64,000 bases of DNA from Macrostomum lignano (Eukaryota). The translations under genes were made by a program, and so were the position numbers. This document shows, in pieces, positions 1-64,000 of this stretch (positions are counted from its first letter, which is position 1; each line of letters starts with the position of its first letter). The stretch covers positions 857,335-921,334 of the forward strand of contig NIVC01000033.1 of NCBI GenBank assembly GCA_002269645.1, in the 5' to 3' direction. Under the pieces are notes generated by a model. That model was not told where the DNA came from, searched no databases, and worked only from the letters and a program-made list of their open reading frames with translations.

Positions 1-850
1 GATGCTGGGGTTCAGGTCATTGGGATAGTGGGGTTCAGGTCATCAGGATAGTGGGGTGGGGTTCAGGTCATCGGGATAGTGGGGTTCAGGTCATTGGGAT
101 GCTGGGGTTCAGGTTATCGGGATAGTGGGGTTCAGGTCATTGGGATGCTGGGGTTCAGGTCATCGGGATAGTGGGGTTCAGGTCATCGGGATATTGGGGT
201 TCAGGTCATCGGGATAGTGGGGTTCAGGTCATCAGGATAGTGGGGTTCAGGTCATTGGGATGCTGGGGTTCAGGTCATCGGGATAGTGGGGTTCAGGTCA
301 TCGGGATAGTGGGGTTCAGGTCATTGGGATGCTGGGGTTCAGGTCATCGGGATAGTGGGGTTCAGGTCATTGGGATGCTGGGGTTCAGGTCATCGGGATA
401 GTGGGGTTCAGGTCATTGGGATGCTGGGGTTCAGGTCATCGGGATAGTGGGGTTCAGGTCATTGGGATGCTGGGGTTCAGGTTATCGGGATGCTGGGGTT
501 CAGGTCATCGGGATAGTGGGGTGGGGTTCAGGTCATCGGGATGCTGGGGTTCAGGTCATTGGGATGCTGGGGTTCAGGTCATCGGGATAGTGGGGTTCAG
601 GTCATCGGGATAGTGGGGTTCAGGTCATTGGGATGCTGGGGTTCAGGTCATTGGGATAGTGGGGTTCAGGTTATCAGGATAGTGGAGTTCAGGTCATCGG
701 GATAGTGGGGTTCAGGTTATCGGGATGCTGGGGTTCAGGTCATCAGGATAGTGGGGTTCAGGTCATCGGGATAGTGGGGTTCAGGTCATCAGGATAGTGG
801 GGTTCAGGTCATCGGGATAGTGGGGTTCAGGTCATTGGGATGCTGGGGTT
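1..850. repeat. 23-bp minisatellite (GGGGTTCAGGTCATCGGGATAGT and variants), truncated by the window start
   Basis: Direct tandem repetition; the 23-aa periodic ORFs at 171-613 cycle through three frames, as expected for a 23-bp unit. Confidence 0.97.
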
Positions 851-1912
851 GAGCTAGTTAACAAGCATTTTGAAATGAAAATAAATGAACACTCAATGAA
901 CAGGCAACTGCAGATACAAATATGCTGGTGTCTGAGAGTCCATGTGTATTTCATGGCCAGCCAGAGGGTCACTATTTGAGTTGTGCCCTCCACCCAGGCC
1001 GTCAGAGTTTGTATTATTTACTGAGAAAGGGACAGAAGGGCAACGGACTGCAAAGTGCATGTCCTTCTCGAATTCAGGAAATTCCAGAATATTATTGTAT
1101 GTAGCCATACGAGCACTAATACGACCTGTCTGTAATTATATTTTGTAGCAAATACAAGAAGTGTCATACTTGGCGATATTGGGGCTCGTGGGATCGGATG
1201 ATTATTCGGAGCTACAGAACAACTGGGTGCCAGTCAAACACCAGTCACTGCCTGTCTAAACTGGTTATGCAATATAAATATAAATAATATGCGTATACTA
1301 TTAATATTAGTAAGGTTTGCGGTATAAAACAAATCCTCTCAACTGGAGCCCGTAGAGAGCGGGGAGAGACAGAACAGAGGCTGGGGACACTGGGTAGGCA
1401 GCAGCTGGGAGATTTGAAAATAGGGAAAAACAAGAGAGTTATTGTTTTCTTCAGCGATGGATTATCGGGCAACACGAAAGCAGTAAAAAACAGAGTGGGG
1501 GCAACACAAACACACGCAGATTCTCAGCAAGGAGGATGATTTAAGCATGAAAATTTTTCCCTGTGCCTGCCGGCCCGGCGATTTGAAAGTTCACAAAGTG
1601 CGCGTCAAACAAGGATCATTTAAGCTTTAAAGAACATTCTGTACTTTCGTCTGTGGGACTTTATAAGAACTTAGCAGGTTCCTTTCGGCTTTAAAAGAAA
1701 AAAAGTACAAAATAACCGAAGCAACAAGAAAACTAAGAAAATCAAATTTTTGCTTTTTAACAACGGGCAGAATTCGCCCCATTCCCTAATCCGAAGTCTC
1801 CCAGCAGATTAGCGCGAGCAAAATTCTAAATAAAAAATAAACTCCTACGATGCTCCTTCCCCTAGGATAAGACCTTTCCCTCCCAGTCGAAGGTTGGGCG
1901 CCGGCCGGCAGC

Positions 1913-2284
1913 TCAGGACGCCTGGGTCGACATGCCCTGGTCACCGCCGCTCGAGTCCTGAGCCTTCATCACGTCGGGCAGCTCGGGCGGCGAGGTGTAC
2001 GGCTCGATGTCCAGCGGCGGGAAGGGCGCGTCTGGACTGTCGCGGATGACGAGGCCGAGCACTGCGGGCAGCTGGGCTCTGGCCGTGCTGGCATTGAGGC
2101 CGCAGTCGGCCAGTGTCCGGTTGTCCAGCAGGACTTCAGTCTCATCCTTTACCAGCTGCTGGTTCTCTGGCGACACCTTCAGGATGCCTTCAATCATTTT
2201 CTTCAGCTCGAGCACCTGCGAGGTCTCCTTGGTGTCCAGCAGCATCGTGACCTTCTTGCAGCGGATCATAAAGTACACGTCCAT
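1913..2284 (-). CDS. ELOB: Elongin B, 123 aa, intronless CDS
   Basis: MDVYFMIRCKK..KETSQVLELKKMIEGILK..QQL..LADCG..TARAQLPAVLGL..PYTSPPELPDVMK aligns along its full length with Elongin B (MDVFLMIRR..SPPELPDVMK). Confidence 0.95.
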   Translation of the reverse strand: MDVYFMIRCKKVTMLLDTKETSQVLELKKMIEGILKVSPENQQLVKDETEVLLDNRTLADCGLNASTARAQLPAVLGLVIRDSPDAPFPPLDIEPYTSPPELPDVMKAQDSSGGDQGMSTQAS

Positions 2285-5200
2285 TGTGGCTGCAGACTAA
2301 GGGCGCGGCCGCTGTATGAAGCTGTGAAACACAATTTAGTGCAAGAAGGTAAAGTGGCTGGCACAAAAAGTACATGCACAAAAAGTACATGCATGTTTTC
2401 TACGAGCATAGTTTAAAGGTTAAATAAAAGTTTGAAAAACATTTAAATAGTTATAGATAAGCACTCGGCATAGGAATACACAGATTTCAATATCTTATAG
2501 AGAGCTATTTTTTCTTGTAAATAAATAAAATGTGGAGTAAAGAATAGTTAAACCAAGATACTTGCACTTATTAATCAAATTTTTAAAAGCTAATAGTAAT
2601 AGAAAATAGCAATAAAGTTTATAAAATGAAGACAAAGCTTAAATAAAAAATATCTGACTATTAGTTTTACTTTTATATAAAGACCCTATTAAATATTTTT
2701 TTACTTTTAGATTAAAATTTAGATATATAGATTTGTAATATACAAAATCGTTTGATGAAATAAAAGAGGCCCAGTTAAAGAACCAAGGACAGGTAAATGA
2801 CTACACAAGATCATATTGTATATGTCATATACTTCTAGCACACATTTAAAACAATTTGTGCATACCCCAGGCATACATCTTATATAGACATGCTTTCAAA
2901 GCATGCAACTCTGTGCTTGATCAGCTCTACTTGTGGCTTTCTATTGAGTGAGCATAGAAGCACTAAATGGTGTGTATTTCTATAGCCAAGGGTATGCAAA
3001 CAAATGCCTGCTACAGCAGGAAGCACTTGTAAAAATGGGACGTTTGTGGCATGAAAGCTAAAATAAGCCACTAACTTGTAAGGCATATGATTGTTTAACA
3101 CACATTAATACTTGTAGAAGCAAGCAAAAGTGACACTACTTCTAGGACACCCCTCATATGAAGATCAGTTTTGTCCAATAGATACATCACAATGATCGGT
3201 GTAGAATACTTTAGGCAACTTTTCATTTGTGGGGGCCATTATTGTTGCCTTACTATAGTGTACAGTATTGTGCTATAGTTTTACAGTAGTGTAAATATAC
3301 TTTTGTACTGCTGACTTATATAGAATCAATAATAATATTCTGGCAGCCTTAGAAATGCCAGTGAACAATTGACAAAAAAGATACTAGACAACAAATGGCT
3401 AGAATTTGATAGATGGACCAATGTACAAGACTTTAAATAACTTGATTAGTGACATTGTGCTACAATTAAAAAAATTATAATTAGCCTCAAAGGAGTTAAA
3501 AGTAAAACACTCTTAGAATGCATCATTTGTGTCAGCCTGCATGAACATCAAAATAAAGAAATTGGCCTTCAAAAAATGTCCATGGATCACAAGGGTAGCG
3601 TCTTGATGTACTGCTAGTTATGCTTGTTAGAAAACTTGCAAGGAGTTGTTAAACAAGGGTGTTCATTGTTTTCAATGTGTCTTATTTCATTAGTTACTAA
3701 TATTACTATTATTAGTTACTAATAATATTTCATTTTATGATTATATATGATGCTTAAAATGTGCTTTAGCTTAAAAATTAAAAACCACATGATCTAAGAT
3801 AATCTTTTTTTTACTTTTTATAATTGAACTACAACTATGAGTATTTTGGTGAAAGTTTTGCATTTTGGGAAATATTTAGTGCTAAATTGGCTATTTGGCA
3901 CCTAAAATTTCATTTTCAAATACCAAAAGACTAGACTTATCAAAAAGTAATATCCATTATTGAAGTCTGGCATTCTAAAAAAGAACTAGAAAAGTGCCAC
4001 TTTAAAAAAAGTAACTTCTGGTACTAAAAGTGCCGAAAGTGCCAGAACTTTGCCCAACACTGCATACTGATAGACTACTGTTATACTATAGACCTCTTAC
4101 CTCCCCTCTAAACAATTGGCATTCTTCTGGGTCCCAGCTAGCTGGGGTTACACCAAATTTGTCAACATCTAATTTGTCAACAGACCTAAAATTTAAGAAA
4201 TTAAAAGAAATTGATTTTGTCAACAGTTAAAACAAGCTGAACAAATTTGTCAACAACAAGACATACTTACTGTAAAGGTATTCCTTAATACAATAACCAT
4301 ACATTTCTATAATTCAATGAGCAAAATATTGCAAAAGACTTCAACAAGACTTTATGAATGCACATTCTAAATGCTATAGTGCATACAAAACTCAAAATCT
4401 AACAAATTGGGCAATTGATACTATGAACATAATACTACATTCTATATAGTTGAGTATCCAATGCAAGTGTATCAAGAGCTAGTCTATTAGGTATTTGTGT
4501 GCTATGTATGCTTTATTACACTTTATTACATCTTTAGAGTGAAGCAAGTCACTTTAATTCAAAATTAAAGTATTTTGTAAGTAAGCCATAAATTTATCCT
4601 ATGTTTGTTTCTTTCCTCAACCATTAGCAAAGGTTTTGTTTCAATATGACTTCAGATTTAAAAATGCGTGCAAAAATAGTTCCGGGATTTATTGCAATTC
4701 AGTGGGTTTAAAATCTGCGGGTCACTTTTGATAGGCCTATCTTATATATATCTTCTCAATAAGCTTTTGTCTTTCAATTTTTAGCATATAGTAAATATAT
4801 ACTAACTGGTCAATAGCATATTGTCAAGTAATCTAATTTGTCAAGAATGCATGGTAAGCTGTAAGGTAAACCAAGATATTGACGAATTCAGTGGCATCTA
4901 GCTAGCTGCCTTCCCTCCCTATTATATATGCCAATGCTATTAGTATATCTTGCAGGATACTTGACATACAAAGTATATTAAGCTTGGCATACTTGGTATG
5001 CAAAATAGGTGTCAATACTTAGTTTGAATTAGTGAACTTTGAAAATTTATTTCAATATGGATAATAGACACTCAAAATAACAAACAAGCCAAAAGATGCT
5101 TAATTATTGGCCAGGTGATTCATTTATTGTTTGATTTTTAACAAAGCTAGGACTAGGTAAATATTAAATAATAAGTAAATAGGCATATGAAAAAGCCTAC

Positions 5201-6110
5201 TAGATATCAAAAGTGGGATTAAACAACTTTAAAATAAAAGGCAAATCATTTGGATTTATACAAGTATGCAATAGTGAGAAAATGAATTGAAGTTGAATTT
5301 TACTAGAATATTCATTTCGTTATAAAACATAGATACTCAAAAAATAATAGACCGAAACAATTTAAAGATGAAATTATCTGCATAGGCCTAGTTTTACTTT
5401 TTTTGCATTCTTAAATTTTCTATTTAGGGGGCCTAGTTTGAGAAATATAGGAATATTTGAAAATTTTATAATTTTTATTTACTAGGCCCTATTCGAGTAG
5501 TCAAGGTTAGAACTTCAATGTGGTTAAAATATATTATATCAGCTAAAACTAGGCCTAAAGCGTGCGCGTGCCTAGCTAAAATATTACCTACTCTAATCAT
5601 TGAGTCATGGTAAAAATATAGTCTCTAACGATTTTTTCGGCTCTTCGGCTCGATTCATTTTTGAGCTATTCACTAAATAACAAACTTAAAGCTTCAACTT
5701 CAGCCCATTACGGCATTATTGCTTAAGACAAATAGTGCTCCTGCCTATTATAGTATTTGAAAAACGCGCAGTTAAAAAATGCTAAATTGTGTGTTCATGA
5801 CAAATTAAAAGGGGAGAACCCAAGTGATATTAAGTGATATTAACTTACAAAATTTGCATTTATAAAATTTTGCTGTAGTTTTTTAGTGCAACTTTTAGGC
5901 TGATAAAACACATTGGTACAAACAAGTACTATTTAATGCAATTTCATTTGTTATAATGATAGTTGCGTTTACATTGGAGAATAAAAATTTTAAAACGATT
6001 TTTTATCGTACTTTTTTTCACTTTTGGTTGGCTATTATCGTTAGTAGGACATCAACTCGTAGGCCGTTGGTCCTTTATATTTCAATTCCAAAGCTGCTCG
6101 GCTACCAGAA

Positions 6111-7856
6111 ATGGAAGGTATGTGCTAGAACTCACATGTTCTTCTAATTAAAACGCAAAACGCAACTCAGTTTATTAACTTGAATAGTTCAGTACGTCAG
6201 TTAGTTAGCTTAGTCAGTTCAGCCTGTTCATCTAGGATAGTTTAACCTGTAGTTCATAGGCCTAGTTAGCTTTTTGTTATTATGTAAGGCAGATTTTCCA
6301 CTAATAATTTTCGAATCTTTGACATGCAAGTTTTTTAATAAGAGATAATGATCTTGAATCAGTAATAATTTTTGGAGTAAGATAATTTTTATTAAAAGTT
6401 TTATCAGTATTTAGATTATTAGAAGCTGCAAAACAATTTTTGAACTTTAGACTTTTACTTAAGATGACAAATTAACGATTTATTCGTGCATGCCAAATAA
6501 TTTCAGATTTGTTTCAGGAGAAAAAGAGTGCCTTTGTGTTCGATTCATGCCAGAATCGTCGTCTATTTCCATTTCACATACCGACCAATAGAATGGGATC
6601 AAATATGCCATCAGTGACAGCTGCGCCACACCTGGGCCCTGGCTACTACAACAATGAGGAGGTTTGTACATTAATGTATATCTTTAATACACTGTATGGG
6701 TATCTGGATGGCAAAATATAGTTGTTTGAGTCGTTCGACATATACCCTAAAAATCTGCAGAAAACAAACTTCGGCTACACCCTGGAACAGAAGGTTGGTA
6801 GCACAAAGGGTTACGCTTTAGGCGCGCGAACCGCGCCCAGATTTCGAGGCGCCAGCGGTGGCGCAGGCAGCGACACTGGCGGCCTCGGGCCGGGCGCCTA
6901 TCACCTGCCTGACAACTACGATGAGCTGCAGCGGGAAGCGGCCCGCGACCGCGAACTCGGCCGACCACCGTTCTTGTCCGCCACCCAACGCTTTCCGGTG
7001 TTCAAGAGGGATATTTTCGAGGTCAATCCAAGGTGAGGAAGTCGATTTTGACCCAATGAGCCACATCAAGACTGCATCACTGATCGCCATTCTTTATGGC
7101 GAAAAATCCATTGCCTTACGGATTATTCCCAGGATCTTGTGATCTTCAAAAAATAATCCATGAAGCCACTTATTCTTATCATTAATTCCTGGGCATCGTA
7201 CTCCTCAGATTAACAAATATTCAAATCCGCTATCTTCTTGTACGATATCCGCAAAGGACGCAAAATGCACCGTCCGCTAGGCTAATACTGCACTGCTGCT
7301 TAACAACCCACAAACTAACTTTCTGATCTCTCCAACCCTCTGCCATCTGAACCAGCCCGGGCAACTACGAGCACGAGGTGCAGCGCAACCGCAAGGTGCA
7401 GTGGCAGCAGTCGTTCGGCGGCACGCCAACAAACCTGCCGAGTGTGCAGCAGAAGAGCACGCTGGTGCAGAATACCGACAAGGTGTGTGACGATTTCTTA
7501 GAATTGAGGGGTGATTCTCAGGATTACGAGCGGCTGATACATAGAATTGAGGAGCTATTCTTGGGGGCTGAGCAAGATATGCTGCTATGATGAGATATGC
7601 TGAGCCAGGGGTTGTCGTTCGATTCAATCGTGGAATGATTGTGCATGGGAGGAGAGGATAAACAAGGCAGTTATGATAATTTAGAAGGATTTTCTGAGTA
7701 ATTTTTAGACGTAAAGAGAAATAATTAAAGCTTCATGCTGAGCAGCACCTGAAACTGCAAACTCCCGCGCACGAAATTCAACAGCTGAGATCGACAAAGG
7801 ACGAGAAGAAGTACCAGCGCCGCTTGGCCTACATGAAGCTGTTCTACACTGACTAA
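6111..7856 (+). CDS. PIFO: Pitchfork/CIMAP3-like ciliary protein, 5 exons (6111-6117, 6507-6661, 6761-7032, 7356-7482, 7785-7856), about 210 aa
   Basis: Motifs CQNRRLFPFH, HLGPGYY, STKGYALGARTAPRF, PSPGNY and C-terminal RRLAYMKLFY match Pitchfork (QRKLFPHF, GPGCY, SIKGYTLGARTAVRF, PSPGAY, RVAYLSLYY). All introns are GT-AG and phases are consistent. The 7-nt first coding exon is the least certain part. Confidence 0.85.
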
Positions 7857-8615
7857 AAAAGTCCACGTCGTTGACCGAACATTTACAATTATGACACCTT
7901 AATCTTCTATTTTGCCAATTGTTTGACGAAACTAATTTGAGACACAGATGGAAGGCTGACTCAAAAACACAAAAATGATTCTTGCGTCTGTACTTTTCTC
8001 GTGAATGCCTATTATTAATTGCGAAAGATTCCTCTCGCTACGAGAGTAAGTACTCGTATGGAATTTGACTATTAGGTGTTTGTGTAAACTCTGCTTTTTC
8101 TGCTTTCCATTATGCCGCTTCTAAAAGATAGAAGAGAACAAACTTATTAGAGAAATACAAAGGGCACAACAAGGCGGTTTCGTCTCGAGCACCAAAGTAT
8201 TGACTCATTTGATTCTTTCAATTCATCGAAGTCCTTGTCAAATTTGCCTACTAACGAGAGTAGTAATTAAGGCAAAGATAAAAAATTAACCAACAAAACC
8301 GCGAAAAACGCATTCTATGCGAAATTATAAATAAGATATTCGATTGCCAAATGAAAGTTTGCTTAATATAAATTCAAATTTGTCTTTTCAAATTAAAATT
8401 TGTATAATTACGCTAACGCTAAAATCAAAAAAGGGCTTCGTAGAAAACGAGACCAATAGAAAAAGTTACCAGAGGAGAAACAACGCGACATGCAATTCGA
8501 TATAAAATTAGTAATAAAAACAGAATATCAGACTATGGTTTTATTGAATTTACGGCATGATTTGGTCCACAGCAAGAAACGGCGATTAAATTGGAAGTGA
8601 AATGGCGGATGAACC

Positions 8616-9058
8616 CAGCAACTGACAACTATGGGAGGCTGGCCTAGCAACTGACAACTATGGGAGGCTGGCCTAGCAACTGACAATTATGGGAGACTGG
8701 CCTAGCAACTGACAACTATGGGAGGCTGGCCTAGCAACTGACAACTATGGGAGGCTGGCCTAGCAACTGACAACTATGGGAGGCTGGCCTAGCAACTGAC
8801 AACTATGGGAGGCTGGCCTAGCAACTGACAACTATGGGAGGCTGGCCTAGCAACTGACAACTATGGGAGGCTGGCCCAGCAACTGACAACTATGGGAGGC
8901 TGGCCCAGCAACTGACAACTATGGGAGGCTGGCCTAGCAACTGACAACAACTATGGGAGGCTGGCTTAGCAACCGAGGAACTGGAAGGCTGGCCCAGCAA
9001 CTGGGGATCTGAAAGGCTGGCCTAGCAACTGGGGATCTGGGAGGCTGGCCCAGCAACT
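8616..9058. repeat. 29-bp minisatellite (CAACTGACAACTATGGGAGGCTGGCCTAG), about 12 regular plus 3 diverged units
   Basis: Direct tandem repetition without unique spacers. Confidence 0.95.
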
Positions 9059-9710
9059 TAAATTAGAACGAACTCCAAAATCTGAAGTTGCTTCAGGAGC
9101 ATAAAATGGAAGAAATCATGACTGAAGATAGCAAAATAATCAATAAAAGTTACATCAATGCTGAACTGATGCCGTGATCAAAAATGGTGAAATAACAGGG
9201 CAGTCATGGGTCACAGTTTATGAGACAAAGGAAGCACCACACAGGAAGCTCCGTCTTGATCAATTGAGAATATTAATAAACAATGAATCTATCGCAACAT
9301 GAGCCAGCCTTGGTGATTGCTGATTCATCATTTCAATAGAAAATGGAGCGTAAAACGTGGACAAGATTCATCTCAAATCAGACTCTAACAACGGAAATCA
9401 CAACATTGCACGCATGATTAATTTGGCACAATAAAATTGGCAAAATTCAATCAATTGTTACATAAAAAAATGACTCGATAGTTGCAAGTATATAACTAAT
9501 CTACGAGTGGTAACAGATGAACTACAGACCTTCATAATCCGCCTTCACAACGAGTTCGGAAATTCAGACTGCGAGCAAGCGATGTTTAAGAACAAAATTG
9601 TGGATATTTCTGTCAGACTATTCGAAGTACAGCAGGTGCCGTTTGTTAGTTGTGCATTTTTTCAAACGCAATTTGTCTATGGCAAAATCAAGCATAGTAA
9701 GTATCTAGCC

Positions 9711-10040
9711 ACTCTGGCTGGCTTCTAGTCCCTCTGGCTGGCTTCTAGTCCCTCTGGCTGGCTTCTAGTCCCTCTGGCTGGCTTCTAGTCCCTCTGGCTG
9801 GCTTCTAGTCCCTCTGGCTGGCTTCTAGTCCCTCTGGCTGGCTTCTAGTCCCTCTGGCTGGCTTCTAGTCCCTCTGGCTGGCTTCTAGTCCCTCTGGCTG
9901 GCTTCTAGTCCCTCTGGCTGGCTTCTAGTCCCTCTGGCTGGCTTCTAGTCCCTCTGGCTGGCTTCTAGTCCCTCTGGCTGGCTTCTAGTCCCTCTGGCTG
10001 GCTTCTAGTCCCTCTGGCTGGCTTCTAGTCCCTCTCACTG
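9711..10040. repeat. 20-bp minisatellite (CCCTCTGGCTGGCTTCTAGT), nearly homogeneous
   Basis: Exact 20-nt periodicity; lies just beyond the FATP minus-strand AATAAA at 10090-10095. Confidence 0.97.
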
Positions 10041-10406
10041 GCAAAGCCATCAATTTGATAACATGAAAACTTTCTATCTCGAGAATGCTTTTATTCCCAA
10101 GTCAATTAAGCGAAATGTTTAGGACTTTGCGTGGCCAGTGATTTTCTGTGTCAACGGGCGCTGGGGATTACGCCTAATTGACGATATGTATCGATATAAC
10201 TATTTTAGTTTAGAAGTCTAAATGCCTTAATGTCTTCTATCCTTGTATTTGGCTAAACAGAGACCATTTGCATAATTATTGCCTAAATTATGAATTTTTC
10301 ATCGAAGAGACTGGGCATTGGACGCCACTGAATAATTGGTCTCAGGCACTCAGTTCTTGTCGGCATACCGAACTACTGACAGTAGTTTGCAGCAAATAAA
10401 TATAGT

Positions 10407-11656
10407 TCAGAAGCGAATATCACCCCGCTGAATGGCGGCCCAGGCGCTCTCGTCAAGCGGCAGGTAGCGGCCAGACCGGCAGTCCAGGTAGAACAGCGGA
10501 TCGCCCGAGCACCTGTCTGGCTGGGCGCCGTCCCGCCTCAGCTCCGTCTTCATCATCTTGAAGGTGCCGGTGGACTCGATCCGGCTGACAAACCGGATGA
10601 ACAGCGGCCTGGCGTAGGCGGGCAGGCGGCCGGGCAGGTCGCGGCTCAGGCAGTCCAGAAGGTCCTCCGGGCTGGCGGCCGCGGCGGGCTCGGCGACGAT
10701 GGCGGCCATGCCGGCTCGGCCTTCGATGCCGGGCAGCTCCACGCCGTAGACGGTGCAGTCGGCCAGGTGCAGCACGCTGGAGATGCTGGCCTCCACCTGG
10801 GAGGGATTGGCAGTTGCGATGTCATCTGATGGCTGGTTTTCTGCAACTCGCACAACTCGGCACTCTCGCTGGCTTCTAGTCACTCTCGCTGGCTTCTAGT
10901 CACTCTCGCTGGCTTCTAATCACTCTCGCTGGCTTCTAGTCATCTCGCTGGCTTCTAGTCACTCTCGCTGGCTTCTAGTCACTCTCGCTGGCTTCTAGTC
11001 ACTCTCGCTGGCTTCTAGTCACTCTCGCTGGCTTCTAGTCACTCTCGCTGGCTTCTAGTCACTCTCGCTGGCTTCTAGTCACTCTCGCTGGCTTCTAGTC
11101 ACTCTCGCTGGCTTCTAGTCAGTCTCATTGGTTTCTAGTCACTCTCACTGGATTCTGGTCACTCTCACTGGCTTTTAGTCACTCTCAATAAATTGCTATT
11201 TATCACTCTCTCTCTCTTCTAATCCCTTAGGAGTAGCATGACTTCTTCTCTCGTTTCCCCAAGACCGCAAGAGAGGGACACACCTCGGCGGTGGACACGT
11301 TCTCCCCCTTCCACCGGAAGGTGTCCCCGGTCCGGTCCAGGAAGTACACGTATCCCAGCTCGTCCATGCACAGCACGTCTCCAGTAGAGAAGTAGGCGTC
11401 GCCTTGGCGCAGCACATTGCGCAGCACCTTCTTCTCCGTGGCGGCCTTGGACACGTAGCCGTCGATGTCCCGAAGCAGGTCGCCGCGCACGATGCTGCCG
11501 ACGAGTTCGCCGGGCTCGCCAACTCCGGCCAGCTGGCACAGTCCGGTGGACGGGTGGCGCAGCGGCTCTCCGGTGTCCTTGAAAATGAGGCGAAGGCAGG
11601 CCAGGGACGGCTAGTTAGTTGGTAGAATGGAAACGAAACCAGCTGTTTGCTGACCC

Positions 11657-11704
<48 letters not shown>

Positions 11705-11749
11705 GCCAGACAGATAGACAGATGGAGACGGACAGACAGCCAGACAGCC

Positions 11750-11834
<85 letters not shown>

Positions 11835-11899
11835 GCCAGACAGACAGCCAGACAGACAGACAGACAGACAGACAGATGGAGACGGACAGACAGACAGCC

Positions 11900-11934
<35 letters not shown>

Positions 11935-11957
11935 TGGAGACGGACAGACAGACAGCC

Positions 11958-12016
<59 letters not shown>

Positions 12017-12039
12017 TGGAGACGGACAGACAGACAGCA

Positions 12040-12072
<33 letters not shown>

Positions 12073-12103
12073 GCCAGACAGACAGCCAGACAGACAGACA
12101 GAA

Positions 12104-12155
<52 letters not shown>

Positions 12156-12163
12156 GGACAGCC

Positions 12164-12252
<89 letters not shown>

Positions 12253-12351
12253 CACACACACACAGACAGACAGAAAGACAGAAAGACAGACAGACAGACA
12301 GACACTAAGAAAGACAGACATACAGACAGACAGACAGACAGACACTAAGAA

Positions 12352-12396
<45 letters not shown>

Positions 12397-12403
12397 CTAA
12401 GAA

Positions 12404-12460
<57 letters not shown>

Positions 12461-12463
12461 GCC

Positions 12464-12528
<65 letters not shown>

Positions 12529-15500
12529 GCCAGACAGACAGACAGACAGACAGACAGACAGGACAGACAGACAGACAGCCAGACAGACAGACAGACAGAC
12601 AGGACAGAGAGACAGACAGCCAGACAGACAGACAGCCAGACAGACAGACAGACAGCCAGACAGACAGACAGACAGACAGACAGACAGCCAGAGAGACGCA
12701 CGCAAAGACTCACCTGATCGACCTTGACCAGCTTCAGCGGATAAGCCCAGGGCGCGATGACGCTGAGAAATCCCACAGCTCCCACAGTGTTGTCCAAGTT
12801 AATCAGATTGCAGTTGGACTCCGTGGCGCCATAAAACTCGGCCATCTGTTTGACGCCGAAGCGGCGCTGGAATTCGCGCCAAATCTGCGGCCGCAGCCCG
12901 TTGCCGAACATCAAGCGGAGCCGGTGGCCCTGGTCGGACGGCCGGCTGGGCTGAGCCAGCAGGTAACGGCAGAGCTCGCCGATGTACTGCGCCACTGTGC
13001 AGCTGGGGATGCGGGCGGTTGGGTTCGACTGCTGGGAAACTGACTCAGACACCTGTTATCTTAATGAGACACCTGTTATCTTGATGAGACACCTGTGATC
13101 TTGATGAGACACCTGTGATCTTGATGAGACACCTGGGATCTTGATGAGGCACCTGTGATCTTGATGAGACACCTGTGATCTTGATGAGACACCTGTGATC
13201 TTAATGAGACACCTGTGATGTTGATGAGACACCTGTGATCTTGATGAGACACCTGTGATCTTGATGAGACACCTGGGATCTTGATGAGGCACCTGTGATC
13301 TAGATGAGACACCTGTGATCTTGATGAGACACCTGTGATCTTACTGATTCGAATGCGATCTTACTGATTCGAATGCGATCTTAATGAGACACCTGTGATC
13401 TTACTGATTTACCTGCGATCTTGATGAGACAGCTGTGAACACGCTCAGACAGCTGTGAACACGCTCAGACAGCTGTGAACACGCTCAGACAGCTGTGAAC
13501 ACGCTCAGACAGCTGTGAACACGCTCAGACAGCTGTGAACACGCTCAGACAGCTGTGAACACGCTCAGACAGCTGTGAACACGCTCAGACAACTGTGAAC
13601 ACGCTCAGACAACTGTCATCCCACAAGCGCTCACTTATACTTGACGCAATCTTCCCAGAACGCGGACGCGGAGAACTTCCGCCGGATAACAACAGTGGCG
13701 CCGCGCAGGAACGCCTGGCCAACGCCGAGGATGCCGCCGGCCGTGTGGTACAGCGGCAGACAGTCGTACACGGAGTCGCTGGGCCCGATGTTCAAGATTA
13801 TGCCAACAGTGTTGGCCATCATGGCGAATCGATGGTGAGAGATCACAGCGGCCTTGGGCAGCCCCGTGGTGCCTGCCGGAAGGCAGAGGAAAATTTTATG
13901 TAGCACAGGACTTAAAGCACAGTCCGATATGGCCACACTTGCAACGCGAACCCTGCAACGCGAACCCTGCAACACCAACCCTGCAACACAAACCCTGCAA
14001 CACAAACCCTTGCAACACAAACCCTGCAACACCAACCCTGTAACACCAACCCTGCAACACCAACCCTGCAACACCAACTCTACAACACCAACTCTACAAC
14101 ACCAACCCTGCAACACCAACCCTGCAACACAAACCCTGCAACACAAACCCTGCAACACAAACCCTGCAACACAAACCCTACAACACCAACCCTGCAACAC
14201 CAAACCTGCAACACAAACCCTGCAACACAAACCCTGCAACACCAACCCTACAACACCAACCCTGCAACACCAACCCTACAACACCAACCCTGCAACAAAC
14301 CCTGCAACACAACCCTACAACACCCAACCTACAACACCAACCCTGCAACACAAACCCTACAACAACAACCCTACAACACCCACCCTACAACACCAACCCT
14401 GCAACACAAACCCTACAACACCAACCCTGCAACACCAACCCTGCAACACAAACCCTGCAACACCAACCCTGCAACACAAACCCTACAACACCAACCCTAC
14501 AACACCCACCCTACAACACCAACCCTGCAACACAAACCCTACAACACCAACCCTGCAACACCAACCCTGCAACACAAACCCTGCAACACCAACCCTGCAA
14601 CACAAACCCTACAACACCAACCCTACAACACCCACCCTACAACACCAACCCTGCAACACAAACCCTACAACACCAACCCTGCAACACCAACCCTGCAACA
14701 CGGGCGCTCACCGGAAGTGTAGATGAAGAACAGCCGGTCCTTGGTGCTGTCCGGCCGAAACTGCTGCCCCGGCGCCATCTGACCGGAAGCTCCCGCCAGC
14801 ATCTTGTCGAAATCGTTGACACCGTCAAGCGACTCTCCCACGCCGTGGCCGTCGCCGAAGCGGTAGAGCCTCATTTCAGCGAGGCTGGCGGCGACTTCCT
14901 TAACGGCTGGCGCCAATTCGGCGCCAAACAGCATCGAAGAGGCCTCGGCGGCGCGCAGACAGTGAACCAGGGACTGAGCGCGCAGGTTGTAGTTGATGAG
15001 CGCTGCCACAACCCCAGCCTTGGCCATGCCCAGCCACAGACAGGCGAATTCCGGACGCGACTCGGCGAACAGGGCCACGACCTGGCCGGGACTGTGGCCG
15101 GTCTCCAACAGAAGGTTCGCTACCTGTGGAGTTGTGATGGTGTTGGAGTCAACCGAAGTCGGTAAGGTCAAGAAGAACAAAGTTTTTTAATAATAATTTG
15201 GCAGGAAATTCTTAACCTAGTTTGAAAGACCAGCGCATAACAAAAGTGCAGAAAATTTTATCTGCAACCATAGCAACGGAATCTACACGTAAGCGTCATA
15301 AATGACATTATAAACCAAAATCTTCATGCCAAAGTTTTCAGCAATCTTATTTAGGAATTAAATTTTCCAAGATCCCACCGCAGTCCCAAAGATCCCACCG
15401 TAGTCTCAAAAATCCCACCGCAGTCCCAAAGATCCCACCGCACTCCCAAAGATCCCACCGCAGTCTCAAAGATCCCACCGCACTCTCGAAGATCCCACCG

Positions 15501-16306
15501 CACTCCCAAAGATCCCACCGCACTCTCGAAGATCCCACCGCACTCCCAAAGATCCCACCGCACTCTCAAAGATCCCACCGCATTCTCAAAGATCCCACCG
15601 CACTCCCAAAGATCCCACCGCACTCTCAAAGATCCCACCGCACTCCCAAAGATCCCACCGCACTCCCAAAGATCCCACCGCACTCCCAAAGATCCCACCG
15701 CACTCTCAAAGATCCCACCGCACTCCCAAAGATCCCACCGCAATCCCAAAGATCCCAACGCAGTCCCAAAGATCCCACCGCACTCCCAAAGATCCCACCG
15801 CAGTCTCAAAGATCCCACCGCAGTCCCAAAGATCCCACCGCAATCCCAAAGATCCCACCGCTGTCCCAAAGATCCCACCGCAATCCCAAAGATCCCACCG
15901 CTGTCCCAAAGATGCCAACCGAGTCAGCAAGGCTCACCCGATTCGAGTACTCGTCAACCCGTCGGAAAGTCCAAACTTCGTCCTCGTACCGGAAGCAGAC
16001 AGCCTCCGGTTGCTTGGCAACGGTCTCGGCGAACAGCTGCACGATGCCCAGCCGAAGACGCGTCATCCGGCGCAGGGCGCCGAGCGTCCCCAGCAGGCAG
16101 CGGGCGGCGCGAAAATCGCGCGGGAATGTTAAAACTGCGGCGCGCAAATAGCGCCAACCGCCGGCGAGGGCGTAGGCGACAAAGGCGACGGCGATGGAGC
16201 TGAAGACGGCGAAACTGCAGCTGCTGGAGGCGGCCAGCCAGTAGCCGGCGACGCCGCCTGCCACCAGAGCGAGGCGCGGGCGAGTAACAATGCCGTCTTG
16301 GAGCAT
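10407..16306 (-). CDS. FATP: Long-chain fatty acid transport protein / very-long-chain acyl-CoA synthetase (SLC27A1/4-like), 6 exons (16306-15938, 15123-14712, 13872-13635, 13002-12714, 11577-11284, 10796-10407), about 663 aa
   Basis: AMP-binding motif [14 protein letters not shown] spliced across intron 2; [10 protein letters not shown]; [18 protein letters not shown]; EFYGATE; FATP signature [29 protein letters not shown]; GRAGMAA; TGTFK. All introns are GT-AG and phases are consistent. Confidence 0.95.
10861..11186. repeat. 20-bp minisatellite (CACTCTCGCTGGCTTCTAGT) in FATP intron 5
   Basis: 20-nt periodicity; the unit is a close variant of the 9711-10040 array. Confidence 0.95.
11655..12690. 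repeat. (GACA)n microsatellite, about 1 kb, in FATP intron 4
   Basis: Direct observation; source of the SVCL/TDRQ pseudo-ORFs. Confidence 0.98.
13045..13617. repeat. Two related 20-bp minisatellites (GAGACACCTGTGATCTTGAT, then GACAGCTGTGAACACGCTCA) in FATP intron 3
   Basis: 20-nt periodicity in both; transitional units at about 13340-13430. Confidence 0.95.
13940..14700. repeat. About 14-bp minisatellite (CAACACAAACCCTG / CAACACCAACCCTG) in FATP intron 2
   Basis: Direct tandem repetition with point variants. Confidence 0.95.
15368..15912. repeat. 20-bp minisatellite (AAGATCCCACCGCACTCCCA) in FATP intron 1
   Basis: 20-nt periodicity. Confidence 0.96.
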
Positions 16307-17316
16307 CAGAATTCATCATTTGCGAGCAGTGCATTTATATTTTTTTCGATACATATCGCCAATACAGCTTTTTAAATATATAAGACTTAGTACCTTAACT
16401 AAGTACCAAATAAAAACTGTATTTTCGATACATATCGGTAAGTTAAATCCTTATAGTCACAATCAAGAAACAAAGAACGTTTCTAAGAAACAAAGTTCTC
16501 TTCAAGTTTTTCCTGACTAGGGAAATAGTTAAAGCACTTTCAATGCGAAAACCGTATTTTCGATACATATCGGAAATTCTCATTATCTAAATTTTAAGTA
16601 GTCTTAGAGCTATTAGTAAAAACTACTAACAGTAGGCTAAAAGCATATTAAATAACAGAAAAAAATCCAAGCGGATAAGTGCATGCGCATCACAGAGGGC
16701 ATAAAATGAGGCATTGACAGCTGGCATTGCATAGAGCGGCAGGCAGTGTATTTTCAATTTAAACTCAGCAATATCAGGAATAAAGATTTATTATAACAAA
16801 GTGAACAACTTGGACTCTGTAGATTTACAATTTAAAGTCGGTCAAACGAAAACCTTCGCCAATAATGTAAGCAGATTTGTTACCATACAAATAGTGCGCA
16901 TATATAGTAAATAACAACGTTTTGACAGCAAGACAGACATTTATTACAACGCGCATTCAGCCAGAATGATCAGCCGATCAAAATCTGGGTGCAAAAACTG
17001 AAGTTACTGATATTTATCGTATTAAAAATTGACCAGTTGACCCCCATAGCGGCCGGCACAACAGTTCGCGCGCTAATAAAAAATAAATAAATAGATATTT
17101 CTATTAATAATCCAAGTATGAAAGATTAGCGATTGCCTATGCGACAAATCAACTGACTAAACTGCAAGCGTCAGACACTACTGCTGTTGCATAGTAGCGA
17201 ATTGAAGCCATGTACTGTATCAGTGTACAGGCCGGTGCATGAAATTGGATCTGACAGAGACCTGAAAAACTTGAGCGCAATCACAGCTAGTTTCAGAAGT
17301 TCCCGAATCAGAACCT

Positions 17317-18672
17317 CAGATCCCCAAAACTGCCAGTCAAGAACTGCAGATTCCCAAAACTGCCAGTCAAGAACTGCAGATCCCCAAAACTGCCAGTCAA
17401 GAACTGCAGATCCCCAAAACTGCCAGTCAAGAACTGCAGATCCCCAAAACTGCCAGTCAAGAACTGCAGATCCCCAAAACTGCCAGTCAAGAACTGCAGA
17501 TCCCCAAAACTGCCAGTCAAGAACTGCAGATCCCCAAAACTGCCAGTCAAGAACTGCAGATCCCCAAAACTGCCAGTCAAGAACTGCAGATTCCCAAAAC
17601 TGCCAGTCAAGAACTGCAGATCCCCAAAACTGCCAGTCAAGAACTGCAGATCTCCAAAACTGCCAGTCAAGAACTGCAGATCCCCAAAACTGCCAGCCAA
17701 GAACTGCAGATCCCCAAAACTGCCAGTCAAGAACTGCAGATCTCCAAAACTGCCAGTCAAGAACTGCAGATCCCCAAAACTGCCAGTCAAGAACTGCAGA
17801 TTCCCAAAACTGCCAGTCAAGAACTGCAGATCCCCAAAACTGCCAGTCAAGAACTGCAGTTCCCAAAACTGCCAGTCAAGAACTGCAGATCCCCAAAACT
17901 GCCAGTCAAGAACTGCAGATCCCAAAACTACCAGTCAAGAACTGCAGATCCCCAAAACTGCCAGTCAAGAACTGCAGACACCCAAAACTGCCAGTCAAGA
18001 ACTGCAGATTCCCAAAACTGCCAGTCAAGAAATGCAGATCTCCAAAACTACCAGTCAAGAACTGCAGATTCCCAAAACTGCCAGTCAAAAACTGCAGATC
18101 CCCAAAACTGCCAGTCAAGAACTGCAGATTCCCAAAACTGCCAGTCAAGAACTGCAGATCACCAAAACTACCAGTCAAGAACTGCAGATCCCCAAAACTG
18201 CCAGTCAAGAACTGCAGACACCCAAAACTGCCAGTCAAGAACTGCAGACACCCAAAACTGCCAGTCAAGAAATTCAGATCTCCAAAACTGCCAGTCAAGA
18301 AATTCAGATCTCCAAAACTGCCAGTCAAGAACTGCAGATCTCCAAAACTGCCAGTCAAGAACAGCAGATTCCCAAAACTGCCAGTCAAGAAATTCAGATC
18401 TCCAAAACTGCCAGTCAAGAACTGCAGATTCCCAAAACTGCCAGTCAAGAACTGCAGATCCCCAAAACTGCCAGTCAAGAACTGCAGATCCCCAAAACTG
18501 CCAGTCAAGAACTGCAGATCCCCAAAACTACCAGTCAAGAACTGCAGACACCCAAAACTGCCAGTCAAGAACTGCAGATCCCCAAAACTGCCAGTCAAGA
18601 ACTGCAGATCCCCAAAACTACCAGTCAAGAACTGCAGTTCCCAAAACTGCCAGTCAAGAACTGCAGATCCAA
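17317..18672. repeat. 30-bp minisatellite (TCCCCAAAACTGCCAGTCAAGAACTGCAGA), about 45 copies, immediately downstream of the KLHL18 stop codon
   Basis: 30-nt periodicity with occasional 1-nt deletions that shift the register. Confidence 0.97.
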
Positions 18673-18750
18673 AAACATGGCATCAGCAACCAGATCCCGG
18701 ATCAATGTTATTGTCATGGACATTGCGGTGACCCAGCAGTTCCGACAGGC

Positions 18751-21700
18751 TTACAGAGCCGCCATGGTCTCCAGATTGGCCGACGAATTCGACGAGTTGC
18801 CAGCCGCCGGCGAGCCCGGTGCAGTCGCCGCCGCGGACACTGGGGAGCCCCGCGCCAGCGCCAGCATCGGCGCCGAGGAGCTGACGGCCAGTCCGCAGCG
18901 CGGCGGCAGCACGCCGACTCCAACGCCGCCCTCGTGAGCTGTGAGCGGCGGCGCCTCCGCCCAGACCTTCGACTCCTCGTCGTACACCTCCACGGAGCTC
19001 AGGTTCTGCACGCCGTTGTAGCCGCCTGGGTGGACGGGGGGAGAGGAGTCACCATGGGATCTTTAGTGAATGCAAGAGATCTAACAATGGGATTTTAGAC
19101 GGCACAATTGGATCTACCGGAAATTTTCTGGGGTCTTATGAGATTGAGTGGGATTTTTGGGATAAAGATCTTATGGGATAAAGTGGGGATCTTATGGGAT
19201 AAATTTGAAATATAATGGGATAAAGTGAGGATCTTATGAGATAAATTGGGAATCTTATGGGATAGAGTGGGGATCCTATGGGATAAATTTGAAATATAAT
19301 GGGATAAAGTGGGGATCTTATGAGATAAATTGGGAATCTTATGGGATAAAGTGGGGATCTTATGGGATAAATTTGAAATATAATTGGATAAAGTGGGGAT
19401 CTTATGAGATAAATTGGGAATCTTATGGGATAGAGTGGGGATCCTATGGGATAAATTGGGGATCTTATGGGATAAATTGGGAATCTTATGGGATAAAGTG
19501 GGGATCTTATGGGATAAAGTGGGAATCTTATAGGATAAAGTGGGATCTCGGGGGGGGGGTTGGAATCAAAGAATCGCTCATAGGGGCTCACCAATAGCGT
19601 ACAGCTTGCCCCAGGTGGCGGTGAGGGCAACCCTGGACCGCAGGGCATTAAGCGAAGCAGCCAGAGTCCACTCGTTAGTAGCTGGGCAGTAGTACTCCAC
19701 CGTGTTGAGAAAGTGCAGCCCATCGTAGCCGCCGGCAACATAGATTTTATCGCCCAGAGCGGCCACGCCGTGCCGGCAGCGCCGGTTGCGCATCGGAGCC
19801 ACCGTGCGCCACACCGGGTCCACCTGGCGTAGGGGGGGGGGGTATTGTTTCTGGGAGTCATTATCTGCCTTATGAAACAGATTTACTAATCTCTACATTT
19901 TTTTTCCTCCTAAACCTTTTATATGAAAATTCTCGGAATTCTAAAGTTAACAAATCAAAACTCCTCTGAATCTACCAAATCTGCCAAATCGAAATTCCCC
20001 CGAATCTATCAAATCTGCCAAATCGAAATTCCCCCGAATCTACCAAATCTGCCAAATCGAAATTCCCCCGAATCTATCAAATCTGCCAAATCGAAATTCC
20101 CCCGAATCTATCAAATCTGCCAAATCGAAATTCCCCCGAATCTATCAAATCTGCCAAATCGAAATTCCCCCGAATCTATCAAAACTACCAATCAAATCCC
20201 CCATAATCCCAAAACTACAAACTCAAAACTCCCTCGAACCCCAAAACTACCAAACCATGAGTTTCCCAAATCCCAAAGCCGCCAAGACGCAGTTCGCACA
20301 GGGCTCAGCCGCTCCACAGTGTCATAAATAGCCAGGCCATTGTGCCCGCCCAGCGCGTAGAGCTGGTTGTCCAAAGCCACGACCCCGCCGGCGGAGCGGC
20401 AGTCGGCCATGTTGGGCATCATGTGCCACTGGTCCCGCTCCGGCCAGTACACCTCGCAGGAGCGCAGCGAGCTGACCCCGTCGTAGCCGCCGCAGACGTA
20501 CAATTTGCCAATTAAAGCTGCGGCGCCCAACGCGCTGCGCTTACAGTTCATTGGCGCCACGCGGCGCCACTGCCCGGCGCCGGGGTCGAACAGCTCGACA
20601 GTGTTCAGCCGGTCCTTGCCGTCGTAGCCGCCGATGGCGTACAGCCGGCCGTTGAGCACCGCCACGCCCACCCGGCTGCGGTGGGTGGTCATGTTCTCCG
20701 CCACCTGCGCCGCGGGTGATCCGTTGGGGGTGTTGGTGGAGTGGCGCTGTTTGAGCTATTAGGCCTGAGCATCTGATATCCCAGTGCATCCCTACAGATA
20801 TCCCAGTGCATCCCTACAGATATCCCAGTGCATCCCTACAGATATCCCAGTGCATCCCTACAGATATCCCAGTGCATCCCTACAGATATCCCAGTGCATC
20901 CCTACAGATATCCCAGTGCATCCCTACAGATATCCCAGTGCATCCCTACAGATATCCCAGTGCATCCCTACAGATATCCCAGTGCATCCCTACAGATATC
21001 CCAGTGCATCCCTACAGATATCCCAGTGCATCCCTACAGATATGTCCATTGGGATCCTAGATGTACAAAGATGTGCCCAATCAGATTCCTGATGCACAAA
21101 TCAGACTCCTGATGTACAAATCAGATCCCTAATGTACAAATCAGATTCCTAATGTACAAATCAGATCCGTGATGTACAAATCAGATCCGTGATGTACAAA
21201 TCAGATCCGTGATGTACAAATCAGATCCCTGATGTACAAATCAGATCCCTGATGTACAAATCAGATCCCTGATGTACAAATCAGATCCCTGATGTACAAA
21301 TCAGATCCCTGATGTACAAATCAGATCCCTGATGTACAAATCAGATCCCTGATGTACAAATCAGATCCCTGATGTACAAATCAGATCCCTGATGTACAAA
21401 TCAGATCCCTGATGTACAAATCAGATCCCTGATGTACAAATCAGATCCCTGATGTACAAATCAGATCCCTGATGTACAAATCAGATCCCTGATGTACAAA
21501 TCAGATCCCTGATGTACAAATCAGATCCCTGATGTACAAATCAGATCCCTGATGTACAAATCAGATCCCTGATGTACAAATCAGATCCCTGATGTACAGG
21601 GACATGAGTTAGTCAAGCCGAGCTCACCCGCCACTGCTTCTGACCGGGGTCGTAGCACTCAACAGTGGAGATGGAGTCCCCAGATGAGGTCAGGCCGCCA

Positions 21701-23405
21701 ACAGCGTAGATGCAGCCGCAGGCGCTCAGGCAGGACCGAGGCTGAGTCCGCATGGAGCTGAGCTGACCGAAGCGCCGCTCAGGCAGAAGGAAATAAGCCT
21801 TAGCATCGTCTAGTAGGTCGCGACATTCGAGCGAATTGCGAAACACCGGGTCCTTGCTGATGTCCGCCAGCAGGCCGGTGGGCAGCTGCGTCAGGCGGAT
21901 GCAGCGAAGGACGGCCAGGGCGGCCGATTGGCGCTCCGGCTGGCGGTGGCAGAGCCAGCGAAGACCGGCTTGGTACACCTGGGGATGCGGGAGGCGTCAC
22001 CGATTGGTAGGATAATCAGCAAAAATGCTACTACTACTACTACTACTATTACTACTTCTTCTACTGCTATTACTGCTATTTGGTAAGTGGTAGACAACGT
22101 CAACAACTACTACTACAACTACTGCTACTACCACTACTACTACCACTACTAATACTACTGCTACTACCACTACTACTACTACTACTTACTACTACTACCA
22201 CTACTAATACTACTGCTACTACCACCACTACTACTACTACTACTACCACTTACCTCCTCCTCGCTACCAACGTGCACCTCGTCCCGAATAAGCAACCCGG
22301 TGAGCTCATCCAGGGACAGCGCCTTGAACTCCTCGGTGGCGGCCAGCTGGGTGAAGTGCTCGGTCATGTAGGCCTGACATTCGGCCACCAGAGGCTGACA
22401 GTCGAACTGTTGAGCAAATCGGCAAACTTCGGCCACGTTGCTGACAGACAGGCGGGCGCGCATGAAGTCGACGCAGGCGTCCTTGACCTCGGGGACTTGC
22501 AGGTAGCTGGCGCCGGAGAACAGCTCCTGAATGCGGAAGGTGGGGAGCACTGAAGCCTCAGGGAGGGACAAGCCGTGCTTTACTGAAGCCTCAGGAAGGG
22601 ACAAGCCATGCTTTACTGAAGCTTCAGGGAGGGGCAAGCCATGCTTTACTGAAGCTTCCGGGAGGGGCAAGCCATGCTTTACTGAAGCTTCAGGGAGGGG
22701 CAAGCCATGCCTTATTGAAGCTTCAGGGAGAGACAAGCCATGCTTTACTGAAGCTTCGGGGAGGGAAAACTTCAGGGAGGGACAAGCCATGCCTTACTGA
22801 AGCTTCAGGGATGGACAAGCCATGCTTTACTGAAGCTTCAGGGAGAGACAAGCCATGCTTTACTGAAGCTTCAGGGAGAGACAAGCCATGCTTTACTGAA
22901 GCTTCGGGGAGGGAAAACTTCAGGGAGGGACAAGCCATGCTTTACTGAAGCTTCAGAGGACACGCAGATACACGAGTAAACGCAAGAAACAAACCTGAAC
23001 ATTCTCGCAGGTGATCTGCACCTCGCCAGTGTAAGCAAAGTTGATCAGCAGCTCCAGCGCGTTGGCCTCGATGCCCTGCATTTCAACCTCGCCCTTGGCG
23101 CACTCCTTCATGTCGTGCATGAACATGCCGTAGAAGAACGGAATGGAGGCGGCCAGGACCACCCGGTGGGCGGAGAATATCGAGCCGGCAACGCGCAGAG
23201 TGACGTCACACAATTTTCCCTGCCTGCGGATTCGCTCGAAGCTGGGGAAGGCGACCAGGAACAGGCGCTTGTCGCGGAACATCACGCTGTCTTCCAGGTC
23301 GGCTGCGGCCACGCTCAGGCTGGAGGAGCCGGCGCCGGGCCGCAGGTCGCCGGGCAAGGCCGCATTCTGCTGCTCAGCGCTGCTTGACGGCACCTTGCCA
23401 GACAT
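18751..23405 (-). CDS. KLHL18: Kelch-like protein 18 (BTB-BACK-6xKelch, CUL3 adaptor), 6 exons (23405-22995, 22526-22254, 21978-21628, 20704-20300, 19823-19592, 19025-18751), about 648 aa
   Basis: [27 protein letters not shown] (BTB), [38 protein letters not shown] and HEGGVGVG match KLHL18-specific sequence. Introns are GT-AG with consistent phases. Confidence 0.93.
19130..19548. repeat. 21-bp minisatellite (ATGGGATAAAGTGGGGATCTT) with an 84-bp four-unit higher-order repeat, KLHL18 intron 5
   Basis: Four distinguishable 21-mers recur in the same order about three times. Confidence 0.92.
19965..20185. repeat. 34-bp minisatellite (AATCTATCAAATCTGCCAAATCGAAATTCCCCCG), KLHL18 intron 4
   Basis: Direct tandem repetition, degenerating toward 20275. 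Confidence 0.92.
20777..21042. repeat. 22-bp minisatellite (GATATCCCAGTGCATCCCTACA), KLHL18 intron 3
   Basis: Near-perfect 22-nt periodicity. Confidence 0.96.
21060..21598. repeat. 20-bp minisatellite (GATGTACAAATCAGATCCCT), KLHL18 intron 3
   Basis: Near-perfect 20-nt periodicity. Confidence 0.97.
22030..22250. repeat. Imperfect (CTA/ACT)n microsatellite, KLHL18 intron 2
   Basis: Direct observation; begins at the donor site. Confidence 0.93.
22549..22955. repeat. 33-bp minisatellite (ACTGAAGCTTCAGGGAGGGACAAGCCATGCTTT), KLHL18 intron 1
   Basis: 33-nt periodicity; produces the 11-aa periodic pseudo-ORF [11 protein letters not shown]. Confidence 0.95.
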
Positions 23406-23548
23406 TGGGAGCAGAAATATGAAAGTTAATTATTGCTTTCAAAATACATCTGCTCTTATTTTTTTTCTGCAACACTGCTGCTTCTATCATAAGTACAAAA
23501 AGGAAGTTAGGTGGTGCCAAACCCTTGGATACAGGTCATCATCTAGAG

Positions 23549-23740
23549 CAGGGGTTGGCAAACTTTATATCTCAAGGGCCCTTGGGAACGGATGGGATGA
23601 GAAAAGATAGAAGAGAAGAAAAAGATGTGAGAAGAGCTGCAAAACTCAAGCAGGCCAGATTGCTATTGCGAAGACTCAAAGGACCCAGTGGCTAGATAAA
23701 GAGGCTTTGAGGGCTGCATATGGCCCACATGCCACATTGC
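23549..23740. mobile_element. Degenerate hAT-type MITE remnant
   Basis: Begins CAGGGGTTGGCAAACT, a typical hAT non-autonomous terminus, with a GGGCTGCATATGGCCC subterminal motif near 23710; the right terminus is eroded. Confidence 0.4.
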
Positions 23741-24060
23741 TATTTTATGCTAAAGTGCATAAATTTTCAATAAAATTTAAAAAATATAACATTATATAAA
23801 ATTTTGTGAAATTTTTTTATAACATCTACAAAAATGTACATAGTTAAATAAAAAACTTGTTACTGGTTGTATGACAGGTGCAATAGCATATAATATTTGT
23901 AAAAATACATTAAAAATTGCTTAAAATATATAATTGTATATGAAAAGCCTTTGAAACTTTTTAAAAAAAGCAAATAAAATATTAATTATAAGTCATCACT
24001 CATTGATTCAGTGATGTGTGATCAATGTGTAATTTATGATTTCTTCAATATAGATAATTG

Positions 24061-24610
24061 GTCATTTTGCCCATAAACTGTTTTGCCCATAGACCATTTT
24101 GCCTATAGACCATTTTAGCCATGGACTGTTTCTAAACTTTACAGTTTTAAACTTTTAAACTGTTCTTTGATTCTCAATTTTGTTGACAAATCTTATTTTT
24201 TAAGTCTTTCTGGTACCTTGCTTGTAATGCAAACCCTTTCTCACCCCCTGACTGTTCAAATTGGCTTTAATTGTCATACTGACATGTCATACATGTCAGA
24301 AAGGAATGACTTTTTAATTTGTATTAATTCACAATCACAATAATCAAAATTGCAATAACACAATAATATAGTAGTTTTAAAAACAATTCAGATCCCATTT
24401 TATTACACATTAAAACTAAAAAAACTAAAAATTAGCATTGAAAAAAGAAAATAAAAATACATATATGGCTGTATCTCTAAACATAATCATCATTTTGGCT
24501 GAAACACCTATGCTATAGCTAAACTGGTTTATGGGCAAAATGGACTATGGGTGAAATGGTCTCGGGGCAAAATGTCCAGGGCCAAAATGGTTTGGAGGTG
24601 AAACAACCAG
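24061..24610. mobile_element. Fold-back element with inverted arrays of about 15-bp subterminal repeats
   Basis: Left arm GGTCATTTTGCCCATAAAAC..CCATTTTGCC (24061-24125) is the reverse complement of right arm GTTTATGGGCAAAATGGAC..GGGCAAAATG (about 24525-24610). Family not assigned. Confidence 0.55.
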
Positions 24611-24767
24611 AATTTAAACATGTTAAATGTTAAAATGTCATTAAAAATGTTTAAATGAATAAAACTTTTTCCCGTGATAAAAAAATTGCCAACTTGCTTC
24701 TTATGTATGATAACCATAAAAATAACAGTTTTGCTATTTATATCTATCTATACCATAGACTATGGTT

Positions 24768-25179
24768 TAGAGGTCGGATAGGATCCCGATCCGGATCCCA
24801 AAATCTCGGGATCCCAAAGAAAATTGAATTCCCGCGGGACCAGAATCCCAACCCTAAAAAACTCAAGATTTGGGAACAGGTCTTTTGATTAAAAATTTAT
24901 AGAATTAGTGATTACTTGAAGGTATTTTGCTTTAACTTGTACTTGTTACATTATTTACTTTGTTGGTTACAAAACTTCATATCAATTTCGTTGTGTTTTA
25001 CTTTTTGATCTTCACAATCTTTTCTTAATTTTGTTTAACTTTACATGGACAATACACTAAAAGACCTGATCTCAATTCTTGAATCCTGATCCCGATCCCA
25101 ATCCCGAGAAAAAAATTATTCCCAATCCCGATCCCACCCGAATATTTCAATCCTGTCCAACCTCTACTCTACATCTCTA
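24768..25179. mobile_element. hAT-type MITE with an exact 8-bp target-site duplication
   Basis: TAGAGGTCGGATAGGA (24768) pairs with TCCTGTCCAACCTCTA (25151-25166). The element is flanked by CTATGGTT at 24760-24767 and 25180-25187 and has internal GATCCC repeats. Confidence 0.75.
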
Positions 25180-27326
25180 CTATGGTTATATTAAAACCTA
25201 AGGCCCAGATAGTATCTTATGCATTGACTGTAAAAATAACCATTTTGCTATTTAAATGGTCACCATAACAATAACAAATGCCTATTTTAGTATGTCATTA
25301 GTCATTTTCTGGTTTTTCCTGATATACTCAATCCTTGTCTGGCCTCTCATGATTTATCAGTTTTAGATCATTAAAGTTAGGTCCCTAGAAAAAAACAGTG
25401 TGGATAAGTATATGCAACAACTACCATAATATGAACAACTACAAAATAAATAGCAAATATATTCTCTCTCTCTCTCTTAGCCAGTGCTAAATTGTTTTAA
25501 TCAATGTTATGTTCTAAGGAATTCTGCAGAAATATTAAATTTTGAAAGAATAGGAAAAATTGAGATTTCATAATCAGGATCCTAGACCAAGGCCCTATCC
25601 AGTATGCAGTATCAGACCGGCTGACCTGACCTTCAAAGTAAAGTAAGATTTTTATTCTATGGTTCAAGTAAAATATATGTATAAACGATGGATACCTGTA
25701 CTAGTTCACACTTGAACTCTTTTTCTAAAAAAAACATGCAGTTTGAAAAAATCGCATAAAGTAGCATTTGAAATAACAAATACGTTATTTTACCAGCAAA
25801 GACAAAATAAAGACCGTCCCCCTAATCGTTTCTACAAAAATTCTCTCCTATAGACGCTGACAGGAGCTCAACTTTTTTCGCCTCTTTGACGTGGCATCTA
25901 CCAGCCTAGTAAAGAGACAGGCGCCAAGGTAGGGGTGCCAAGAAGCGCCTATTGGAGACAGGGGCGCCCACGCACATGTAACGCGGTAGAAGACAGGGCT
26001 TCCACCAAGCAAGTCATTAAATATTGACTCCAAGAACATTTGAACTTTTACTGTTAGGTTCACCCCCAAGAATAGCTGTATTAACCATGTATAAATTAAA
26101 TTAGCCTCTCACCGAGCTAATGCACCTGCCCAATAAATTTTGTCGAAATATATACCGTGAATGTATATGTTAGCGTGATAAAGCTTTAGCCTGAATGTCT
26201 TTGGAAACTCCAATAAGTTAGAACTCGAAAAATCATTTGAGATTTAAGATTTTTGAATGAGTGATTCTTCTTGCATGTTTACGAGGAGAGTAAGTTTATC
26301 AATACGCCACATATATACCTGTGCCGGTATTTTTTGGAAAAAATTCGAAAGAAAAGAATTGTACATCATGCAATATTATAGCTGCGTGCCTGAAAATTCG
26401 CTTATCGATTAATGTGGAGAAGCTTAAAAAGATGAGGAAATTAATTCTGTGCGTCAAAATTGAATGCCAAAACTGCACCTTTTCGGCCATAGACATAGTT
26501 TTTCGTTTTTGACTACCAGACCATCGCATGGTTAGCACAATTAAGAGCAATTTTCTGTTTAAATCAAATGTCAAATTGTCGATATTGAATTAAAAATGTC
26601 AAAAATGAGTGAGAAATTGTGTAAAATGGTTTACTACTATTTAACATGCGCATAATCCGGCCCCTTTCTACTAAGACGAAAGAAATTATGATGGGTATAA
26701 TGGCAGCATCTTTGTTAAAAAAAGCTGGTCAGATCCAAATTTTACCGGAGTTTGGAAGCCCCGCGCTCTGGCTTTGGCTGTATCATTGGTTTACAAGTAG
26801 CCAATATCCGCGGCCAAAATATGTTAATATCTGCGGCCAATATATGTGGCCAATATCTGCTACTTGCAACTGGTATGGTGTTATCGAATAATAGTCGCGA
26901 AGAGCTTTGTGTCAGTGAGCATATTTTTTATTTGAAGTAAGTAGCTTGATGTATTTTACCTCTGCTTCAAGCCGATAAAAATAATATGTTTCTTCCTAGA
27001 ATTAACATAAATATAAAAAGAATACTTTTTGCAAAACTTTTACTTTCACTGCAGTCCTTGCCTGCAGTATGACGAGAATTCAGGACCGTCAAAAAATAGA
27101 AACCTGAAAAAGTATCATTTTATTCTAAACTTCAAAATTCTATATAAAATACAAGCATCTACGTCCTTTCCAGGTATATGTTAATTTTTTTCTTTAATTT
27201 CTCTTGGGCGTACAATTACAAATGTACATTTACTCCTGTAAGCTTTGGATGCAAGTTCTTATGTGCGCATTTTTTAACAGCTTGCATGGCGCGACTTAAC
27301 CTTCAGGTTTCTACTTGGGATGGCGC

Positions 27327-27555
27327 CAGTGGCATAGCCAGAAGGGGGGGGGGTGGGGTTGGGCGCGGCGGGTACCAAAAACCGTGAGGCAATTGAGTGC
27401 CTGCGGCGCTAAAATGAGTGCCTGCGGCGCCAAAATGAGTGCCTGCGGCGCTAAAATGAGTGCCTGCGGCGCCAAAAGTGGAAATGGCATAAGGCATGGC
27501 CAGCCAGGCTAACCTGCCCCCCCCCCCCCAATTGAAATTACTGGCTACCCCACTG
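27327..27555. mobile_element. hAT-type MITE carrying a 21-bp minisatellite
   Basis: TIRs CAGTGGCATAGCCAG / CTGGCTACCCCACTG; 8-bp flanks GATGGCGC / GATGGCAC (1 mismatch); internal (GAGTGCCTGCGGCGCTAAAAT) about x4. Confidence 0.8.
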
Positions 27556-27687
27556 GATGGCACTGAAACGGCCGCCTATTGATCGAGTATGCGGTGACGC
27601 CTTGTCTCTGGGCCTGCTCCCACACCTGACCTGACATTAGATCACGACAATGTAGTATGAAGTTGAATAGGGCAGCTATACTAAAAA

Positions 27688-28269
27688 CATAGGCGTAGGA
27701 ACGTTTCAAAAACTGGATGGGCCAGCTTCAGTGACGGATTTAGGGGGGGGGGGGGCGCACAGGGCGCACGCCCCTGTCGAGTTAGATTTTTAAATGGAAA
27801 ATGCACATTATCATGTAGCGATTATTTTCAGAATCCGTCTTGTCAGCACTCATTTTATAAACTGCCGCAGGCACTCATTTTGGCGCCGCAGGCACTCATT
27901 TTGGCGCTGCAGACACTCATTTTAGCGCTGCAGGCACTCATTTTGGCGCTGCAGACACTCATTTTAGCGCCGCAGGCACTCATTTTAGCGCTGCAGACAC
28001 TCATTTTAGCGCCGCAGGCACTCATTTTAGCGCCGCAGGCACTCATTTTAGCGCCGCAGGCACTCATTTTGGCGCTGGAGGCACTCATTTTGGCGCTGGA
28101 GGCGCTATTTTTTGTCGCCCTGCAGTAAAATGCATTCATGCAAAGCAGCAAAAACCAAAAATAAGCAAGAAGTCTACATTTTACATTTAAAATTTACCAT
28201 TGCTGCCCCCCCCACTTTAAAAAGGGGGGGGGTCCATGGCCCCACTGGCCCCCCGTTCCTACGCCTATA
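27688..28269. mobile_element. Second MITE with different TIRs carrying the same 21-bp minisatellite in reverse orientation
   Basis: ATAGGCGTAGGAAC (27689-27702) / GTTCCTACGCCTAT (28255-28268); internal (ATTTTAGCGCCGCAGGCACTC) about x11 at 27865-28110; nested CAGTGACGGATTTAGGGG end at 27729. TSD is weak. Confidence 0.7.
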
Positions 28270-29017
28270 ATAAAAAATAGAGTAAAATAATATGTTCGTG
28301 TAAACGTTTCTCGCAAACTTGCTGATCTATTTTGGAGTCTACCGAAGTATATGATTCCAGGCTTAAGTATGCGAATCCAACATGTAAAACAAAAATGCTC
28401 TTTATCGGGTGCGGAGCAAATCATCTGAAAAAATGATTCAATATTGAACGATATAAATATAAATAGAAGTTCTACCAGTCATATTAAATAACGCTTGTGC
28501 CAGAAGTACAAAATTTAGCAATTTCGTCATCGAAATTTCTAAAAAAAATTAGCTCTGTCATATTTCAGAAATTCGTACTTTAACCTTTTTAAAGTTTTTA
28601 GCGAGCGAGCATTTTATCGCCGCAAGAATTTCACAGCTGTCCTAACATTCCGAAGGAGTGCCATGCAGCACCACAAACCGGCTTATCTCTCTACAGATAC
28701 CGAAGGAGTGCCATGCAATACCATGCAGTACACAAACCGGCTTATCTCTCCACAGAATACTGTCTTATCACATTAACCCTTGTGACTGTCGGTTTCCAGA
28801 AATTTAAAACGTACTGCTGTCGTTCGATGCCACGGTCAATGGTCAGCTTGGGCCCGCCAGGTCAAGCAGAGCAGCACCAGTTACACAAGTGACTTGCCTT
28901 CAGTTCAGATAGATAGGGGCGCAAGTTTTACTGCATATAAGCCCCTAAAGCAGAGGAGCCAGCGGTACTCTAACCAGATTCACTTCCAACCCTCGCAACC
29001 ACACCAAAGCTTCAGCC

Positions 29018-29986
29018 ATGGTGAGCAGAGTCGTACAAATCGCCCTTGTTGCCGTGACAACGGTAATGCTAATTCTGACGCTGGTGTTCAACTACCTCAG
29101 CACGTCGGACCTGGGCTATCAAGCCGGTCTGTTCGCCTACAACAGTAGCATTCCCTGGACAGAGAGGGGTAACCTGACTGCCAGCAGCCTCACACCTCCT
29201 GGATGGGCCTTCAGCATTTGGGCCGTGATCTACCTGTACCAGGGCGCCATGCTGGCGTACTGCTGGAGTCTGCTGTTCCGCCGGAGCTCTCATGGCGAGC
29301 CGCTGTGCTGCGTTCCTGGCCTGCTTCCCGTAGGATTCCTCGTGGCCCATTGCATCAGCAGCGTGTTCAACATCGCCTGGGTGTTCCTGGCTGATAGGGT
29401 GCCAATGAGCAAGCCTCTGCTCACGCCCCAGACCCTGGTTCTCTTCTTCCTGGCCATCTCTATCTGGATCTGCCTGGCTTTCTCCCTGCAACAGTTGCAA
29501 GCCAACGGGCAGGAGCTGCAGTCGGAGGGTCTCGGCAAGGAGTACTGGCTGGTGATCGGGCTGATTCAGAATTCCTGCGGTCTGTACGTGGGCTGGACGA
29601 GCATCGCCAGCTTCCTGAACCTGGACGTGGCCATCGTGAACCTGGCCGGATACCCGGCGGAGAACAGCTCCCTGCTGTGCCTGTGTCAGGTCTGCCTGCT
29701 ACTGGGGATGTACATCGTGGCGGACTTCTCCTTTCTCGACCGCTACATGCGATTCGTGATCGCGCCATATGTCACCCTGCTATGGGCGCTGGTCACATCG
29801 GTGGCTGGCAACTACCGGGCGGGATCGGCGAGGTCCGACGTGTCCGTGCAACTTATGGCAGTCCTGGCTGTCGCCCTGGTCGCCAAGGTGATCGTCGCTA
29901 TCATTCGGCAGAAGCGGAGTCCCCAGCCGTGGTCAGTCAAGGGATCGCGCAGTCAGGTGTCTGACTCGAGCATCAAGCTGGGTTAG
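29018..29986 (+). CDS. Intronless multi-pass membrane protein, TspO-like (tryptophan-rich sensory protein-like) family, 322 aa
   Basis: Seven to eight hydrophobic segments; motifs LTPPGWAFSIWAVIY, FNIAWVFL and LYVGWTSIASFLN resemble the TP(A)GxAFSIWGxIY / LYxGWxTxAxxxN family pattern; GC3-rich codon usage like neighbouring genes. Confidence 0.85.
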   Translation: MVSRVVQIALVAVTTVMLILTLVFNYLSTSDLGYQAGLFAYNSSIPWTERGNLTASSLTPPGWAFSIWAVIYLYQGAMLAYCWSLLFRRSSHGEPLCCVPGLLPVGFLVAHCISSVFNIAWVFLADRVPMSKPLLTPQTLVLFFLAISIWICLAFSLQQLQANGQELQSEGLGKEYWLVIGLIQNSCGLYVGWTSIASFLNLDVAIVNLAGYPAENSSLLCLCQVCLLLGMYIVADFSFLDRYMRFVIAPYVTLLWALVTSVAGNYRAGSARSDVSVQLMAVLAVALVAKVIVAIIRQKRSPQPWSVKGSRSQVSDSSIKLG

Positions 29987-30533
29987 AGCAACGCGTCCAT
30001 GGACCGGCGGTTGAACCAAATGCTTATTTTGTATGATTGTTAACGGCCCGCGATATTAATAAGACATTCTTAAATTGACTGACTGAGCTAAAGCACCACA
30101 TGAAAATAAAAGGGTTTTTAATAGTGAGAAGATAATTAGGAATTAGCATATTTTAGTATGTACATACTAATTTTGATTTCAGACACGTACATAAAAAATA
30201 ACAGTTTTAAACAATGCCAATCTGTTTCTCTATTGGCATCAACTGTTTGGTTATCGACATGTATCTAATCTTTTACAGTACATTAACTTCACAATGTGAC
30301 TTTAAATCTGTGGTTCTATTGATAAGGAACAAAACACTTTTTCCCAAAACGCAATCACGGTTTTTGAAACCCTTCTTTTGTACTTAAAATACAGTTTGTT
30401 CACATAGGAAAGTTGTTTCGTTCTAACGTACGCGCTCACAAACTAACGACATAATAAATATATGACAAATCTGTATTCATTGACATGCAGTGATTTTTTG
30501 CAGAGCTCATGGACGGGGGCGATGCGTTCATTT

Positions 30534-30659
<126 letters not shown>

Positions 30660-32094
30660 AAAATAGGCTCAGAAGCTGCAGATTATGTAATACGTCGTCG
30701 AGGCTGTGAGACGGTGACATCGTTTCGTTATGGAATTTAGCTACAAGCCCACAATTCATTTACAATTTTACTGCAGGGGACTGCAAGTGCACTGGCGCAT
30801 CATAATTGGCGTCATCGTCCAACAGCAGAGGAAAGGGTAGTTTTTTTCCCGCAACGCAGTCTTTCCAGAATATACCAATCCTATAGACCTTTTGAGGGCA
30901 GAAAGAAGAAGAATCCGAGGGCCGCGTAGCCCTCCTCCCGAACTCGAACTCGAACTTTCATGGCACAATACATGAAAATAAGCGTCATCCATTGAAAATG
31001 GCTCCCTGGAACACCACAGAAACATATATGGTTTCGTTACAAGTAACAGGATGTACGAGGGTTCAATTTATACTTTCAGGGGGCTGCAGGCAGACTGGCG
31101 CAATGTCATTGGCCGTCATCGTCCTACGACCTACAGACAGCAAAGGGCAGGATTGCCATTGACGTCATCTCTCCTGAGCTCACATGCTAAGCGCCAAATT
31201 GATAAACGGCCATCCTTTGGCGACCCAACTTCTGTCACGCTGCGACCATTCTCGGGTCGCAAAACGATTCAGACTGTTGAAATGAATGGTTGCGGTTGTC
31301 TTCCTTCCTCACATAAAGCCTGGGAGACGGAGTCACCGTCCCTGCCGCCTGCGGGACACCATTGTTGTAGCCATATTGTGTCCACACTGGCGGCCACAAG
31401 CTTGCGCGGCCCCAAAGGGTAGCTCCAGGTCAGGCCCTGAGTGTCTGCCTCACAGTTCGCAGCCAATGTTCGGCGCTGGCTCGCCAGACTGGCTTTTAGT
31501 GCCACCCGTCGTCGCTTGGATGGTCGTTACAAAAATTAGGCTGGTTTTGCCGCAGTAATACTTGAATACATTGTTGCGTGTCCATCACCGTGGCATATTG
31601 GTAAAAAAATCAACATTTGACGACCGTTTTTATGCTGGATGGAAAGCATGACGGATACTACAGGGGCACACACTCACATATTGCTGAATAACTGCTCTGA
31701 CTTAATCATCGCCAGGCAGTGCGGACAGCCACTGTGCCTAATTGGGGGTTGGCTCACATGGGCTTAGCTCCGACAGCCCGTGTAGCTTCTTAGTGACGCA
31801 CCTAATTAAAGCGTCGCCATCGGGGTTTTAACCCGTGTCCGGAAAGTGGCATTCCGCCTCCTCAATGTTTCAGCTTAGTTGATGAAGAGATAAACCTTAG
31901 ATGGCTTAAGAAATTTGTGCAATTCCAACCTTCCCGACCTTCACTTGACAGCGCCCATCTAAGATACATGGGCGCTATCTTAATGCCTTTAGCAAGACAA
32001 TGATACTGCTGCTTGCATGCAAGGAAAGTGCAGTGCAACAAAGTTTGAAATCAACCAAAGATACAAAACACATCACATGGGTATAGAACAAAAT

Positions 32095-33020
32095 TTATGC
32101 ACTAGCTTATGGTTTTGAATGTGTGTACTAGCATTTGAATGTATGCACTAGCATTTGAATGTATGTACTAGCATTTGAATGTATGTACTAGCATTTGAAT
32201 GTGTGTACTAGTATTTGAATGTGTGTACTAGCATTTGAATGTTAGCATTTGAATGTGTGTACTAGTATTTGAATGTATGCATTAGCATTTAAATGTATGC
32301 ACTAGTATTTGATGTATGCACCATAGTATTTGAATGTATGTACTAGTATTTGAATTTATGTACTAGCATTCGAATGTATGTACTAGTATTTGAATGTATG
32401 TACAAGTATTTGAATGTATGTACTAGTATTTGAATGTATGTACTAGCATTTGAATGTATGCACCATAGTATTTGAATTTATGTACTAGCATTCGAATGTA
32501 TGTACTAGTATTTGAATGTATGTACTAGTATTTTAATGTATGTACTAGTATTTGAATGTATGCACTAGTATTTTAATGTATGCACCATAGTATTTGAATG
32601 TATGTACTAGTATTTGAATTTATGTACTAGCATTCGAATGTATGTACTAGTATTTGAATTTATGTACTAGTATTTCAATGTATGTACTAGTATTTGAATG
32701 TATATACTAGCATTTGAATGTATGCACCATAGTATTTGAATTTATGTACTAGCATTCGAATGTATGTACTAGTACTTGAATGTATGCACTAGCATTTGAA
32801 TGTATGTACTAGTGTTTGAATGTATGTACTAGTATTTGAATGGATGTACTAGTATTTGAATGTATGTACTAGTATTTTAATGTATGTACTAGTATTTGAA
32901 TGTATGTACTAGTATTTGAATGTATGCATTAGCATTTAAATGTATGCAGTAGTATTTGATGTATGCACCATAGTATTTGAATGTATGTACAAGTATTTGA
33001 ATGTATGTACTAGCATTTGA
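32095..33020. repeat. AT-rich 20-bp minisatellite (GAATGTATGTACTAGTATTT) with palindromic core TACTAGTA
   Basis: 20-nt periodicity with interspersed GCACCATAGTATTT variants. Confidence 0.95.
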
Positions 33021-33559
33021 AGTACAAACCAATTGCGCGCCAGTTCTGCTGGCATCACGGAAGTTCCGTTGCCTGCTCGTCAGCGTAATGGTGGAAAATC
33101 ACAACCTGGATTTACGCAGACGCAGCCCTGTTGACCAAAGCTCGCCGTAACAGCGAATACCTTGTCTAGCTATGATTGGACGCCTTCATCAAACTGCTGA
33201 AAGGGGTAATTAACTTCTCAATTTAACTGCAGTTGCAAAAAAGTTACGCTTGACCGTTTCAGAAGCCCTGCATAGCTTTTGACTGCTTGATTTTGTTGTG
33301 AAACCCTACGATTTTTGAAGCACTACGATAGAGGCATGTAATGAAACTCAGCTGCATCCCTTTCTTGGTCAATTTAGGATGGAAAAATTGTTTATTTAGC
33401 GTGGGAACAGCAAGGGTTTTGCCTGCAGCAGAGATCAATGGCTGAGATAGTGGGAGAGAATCGACATGTGCAGCCAACTGTAAAAGTAAATATTTTGGGC
33501 CTCGTTGGCCAATTATTTTCAAAATAGAATATACATTACTAGTGTGCCATTATAGGTAT

Positions 33560-33800
33560 AGCTTGAAGGTACCTAGCGCACGTTTTGAGTAACTGTAGTT
33601 ACATAATATAATGCGCGCATCTGAAGGCCTCGTACGGCTGTTCAGTCCAAGGACTGGGGGTCGCCTGACACCCTCAGTTACCTCAGCTAATGCTGGTTCC
33701 TCAGTTTACCTAACTGAAGCGATGCAGAGTGAGTGTCTTGCTCAAGGAAACGAATTATTCCGAGTGCGTCGAGAATTGAACCCCCGACCTTCAGTTAGCC
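33560..33800 (-). mobile_element. tRNA-derived SINE copy
   Basis: Minus strand reads AAGGTCGGGGGTTCAATTCTCGAC (B-box-like) followed by GTTTCCTTGAGCAAGACACTCAC, the post-tRNA motif common to many metazoan SINEs. Confidence 0.7.
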
Positions 33801-34688
33801 CAACAAAGCCTTAGCCTTAATATGCATTAAATCAGCACAGGTTTGGCTCAGTTAATACGAACGGCAATCCTTTATCAGATTTTTTATCGCGGTCGCTTAT
33901 TAATCGCAAATAATTGTTTCTTATGCAAATAATTTCATATTTTGGGCTTATCTAATCGTGGGACATATTTCAAATAATGATCGACGGTCAGTAGCGGTCA
34001 GTATTATGTATATTTGCATATAAGACTAGAGACTAGTGACGCAGATATTTCAGTGGCATTTACGTATACACTTTCGAGCGGTTGCGATTTCATAATAATT
34101 ACGTGTATTTTAAAAACTAAGATTACACATGGTGCACTTGCTCCACGACCAGACACACGATAGGCCCTGCGCCCGAGCATATTTAGTTTGGAATAGGCAG
34201 TAACGCTTCCGCTGTATCCCTGGGTGGTCGGTGGTTGGGACTTTGGGAGTGAAAAACTTACTGTGAGTTGTGCACGCAGAGCTCAAGGCCCTAAACAGAG
34301 AAGCTGCTGAGTTGAGTTTTATTTCTCCGTGGCTATCCATCGCAAGCACTCAAAAGTAAAATCGACGTGAGGGAACGAGCGGTATTTAGCGTCCTGACGA
34401 ATTCACGGGAGAGATGAACTCGAATCTTTCGATCTGATGCTCTGTCTACGAAGACAAGCGTCAGACGAAAATACGGTAAGTTCAGGGTGGAACTGATCAG
34501 TAAAATAATTTGAAACACGATCATAATTAACAATTATGCACTACGATAAATATTAGCTGAAAAAAAGTTATTTAAAGTAAGTACTAGCCAAATAATAACT
34601 ACTGTTGCACTAGGGTTTGTTTAAAGAACAAGCAAAACCGATATTTTTTAGTCAAGTGTCGGTTTTCAAACACGGCATCGAGCCATCA

Positions 34689-37600
34689 TTAGGTCGACTC
34701 CGTCACGCCCGGTTGACTGTGCACTATCAGGGCCGCTGTGGTCGAGGAGCCCCCATTGCGAGACTGGTCAGCGTCATCGGGGTCCTCTCCATCGATTTGC
34801 TGCGCGACCACAGCCTCCTCCGTCATTGGAATCTGTTGACACTTCGAAGTGGATTGCTCACCCAACGTTTTGAGGCGTTCTTCGTCGGGATCTGTGCGAC
34901 CGCCGCCGCTGTTGAGCAGGCTGCGGCACCGGCGCGGTAGGCAGGCCTTCAGGCTGGCTCGAATCTCTTCGTTCAGCCAGCCGTACAGGTAGGGGTTGAC
35001 GCAGGCTGAGCCTAGGGCGAACAGGCGCACAAAGAGCTCGAGGATGTTCCAGGAGTCGTGGACGATTGAGCTGTCTGGAAGTTTGTTGATTGGTTTGCAG
35101 AATGGATCTGGATGGATTTGGATGGATCTGAATGGATCTGGATGGATCTGGATGGATCTGAATGGATCTGGATGGATCTGGATGGATCTGAATGGATCTG
35201 GATGGATCTGGATGGATCTGGATGGATCTGGATGGATCTGGATGGATCTGGATGGATCTGGATGGATCTGGATGGATCTGGATGGATCTGGATGGATCTG
35301 GATGGATCTGGATGGGTCTGGATGGATCTGGATGGATCTGGATGGATCTGGATGGGTCTGGATGGATCTGGATGGATCTGGATGGATCTGGATGGATCTG
35401 GATGGATCTGGATGGATCTGGATGGATCTGGATGGATCTGGATGGATCTGCAATTTCTGGTGCACAGTCGGCCCGCTGTCAGCGAGGAAGCAACAAGGCA
35501 TGTCCATTCCGCAGAATACAAATTCATGTAGGCACACAGGCACACAATCATGTAGGCACACAGGCACACAATCATGTAGGCACACAGGCACACAATCATG
35601 TAGGCACACAGGCACACAATCATGTAGGCACACAGGCACACAATCATGTAGGCACACAGGCACACAATCATGTAGGCACACAGGCACACAATCATGTAGG
35701 CACACAGGCACACAATCATGTAGGCACACAGGCACACAATCATGTAGGCACACAGGCACACAATCATGTAGGCACACAGGCACACAATCATGTAGGCACA
35801 CAGGCACACAATCATGTAGGCACACAGGCACACAATCATGTAGGCACACAGGCACACAATCATGTAGGCACACAGGCACACAATCATGTAGGCACACAGG
35901 CACACAATCATGTAGGCACACAGGCACACAATCATGTAGGCACACAGGCACACAATCATGTAGGCACACAGGCACACAATCATGTAGGCGCGTCACGTTG
36001 GTCCATCTGAACGACTGTACAATCTAACTGCACATACATTTGTTTTTGGCATTCATGGTCATGAATCTCACAAGCACTAACTAGGCCAGTGTTTCCTGCG
36101 TGAACCCCAAAGTTGCAAAAATATACAGTTCTGTAAACAACTCCATTTAAGGGGTCATCGTTGTCGCTAGTTCAGTTCCTTGATAGAGCTGCCCTCTCTA
36201 TTACTGCCCTGTCGGCGTTATATTGTCATTGTCAGTTTCTTCATTTAACCCCGTGGCCGTAAGAGTTAATTGTATAACTTTTTTATATAAATAAATATTT
36301 AGAAGAATAAAACTCGACAAGATATCAACCAGTGGTGTATCCTGGATTTTTTTCCAAGGGAGTGAGTTGATAGCAACAAATTGATTTCTGAATCTGCAAT
36401 TCAATCAGCTTAGAATAATTCATAGAAAGAAAGTTGAATCTCCGATTCAGTTTTAGATCGTCATTGCTTAACCGAGAAAGGAAGTACGAGCGTATATACT
36501 CGTACGCTAGAAAAAGTACGCAGTGAGAGCAAAGCTTCATGTTGGCACCACTTCTGCACAGATCTTCGACTCTCAGTCCCAGCCACGCTCGCCTTTCTGC
36601 CTGCTCCAAGAATTCTCAAAAGTCTCCCTGATTAATCCGCGCAACACCAGAAGCTAGCTCTGCATGGCATTCTCCTTTTTCGATCCTTTTCTTTGAGCTG
36701 CAACAAGCGTAAAAACGTTTGTGCGGAGATCGAGAAAATCAGAATTTAGAGCTAGAGGATTACCCGTGCTCCAGGGACGCCTCCGGCTATCAACCCGTTT
36801 GCTGTGAGCAGCGCTCGTTATTCCCAGTTTGTGCGAATTCTAACACTTGTCATTCGAGCTTGTCATTTTTCGAATTATTGGCCTTCTATCATATTAACAA
36901 AATAAACTTCTTGAGCTTCTTTCAGCATTTTCATGGAACCCTAGTAGTAAACAGCATCATTATTTTCAGTTAAAAGAACGTCAACATTAAAAAAATGATA
37001 TTGAAAATCATTGCACAATCATCGGCTGTATCAGATATCACCTGCGAGCGTATCTCTTGTAAATATTTCAAATGCAAAGTTTGAGATGCCTGAACGTTAC
37101 TACTAATTTATATTGTCCATGAAAAGCATTGCACCACAGATATTCAAGTCAATCATTTCATTCAAATTTCACAAAAATTAATGCAAAGTAAGCAGTTCAA
37201 ATCCGTAGATTGAAGTCCCTCTAATGCTTATCCAGTCCGAGCCATTGGCAAGCAATGCCCGCTTATCTCCCTGCCAGCTGCCGCTTTTTAGGAACTCGGG
37301 GCAGCGTAAAAAGCAGATTTATTCGAGAAAGCGTCGTGCGGCAATGCCGCCGCAGGTTCAAGTGCATGCAGTGAGCCTAGATGGAGGAGTTGCAGCATCC
37401 ACAACTGCATCGCCTACTGCAATGCAGTCGGAAATACGCGAAAAGTCTGCACAGTCATGCCAGCAAAGCTTTTTTGTACCTTGCCTGGCAACCGGATTCC
37501 TGGGCCGAACCGAAAACAGCATGAATAGCGGCAACAATCGTTTTTTGTGGCAACCAGCCCTTGTCGGCTTTAGCAATTTGACATTTTTTCCTCGGTGAAA

Positions 37601-40600
37601 AAGTAAAAGATTGCAAAAAAATAATTCAGCCTGTTTCGCATAAAACGTAAAAAGTATTGTTAGACATTTTATTGATTTCTAGAACACAATACAAGCCTCT
37701 GGATTCATACTTATCTATATCTATCATTTTCAGCAGAGACTCATGCAGACAATCCGATGTTTCCCTTATCCAGATTAATTTAAAATCAGTCCTCGTCAGG
37801 ATTACGAGGCTGCCCAGGTCTGGCATGTCAGAAAGCAGTTAATCATATGCAGACACGCAGCGGTGCTATCGGACGGTGAAATCAGCAATGCTACATCGGT
37901 CTGCAGGCTGTCTGAGCCCTCCAGCATTACCTAAACCGGGGCAGTCTACCAGTCTATGAAGCTAGCGCGATCCTGCTAAAATCTTAGACACCGACTGTCC
38001 GCATAAATCATAGCGTAGTCTAAGATTAGAAGGAAATTCCTAATTGGCTGGAGCCCAAGAAGCAAAAAGTACTTTTGCGTTCAAAATTCAATTAATTCAA
38101 TTACGAGCCCGCTCGCTCTCCGAGGCCGCTGGCCGGGTAGCCGCATCCCCATAACATTTTGGTAGGTCGTTTTTAAAACGGCTTTTTGCCTTTAGCCTTG
38201 CATCCCAGGACCTCCCTGGGGAGAGAAGGGGAGAAATCTGTGTCCCTTGGACGAAGATGAATGAAGACTTGAAGCGAAATTGGCACAGGCAAGCTAAGAC
38301 AAAAGAGAATGAGACAGCGCATCTGTCGCTGTTTGAGATTCTGTCACGTGCGCTGGCTGTATTTGCAGTTTGCAGCAGCATTTTGGCAGTAAATTCTCTC
38401 TGATCTGAATTCCTGACGCTGATTCTGTGAAGCTTTTATCCGATCTTGCCTCATATTGCACAGCTGTACTGCCCTATCAGCAGCTGGCTGCTTATTGCTC
38501 TCAAGGATGGAATTATCTCAGCCTAGATTTTCAGCTGAAATTAGACACCGAAATGAATTTATAAAACACTGAACTCAGAATTTTTCTGTATGCCGAGCTG
38601 ATAAAAAATGATGAATAGAAAATGAAACAATGCGGAAGCTCGAAGACCGGCCTAAATATTTGGATCTGATTAGAATAGACCAGCAATGGAGCGCGTGCTT
38701 GTTTTGAGATTCACCGTGTTCACAAAAAAGTAATTATCTTCAATGAATGAAACTTATTGCAATTTTTCCAGCTCATCTTTTTCGGTTTTGACTCTGTGTT
38801 GCCAACTCTTTCATGACGCAATGCTTTCAGCCGATCCCAGCCTTCAAGAGACCCAGCGATTTATGCCATTAGTTGAGCACAGAACTCACTTCCGACTTGA
38901 AATGCAACTAATCATTGTACGGTTGATGCAAATTTTAAGTCTCCCCAAAGTTTTCCGTCTGAATTTTAGTCTGAAGCGGAAACGGCACCAGCTAACACAG
39001 CAATTCAACCGGAAGCCAGCTTGCAACAGTCATGTTTCTTTTGTTTGCTGCAGTATTATTTGTACCCAACCCAAGGTGCCTCTGATATGATAGTTTGACC
39101 CTAAACAACCTTTGCCCAGAGTTATAAGACTCACTGTCTGGTTCCATCAGAAGCCGCATATTGGCGTTGATAACGTCCCACGACTTTGTGACATTTATGC
39201 AGTCAATGAATGCCGCCACCTTCTGCGGGTTGAGCTTCTTGTACTGCTCCACCTCCGAGACCACGTTAAACACGGACCACGGGCTCCAGAAGAAGGCAAA
39301 GCTGATCACTATGCTTATTAAGATTCGATTCGTGCGCCGTTTTCTCTCAGTCTCCCGCTTATGCTGCACAATCCTCCCACTGAGGCGGCGGTAGATGCAA
39401 AAGTACAGCGCGCCGGTGACGATTAGCGGCGTGCAGAACTGCAGGCAGAAGGCGCCGATCGAGTACACCAGACGGAGACTCTTGTCGGGCCAGCGCTCTG
39501 CGCAGTAGCCGATGGTCTGGCGAGTCTCCACCTGAAGTGGTTTGCGATTCGCCATGAAGTTGGACTACCAGGGTCTCATACATTCCTGAGGAAAAAACCC
39601 TAAGAGCAAAAAGGATAACGATTTCTATCGCGACCATGCCAGCTGGGCTTACCTACGATTGCAGAGTACTTACATAATCTGGGTATCTGGGAATTGAGAT
39701 GGCGCGTTCTTCCATGACCCAAACCCGGGTTCGGTTTTCTGCCAAAATCTCTCTGAGCAATCTCGCTCATGATTCTGCATTTCTCTATGCTGTGTCTCGA
39801 TAGCAAACTGAACAGATCCTGAGGGAACAAGCGACCGAAAGAGTACAGCAGAAAATGGCCCCTTGAACAAACAAATTGGAGCAGATTAAAGAGTTTTCTC
39901 CCTGCAGAACAGGAATTTGCACTCAGTGCAGATCTGCTGGAGGCAATCCACGTCCGGCAACTGCCACTCGCACTTGGTTGGTCGGTGCCCATTTGCAGTG
40001 GATGCAGCCGCCTCTAAGTAACTACGAACTAATTTCAGTCGTAGAGAACTCAGAAACAATTGTTCCTTTTCCCAGAATGCCACGGCAGCACCAGCCCCAC
40101 TAGCATCGACCCTACCGTGTTGAAGACTATCGCAGGCGAGTGCACCAACAAGCCGAGCAGCACAGTCAGGAGCAGGAGACCCCCAGCTTCTCTGCGGCTC
40201 ATTCTCCGGCCGTGGGGATGGCAGATCAGCCTGTACCGATCTACCGCTACCCACAGTATGATGAGGCAGCTTGCGTAGATCGGCACGCTGAGCGAAGTGA
40301 GCAGCACGCGGCAGTAGAAGGTCCTCGGTAGACTGGCAGCAATGTAGTTCCGGCGGGTGAGATCGTACACCAGCAGCGATGGCATCAGCATGCCACAGAT
40401 GAGGATGTCGCTGAGCGACAGGCCCAGCACAAACATGTTAGTCACGTTGGCGAATTCGCGTCGCTTTAACAAGCTGACTGCGACCATGAGGTTGCTGAAC
40501 AGCCCAAGCAGGATGAGCAGCGCGTACAGAACCAGCAACAGTGCCACCACAGCGACGCCATCGGGTTTTCCAGCAGCGGAGGCCGTGGAATCGGCAGAAT

Positions 40601-40739
40601 CAGTGGCATCTGAATCTGTCACCGTTGCATCTTCCAGAGATGGTGGGGGCGGGACGGGGCCACTCGTGTTCAGACTGCTCAGGTAGTAATTGAAGCAGAG
40701 TGATCTGCAGGTAGAAAGCAATTTACTTATGCTGCACAT
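34689..40739 (-). CDS. Rhodopsin-family neuropeptide GPCR (NPY/NPF/sNPF/PrRP-receptor type), 3 exons (40739-40116, 39531-39135, 35074-34689), about 468 aa
   Basis: GLFSNLMV (TM1), NVTNMFVLGLSLSDIL (TM2), VAVDRYRLICHP (TM3), CAERWP (ECL2), RRTNRIL..FFWSPWSVFN (TM6), CVNPYLYGWLN (TM7). Phases are consistent. The start codon is uncertain because a good acceptor lies just downstream of ATG 40739. Confidence 0.9.
35101..35450. repeat. 10-bp minisatellite (GGATGGATCT) in GPCR intron 2
   Basis: Direct observation; lies about 25 nt from the acceptor. Confidence 0.97.
35519..35988. repeat. 24-bp minisatellite (AGGCACACAGGCACACAATCATGT) in GPCR intron 2
   Basis: Essentially perfect 24-nt periodicity. 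Confidence 0.97.
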
Positions 40740-43700
40740 CGCTGGATAATAACTAAAATATTAGTTATTTAGTTATTTTAAAAAATAAGTTTATAGAAAT
40801 CAACTCACACTCGACTCATTATAGCAGACTTTGAGTCGCACCAGACGCAGTGTGCCATGATGACGAGTAGATGCTGGCTACTCAAATTCCTGTTCTCCTG
40901 GTTTGCTATGAAGGTTTACATGCTTGCTAAATTATTCGAATTTCAGGAGCTACGGTTCATAACAAATAAAAGCTACGTTGCAATTGTAGTGGAAAACTAT
41001 AAATTTACCGACCCAATAAGCATTCTGATTTTGCAGAAATGATTGATTGAGTAATGATAGAGAAAAAATGCCCACTGTCTCAGGTATAAAAAGGGGCTTT
41101 TAAATGGTATACCATTCAAATGGTAAGAAACGTGCATCTAAGCAGACAGACCCTGCTGAGCATAAAGGAAGCATGCTAGTTTTTGCATGGGTCAACTTCT
41201 TCAGAGTCGACGCTGGTCTTACCTGCAAACTCTTTAGCGGTAATCTTGCAGAACGATCCTTGTCTGCAGATGTCGCTAACTACGTCGTCAATAAGGACCA
41301 TGCTTGAAGAAGCAGAATAGGTAGCTAATTAAAAAAAAGCGGTAATGCTATCAGAGAAAACCTCGATGCCAGAGTGTGGCCCTTTCACTTCCTGGATTCA
41401 TCGCCAAATACTTTTTTGCCTCGGTTGACTCGGTATCATAAATTCCCAGCCAGCCCCCACTGGCCCGTTCGCCCCAGCCAATAAGCGGTGGCGCCCCTGC
41501 ATCCTCTGCAGCAGCCGGCTAACCTTTGTTTGCTCGATTCAAGCGCTGTTTTTACCTTTCGCAACCCTTGACCGGTCCTGGCCAGGCTGGAAATCCTCTT
41601 ACGGCAGGCACGGCGGAGCTGTATTGACTGAGTGAGGCCAAATTAAATATTCAAACTGCCAGCATGCCGGGATACGCGCCGGTGCGCGAACGAAACGATT
41701 GCCAAACAAAGCTGAGCCTTCAGCTTGATGGCTGAAGAAATGACTGCAGAATTGGCTCCCCCCCCCCCGGTCTTCGCTTGAGCACACACACCCAGCTTGC
41801 CGGGGAAAATCTTGACACAACAATGGCGAAGGGAAAAACGAAGAATTTCCTGATGAGCTGGTGTTGGCGGGACGGAATGCTCTTAAGCTTCCGTGAAGCT
41901 GAGTCTAAGATTATGAGGATAAACTTCTAGGGCATTTTTGCGAGTGTTCAGCACTGAATAAAGTCCTTTGTAATCAGGTACATGGTGACTGAAACACCAG
42001 TAGTGAAAGCTGTTGTCTTGAGAAGGCATACCGGCTGCAGGATCGCTGATTCAGAGGAGTTCGACTCCACTTGAAAGTTCGCTCGCTTCATGAATGCGAA
42101 CGAGAATGCGCACGCATCGGCTGACTTTGGCAACCAATTTAATTAGTCATCGCATCACGAAATTGCAAACGATCAAAACAATCAACCTGAGTGGTGGGCT
42201 GGCGGACACGGAACCGCTACACCTGACGAACGGACTTCGATCCTTTAATTAGTACAATTATTATTATGGCAATCCGCGGGGGCAGAAAGTTTGCCCATCT
42301 CATTACTGAGTAGCACTGCAAAGAGCTCTTCACCCGGCTGCAGCACGAAGCTGCCGGAAAACACTAATAGCATTTGATGCATGAGGCTGGCATGAAACCC
42401 AGACTGATTCACCAATCATTAATGAGGTCAAGAGCTCGACTATGTAATCATCTTTTGCCTCAATCTACCTTGTCGGCCCACTCGATACGTGTTTACGAAC
42501 CCACCATTTACTTCTTGGCGCGAGCACAGAAGCCAGACGAGTATCTGGCAACAATTATGCAACCAACGGAAGGAGCAGTTGCAGATAAAGCTTTTATTCC
42601 TCTATGATTAAGTAAGCTAAAATGAACTCGTTGCAATGAATACGAGCTACTACTTACAGTAGTTCGCGACAGAAGATCTCTGAAACTCATGTTATAAGCT
42701 TACATACATGTACCGGCATTACCAAAAGCTTCACAACTTTTTGTGCTTATTTTCGCATTAATTCCTTCTGAATGCAGGGAATATCACCTATGACAAATAT
42801 TATGATAAGTCCTTGTGGTCTGTTGACTTTATATCGATACACTTCAGCTTGCCTTGATATAATACGAAACACAATACGAACATAATATGGCCTATTACAC
42901 ACTAGAAGTAAGAATTGCGCACGTCTTCATTATAGAAAGTCTGAAAATTGTCAGAGCGAAGAAGAAATAGAGAGAAACCACAGGGGAAGAAAGAGCAATT
43001 TAGGCTCGCAGCACAGCTCTTCGGCTAATTTCAGAGGCTCATCTAGTTTAGCGTCGAACCCCCTCAAAGCAATAAAGAAATTGCTTCCTACGTTCCGACC
43101 AGTAAAAAAGCGGAGCTGCATTCCTATCTAGATCAAGAAGTGCAAAAGTACTGCTAAGTTACAAAAATAGCATAGCAAGCTGCAGATATGGTTATTTCTT
43201 TGCGATGTTTGTTCTTCATGACAGTCCGCATCAGATTTGCAAGAAGCTTCGCATGAAAAAACATTAGCTAAGAGCATACTCTCTTCTAAGTAACTTGCGT
43301 GCGTTAAAATTTACGTTTGTTAATGCGATGAACAGAATACGCATGCAGATTCTGCTTGCTACTTCACTGTCACTGATGATTCGGCTGCTCCCTACACGAG
43401 TTTATCAAACAGTTGGCTATTAGGATGCCGGAGGAGTTGCAAGCTCGCTGTTACTTCACGCGTAGCTGAACTCATCAATGGCATTGCCCAATTTCTGGGC
43501 CGCGTGACGGTGTGAGTTAAGGTATGGCTTTCGAAATTGTTTTTTGTCTCTGTGTAGTGTAACACGGCAAGCTTTCTATACAGTGTGCTTGCTCCCTGCC
43601 CGCACTGCACTGGAGGCACAATTGCACTAGGACTAACTGACTGCATTTGGCTGGTGCTTGTGCTGTCTTTATCAGCCCGAGCAGACCGTACACAGTTTTG

Positions 43701-43986
43701 TACGCACTGATACAGATCTGCACTGCGGGGAGGAGGGTAAGGCTCGTTGGGGCAGGGTTAGCTGCTCCACGCAAAAATAAACGTATGGCATGCGTTTGCA
43801 TTGTGATGATTCCAGAATTTTCTGATTCCTTACCCGACTCACTCATTCACCCCCTCTCGCCAAATAGTTCGTCCGACTTCAGCGCTGCCATAATATAAAA
43901 ACAGGTCTTGCTAGTTTACGCCCGTGGAATCAGAAAGTTTCACTTTTCTCAAGCAAACTCCTAAATTAGCGTCAAAGTTCTAAGAC

Positions 43987-45518
43987 ATGTCCGCCAAGAT
44001 CACTCCATTGAGCCTCACGGTGCAGGACAAGGCCCGAAACGTCCACAAGGGCAGCGACGTCTTTAAGGGCAAGAAAATCATGCTGTACTTCTCGGCTCAC
44101 TGGTGCCCGCCGTGCAGAACCTTCACTCCGGCCCTGGCTCTGTTCTATGAAGAGGTGCGAAGCTGTTTGCCTGTTTCTCAACGCGTATTTTTGTTTTACT
44201 CGCAGTCGTCTGACACATTTCGCATCGCAAGCGGTTGTCTTTCAGTTAGGACTTGCTTTGCTTAGCTTAGAAATCGTAGCATTAATAAGCATGATTCGGA
44301 GCAGAACTCGCAGAATTTTTGTAGGGTCCCACTAAACAGCCACAACCCAACGATTCCATAGAGTTTAATGACTTCAAACTAATGGAGGAAGATATACCCA
44401 ACAACAGTAAAAAGCCGCCACCTTTAAGAGTGCGCAGTAAATTCTAGCTCAGTATTGACTTTTGAGTGACGCAACGCGACACAGAGTTGGGCTGGGTGAG
44501 GAGGGATTGGAAAGAGCGGAGGGCGAAGATCGGATGGATTGAAGCTTCCGCCCGGTTGTCTTTGTTTTCAAGCATTTTTTAATATCAAAATGGTTGGCCA
44601 GGCGATAAGACGCTGTTCGAAGGACACTGCTCACTGGGGCAAAGGGTGGCGACTTTTCAATGTTGCTGAGTATATCTTTATGCTTTAAATTCCGCATTCC
44701 GTTTTCAAACAAAAACTTAGTGAGCCGTACTTATCTGTTGCAAGTCTGTTGTTTGAGATCTAAAGGTTGAAAAATCTGTTTTGATATAGCTATCTCTTCT
44801 GTCCTATGTGTAGGAATTCGAGGAAGAATTATGGACTTCAGTGTCTGCAAAACTCTGTTCGGGCACAGCAAAATACACACATAATGCCATATTGAAAATA
44901 TTTGACACTGGTGTTGGTTTCTGCTGCCTTAGAGGTTGTCCTAGACATTGCATTACTGGTACTTCTAGACATTCTGATTGTGTTTTAGCTGCTAAATGGT
45001 TGGGTTGCAGCTTATTCTGTCAAGAGGTTTGATGTCAGGCGGTGATTCGATATTTGTCGGCGAAGTCTTGGAACCTGGCCTCGGTGTGTTTCAGTACTTC
45101 TGCGCATTTCTTTATATCCAATAATTGAGTCGAACCCGTTTCCCCTGCATTCAGCGACCATTTAGTAATATTTTGTTTGGTCTTCAAATGCAAAACGTTT
45201 CCCATCAACGAGGTTTCAAATCCGATACTAAACAAAGCTGAAAAACATTTCTAGGCCAAAGCTTCCCACCCAAATTTGGAGTGCGTTTTCGTTTCCTGCG
45301 ACCGGGACGAGGCTTCGATGCTGAGCTACTTTAACGAGTCGCACGGCGACTACTACGTGCTGCCTTTCAACTCCGAGGAGCGCACCGGCCTGGCCAAGCA
45401 GTACCAGGTCAGCGGCATCCCCTGCCTCATCGTGGTGGACGAGGAGGGCAAAGTTTTAAAGCCTAACGTCCGCGAGGATGTCCAAAAGGGCAACTTTGCC
45501 GCTATCAACCAGTGGTAG
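43987..45518 (+). CDS. Single-domain nucleoredoxin/tryparedoxin-like thioredoxin, 2 exons (43987-44154, 45255-45518), 143 aa
   Basis: LYFSAHWCPPCRTFTP active site, ECVFVSCDRDE, LPF and VSGIPCLIV motifs; phase-0 GT-AG intron. Confidence 0.92.
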
Positions 45519-46039
45519 ATAGTTGATTCGAAGTGATCTTAAATATCGCAGAATAACAAAACCGACTGACTGATTGAGCTCAGAGTGAATGACAGAAGTC
45601 AATCACCAAACTAAAACTTCAAACCTTTGTTAATTTTTTTACTACTTTTAGTATACTACTTTTCAGAAGCTACTGACCTTTGCTGTACCTAGCTTAAATT
45701 TCAACTGCAAAGATTGTTTTTTCCTTACTTTTTATACTCGTAGAGACTTCTGCAAGCGAACTTTCAAAGCCAAAGCATTACATTTTACAAAAATTGAAGC
45801 CAAACTTTATCACAAAACTCGAAATCAATCTTGCAGCCTAAAGACGCCTACTTACAGAGTTTATTGAGTCCGATTATTCAAGTATCCCAACTTTAGTGTA
45901 GCAAAGTTCCTATAGAAGTTTTGATTTTTAGTATATAGGAAGGATCTTCGCCCCTCGTTGGGGAGAGAAGAAAAAATGGATAAAATGCTTGAATGAATAA
46001 ACTACACATGTACCTGCACATGTAGACATCGTCCCTCAA

Positions 46040-46480
46040 CAGCACTGACGACAAACCTGCCCATTCCGCTGACTCCGGAGCACACACATGTACAAGTGCG
46101 CAGCTAGTAGAAGCAGGGACGCACTCGTACACACGCTTACACGGGGTGTGCAGCGACCCTGACTTTTCAATAACAGGCAGTTACACTCGTCTTGGGAGTT
46201 GGCTCCCATAGGTGCGAATCGCACGATAAACCCCGGCCAATTTCCGTGCTCTGCTCCAGTCTCTGTATTGAGTACATTTTCAAATTTTAGCATGAGCCCT
46301 GGCAATTAACTCAAAAAGTGTACCTGATAACTCTGGTACTGAAGCAGTTGCCAGTCCCCTAAGTATCCAGATGTATAAAGTACAAGCATTTACCGTGCAT
46401 GAAGCATGAATGAATGTTTCCGTGCACGGAATCGAACCAAGGGTCGTAGCGTAGTGTCAGGCGCGTTTACCGCTGAGCTC
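46040..46480 (-). mobile_element. tRNA-headed SINE-like repeat
   Basis: Minus strand AGCTCAGCGGTA (A-box-like) ... GGTTCGATTCC (B-box) at 46480-46420, without a good cloverleaf. The body 46055-46165 resembles 61495-61595, and TTGGGAGTTGGCTC recurs at about 31742 and 63852. Confidence 0.55.
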
Positions 46481-46680
46481 TTTTGGGCTCGATAGATTTC
46501 CGATTGTTGAATTATTAGCTAGGATTTCGTTGTCGGTTCAGCTTAGATTTTTGTAATCACATTAGTTTGCTCAATACTGTAGTTTTGATAGCTAATTGTT
46601 GTAGGACTTATCTTGAGTCCCCTTTTTCCCCTGGGGTAAGGCTAAGGTTCGATGCAGTTGAGCCTCGCGGTTTCAGGCGT

Positions 46681-47529
46681 CACCTGAAAGATCCACCTGT
46701 TCAATTGGATGGTGTTATCGCGGTTGCCATTTCCGGACCCAAACTTATTCCAGCCCTAAACGCGGCACTGGCGCAGATCCTCGAGTCATTGAGGAGGCAC
46801 GGATATGAAAATTGATAAATTTTGTTACTTTTTTCAAGATTTTCAAAATCGCATTTTGACTCGGTCATCAGGGCTGTACTCCCAGTGTTGCTCAGTGCGT
46901 ACAACGTGCTGGAGCAGCTGATTTCCGCCATCATGGTGATGTAGCCGTTACTGGGACACGAGACCTGCTATGTCAACATCCTCTGGGATGCTCCAAGGAG
47001 ATACGCTAACGCCGTCCCTGTTCCTGTTCTGGTGCTAGGGCTGCAATTTTGTGCGAGAGCAGACGTTAATCTTTCGTTTTTTGAGGGGAGTCCAAGCCCT
47101 ACTTGATCACCAGAGGGCGCGGTGGTACTGTTCTAAGCAGTGTTCGAGACCGTCTCGCGTTACAACGCCGAGAAGAAAGACGCCAACGGGCACGCTGGCC
47201 TGCTTCGCGCCGCCTTCAGGATCGGCGACGAACGAGTTGCCAACGCGGCACTGAATTGGTGCACCGGGCCCGTCCTAGCAAAATTTTGCGCCGTCAGTGC
47301 CCAGCTGGAAGGTCATATTATCTGCGCCGAGTCACACTCCGCAGCCAGGACTGCTGCCGCTGCTGGCACCCTACCGGCGAGGACAGGCGTGTACTCGGCG
47401 TCAAGCCTAATTTTTTCCGTTGCATTAGCTTGGATTGCTGTTGTTGGATTGTCCAAGGCAAGGCAACTTCCAGAACGTTGGCAGCTTCGAAGAGAACTGA
47501 GCATCGAACCAGTTATTGCATCGCAGTAA
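46681..47529 (+). pseudogene. Interrupted coding-like frame of unknown family (decayed gene or unresolved splicing)
   Basis: A single frame with GC3-rich codons is broken by stops near 46813, 46942, 47104 and 47134; it ends in a hydrophobic stretch (SLIFSVALAWIAVVGL). No family recognised. Confidence 0.3.
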
Positions 47530-48520
47530 ACTCCCCCTTGTCCAAAAGCAAAGCATCAAAATGGAAATCGAAATCATTTGCCTGGCCGCGTAGGCTTTTG
47601 ACAGATATTTGAGCTTCGCATGCTTGGTCCCGTCACCTGCACGGCGAAGATTTAAATAAGAGACCCTTAATTACAAGATTTGGAACGCTGCCCCATCCGC
47701 CTGGGAAGATTGCCAACCCTAGGATGTATGGGATTTAAATACCCGCAGTCTTCGCTTAGCACAGGTGTCAAATATCTTCCATCGCCGCTGCTGAGGCTAT
47801 GCAAGCTTCACTGCCCGGGGATTAACAATGGCAACTGCCAGGGGCGTAAAATTACTGTCTTTTATTTTATACAATAATCAAACAGTAATACAACAAATAC
47901 CCAGTTGGAATATTTCTTCTCAGAAGAAACATTTTTTCCTAATACAGAGCCTTAAGTTTTCGTCAACTGTTTATACTGTTGGCACAGCGAATAAATTATG
48001 CACAAATATTAGGGTTGACTTTTAGCTGCAATGATGATAAATGCAAGCGAAACTTAGTTTAAAAGTCTGAAAATAAAACGATAATGTTTTTACGAATAGC
48101 CACTAGAAAATGGGAACTTTTGAAGTGCCTTGAATTTTTTAAGGTTAGTAATTGGTACCTTAGTGATGATTTAAGATCTTCAAGTTTACTTTTTACTTTT
48201 CTATGAGCGTAAAAGCTTCCGCCGTACATGTAATGTATGTAACGCGTTAACAAGAAGTAATTAACATAATATCCTGTGATTCGTTTTGTTCGATAAAAGA
48301 TACATGTGGGACATGCAAGTAGAAGAAAATGCAAGCACATGGCAGCTTTTTATTCGATCCAGAAGAAGCAGCCTATCCAATCAGCCAGCGCTCATTTTGC
48401 AGTTAAATGTTTCCGAAATCAAAAGAAAAAATCAAACGATTTTTTCGCCCTCTTCTGTCGATATAAGCTATCAAAATTCATACGGTTGGCGTCGCAACTG
48501 CAGCAATTCAACAATTCAAA

Positions 48521-49282
48521 ATGAAGATGACGCAAGTCCTGATTATCCTAGTCATTATTCAAAACGTTGCTTTGACGACAGCACGTTGTGTACCTGTTGG
48601 TGATCCAATGTTGGTGAGTACTCGTATTCTTGCCATTAAAAAACTGAAGTAAAAGGATTTCGCACTTGCGTATCGCGTGATTTTTTGAGGCCTGTTTCTG
48701 CAGCAGGATAGATAGGGATGTCTATGTTTGTCAATATTTCTCAAGCTAGTTTTCTAGAAATGGCGAAAATCATTTTGCTGGCAAATTTCCATCGAATAAA
48801 TTTTCCGAGAAATTCAAGTTCTCATCTTCAGTTCAGTTTTTCAAGACGGATTTTGTTAGAGTTTGTCGGTGATCATTTTTAAGTAGCTTTTGCGTTTTCA
48901 CGATTTACGAGTGCAGAGGTCTTCTACTTTAGTTTAGAGCTGCTCATGATTACCGCGTACGGTATTTAATCAATAATAATCTACACATCTAAATCATTAA
49001 CGTTAACGTTAACAAAAACTACAGGAGACCAAAATTCTGAGCGTCAGATCTGAAGCCAGGCGCATATTCGAAGCGTACATTTGCGGCAATTTCACCGTCG
49101 CATGGAAGGAACGCGCAGCTCGTAAAGATTTTCTAGCCGATGTTGCCCTCGGCTTAGTTTTGATTGTGATTGCAGTCGGCGCTCTGATAAATTTGTTTCT
49201 CTGTTGCGTCTGCTTGCGGAATCTGGTCCGGGAAAGCCTGCCAAACCGTTCGCGCTCCGGGCTGGATCAGCACACAGGCTGA
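48521..49282 (+). CDS. Small type I membrane protein, 2 exons (48521-48613, 49025-49282), 116 aa, family not recognised
   Basis: Exon 1 MKMTQVLIILVIIQNVALTTARCVPVGDPML (signal peptide-like) ends at a GTGAGT donor. The phase-0 acceptor ACTACAG opens an 85-codon frame with NFT sequon, TM helix VALGLVLIVIAVGALINLFL and CCVC. AATAAA at 49624. Confidence 0.65.
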
Positions 49283-49944
49283 GTCTCTGTCCGAGATTAC
49301 TGAGCTGCTGAAACTGGAAGGCATCCCCTGAACTTGACACGTTTTGCACCCACAATATACTTCAGATATTGTTTATCGATGAAAACTGCGATTTTGGAAA
49401 CTACGTATGCTTAGTTAGTAACTCTTAGTTTCTGCTCGGTGTGAAGACTAAACTTAGTATACAACAAGCAAAATCAATAATTAGCAGTCATTTCAAGAAG
49501 AATCCAGACTTTATAAAGCAAAATATCCTTCTTCACTTACTGCACGAGTTCCTAGTTTTATGGTAAGTACTTTTAGTAATAACTAGCAATCTACGCCCCC
49601 GTTGGGGAGCAAACAAAGAATGCAATAAAAATTTTTACGAGCGGTTGGATGGTTAGAATAGGAAGTTTTTACATCTTAATGTTCATTGTGATAGTGAATT
49701 GAATTATTATGCTATGCAATTAAGTTATTAATTTTGTACGAGTCTTACGGCATTGCTCATAAAACTTTTTGGATTTCACTTCCTCAAATCTTTTTTGTCA
49801 AAACGGTTTAAAATAATTGGTCAGGACTATGGATTAACATGTACTACTTTTACTCTTCAAACATAAATCTGAATCATCGCATACAGTAGGCAGTAACTAT
49901 GGTTGTGGAGAATTGGTATACATGACCTTCATATGCACCCAGAA

Positions 49945-51817
49945 CTACTGGAAGCGAAATTCTCCCACCACTGGGAAGTGATCCGACAAGTGCCGAGTCC
50001 TGAGCCTGGCGTTGCAGCCGCTGGAATCCGGCGCCACATAGCTCGGCTGAAACGGCGCCGAGATGCACAAATTCACAGGCGCATCGGCAAGCAGGCGGAC
50101 AGCGCGGATGCTTGAGGACACCGGCTGCTTGTGCTCGCGACTGACGAACACATAGTCCAGCCACTGGCGCACCGTGATGCCCGGCTCCACTACGTCATTC
50201 TGCTTCGGGTCGTAGGTAGAGCGCAGTGGGCCTCTAAGCCGGGGCAGACGGGCGTTGAGCCTCTGCAGCAAGCGGCTGACGTGGCCTCGGTTGGCCAGCA
50301 GGTCCGCGTTGAAGTCGCCCGCGAAAATTACCGGCTCATTGGGGCTGATCTGGCGAGACTGGGCGAAGCGGTGCAGTTCATCCGCTTGCTTCTCTCGATA
50401 GGCATCGAACTCGGGGCCATCCTCTGCCTGAAAATGTGAGAGGCACCCAGCACCCGACTGCAGCAAAATTCAAGGCCTATTTTATCCTGAGAGCCATCTT
50501 AACAATGGAAATACGCTTGTACATCTAAAACCGATCTTGGCTGTACTTCGTATTGACTCCGTTTAATTTCATTAGCGGCTATCTGACATCAAAGTTAAAA
50601 AACAAGTTACCTGTAAATGTGTGCCAAATAGGTGAAACACGGAACCCAGCTTGTCTATCTTGGCGTGAACCACACCTTTGTTGGCTAGAGAATCAGCGCT
50701 GCCAGGGTGCGCGTTGAGGTACACCGCCTGCGCCTGCTGCAGGATCGGCCAGCGAGAAGCGACGAACACGCCGCCGTTAATCCGCAGACCCCATCGGCGC
50801 ACTCCGACCGTCCGAGTCGAGTAATTGAATCCGTAGCTGCGAAGCAGGCCGCGCAAACTGAACGTGTCGCTGCTGTCCGCTAGGCAACCCGGCTGGAATG
50901 CCTCCTGGAAAACGATTGCGTCAGCACCGGGGACCTCGGCCAGCAGAGCTGCGGGTCACCGATCAGTTCCGATATCCGGTATTACAAAACCTACCCTGAC
51001 TAGGCACCCTGATACAACGCATTCTGACCCATAAGCCGACCCTGTTCTATATCAAACAATCAAGTGGCCACGCACACACCGTGAGCACAGCGGCCAAAGC
51101 TGTCCTTTGGTCGCATCGACAAGGGCGATGACTGCACAGGCGAAACCGGAGAGCTAACATCGATGTCATGCAACTCTCCCCGACTATTGACTCGTCGAAC
51201 TCTTTACTCAACGGTGCTTTTTTCCTGGCCCTCCAAAAAAGCGATTGATTGATCTTTGAGACCCAACCACCTCTAACCTCAAACATCGAACTTCGAATTA
51301 AAGCTCGAAACATTTTCGGATCTCTATTAATCAGCTTTAGCTCTCTCATCACTCTCAAAGCACTGCCAGCCTTTACCCCGCGGAATACGGCAGGTTCGCT
51401 CCCGCTGCCCGTCATGCGACACCAGGTACGGCCGGGCGAACACATTGTAGGACACTATGGTCAGCCGGCCGGCATCCGTGCTGTCCAGCCGCTTCGACAG
51501 TGTCTTTGCCCGGCAAAAAACCTTCGAACCTGTCCAGCAGGTGCTGCCGTCGCCGGCGGAGTCCAGTCGGTCGAACAGCAGGTCCAGCTTGTGGCAGCTG
51601 CTGGACTGATGAGCGCCGCAGATGGGCGCTGAGCCTGCGAGTTTGGGCAGAAATCAAGTAAAGCGTATCAATAAAACAGTAAAAATTCCTTGTAGTTACC
51701 CAGCCAAACTCCGGCAGTTTCTTGCGCAGCCGCAGGGGAAGACAGCAGCAACAGTAGCAGCAGCAGATGACGACGACCACCTGGAAGAATCCAGGAAAAT
51801 TCCACTCGAGCTGTCAT
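49945..51817 (-). CDS. Secreted sphingomyelinase C (bacterial beta-toxin-type, EEP/DNase I fold), 4 exons (51817-51700, 51634-51377, 50948-50611, 50427-49945), about 398 aa
   Basis: Signal peptide ([16 protein letters not shown]); LTIVSYNV, FQEAF, NGGVFVASRWPI, DSLANKGVVHAKI, GTHLQAED, GDFN, STYD, LDYVF and SDHFPV are all present. Introns are GT-AG with consistent phases. Confidence 0.9.
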
Positions 51818-52789
51818 CGTTATTCTAATTTTTGGGCTGGTTAGTTTGACATGCTGCTGAATGCTTGCGCTGGGAATCCTCAGGCGTTTGGGCCGCTCTA
51901 TCAGTACCGTTAAATAAAATTGCAAAACTTATGAGTTGCCACCTGTGAGACGAGATTCTGCTTATCGTTGCACCAATCGTTGCAACAGTTTTGACACTAT
52001 CAGCAGCAGAAACTGCGTGTCACGCCATGGCTAATGCTTATTTTCGTATAGAACCGCGAATGCAAATGACAGTGTTTCATGGTGACCTTTAGCCCACAAA
52101 GATATCTATAGCATTCAAAGGCATTCAACGCTCAATTTTTTTTATTTTTAGTTTGCAATGCTGGAACAGTGGAAGTAGCCCCATTTAAAGAAATTGTAAG
52201 ACATTCAACACTTGCTACTTCCATTGGTAGCGAGATGCACACACAGCTATATAATTTAAAGAAATAAAAAACTGCCACTGAAATTTAACGGTCACACGAA
52301 AGTACAATACGAGTACAGCCATTTTATCTACAATAAATTTGAATTTTTAAATTAGCATTCACTACTTTGAGTTTGGATATTATACGTTCAAATTAGTGAT
52401 TTTAGGTATGCTTACATAATAAAACTTAAAAGCTCTCCAAAGTTGCCGAGGAAGTGATCTCGTCCGACTGCTCAAAGCAAATATTCGACTGAAGCCGTTT
52501 CGCTTCGTACGAATTTCTACTTGCTTGTACTTTATATATCTGGAATTCAAGGCGCTGGCAGATGAATTGGGAACTGCTTCCACTACCAGAATTGCCACGT
52601 TTTGAGTTTAGTGCCTGCCGGGGCTCATGCTAAAATTCGGAAATGCATTCAGTAGGTCGGAGTTCGGTTCGACTTCGGTCGGAGTTTCTGCATGTACGAT
52701 TGCTTAATTCAGAGATTGGGGTGAACGTGTCTGACTCTCGCTCTTCCACATCTGCTTTGACACATTTGGGGAAAAACTCGCGCGGGAAA

Positions 52790-54436
52790 ACATCCAGTGG
52801 GGAAACCTCGCTGCGGGAAAACCTCCTGCGGGAAAACCTCCTGCGGGAAAACCTCCTGCGGGAAAACCTCCTGCGGGAAAACCTCCAGTGGGGAAACCTC
52901 CTGCGGGAAAACCTCCAGTGGGGAAACCTCCTGCGGGAAAACCTCCAGTGGGGAAACCTCGCTGCGGGAAAACCTCCTGCGGGAAAACCTCCAGTGGGGA
53001 AACCTCCTGCGGGAAAACCTCCAGTGGGGAAACCTCCTGCGGGAAAACCTCCAGTGGGGAAACCTCGCTGCGGGAAAACCTCCTGCGGGAAAACCTCCAG
53101 TGGGGAAACCTCGCTGCGGGAAAACCTCGGCGGGAAAACCTCGGCGGGAAAACCTCGGCGGGAAAACCTCCTGCGGGAAAACCTCCAGTTGGGAAACCTC
53201 GCTGCGGGAAAACTTCCTGCGGGAAAACCTCCAGTGGGGAAACCTCCTGCGGGAAAACCTCCTGCGGGAAAACCTCCTGCGGGAAAACCTCGGCGGGAAA
53301 ACCTCGGCGGGAAAACCTCGGCGGGAAAACCTCCTGCGGGAAAACCTCCAGTGGGAAAACCTCCTGCGGGAAAACCTCCTGCGGGAAAACCTCCTGCGGG
53401 AAAACCTCGGCGGGAAAACCTCGGCGGGAAAACCTCCTGCGGGAAAACCTCCAGTTGGGAAACCTCGCTGCGGGAAAACTTCCTGCGGGAAAACCTCCAG
53501 TGGGGAAACCTCGCTGCGGGAAAACCTCCTGCGGGAAAACCTCCTGCGGGAAAACCTCGGCGGGAAAACCTCGGCGGGAAAACCTCCTGCGGGAAAACCT
53601 CCAGTTGGGAAACCTCGCTGCGGGAAAACTTCCTGCGGGAAAACCTCCAGTGGGGAAACCTCGCTGCGGGAAAACCTCCTGCGGGAAAACCTCCTGCCGG
53701 AAAACCTCCAGTGGGAAAACCTCCTGCGGGAAAACCTCCTGCGGGAAAACCTCCTGCGGGAAAACCTCGGCGGGAAAACCTCGGCGGGAAAACCTCGGCG
53801 GGAAAACCTCCTGCGGGAAAACCTCGGCGGGAAAACCTCGGCGGGAAAACCTCGGCGGGAAAACCTCCTGCGGGAAAACCTCCAGTGGGGAAACCTCGCT
53901 GCGGGAAACCCTCCTGCGGGAAAACCTCCTGCCGGAAAACCTCCAGTGGGAAAACCTCCTGCGGGAAAACCTCCTGCGGGAAAACCTCCTGCGGGAAAAC
54001 CTCGGCGGGAAAACCTCGGCGGGAAAACCTCCTGCGGGAAAACCTCCAGTTGGGAAACCTCGCTGCGGGAAAACTTCCTGCGGGAAAACCTCCAGTGGGG
54101 AAACCTCGCTGCGGGAAACCCTCCTGCGGGAAAAACTCCAGTGGGGAAACCTCGCTGCGGGAAAACCTCCTGCAGGAAAACCTCGGCGGGAAAACCTCGG
54201 CGGGAAAACCTCCTGGGGGAAAACCTCGCTGCGGGAAAACCTCGGTGGGAAAACCTCGGCGGGAAAACCTCGGCGGGAAAACCTCGGCGGGAAAACCTCG
54301 GGGGGAAACCTCGCTGCGGGAAAACCTCGGCGGGAAAACCTCGGCGGGAAAACCTCGGTGGGAAAACCTCGGCGGGAAAACCTCGGTGGGAAAACCTCGG
54401 CGGGAAAACCTCGGCGGGAAAACCTCCTGCGGGAAA
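52790..54436. repeat. 1.65-kb mosaic minisatellite of 14-16-bp units built on GGGAAAACCTC
   Basis: Variant units GCGGGAAAACCTCCT, CCAGTGGGGAAACCT, CGCTGCGGGAAAACCT and CGGCGGGAAAACCT recur in blocks; source of the 500-670 aa pseudo-ORFs. Confidence 0.97.
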
Positions 54437-55867
54437 TTTTCGTGCTCCCCGTCTGTGCATCTGGCACCAGGCTAATTCTATAACCATATAATAGAATTTC
54501 ATCAAAAAATAAACCGTTTTAAAAGAAAAAAAATTGCATGAAGCATAGCGAGCGCAAGGTTCTTTGTTTATAAAGGGTTTTGGACCCCTTCTCCCGCGTG
54601 TCCCTACAAGTAAGTGTGGTGTGTTGACCGACCAAATCATCTTCCGTTGTACTCGGATCCTACTACCAGGACCTCTCGACCAATAGAATCCCTCCCCCCA
54701 CATTACCCTTCTACTCCAAAATACCATACAAGGTAAACGCTACCCTTGAACACTCACACCCCTCCATACACTCAGCTGCCTGACCCCATCTCCAGGCCCC
54801 TTCCTCATCCGGCCTGCCCAACCCCAACCCTGGGCTGCTCCACCAATCTCTCGGCCCACCCCTGCCTCACTCAACCTCTGGCCTGACCCACCTCGTCACC
54901 GAGGTCTCCCTCAATTCTCAACTCTCCCAATAACTAATTTTACAGAGAATTTTACAGAGATTATAACGGAATAGAACGGAGTAGCAACCTGTTCGCAGTT
55001 TTAACCAGTTTCTTCCTGCACTCACGAAGGTGAACTCGCGTTCACTGGCCCAGTTATTGAAATTGATCGTTCGCGATTGCGAGTGCGCTAAGAAATTTGT
55101 ACAATATCATCCCCTTGTATTGATCCGCTTTAGTTCCCTGATATTTGCTTTAAACTCTCTTCCTGAAAAAGTCTCGCTCAGCCACAGCAGCAGAATTCCG
55201 CTCTTCTCTGTGCAAAGCAGGACAGCCCCCGTTCATACGCCAGCCCGCTGCAATTTGGTCAGAGTCTCCTCTCAAACCCAAAGCGTTTGCCTATGGGGTG
55301 TCGCAACTGCGCGCGCGGAGAAACCAAAAAAACGTTTTTGCGACTTTCCAATGAATGAGAAGCAAAAGCCTGGCTCGCCACGATCAACTCGACACTCGAT
55401 GAATCAGGAAACATTTCGACTGCTGTGGCTAAACTCTGGCTCAACGGTAAGTTTCATGAGTGCGCTTTCTTGATGCGTAGAGTGCAAGTGCAGTGTGCAG
55501 TAAGAGATGTACTCACAATTTAGTCCGTTCGGTATGTTCTGGTTAGGAGCGCGATTTGGGCAACAAAGAGCTGGATAATTGACTCCTCGAGTCCTTGACT
55601 CCTAGACTACGAGTAGACTGATGCAAATATTTTGTTGCATCCTGCCTCCTTTCTATTCGGCAGCGATTTCTTAACGCTATCTCTTTTAAAAGGCGAATAA
55701 TTGGGAAAGACTAATTCGCTTCCATTTTCATCGCCTTTTTGTACTACATGTAGCTCGTACGAGCTGGTTATCTCGATTTTTTTCTATCTGATCAATATTT
55801 TGTATTTTGCTTCCCAATGAGAGTTCAGTGTCAGAATTTCCTGGACATGAATGTTTTGCAGGTTTTT

Positions 55868-56225
<358 letters not shown>

Positions 56226-56451
56226 AGAATAAAAGAGGCATCATGGTTCATAAAAAAGCGAAAGTTCAAACAAAATACAGTAAGCGTAATTTTGCACATA
56301 AAAAATTAATTTGGGAATTGCTTAGATGTGAAGGCTCTATAATTGCTCAAATATGCGGTCCACGAGACCAGGTTCTTCTCAACGCAAAAGTGCACTGCAT
56401 TACAAAGCCGTATTAGCTCCTAATAAAATCGCCTAATCAACTCAATCAGAT

Positions 56452-57763
56452 ATGCTGCGTCAGCTACTTCGCCATCTTGCTCGACAGCAGCCCCTGAGCT
56501 GGAGGTTCATTTTCTGCGCTGTAATCGCAGTAGCAACCCTCTTGACGATTTGCACTGCACCCATGAGAATTCGGTCGTTGAACAATGACTTCCCAAAGAT
56601 GGCCTGCCTTTCGTCCAGTAGACTGCCATTAGCTCGTAAAATCCCAAGCAGTCTGTTTCGACATCTCGGCAACTGGAGCTTCGAGGAGCCGGCAAGACTA
56701 GCCAAGTTGTGTCGCCCAGACGCCAGACAAACGAATCACGAGTTTCCAGTGAAGCGAGCCTCATTTCCACAGACTCTGTTAGCAATTGTTCCGATCACTT
56801 CGGAAATGTCTGAGCAGCGGAAAGATCTGAGGCGAGTATTGAGCTTGCGTTTCAAACTTTTATTAAAATAATTCGCTTTTCAAGTGAAAAAGAGAAAAGG
56901 GGCAAAATTAGCACGCTTAAGATCCCACTTAATTGCCTTCCAGACTAACATGGGGCTCCGAATTGAACAAGAACTTCGGCCAGCTACTATTCCTAGTGCA
57001 GCTGGAGTGGGGCACCTCACCACCAAAGGAACTGATGCTGGAAAACCAAAGGCAGCAGGATATCCTGATTGCCTATCACAATGGTGAGCCCAGAGGTGAC
57101 TCCTATGGTACGCTGGTGCTAAAGATGATCGCCGGATTGCAATGGTACGCCAAAGCCTGCCATGGGGGATTTAAATTTGTGCTCAAATCGGACTACGACT
57201 CCTACTGGAACGTTGAGTCTCTTGTCAACCTGCTCCTTCGGCATCGACATTCGGAGCCGCTCGTGCTCGGCTCAGTTCAGGAGAGCGCCTCTGTGCTTCG
57301 CGATCCGCAGTCAGATTTCTACGTATCGCAGGAGGCCTACTCAGACAGTCACTTCCCTGCATACGTGTCGGGAGGACCTGGCTACGCGATGTCCCGAGCC
57401 GCGGCCGTGTCCATCGCCAGCTTGGCCGAGTATCACGTGCCTCGCAATGGCGCTCTGTGGCTGGAGGACGTATACATTACTGGGCTGCTTCCGGCTGTGG
57501 GCTACTCAACCTGCAACGGCAGCTCAAGTTCCGCATTTTTGCACCTGCACTCGGACTATGTATATATCTGTCGCTACATGGAGTTTACAGCCGAAATGGT
57601 GACGCGGTGGCCACCACTGGCCATGCACCGAGTGCGCGGGCGTCAACTGCACGATCTGCACGCTTGGGCGCGCGGTGCGGGTGCAGCTGAGATCGCTCAG
57701 AAAAAGCATAGCATTGTGTACAGCAGGAAACTGTGTGAGAAAACTGGCAAATCACTACCATGA
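56452..57763 (+). CDS. Beta-1,3-galactosyltransferase-like glycosyltransferase (CAZy GT31), 2 exons (56452-56831, 56944-57763), about 399 aa
   Basis: Type II N-terminal anchor; after splicing RKDLRLTWG (RxxxRxTWG); ENQRQQDIL; DSYGTLVLKM; FVLKSDYD (DxD); PAYVSGGPGYAMS; EDVYITG. Confidence 0.88.
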
Positions 57764-58827
57764 TATTGCTCTTGGCTTCATAAATTCTGTGCAGTGCTCG
57801 AAATGTTGTATGAAATATATCTCTGCATGCTGACAGTTTTGCGCCAATGCGAAATACTCTCATGGTTTCATGAATAATTTAAATCTGACTCGAAAGGTTA
57901 TTAAGGTACTGTAAGACCGTGGGTTGAATTGCAGTGAAATAACAAAACGTGAGGAGACCTCACTGGCTCACGCCAATATATTTAATGCCAAAGTTGGGGT
58001 GGGTGTAACCACCCTAAGCACGCACACGCTGCAGCGCTAAACCCCAACCCCCAAACCAGCCAGACGTGCACATCTAAGTGCACGCGCACCCACAAGCCAG
58101 ATTACAGTACATTTTTGATTTTTTAGCTTAAAACATCAAGTCGTACAGAAACGTGCGACTAACCTTGTGGACGACTAAAGGTAAAATGACGCTCCAGCGA
58201 ATGTTACTAGATTTAGAGGCCGGAATTCGCTGCTGAAAATGATTTTCGAGGGAATTTCTTTAGCACTAAATTGGCATACCTAAGAGTTCTCATACTTCTG
58301 AATTTTCGATTGAAAATCGAACAAGTATGTAAAGCCCACAGATTCTATAACACTAGATGTGTCCATTCAATGGAAAAAAGTGGTCATTTGGCCTTTCTGG
58401 CCGCGCAACGCTCTACCTTGTCGCTCTTCATCGTCGAGCTCATCAGCGCATTGAACTGGATCCTCGTCACCCGTTTGAGCTTGATGCAGTAGCATTTTTG
58501 CAGAGATGGTAGAGCGTTCCAACACCGCGTTCTCATAACTTTGACCCGGAGGGCACGAATAGGCGACATCTTCTCCATCTTCACCATTAGGTTTCTTGCG
58601 CAAACAGACGTCAGAGTCTGATTCGCCAGTCCCAGAATATGCAGTAAGTTTGTTGCGATCGAGTCACTCAGCGGAAATTTCACACAATGATGTGAAATCG
58701 GGTACCTGAATACGCAACACATCTTGGAATGCATGACTAACAGATGTTCGAGCTCTGTTGCAGATGAGGGCGAGTCGGCTGTAGGTGACGGCAGTGGGAG
58801 ATTATTCAGTATGTCTTTGATATAGAT

Positions 58828-58910
58828 CACGGGTCGGCAAATTCCGGCCCGCGGCCACATGCGGCCTCTCCATAATGCTTTGAAACTTCACAATAACAAT
58901 CCGGCCCGCT
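58828..58910. mobile_element. hAT-type MITE end (solo remnant)
   Basis: CACGGGTCGGCAAATTCCGGCCCGCGGCCACATGCGGCC resembles the common CAGGGGTCGGCAA..CGGCCCGCGGGCCGCATGCGGCC terminus. Confidence 0.4.
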
Positions 58911-58914
58911 CAAA

Positions 58915-59165
58915 TCTTGTCTCTCCCTTCTTCTCTCTCCCCTCTTCTCTCTCCCCTCTACCTCTTCTCTTTCCCCTCTCCCTCTTCTATCTCCCCTCTC
59001 CCGTCTCTTCTCCTCTTTCCCATCTCTTCTCTCCATTCTCCCCTCTCCTTTCTCCTCTCTCCCATCTCCTTTTCCCTCCTCTCTTCTCTCTTCTCTCATT
59101 CTCTCATCTCATCTCTCGCCTCTCCTCTCTTCACTCATCTTCTATTCCGCCTGCTTTCCACTCTC
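58915..59165. repeat. Pyrimidine-rich (CT/CCT) low-complexity tract
   Basis: Direct observation. Confidence 0.85.
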
Positions 59166-59239
59166 ATCTGACCCAAAGCCATGAGCTGGATTTATAAACT
59201 CAGAGGCATAGTTTTATAAACTCAACCCTATATCTAGGT

Positions 59240-60502
59240 TTCAGATCCCAGTTCGCCTGGTGCGCCTAGACAAGGATTTCTAGACAAGGTGTTGGTGCGC
59301 AGTCCAGGCAGGCTGACGTATTCAGAACCACAAGACTCATTGTGTGGGATGAGATCTCCATTGCTGACCTCAATGACATGGAGGCTGTTGACCGGACTCT
59401 GTGGGACATCCGGAAGCAGGATTCGCCATTTGGCGGAATCGTGCTGGTGTGCTGCGGAGACTTCCGGCAGTTGCTTCTGGTGGTGCAGAAAGGAACCAGG
59501 GCCAACAGCGTCCAGGCGTGCGTCAGTAGGTCCAGCCTGTGGAGATCATTCCGACGGCACCGCCTGACTCGAAACCTGCGGCTGCTGAGCGGCTCCGATG
59601 CTGCGCTGTGTCAGCGCTACTCAAAGCTGCTTCTGCAGTTAATTGCTTTGAGCTCTGTGTAAATAATTTTTAATGACATTGTCAGTAAAGAGAAGATATA
59701 AAGGGCTAAACTTGCTGTTTAATTCAGGATATACTTTGAAGGTTCGATTCCTTCGATTTTCTCCATGCAGATCGGTTCCAGCACTATCCAGAAGGATAGA
59801 GCTGCTTCCTCCAGAGATCCTGATGCCGTCCAATGCCTCGCTGAAGGACAGTTTTTCTACCCATCGTTCGACGCATCTGCGGATAGAGACGGCCATTTCG
59901 CCGGCGGAGCCATCCTGGTGCCTTACAATGAGTCCGTGGACGCCATCAACGATGAGTGTCCGGCCTTGTTCCCTGGCAGCCTGCGGGAGTATCGGTCTGT
60001 GGACAGCGCGTCCGATGAAGACTCCGCCACACACTTCCCACCGGAGCTGCTGAACCGGCTAGAGGCGCCGAACCTGCCAAAGCACCTGCTTAAGTTTAAG
60101 GTGGGCATGCCTGTGGTTTTGCTGCGGAACCTCAACCCACCTCGGCTGTGCAATGGCACGCGATTGATTGTTCTGGCACTGGGAGACAATGTACTCCGCT
60201 GCAAAGGGGCAGCTGGCCACTTCGCAGGCGATGAGGTGCTGCCGCATTGCATCCCGCTGGAGCCGAACAATGTTTTTAAGCGGTTGCGGTTTCCTCAGTG
60301 ACCCAGCTTCTGCCTGTCGATCCACAAGTTGCAGGGCCAGTCGCTGGAGACCGCTGGCTTTGACCTTACGGTAGGCGTGCTCACACACGGCCAGCTGTAC
60401 ACGGCGCTGTCTCGAGCAAAATATGCAGGAAATGTTTGCGTTCGGATTAGCGGTAATAAGACGCGAAATATTGTGTACCCGGAGGTGCTCTCTGCAGATT
60501 AG
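59240..60502 (+). mobile_element. Helitron RepHel PIF1-like helicase, C-terminal remnant, inactivated
   Basis: RLIVWDEIS..EAVDRTL.DIR..PFGG....GDFRQLL, LKFKVGMPVVLLRNLNPPRLCNGTRLIV, SIHKLQGQSL..HGQLYTALSR and TRNIVYPEVL. In-frame TGA at 60299-60301; intron 59639-59770 has lost its GT; no Rep domain seen. Confidence 0.9.
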
Positions 60503-62465
60503 ACTGCCAGCTTTTGATTTTCTGTTTCAGAACTGTGATGTTCACATTTTTAGCTTATACCATTTTCAGTTTCCTTTGTTAACGTAATGGTGACTTGCCT
60601 TGACAACTATGCAGCAAGCAGTATTTAAGGGCAAGAAACTGAACAAAACGAATAAAGCGCTACCATTAAAGCAGGGCCTCAATTCGGGCCCCAAATTTTA
60701 TGAGAGCGTTAGCTTGATCCTGTGCATCCAACTAAATGCTTTTCTGGAAATATTACTGCGTGCTGCTGCATCAAGAAAGGTCTTCCTCCCTCACGGTTAA
60801 CAAAAACCCCCTGTTGAGCAGTAGTCAAGGCAGCAAGAAGCAGACAATTGGCTTTATCTGGAATAAAATTCAGGTAGGCTAAAAGTGATTGTTGTTACTT
60901 CGAACACGCTAGACATTTTTAATTCAACTAAATCAGCCTCAGCAAGGAGGGTGGGTGTCTGTTGCCTGCGGGGGCCCGCGGCCTCACCCTGTCTTCGCTG
61001 GCTTACGTGCGTTTTTTGCGTTTTTTAACTGGCCCTCTTAGTCTCATTCGCACCGCCATCAAATGGCAGACCAAATCACACGATTCATTTGATCATACAG
61101 AATTTCTTAGTTTTGTTGTGATCACTTGAAATCTAAACTAGCTTACAACATTTTCAAATTCAGTGACGAAAGTTGTTAACGCCAGTTGTCAATAGAGCCA
61201 GTTGATCAACGAAAACAGTGTACACTGGTCGTCTTCTCTCTTACACAGCACCCCAAGTTGCGCGCAACATACAAAAGCTTAACTTAAGCTATTCTATTTA
61301 AGCAACTCTCCACCTAGTCTGACTGTCACATCAAAACTGATCTGCCATCACACCAGTAAGGTTATTAACTATTTTAATATACTCAGCAGCATTGAAAAGT
61401 CGCCACCCTTTGCCCCATTTTTTATTAGAGGCAGGGGGTTGTGTGCACCCTGGCGCACTTTAAGCGACATAGGCACACAACCGGCGAGAGGCATTACTGC
61501 CCATTCCGCCGACTCCCCTGAGCAGGCACACAAGCGCGCGGATACGTACGCAGTCATTCGCACAGGCACACACTCACACAGGAGTGTACAGCGGCCCTAA
61601 CTTTATATTATCGTTATGATGTAACCACGCTCTGGTCGCGGGATAGGGCATGGGAACTTTTTCGAAAGTGCCTCCTATCCCGTGCACCCTCTGCACAGAG
61701 CTGTCGAGACTCGGCCAGGTCTCCGACAGGGCCTGGAGACTCCCGCTCTGCTGCACCCCTCCTGCTGCCTTGGTCCCGTCTCCCCTGCCGCCACACCTGC
61801 CTTTCCGGAGCCCCCTACCCCTCTCTGTACCTCCCCCTCTACCCTATCTCTTCTGTTTTCCGCCCTATTCTTCCTGTACTTTCCCTATCTCCCCTCTTTT
61901 TGTCTCCCTCTGCACTCTTTTCCTGCGCTGTCCCCTCTTTCTCTGTGTCTACTTACAGTATTTTGTGTGCTCACCGTCTCCCCATCCCCTCTCAAACTCC
62001 CAAACGGTGACGCAAGTCGTGTGACCCCTTCTCCCCCTCGATGACTCATCGATGACTCATCCCCCTCTCTTGCGCAACCTTTTCTCACGCTATTTTTCTC
62101 CTTCCCAAATTTCTCATGCGACACCCACCCCACCTCCGCTTCTATTGTTCTCGTTTTTGATTCTTTTGTTCTCTCGACCCCCACCAATTATCACATTTTC
62201 TCCGATTTTCTCTTTCTTTTGTTCTCGTTTTCGCACCTAATTATCACCTTTTCCCCAATGTTTACTTTTCCATTGTTCTCAGTTCTCCCCAATTATCCCC
62301 GTTTTCCAATTCCTTTGTTCTCGACCCCAGCCCTATTGTTCTCAATGTTTGCTTGCGCAACACTATCGCGACCACCCGCTGCGCCAATTATCCCCCCACC
62401 CCACCTCCGGATTGCGCAATTTCCCTATTTCTCATGTTGCTATGCCGGTCTCATGCTTCTCATCA

Positions 62466-62881
62466 TGACTCATTCTGACGTCATTCTGCCGGCAGCCAAT
62501 CAGAGAGAGGGAGCCATGGTAACGACCTTGAGGAGGCGGCTGTGAGGTCTATAAAAGGAAGCGATTTCGACGTGAGAATCCTCAGACTTTCTACGTTTTC
62601 CCCTTTCCGGGACTTGTTGTCAGACTGAGTTCTGACCTATTCGTCTATAAGGCGAATCCCTGCCGGTCCGCGGTCTGTTACCGCCAAGTTATCCTTAGCT
62701 CCCCAAGTGAGCTCGCCTATCGGCCAGCGGTCTGACACCGCCCAGCATCATCAGCATCGCCTGATCTACTCCAGCGCCTCGTCGCTTCAGCGCACCGCCG
62801 CTTCACTGTCTGCCTGACTTCAGCCTACAGCCGCCACCGGTCACTCCGCCTCTCTCTCTCTCTGTGCAGCTGCCGGTAAGT
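62466..62881 (+). promoter_or_regulatory. Pol II promoter-like module followed by a putative non-coding first exon
   Basis: TGACTCA 62466-62472, TGACGTCA 62476-62483, CCAAT 62496-62500, CCATGGTAAC about 62514-62523, TATAAAAG 62550-62557, donor G|GTAAGT at 62876; two more TGACTCA sites at 62041-62060. Confidence 0.5.
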
Positions 62882-63829
62882 TCCTGTTACTAATTTGTGC
62901 TCTAATTGCCTCTGCTTATCCGGGGTTTGCCTATTTTCCATTGTCTGATTAGAGAGCTGAGCCAATTGTGATACCGTATCTTTTGCTGTATTCTACTCAA
63001 TAGTGAGGCCGCCTAATTGCCTGATTATTCGCCTAAGGGCCTAATTATTAACTATTAACTAACTTCATCATTATTCACTCTTTCACCATCATTTAACTCA
63101 TGGCTTGCTAAGCCTTACTCCCGGGGCGGCAAAGCATAAAGAAGTTTGGGTAAGCTAATGGCCTCTCCCCGTGCAAAGCCCGCCTGTGTGAGTGCGTGCG
63201 GCGGGTTCGTGAGTGCGTGCAGTAGAGGGATTAGCGAGTCATGGCACAGAATGTCAGTAGGAAGGTTGCAACCCCATGCTAACGCGCCCCTTCGCCCTGA
63301 GCAATCTAAACTAGAGACAGTACATGTTCGCCTCATACTACTCTTAGTAATCAAAGTCGCAAGTCAGCCTCGCTCACAGCCACAAAGGATCCCCTGCTGA
63401 GAAATCCTCCAGGATTGAGCCCAGAGTTCCCGATCATGCCCCAAGCAGAGTCCCTGTACTCGGCTGCATGTGTCTCCCCTGTTAGCCTAAATCCCCTGGT
63501 AACCAATCCAGGCGGGGCTCTAGCCTCGAGAGGTCTGGTAGAAAGATCCAGGTGCGCCAGGTCACATAGAGTGGTGGCAGCCACTCGGTCATCCCATGAC
63601 CGAGTGACCAACTATTGCACCTTGGCTACAGGTGGGGTCCATGTGGGTCCTTGGCCCTCTGGTCACGAAGCGCTACCAAAGCTACTAATCATGTGGGCGG
63701 GACAGTCTGGTGCTGGAGGTCCGTCAGGTCATTGCCCGGTCATAGGCAGCCTACGGTCATTGCCCCCTCTAGCCAAGCGTTCGTCTCTCAATAGGAGCGG
63801 ACAGGCGACAAGGGCGGTTACATCAGTTA

Positions 63830-63995
63830 GGCATGTACACTTCACTGCGCCTTGGGGGGTTGGCTCTCAAGGCCGTTAATTGGACGAGCAGAGCCAAGCC
63901 GAGATTCCAATTCAGCCCCAAATTAATGTGACTGCACTTGGAATCGAGCCTGGGTCGCTGGCACACCAGAGCAGCTGCGCTGGGCTACCCTTTGC
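63830..63995 (-). mobile_element. tRNA-headed SINE-like repeat (short copy)
   Basis: Minus strand GGTAGCCCAGCG ... CGACCCAGGCTCGATTCC, then GAGCCAACCCCCCAA; parallels the 46040-46480 copy. Confidence 0.45.
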
Positions 63996-64000
63996 CCCAG

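What the first reader, a model, noticed from the sequence alone, without database searches (positions are those of the whole stretch)
49945..51817. Intron-containing, secreted sphingomyelinase C of the bacterial beta-toxin type in an animal genome
Seen: four GT-AG exons encode a signal peptide, a 4-Cys N-terminal segment and a complete catalytic domain. Established: the run DSLANKGVVHAKIDK..HLFGTHLQAED..R.KQ..EL..F..ISPNEPVIFAGDFN..LNA.LP..G..STYD..N..LDYVF..SDHFPV parallels Bacillus cereus SMase / Staphylococcus beta-haemolysin (DNLSNKGFVYTKIKK..GTHLQAED..IPNDEYVLIGGDMN..SDHYPV). The metal/catalytic N, E, H, D-x-N, D and D-H residues are intact. It lacks the membrane anchors of SMPD2/SMPD3. 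Where the bacterial enzymes have an aromatic membrane-binding hairpin, this protein has a two-Cys loop (LCISAPFQPSYVAPDSSGC). Inference: a domesticated horizontal acquisition, or an ancient lineage lost from vertebrates, possibly acting as a secreted cytolytic, digestive or defensive enzyme.
Basis: partly seen in the sequence, partly recalled or inferred. Interest (0 to 1): 0.75.

Follow-up and report, generated by a model that had tools for sequence, protein, structure and literature searches.

The report
Secreted bacterial-type sphingomyelinase C gene, flatworm
This is an intact four-exon flatworm (Macrostomum lignano) gene for a secreted sphingomyelinase C of the bacterial type; it is not a recent bacterial import but belongs to an old, little-studied family found in many marine invertebrates, whose closest relatives are bacterial enzymes carrying the same small cysteine-rich add-on domain.

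Summary
On the minus strand, 51817-49945, four GT-AG exons (118/258/338/483 nt) give a 398-aa protein with no stops. It is 98% identical to Macrostomum lignano BOX15_Mlig027641g1, whose NCBI model has the same exon structure.

The protein has a signal peptide, a 46-aa four-Cys module, and an EEP-fold catalytic domain. All central-site residues of bacterial SMase C are kept. The hairpin is extended and closed by two Cys. The best sequence and fold matches are B. cereus, Listeria, Streptomyces and S. aureus SMase C. Human nSMase1/2 match much less well.

A recent "domesticated HGT" into the flatworm is not supported. Homologues with the same architecture occur in flatworms, annelids, a priapulid, echinoderms and hemichordates. 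A phase-1 intron sits at the same codon in seven genes from five phyla. This fits "ancient lineage, lost from vertebrates".

The module and the two-Cys loop also occur in uninterrupted bacterial genes. In bacteria the module is a mobile secreted domain, also fused to SMase D/PLD-type enzymes. An ancient bacteria-to-animal transfer is therefore the likeliest deep origin.

Substrate and biological role are untested. I found no paper on this animal family.

The parts
49945..51817 (-). Whole CDS, ATG to stop, of the secreted SMase C-like gene (398 aa), four exons
   Evidence: Searches give the splice model with no stops; 98% identical to M. lignano BOX15_Mlig027641g1; the NCBI model of that gene has an identical exon structure.
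51700..51817 (-). Exon 1 (118 nt): Met1, signal peptide (Leu8 h-region, SSPAAA|QE) and the first residues (V-W-L) of the Cys module. It ends in phase 1.
51635..51699 (-). Intron 1 (65 nt, GT-AG, phase 1), between W-L and G40. Its position and phase are shared with the paralog and with Owenia, Ptychodera, Antedon, Diadema and Priapulus.
51377..51634 (-). Exon 2 (258 nt): the rest of the four-Cys module (C45, C53, C72, C80), the linker, and the start of the catalytic domain (N103, C121)
51513..51706 (-). Coding span of the 46-aa two-disulfide module (W38..C80, interrupted by intron 1). This is an uncharacterised secreted domain shared with bacterial proteins.
   Evidence: Searches show module families in bacteria and animals. 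AF2 pLDDT 92; no Pfam or PDB relative.
50949..51376 (-). Intron 2 (428 nt, GT-AG, phase 1). Shared with the M. lignano paralog Mlig017582 but absent from the other phyla examined.
50611..50948 (-). Exon 3 (338 nt): catalytic core with E141 (Mg2+ ligand), C147, the N183-G-G motif and H236
50428..50610 (-). Intron 3 (183 nt, GT-AG, phase 0). Shared with the paralog Mlig017582.
   Evidence: The acceptor is confirmed by the alignment to PDB SMases.
49945..50427 (-). Exon 4 (483 nt including the stop at 49945-49947): D276-x-N278, D329, the extended hairpin, and D387-H388. There is no C-terminal anchor.
50014..50067 (-). Two-Cys loop C359-ISAPFQPSYVAPDSSG-C376 at the apex of the hairpin that corresponds to the aromatic membrane-binding hairpin of bacterial SMase C
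   Evidence: translation; strands 351-361 and 378-384 flank the loop; 45 aa here against 29 aa in Bc-SMase between the aligned blocks; the Cys pair is conserved across the subfamily.

Best explanation
The locus is a functional Macrostomum lignano gene for a secreted, soluble, metal-dependent phosphodiesterase of the bacterial sphingomyelinase C type (EEP / DNase-I fold).

Architecture:
- Signal peptide.
- One 46-aa module held by two disulfides.
- Catalytic domain with a third disulfide (C121-C147).
- A hairpin 16 residues longer than in Bc-SMase, with its apex loop stapled by C359-C376.

Shown:
- The gene model.
- The fold.
- Retention of every central-site residue (N103, E141, H236, D276, N278, D387, H388).
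- Absence of any membrane anchor.
- Membership of a family spread over at least five bilaterian phyla that shares a phase-1 intron.
- Existence of bacterial genes with the same module + catalytic domain + two-Cys-loop architecture.

Inferred mechanism:
- After secretion, the enzyme docks on the outer leaflet of a membrane or lipid particle through the N-terminal module and the stapled hairpin. It does not use the 'edge' metal site of the Bacillus enzyme, which is not conserved here.
- It then cleaves the phosphodiester of sphingomyelin or a related phosphosphingolipid to ceramide plus the phospho-head group. Catalysis would be the Glu-Mg2+ / His-Asp general-base chemistry of Bc-SMase.

Inferred history:
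- A ready-made module + SMase C gene passed between bacteria and the bilaterian stem lineage, most parsimoniously from bacteria to animal.
- It gained an intron two codons into the module.
- It was then inherited vertically, with many duplications and losses. No chordate, arthropod, nematode, mollusc or cnidarian member was seen among the named hits.
- It is not a recent flatworm-specific acquisition.
For: Gene model:
- establish the splice model.
- Animal context: neighbouring GPCR and galactosyltransferase ORFs, and a near-identical locus in an independent assembly.

Family:
- PF03372.
- TIGR03395, 108.7 bits.
- PDB sequence hits are only bacterial SMase C / beta-haemolysin, E 1e-21 to 5e-15.

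Fold:
- AF2 pLDDT 90.1, pTM 0.88.
- Foldseek top 16 hits are all bacterial SMase C, TMt 0.76-0.84, E down to 2.8e-25.
- Human nSMase1 scores E 9.5e-16 with TMt 0.57. Human nSMase2 scores E 1.6e-11 with TMt 0.58.

Catalytic residues:
- Mapped through to the B. cereus numbering given in PMC9710629.
- Tabulated across 145 domains.

Distribution: named homologues in Macrostomum, Cichlidogyrus, Owenia, Dimorphilus, Priapulus, four echinoderm classes and three hemichordates.

Shared intron: it lies at W-[LIV]|G/D in phase 1 in seven genes of five phyla.

Bacterial counterparts:
- P0035 / L017 and L032 (Thioalkalispiraceae MAGs), P0058 / P0176, P0040 and P0173.
- All are uninterrupted ORFs among bacterial genes.

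Nested characters:
- Module + loop occur in bacterial groups A and B and in Metazoa.
- The C121-C147 pair occurs only in group B and Metazoa.

NJ bootstrap:
- The module/loop subfamily is supported at 99%.
- Metazoa + group B at 71%.
- Metazoa monophyletic at 57-64%.

Module as a mobile bacterial domain: it is fused to SMase D/PLD-type GDPD, discoidin, PLA2G12-like and astacin domains, or occurs alone.
Against: - No activity, substrate or expression data exist for this protein or any animal member that I could find.
- The TIGR03395 score is far below the equivalog cut-off (108.7 against 248.2 bits). Strict functional equivalence with the bacterial enzymes is therefore not established by the curated model.
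- Three of four edge-metal-site residues differ from Bc-SMase.
- Deep nodes of my NJ tree are weak. Metazoan monophyly is only 57-64%, and phylum-level clades are not recovered.
- The flatworm protein is about as similar to bacterial group B (37-41% identity) as to other animals (35-42%).
- The direction of transfer is inferred from distribution and domain promiscuity, not shown.
- Several sequences nearest to the window protein (P0003-5, P0033) are unnamed metagenome or SRA contigs of unknown organism.
- Absence from chordates, arthropods and other phyla rests only on the names that happened to be returned.
Confidence: 0.72

Rival explanations
1. Recent, lineage-specific horizontal acquisition: Macrostomum or its close relatives took up a bacterial SMase C gene, which then gained introns and a signal peptide.
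For: - The best solved-structure and curated-model matches are bacterial.
- Bacterial proteins with the same module and loop exist, at 37-41% identity to the window protein.
- Introns 2 and 3 are specific to the Macrostomum lineage.
Against: - Homologues with the same architecture occur in five bilaterian phyla.
- Intron 1 has the same position and phase in flatworm, annelid, priapulid, echinoderm and hemichordate genes.
- All named animal sequences fall together in the NJ tree, in 57-64% of bootstraps.
- Two divergent M. lignano paralogs (33% identity) share all three introns, so the gene is old even within the lineage.
Confidence: 0.06
2. Assembly contamination: the stretch is bacterial DNA mis-assembled into an animal scaffold.
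For: Only the bacterial-type similarity of the protein.
Against: - There are three spliceosomal GT-AG introns with lower GC than the exons.
- The flanking ORFs are a rhodopsin-type GPCR and a galactosyltransferase.
- The same locus, with flanks 96-98% identical, is present in a second assembly.
- The bacterial relatives are at most about 41% identical.
Confidence: 0.01
3. The family is an ancient eukaryotic or animal invention, and the bacterial copies with the module and loop were acquired from animals (reverse transfer). Alternatively, the family descends vertically from the last common ancestor with massive loss.
For: - Group-B bacterial sequences are not monophyletic (10% bootstrap) and sit next to the animal clade.
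- The bacteria concerned come from marine or sediment metagenomes, where contact with invertebrates is plausible.
- Eukaryote-looking proteins also carry the module, for example the astacin P0204.
Against: - The module occurs in many unrelated bacterial architectures and phyla: Alpha-, Gamma- and Deltaproteobacteria, Gemmatimonadota, Myxococcota, and cultured Bradyrhizobium and Pseudomaricurvus.
- Characters are nested within bacteria. Generic SMase C comes first, then module + loop, then the C121-C147 pair, before the animal clade.
- 2211 mostly catalytic-domain-only relatives form the background.
- No named hit came from fungi, plants, vertebrates or non-bilaterian animals.
Confidence: 0.12
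4. It has the fold and chemistry of SMase C but a different physiological substrate. Candidates are ceramide phosphoethanolamine or ceramide aminoethylphosphonate (the major phosphosphingolipids of many invertebrates), lysophospholipids, or a non-lipid phosphodiester. On this reading 'sphingomyelinase' is a misnomer.
For: - The score is below the TIGR03395 equivalog cut-off.
- The edge metal site is altered and the hairpin remodelled.
- The extra module has unknown specificity.
- From general knowledge: EEP enzymes span nucleases, inositol phosphatases and lipid phosphodiesterases, and many invertebrates have little sphingomyelin.
Against: - The closest structures by a wide margin are true SMases.
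- All central-site residues are kept.
- In bacteria the same module is also fused to SMase D/PLD-type domains, which points to phospho(sphingo)lipid membranes as the common target.
Confidence: 0.3

Closest known systems
Bacterial sphingomyelinase C: B. cereus Bc-SMase (PDB 2ddr, 2dds, 2uyr), Listeria SmcL (1zwx), S. aureus beta-toxin (3i41, 3i5v), Streptomyces SMase (7cne)
   Same: - Same EEP fold: TMt 0.81-0.84, sequence E about 1e-21.
- Same central metal and acid-base residues: N16, E53, H151, D195, N197, D295 and H296 correspond to N103, E141, H236, D276, N278, D387 and H388.
- Secreted and soluble.
- A protruding hairpin lies between the last strands.
   Different: - About 25% identity.
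- Encoded by an intron-containing animal gene.
- An extra N-terminal 46-aa two-disulfide module.
- An extra C121-C147 pair.
- The hairpin region is 16 residues longer, and its apex loop is closed by a disulfide instead of ending in the exposed Trp-Phe pair.
- Edge metal site: only F is kept, from F55/N57/E99/D100.
- Scores below the TIGR03395 equivalog cut-off.
Uncharacterised bacterial 'module + SMase C' proteins from metagenomes and MAGs: P0040, P0036/P0173, P0045 and P0048 (group B); P0035, P0195, P0058 and P0050 (group A, e.g. Thioalkalispiraceae MAGs)
   Same: - Same overall architecture: signal peptide, 1-5 copies of the Cys module, catalytic domain, two-Cys hairpin loop.
- Group B also shares the C121-C147 pair.
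- 34-41% identity to the window protein, the same range as animal homologues from other phyla.
   Different: - Uninterrupted ORFs in bacterial gene neighbourhoods.
- Group A has a Cys-rich insertion before the LDY motif and often an extra N-terminal beta-rich domain.
- None is characterised.
Animal 'sphingomyelinase C-like' predicted proteins: Saccoglossus, Ptychodera, Anneissia, Antedon, Diadema, Strongylocentrotus, Patiria, Holothuria, Owenia, Dimorphilus, Priapulus
   Same: - Same family: module, catalytic residues and all three conserved Cys pairs beyond the module.
- Same phase-1 intron.
   Different: - 33-42% identity.
- In the other phyla examined the module and whole catalytic domain lie in one exon. 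Macrostomum has two further introns.
- Many ambulacrarian members end in a hydrophobic tail (GPI-signal or TM-like), have 2-3 modules, a C-type lectin, or two enzyme units in tandem.
- The flatworm protein is the minimal soluble form.
Eukaryotic neutral sphingomyelinases SMPD2/nSMase1 (PDB 8j2f) and SMPD3/nSMase2 (5uvg)
   Same: Same superfamily fold and the same type of reaction.
   Different: - Much more distant: Foldseek E 9.5e-16 and 1.6e-11 with TMt 0.57-0.58, and no sequence hit at E<=0.01.
- They are membrane-anchored intracellular enzymes.
- The window protein has a signal peptide and no anchor.
GDPD-type SMase D / PLD toxins of sicariid spiders and their bacterial relatives
   Same: They act on the same lipids. 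Bacterial members of this fold (P0199, P0200, P0206, L016, L020) carry the same Cys module as the window protein.
   Different: The catalytic fold is unrelated (TIM-barrel GDPD, against EEP). The window gene has no such domain. Tick IsSMase is of this type, not of the window's type.

Membership tests
Bacterial-type sphingomyelinase C (EEP fold; TIGR03395 / Bc-SMase, SmcL, beta-toxin) | EEP (DNase-I-like) catalytic fold, closest to solved SMase C structures | tested here: met
   PF03372, E 1.3e-11. AF2 model pLDDT 90. The top 16 Foldseek hits are all bacterial SMase C, TMt 0.76-0.84.
Bacterial-type sphingomyelinase C (EEP fold; TIGR03395 / Bc-SMase, SmcL, beta-toxin) | Central metal-binding and acid-base residues (Bc-SMase N16, E53, H151, D195, N197, D295, H296) | tested here: met
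   N103, E141, H236, D276, N278, D387 and H388, from the alignment and the residue roles in PMC9710629. These positions are nearly invariant across the 145 aligned domains; the paralog P0041/P0184 is an exception at three of them.
Bacterial-type sphingomyelinase C (EEP fold; TIGR03395 / Bc-SMase, SmcL, beta-toxin) | Score above the curated equivalog cut-off of TIGR03395 | tested here: not met
   108.7 bits against a cut-off of 248.2. It is a homologue but not an 'equivalog' by NCBI's criterion.
Bacterial-type sphingomyelinase C (EEP fold; TIGR03395 / Bc-SMase, SmcL, beta-toxin) | Edge metal-binding site (F55, N57, E99, D100) that contributes to membrane binding | tested here: not met
   The corresponding residues are F143, P145, I182 and N183. 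Most animal members have E-N at 182-183.
Bacterial-type sphingomyelinase C (EEP fold; TIGR03395 / Bc-SMase, SmcL, beta-toxin) | Solvent-exposed aromatic beta-hairpin (W284/F285 in Bc-SMase) for membrane binding | tested here: inconclusive
   A hairpin is predicted at the same place: strands 351-361 and 378-384. Its apex is a 16-residue disulfide-closed loop. It contains F364 and Y368, not a Trp-Phe tip.
Bacterial-type sphingomyelinase C (EEP fold; TIGR03395 / Bc-SMase, SmcL, beta-toxin) | Mg2+-dependent hydrolysis of sphingomyelin; haemolytic activity | not testable with these tools
   No biochemical data were found for any animal member.
Bilaterian 'module + SMase C' family (informal; NCBI 'sphingomyelinase C-like') | N-terminal W-x-G-x-x-P-x-C ... 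C ... C ... K-V-x-C module preceding the catalytic domain | tested here: met
   Window residues 38-80.
Bilaterian 'module + SMase C' family (informal; NCBI 'sphingomyelinase C-like') | Conserved Cys pairs C121/C147 and C359/C376 | tested here: met
   The four positions are Cys in all but two of the 33 named animal domains. P0008 has P at 376 and the fragment P0056 lacks position 121. They are invariant in alignment A3.
Bilaterian 'module + SMase C' family (informal; NCBI 'sphingomyelinase C-like') | Phase-1 intron two codons into the module (five codons before its first Cys) | tested here: met
   Window intron 1. The same position is found in P0041, Owenia P0009, Ptychodera P0013, Antedon P0010, Diadema P0015 and Priapulus P0057. 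The Saccoglossus P0018 mapping failed.
Eukaryotic neutral SMase (SMPD2 / SMPD3 type) | Closest sequence and structure relatives are nSMase1/2; hydrophobic membrane-anchoring segments | tested here: not met
   There is no nSMase hit at E<=0.01. Foldseek TMt is 0.57-0.58, against 0.81-0.84 for bacterial SMases. No KD19 window exceeds 1.6.

The most novel reading that the evidence does not exclude
A complete secreted 'targeting module + SMase C' gene was transferred from bacteria into the stem lineage of bilaterian animals and kept for over half a billion years in many marine phyla, while being lost in vertebrates. Its 46-aa two-disulfide module has no Pfam model in the copy searched and no solved relative. 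On this reading it is a new membrane or phosphosphingolipid-targeting domain that bacteria attach interchangeably to the two unrelated sphingomyelin-cleaving folds (SMase C-type EEP and SMase D/PLD-type GDPD) and to other secreted enzymes.
Probability: 0.3. Interest if true: 0.65.

Novelty: new variant of a known kind. Interest (0 to 1): 0.5.

Why it matters
Animals are usually described as having acid, neutral (SMPD2-4) and alkaline sphingomyelinases. A secreted bacterial-type SMase C family spread across flatworms, annelids, priapulids, echinoderms and hemichordates is present in databases only as automatic predictions, and I found no paper on it.

If the reading is right, three things follow:
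- It adds an extracellular sphingolipid-cleaving enzyme to invertebrate biology, with possible roles in digestion, defence, fertilisation or membrane remodelling.
- It is a clean case of an old inter-domain gene transfer, with a dated intron gain.
- It defines a small disulfide-rich domain whose repeated fusion to lipid phosphodiesterases suggests a membrane-targeting role. That bears on how bacterial SMase C and SMase D/PLD toxins find membranes.

For this window taken alone, the gene is an ordinary, intact member of that family.

Tried and rejected
I replaced it with a degenerate DNA pattern scan of GTDB genomes. Of 25 loci, most held true modules, and a few (L012, L015, L027) were partial or chance.
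- A profile search with the animal alignment added few new named taxa because of the word-index limit.
- Exact spliced mapping of Saccoglossus P0018 failed.
- dN/dS between the window gene and the copy in GCA_002269645.1 is uninformative. Only 10 of 1197 nt differ (2 synonymous, 8 non-synonymous, 4 of them in the signal peptide). Introns are 98.1% identical. My first ungapped comparison was wrong because of intron indels, and I discarded it.
No ML program was available.
- The module has no match in the Pfam copy I searched, in PDB sequences (best E 0.63) or in PDB folds (best E 4.6).
- PF27711, listed in precomputed annotations for three GDPD proteins, is not in the Pfam copy I could search. 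It is not listed for the multi-module SMases, so I do not equate it with the module.
- Tick IsSMase was considered as a known animal secreted SMase and rejected. It is an SMase D (GDPD) orthologue.
- Literature searches for this animal family found nothing. The HGT compendium paper had no searchable supplement.
I used the P0004 module as first row instead.

The evidence cited is the Pfam GDPD hit and the PDB search with P0200.
Full report
**Observation**

The finding's coordinates are the stop codon (49945-47) and the ATG (51817) of a gene on the minus strand. Reading the three reverse frames and joining four exons at canonical GT...AG sites gives a 1197-nt CDS of 398 codons without an internal stop.
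- Exons: 51817-51700, 51634-51377, 50948-50611, 50427-49945.
- Introns: 65, 428 and 183 nt, in phases 1, 1 and 0.
- Exons are 56-65% GC and introns 35-49%.

The second in-frame acceptor candidate for exon 4 (50457) is excluded. The chosen junction reproduces the contiguous ...GTHLQAED... block seen in solved bacterial enzymes.

The product is 98% identical over its whole length to Macrostomum lignano BOX15_Mlig027641g1. The window is therefore from this free-living flatworm. The NCBI model of that gene in GCA_002269645.1 has the same 118/258/338/483-nt exons.

The two copies are alleles or recent homeologues:
- 10 of 1197 exon bases differ.
- Introns are 98.1% identical.
- The 800-bp flanks are 96-98% identical.

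They therefore carry no usable dN/dS signal.

Neighbouring ORFs encode a rhodopsin-type GPCR and a galactosyltransferase. Contamination is excluded.

**What the protein is**

*Family matches*
- Pfam gives only PF03372.
- NCBIfam gives TIGR03395 'sphingomyelin phosphodiesterase' at 108.7 bits. That is a clear homologue but well under the 248.2-bit equivalog cut-off.
- Against PDB sequences, the only hits are SMase C of Listeria, B. cereus, S. aureus (beta-haemolysin) and Streptomyces, E 1e-21 to 5e-15. No eukaryotic nSMase appears at E<=0.01.

*Fold*
- An AlphaFold2 model with a 39-sequence alignment is confident: pLDDT 90.1, pTM 0.88.
- Its 16 best PDB matches are all bacterial SMase C, TMt 0.76-0.84 with E down to 2.8e-25.
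- Human nSMase1 (8j2f) reaches E 9.5e-16 with TMt 0.57.
- Human nSMase2 (5uvg) reaches E 1.6e-11 with TMt 0.58.

*Catalytic residues*

I used the HMMER alignment and the residue roles summarised in PMC9710629.
- Kept: N103 = N16, E141 = E53 (Mg2+ ligand), H236 = H151, D276 = D195, N278 = N197, D387 = D295 and H388 = H296.
- Not kept: the 'edge' metal site F55/N57/E99/D100, which is F143/P145/I182/N183 here.

*Other features*
- The protein has exactly eight Cys.
- There is one weak hydrophobic segment, the N-terminal Leu8 run followed by SSPAAA|QE.
- There is no transmembrane-grade segment and no C-terminal tail.

So it is predicted to be secreted and soluble.

**The two extras**

*The N-terminal module.* Residues 38-80 form a 46-aa module: W-[LIV]-G-x-A/S-P-x-C-x5-7-C ... 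G-D-G-x-x-C-x-x-G-x-K-V-x-C.
- A separate model of the homologous P0004 module has pLDDT 92. It shows three short strands and one short helix.
- It has no match in the Pfam copy searched, no PDB sequence relative and no fold match better than E = 4.6.

- It sits in the segment that aligns between the last conserved blocks of the bacterial enzymes.
- That segment is 45 residues here against 29 in Bc-SMase, where it holds the membrane-binding W284/F285 hairpin.
- The loop retains conserved aromatic or hydrophobic residues, F364 and the Y-V-x-P motif.

*A third Cys pair.* C121/C147 is invariant in the family.

**Distribution in animals**

Named proteins with the same architecture come from these groups:
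- Platyhelminthes: Macrostomum lignano (at least three loci) and the monogenean Cichlidogyrus.
- Annelida: Owenia (at least five genes) and Dimorphilus.
- Priapulida: Priapulus.
- Echinodermata: crinoids (Anneissia, Antedon), echinoids (Diadema, Strongylocentrotus), an asteroid (Patiria) and a holothurian (Holothuria).
- Hemichordata: Saccoglossus, Ptychodera and Glandiceps.

No chordate, arthropod, nematode, mollusc or cnidarian name appeared. Only about a third of the relevant clusters could be named, so absence is provisional.

I mapped annotated proteins exactly onto their loci. A phase-1 intron lies between W-[LIV] and the next codon, five codons before the module's first Cys, in:
- the window gene and its paralog Mlig017582,
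- Owenia,
- Ptychodera,
- Antedon,
- Diadema,
- Priapulus.

In Owenia, Ptychodera, Antedon and Diadema everything downstream is a single exon of 1.1-1.2 kb; Priapulus has one further intron in the catalytic domain. Macrostomum introns 2 and 3 are shared only with its own paralog.

One intron at an identical position and phase in five phyla is hard to explain except by a single ancestral bilaterian gene. It supports the alternative, 'ancient lineage lost from vertebrates'.

**Bacterial counterparts**

An exhaustive HMMER search found 2211 relatives, 113 of them at E<=1e-30. About 75 of the best 150 carry the two-Cys loop, and most of those have at least one module. Several of these are bacterial.

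- P0035 has four modules and comes from a Thioalkalispiraceae MAG. It sits beside a histidine-kinase/response-regulator gene and a GntR-family gene.
- P0058/P0176 lies between LysR and RecA genes.
- P0040 lies 24 bp downstream of a hydrolase gene, in two independent contigs.
- P0173 lies next to an IS transposase, in a stromatolite metagenome.

A degenerate-pattern scan of one genome per bacterial species found the module in many other secreted proteins:
- fused to GDPD-type phosphodiesterases (Bradyrhizobium australiense, a Hyphomicrobiaceae MAG);
- fused to discoidin domains plus a weak PLA2G12-like region (a Gemmatimonadaceae MAG);
- at the C-terminus of 854-aa proteins of Cellvibrionaceae;
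- alone or duplicated in small proteins of Bradyrhizobium and other Alphaproteobacteria.

A word-index search with the four-module region added more GDPD fusions, an astacin and a PAN-domain protein.

The GDPD domains of these fusions find the sicariid spider SMase D/PLD toxins as their best solved relatives, E 1e-12. In bacteria the module is thus attached to both unrelated sphingomyelin-cleaving folds. From this I infer, and only infer, that it is a membrane or phospholipid-surface targeting domain. Its occurrence in one to five tandem copies would give avidity.

**Relationships**

Discrete characters are nested:
- Generic bacterial SMase C has neither module nor loop.
- Bacterial group A (P0035, P0042, P0044, P0050, P0058, P0074, P0082) has both.
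- Bacterial group B (P0036, P0039, P0040, P0045, P0048, P0064, P0071, P0086) adds the C121/C147 pair.
- All named animal sequences have all three.

I ran neighbour-joining with 200 bootstraps on 74 sequences of known origin, 273 columns.

| Grouping | Bootstrap |
|---|---|
| Module/loop subfamily | 99% |
| Animals + group B | 71% |
| Animal monophyly | 57% (64% without the long-branched parasite) |

Phylum-level clades are not recovered, and the full tree is weak at depth. A proper ML analysis is needed.

With that caveat, the most parsimonious history has three steps:
- A bacterial gene that already encoded module + SMase C + stapled hairpin entered the bilaterian stem.
- It gained the intron.
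- It then diversified by duplication, module repetition, tandem enzyme units (Saccoglossus P0032), lectin fusion (Glandiceps P0055) and hydrophobic C-terminal tails in ambulacrarians, and was lost in several lineages.

Reverse transfer is not excluded. It is disfavoured by the module's wide and varied use in bacteria.

**How it most likely works**

Shown: secretion signal, absence of an anchor, intact central catalytic site, SMase C fold.

Inferred:
- The enzyme acts outside the cell on the outer face of membranes or lipid particles.
- It binds through the module and the disulfide-stapled aromatic loop rather than through the Bacillus-type edge metal site.
- It hydrolyses sphingomyelin or a related phosphosphingolipid to ceramide and the phospho-head group, by Mg2+-assisted general-base catalysis.

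Whether the role is digestive, defensive, cytolytic or developmental cannot be told from sequence.

The M. lignano paralog Mlig017582 has G, Q and Q at the E141, H236 and N278 positions. It keeps all Cys and all introns. It is therefore probably a non-catalytic binding protein. That suggests the non-catalytic surfaces have a function of their own.

**Novelty**

The gene and its homologues exist in databases as 'hypothetical protein', 'sphingomyelin phosphodiesterase' or 'sphingomyelinase C-like'. I found no paper on the animal family, the module or the bacterial counterparts. Cordes and Binford (PMC6299612) mention an unclassified ~150-residue N-terminal region in two proteobacterial SMase D/PLD-like proteins. 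It may be three copies of this module, but I could not check.

For this window the verdict is an intact ordinary member of an under-described family. At family level it is a new variant of a known enzyme kind.

In my thinking I once recalled from memory a short motif fragment of spider SMase D when I first saw the bacterial GDPD fusions. It was not used.

Noticed in passing
window 52769-54436: A 15-bp minisatellite of about 112 copies lies roughly 950 bp upstream of the SMase start codon. It produces spurious 500-670-aa ORFs in several frames on both strands.
   Followed up: partly
window 38995-40739 (-): Two ORF pieces match the rhodopsin-family GPCR model 7tm_1 (profile positions 2-126 and 132-250). 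This is a neighbouring animal gene with at least one intron.
   Followed up: partly
window 56933-57760 (+) and 59765-60298 (+): A galactosyltransferase (PF01762) ORF and a Pif1-helicase 2B-domain ORF. The latter may belong to a Helitron-type repeat.
   Followed up: no
L037 2001-6179 (M. lignano Mlig017582, P0041/P0184): This divergent paralog has the same three intron positions and phases and all eight Cys. It has G, Q and Q in place of the Mg2+-ligand Glu, the catalytic His and the Asn of D-x-N. It is probably a pseudoenzyme.
   Followed up: partly
P0031 (UniRef A0A1I8GK12, M. lignano, 775 aa): Another copy's gene model carries about 375 residues of unrelated sequence exactly at the intron-2 position. 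It looks like a model reading through a repeat inserted in that intron. The window copy's intron 2 is only 428 nt.
   Followed up: no
L016 4478-5719, L020 1505-2740; P0199, P0200, P0206: These bacterial proteins (Bradyrhizobium australiense, a Hyphomicrobiaceae MAG and metagenomes) combine 1-3 copies of the same Cys module with a GDPD domain. That domain's best solved relatives are spider SMase D/PLD toxins.
   Followed up: partly
L008, L010, L013, L021, L023, L024, L031 (Bradyrhizobium spp. and Alphaproteobacteria MAGs): A conserved small (~145-aa) secreted protein made of one Cys module plus a second Cys-rich tail. It has no Pfam match and its function is unknown.
   Followed up: no
P0032 (Saccoglossus), P0055 (Glandiceps), alignment A3 C-termini: Ambulacrarian elaborations of the family: two complete module + enzyme units in one protein, an N-terminal C-type lectin fusion, and hydrophobic C-terminal tails (GPI-signal or TM-like) that the flatworm protein lacks.
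   Followed up: partly
P0204 (SRA assembly, 738 aa): A eukaryote-looking astacin metalloprotease with two copies of the module at its C-terminus. The module is therefore not restricted to lipid phosphodiesterases.
   Followed up: no
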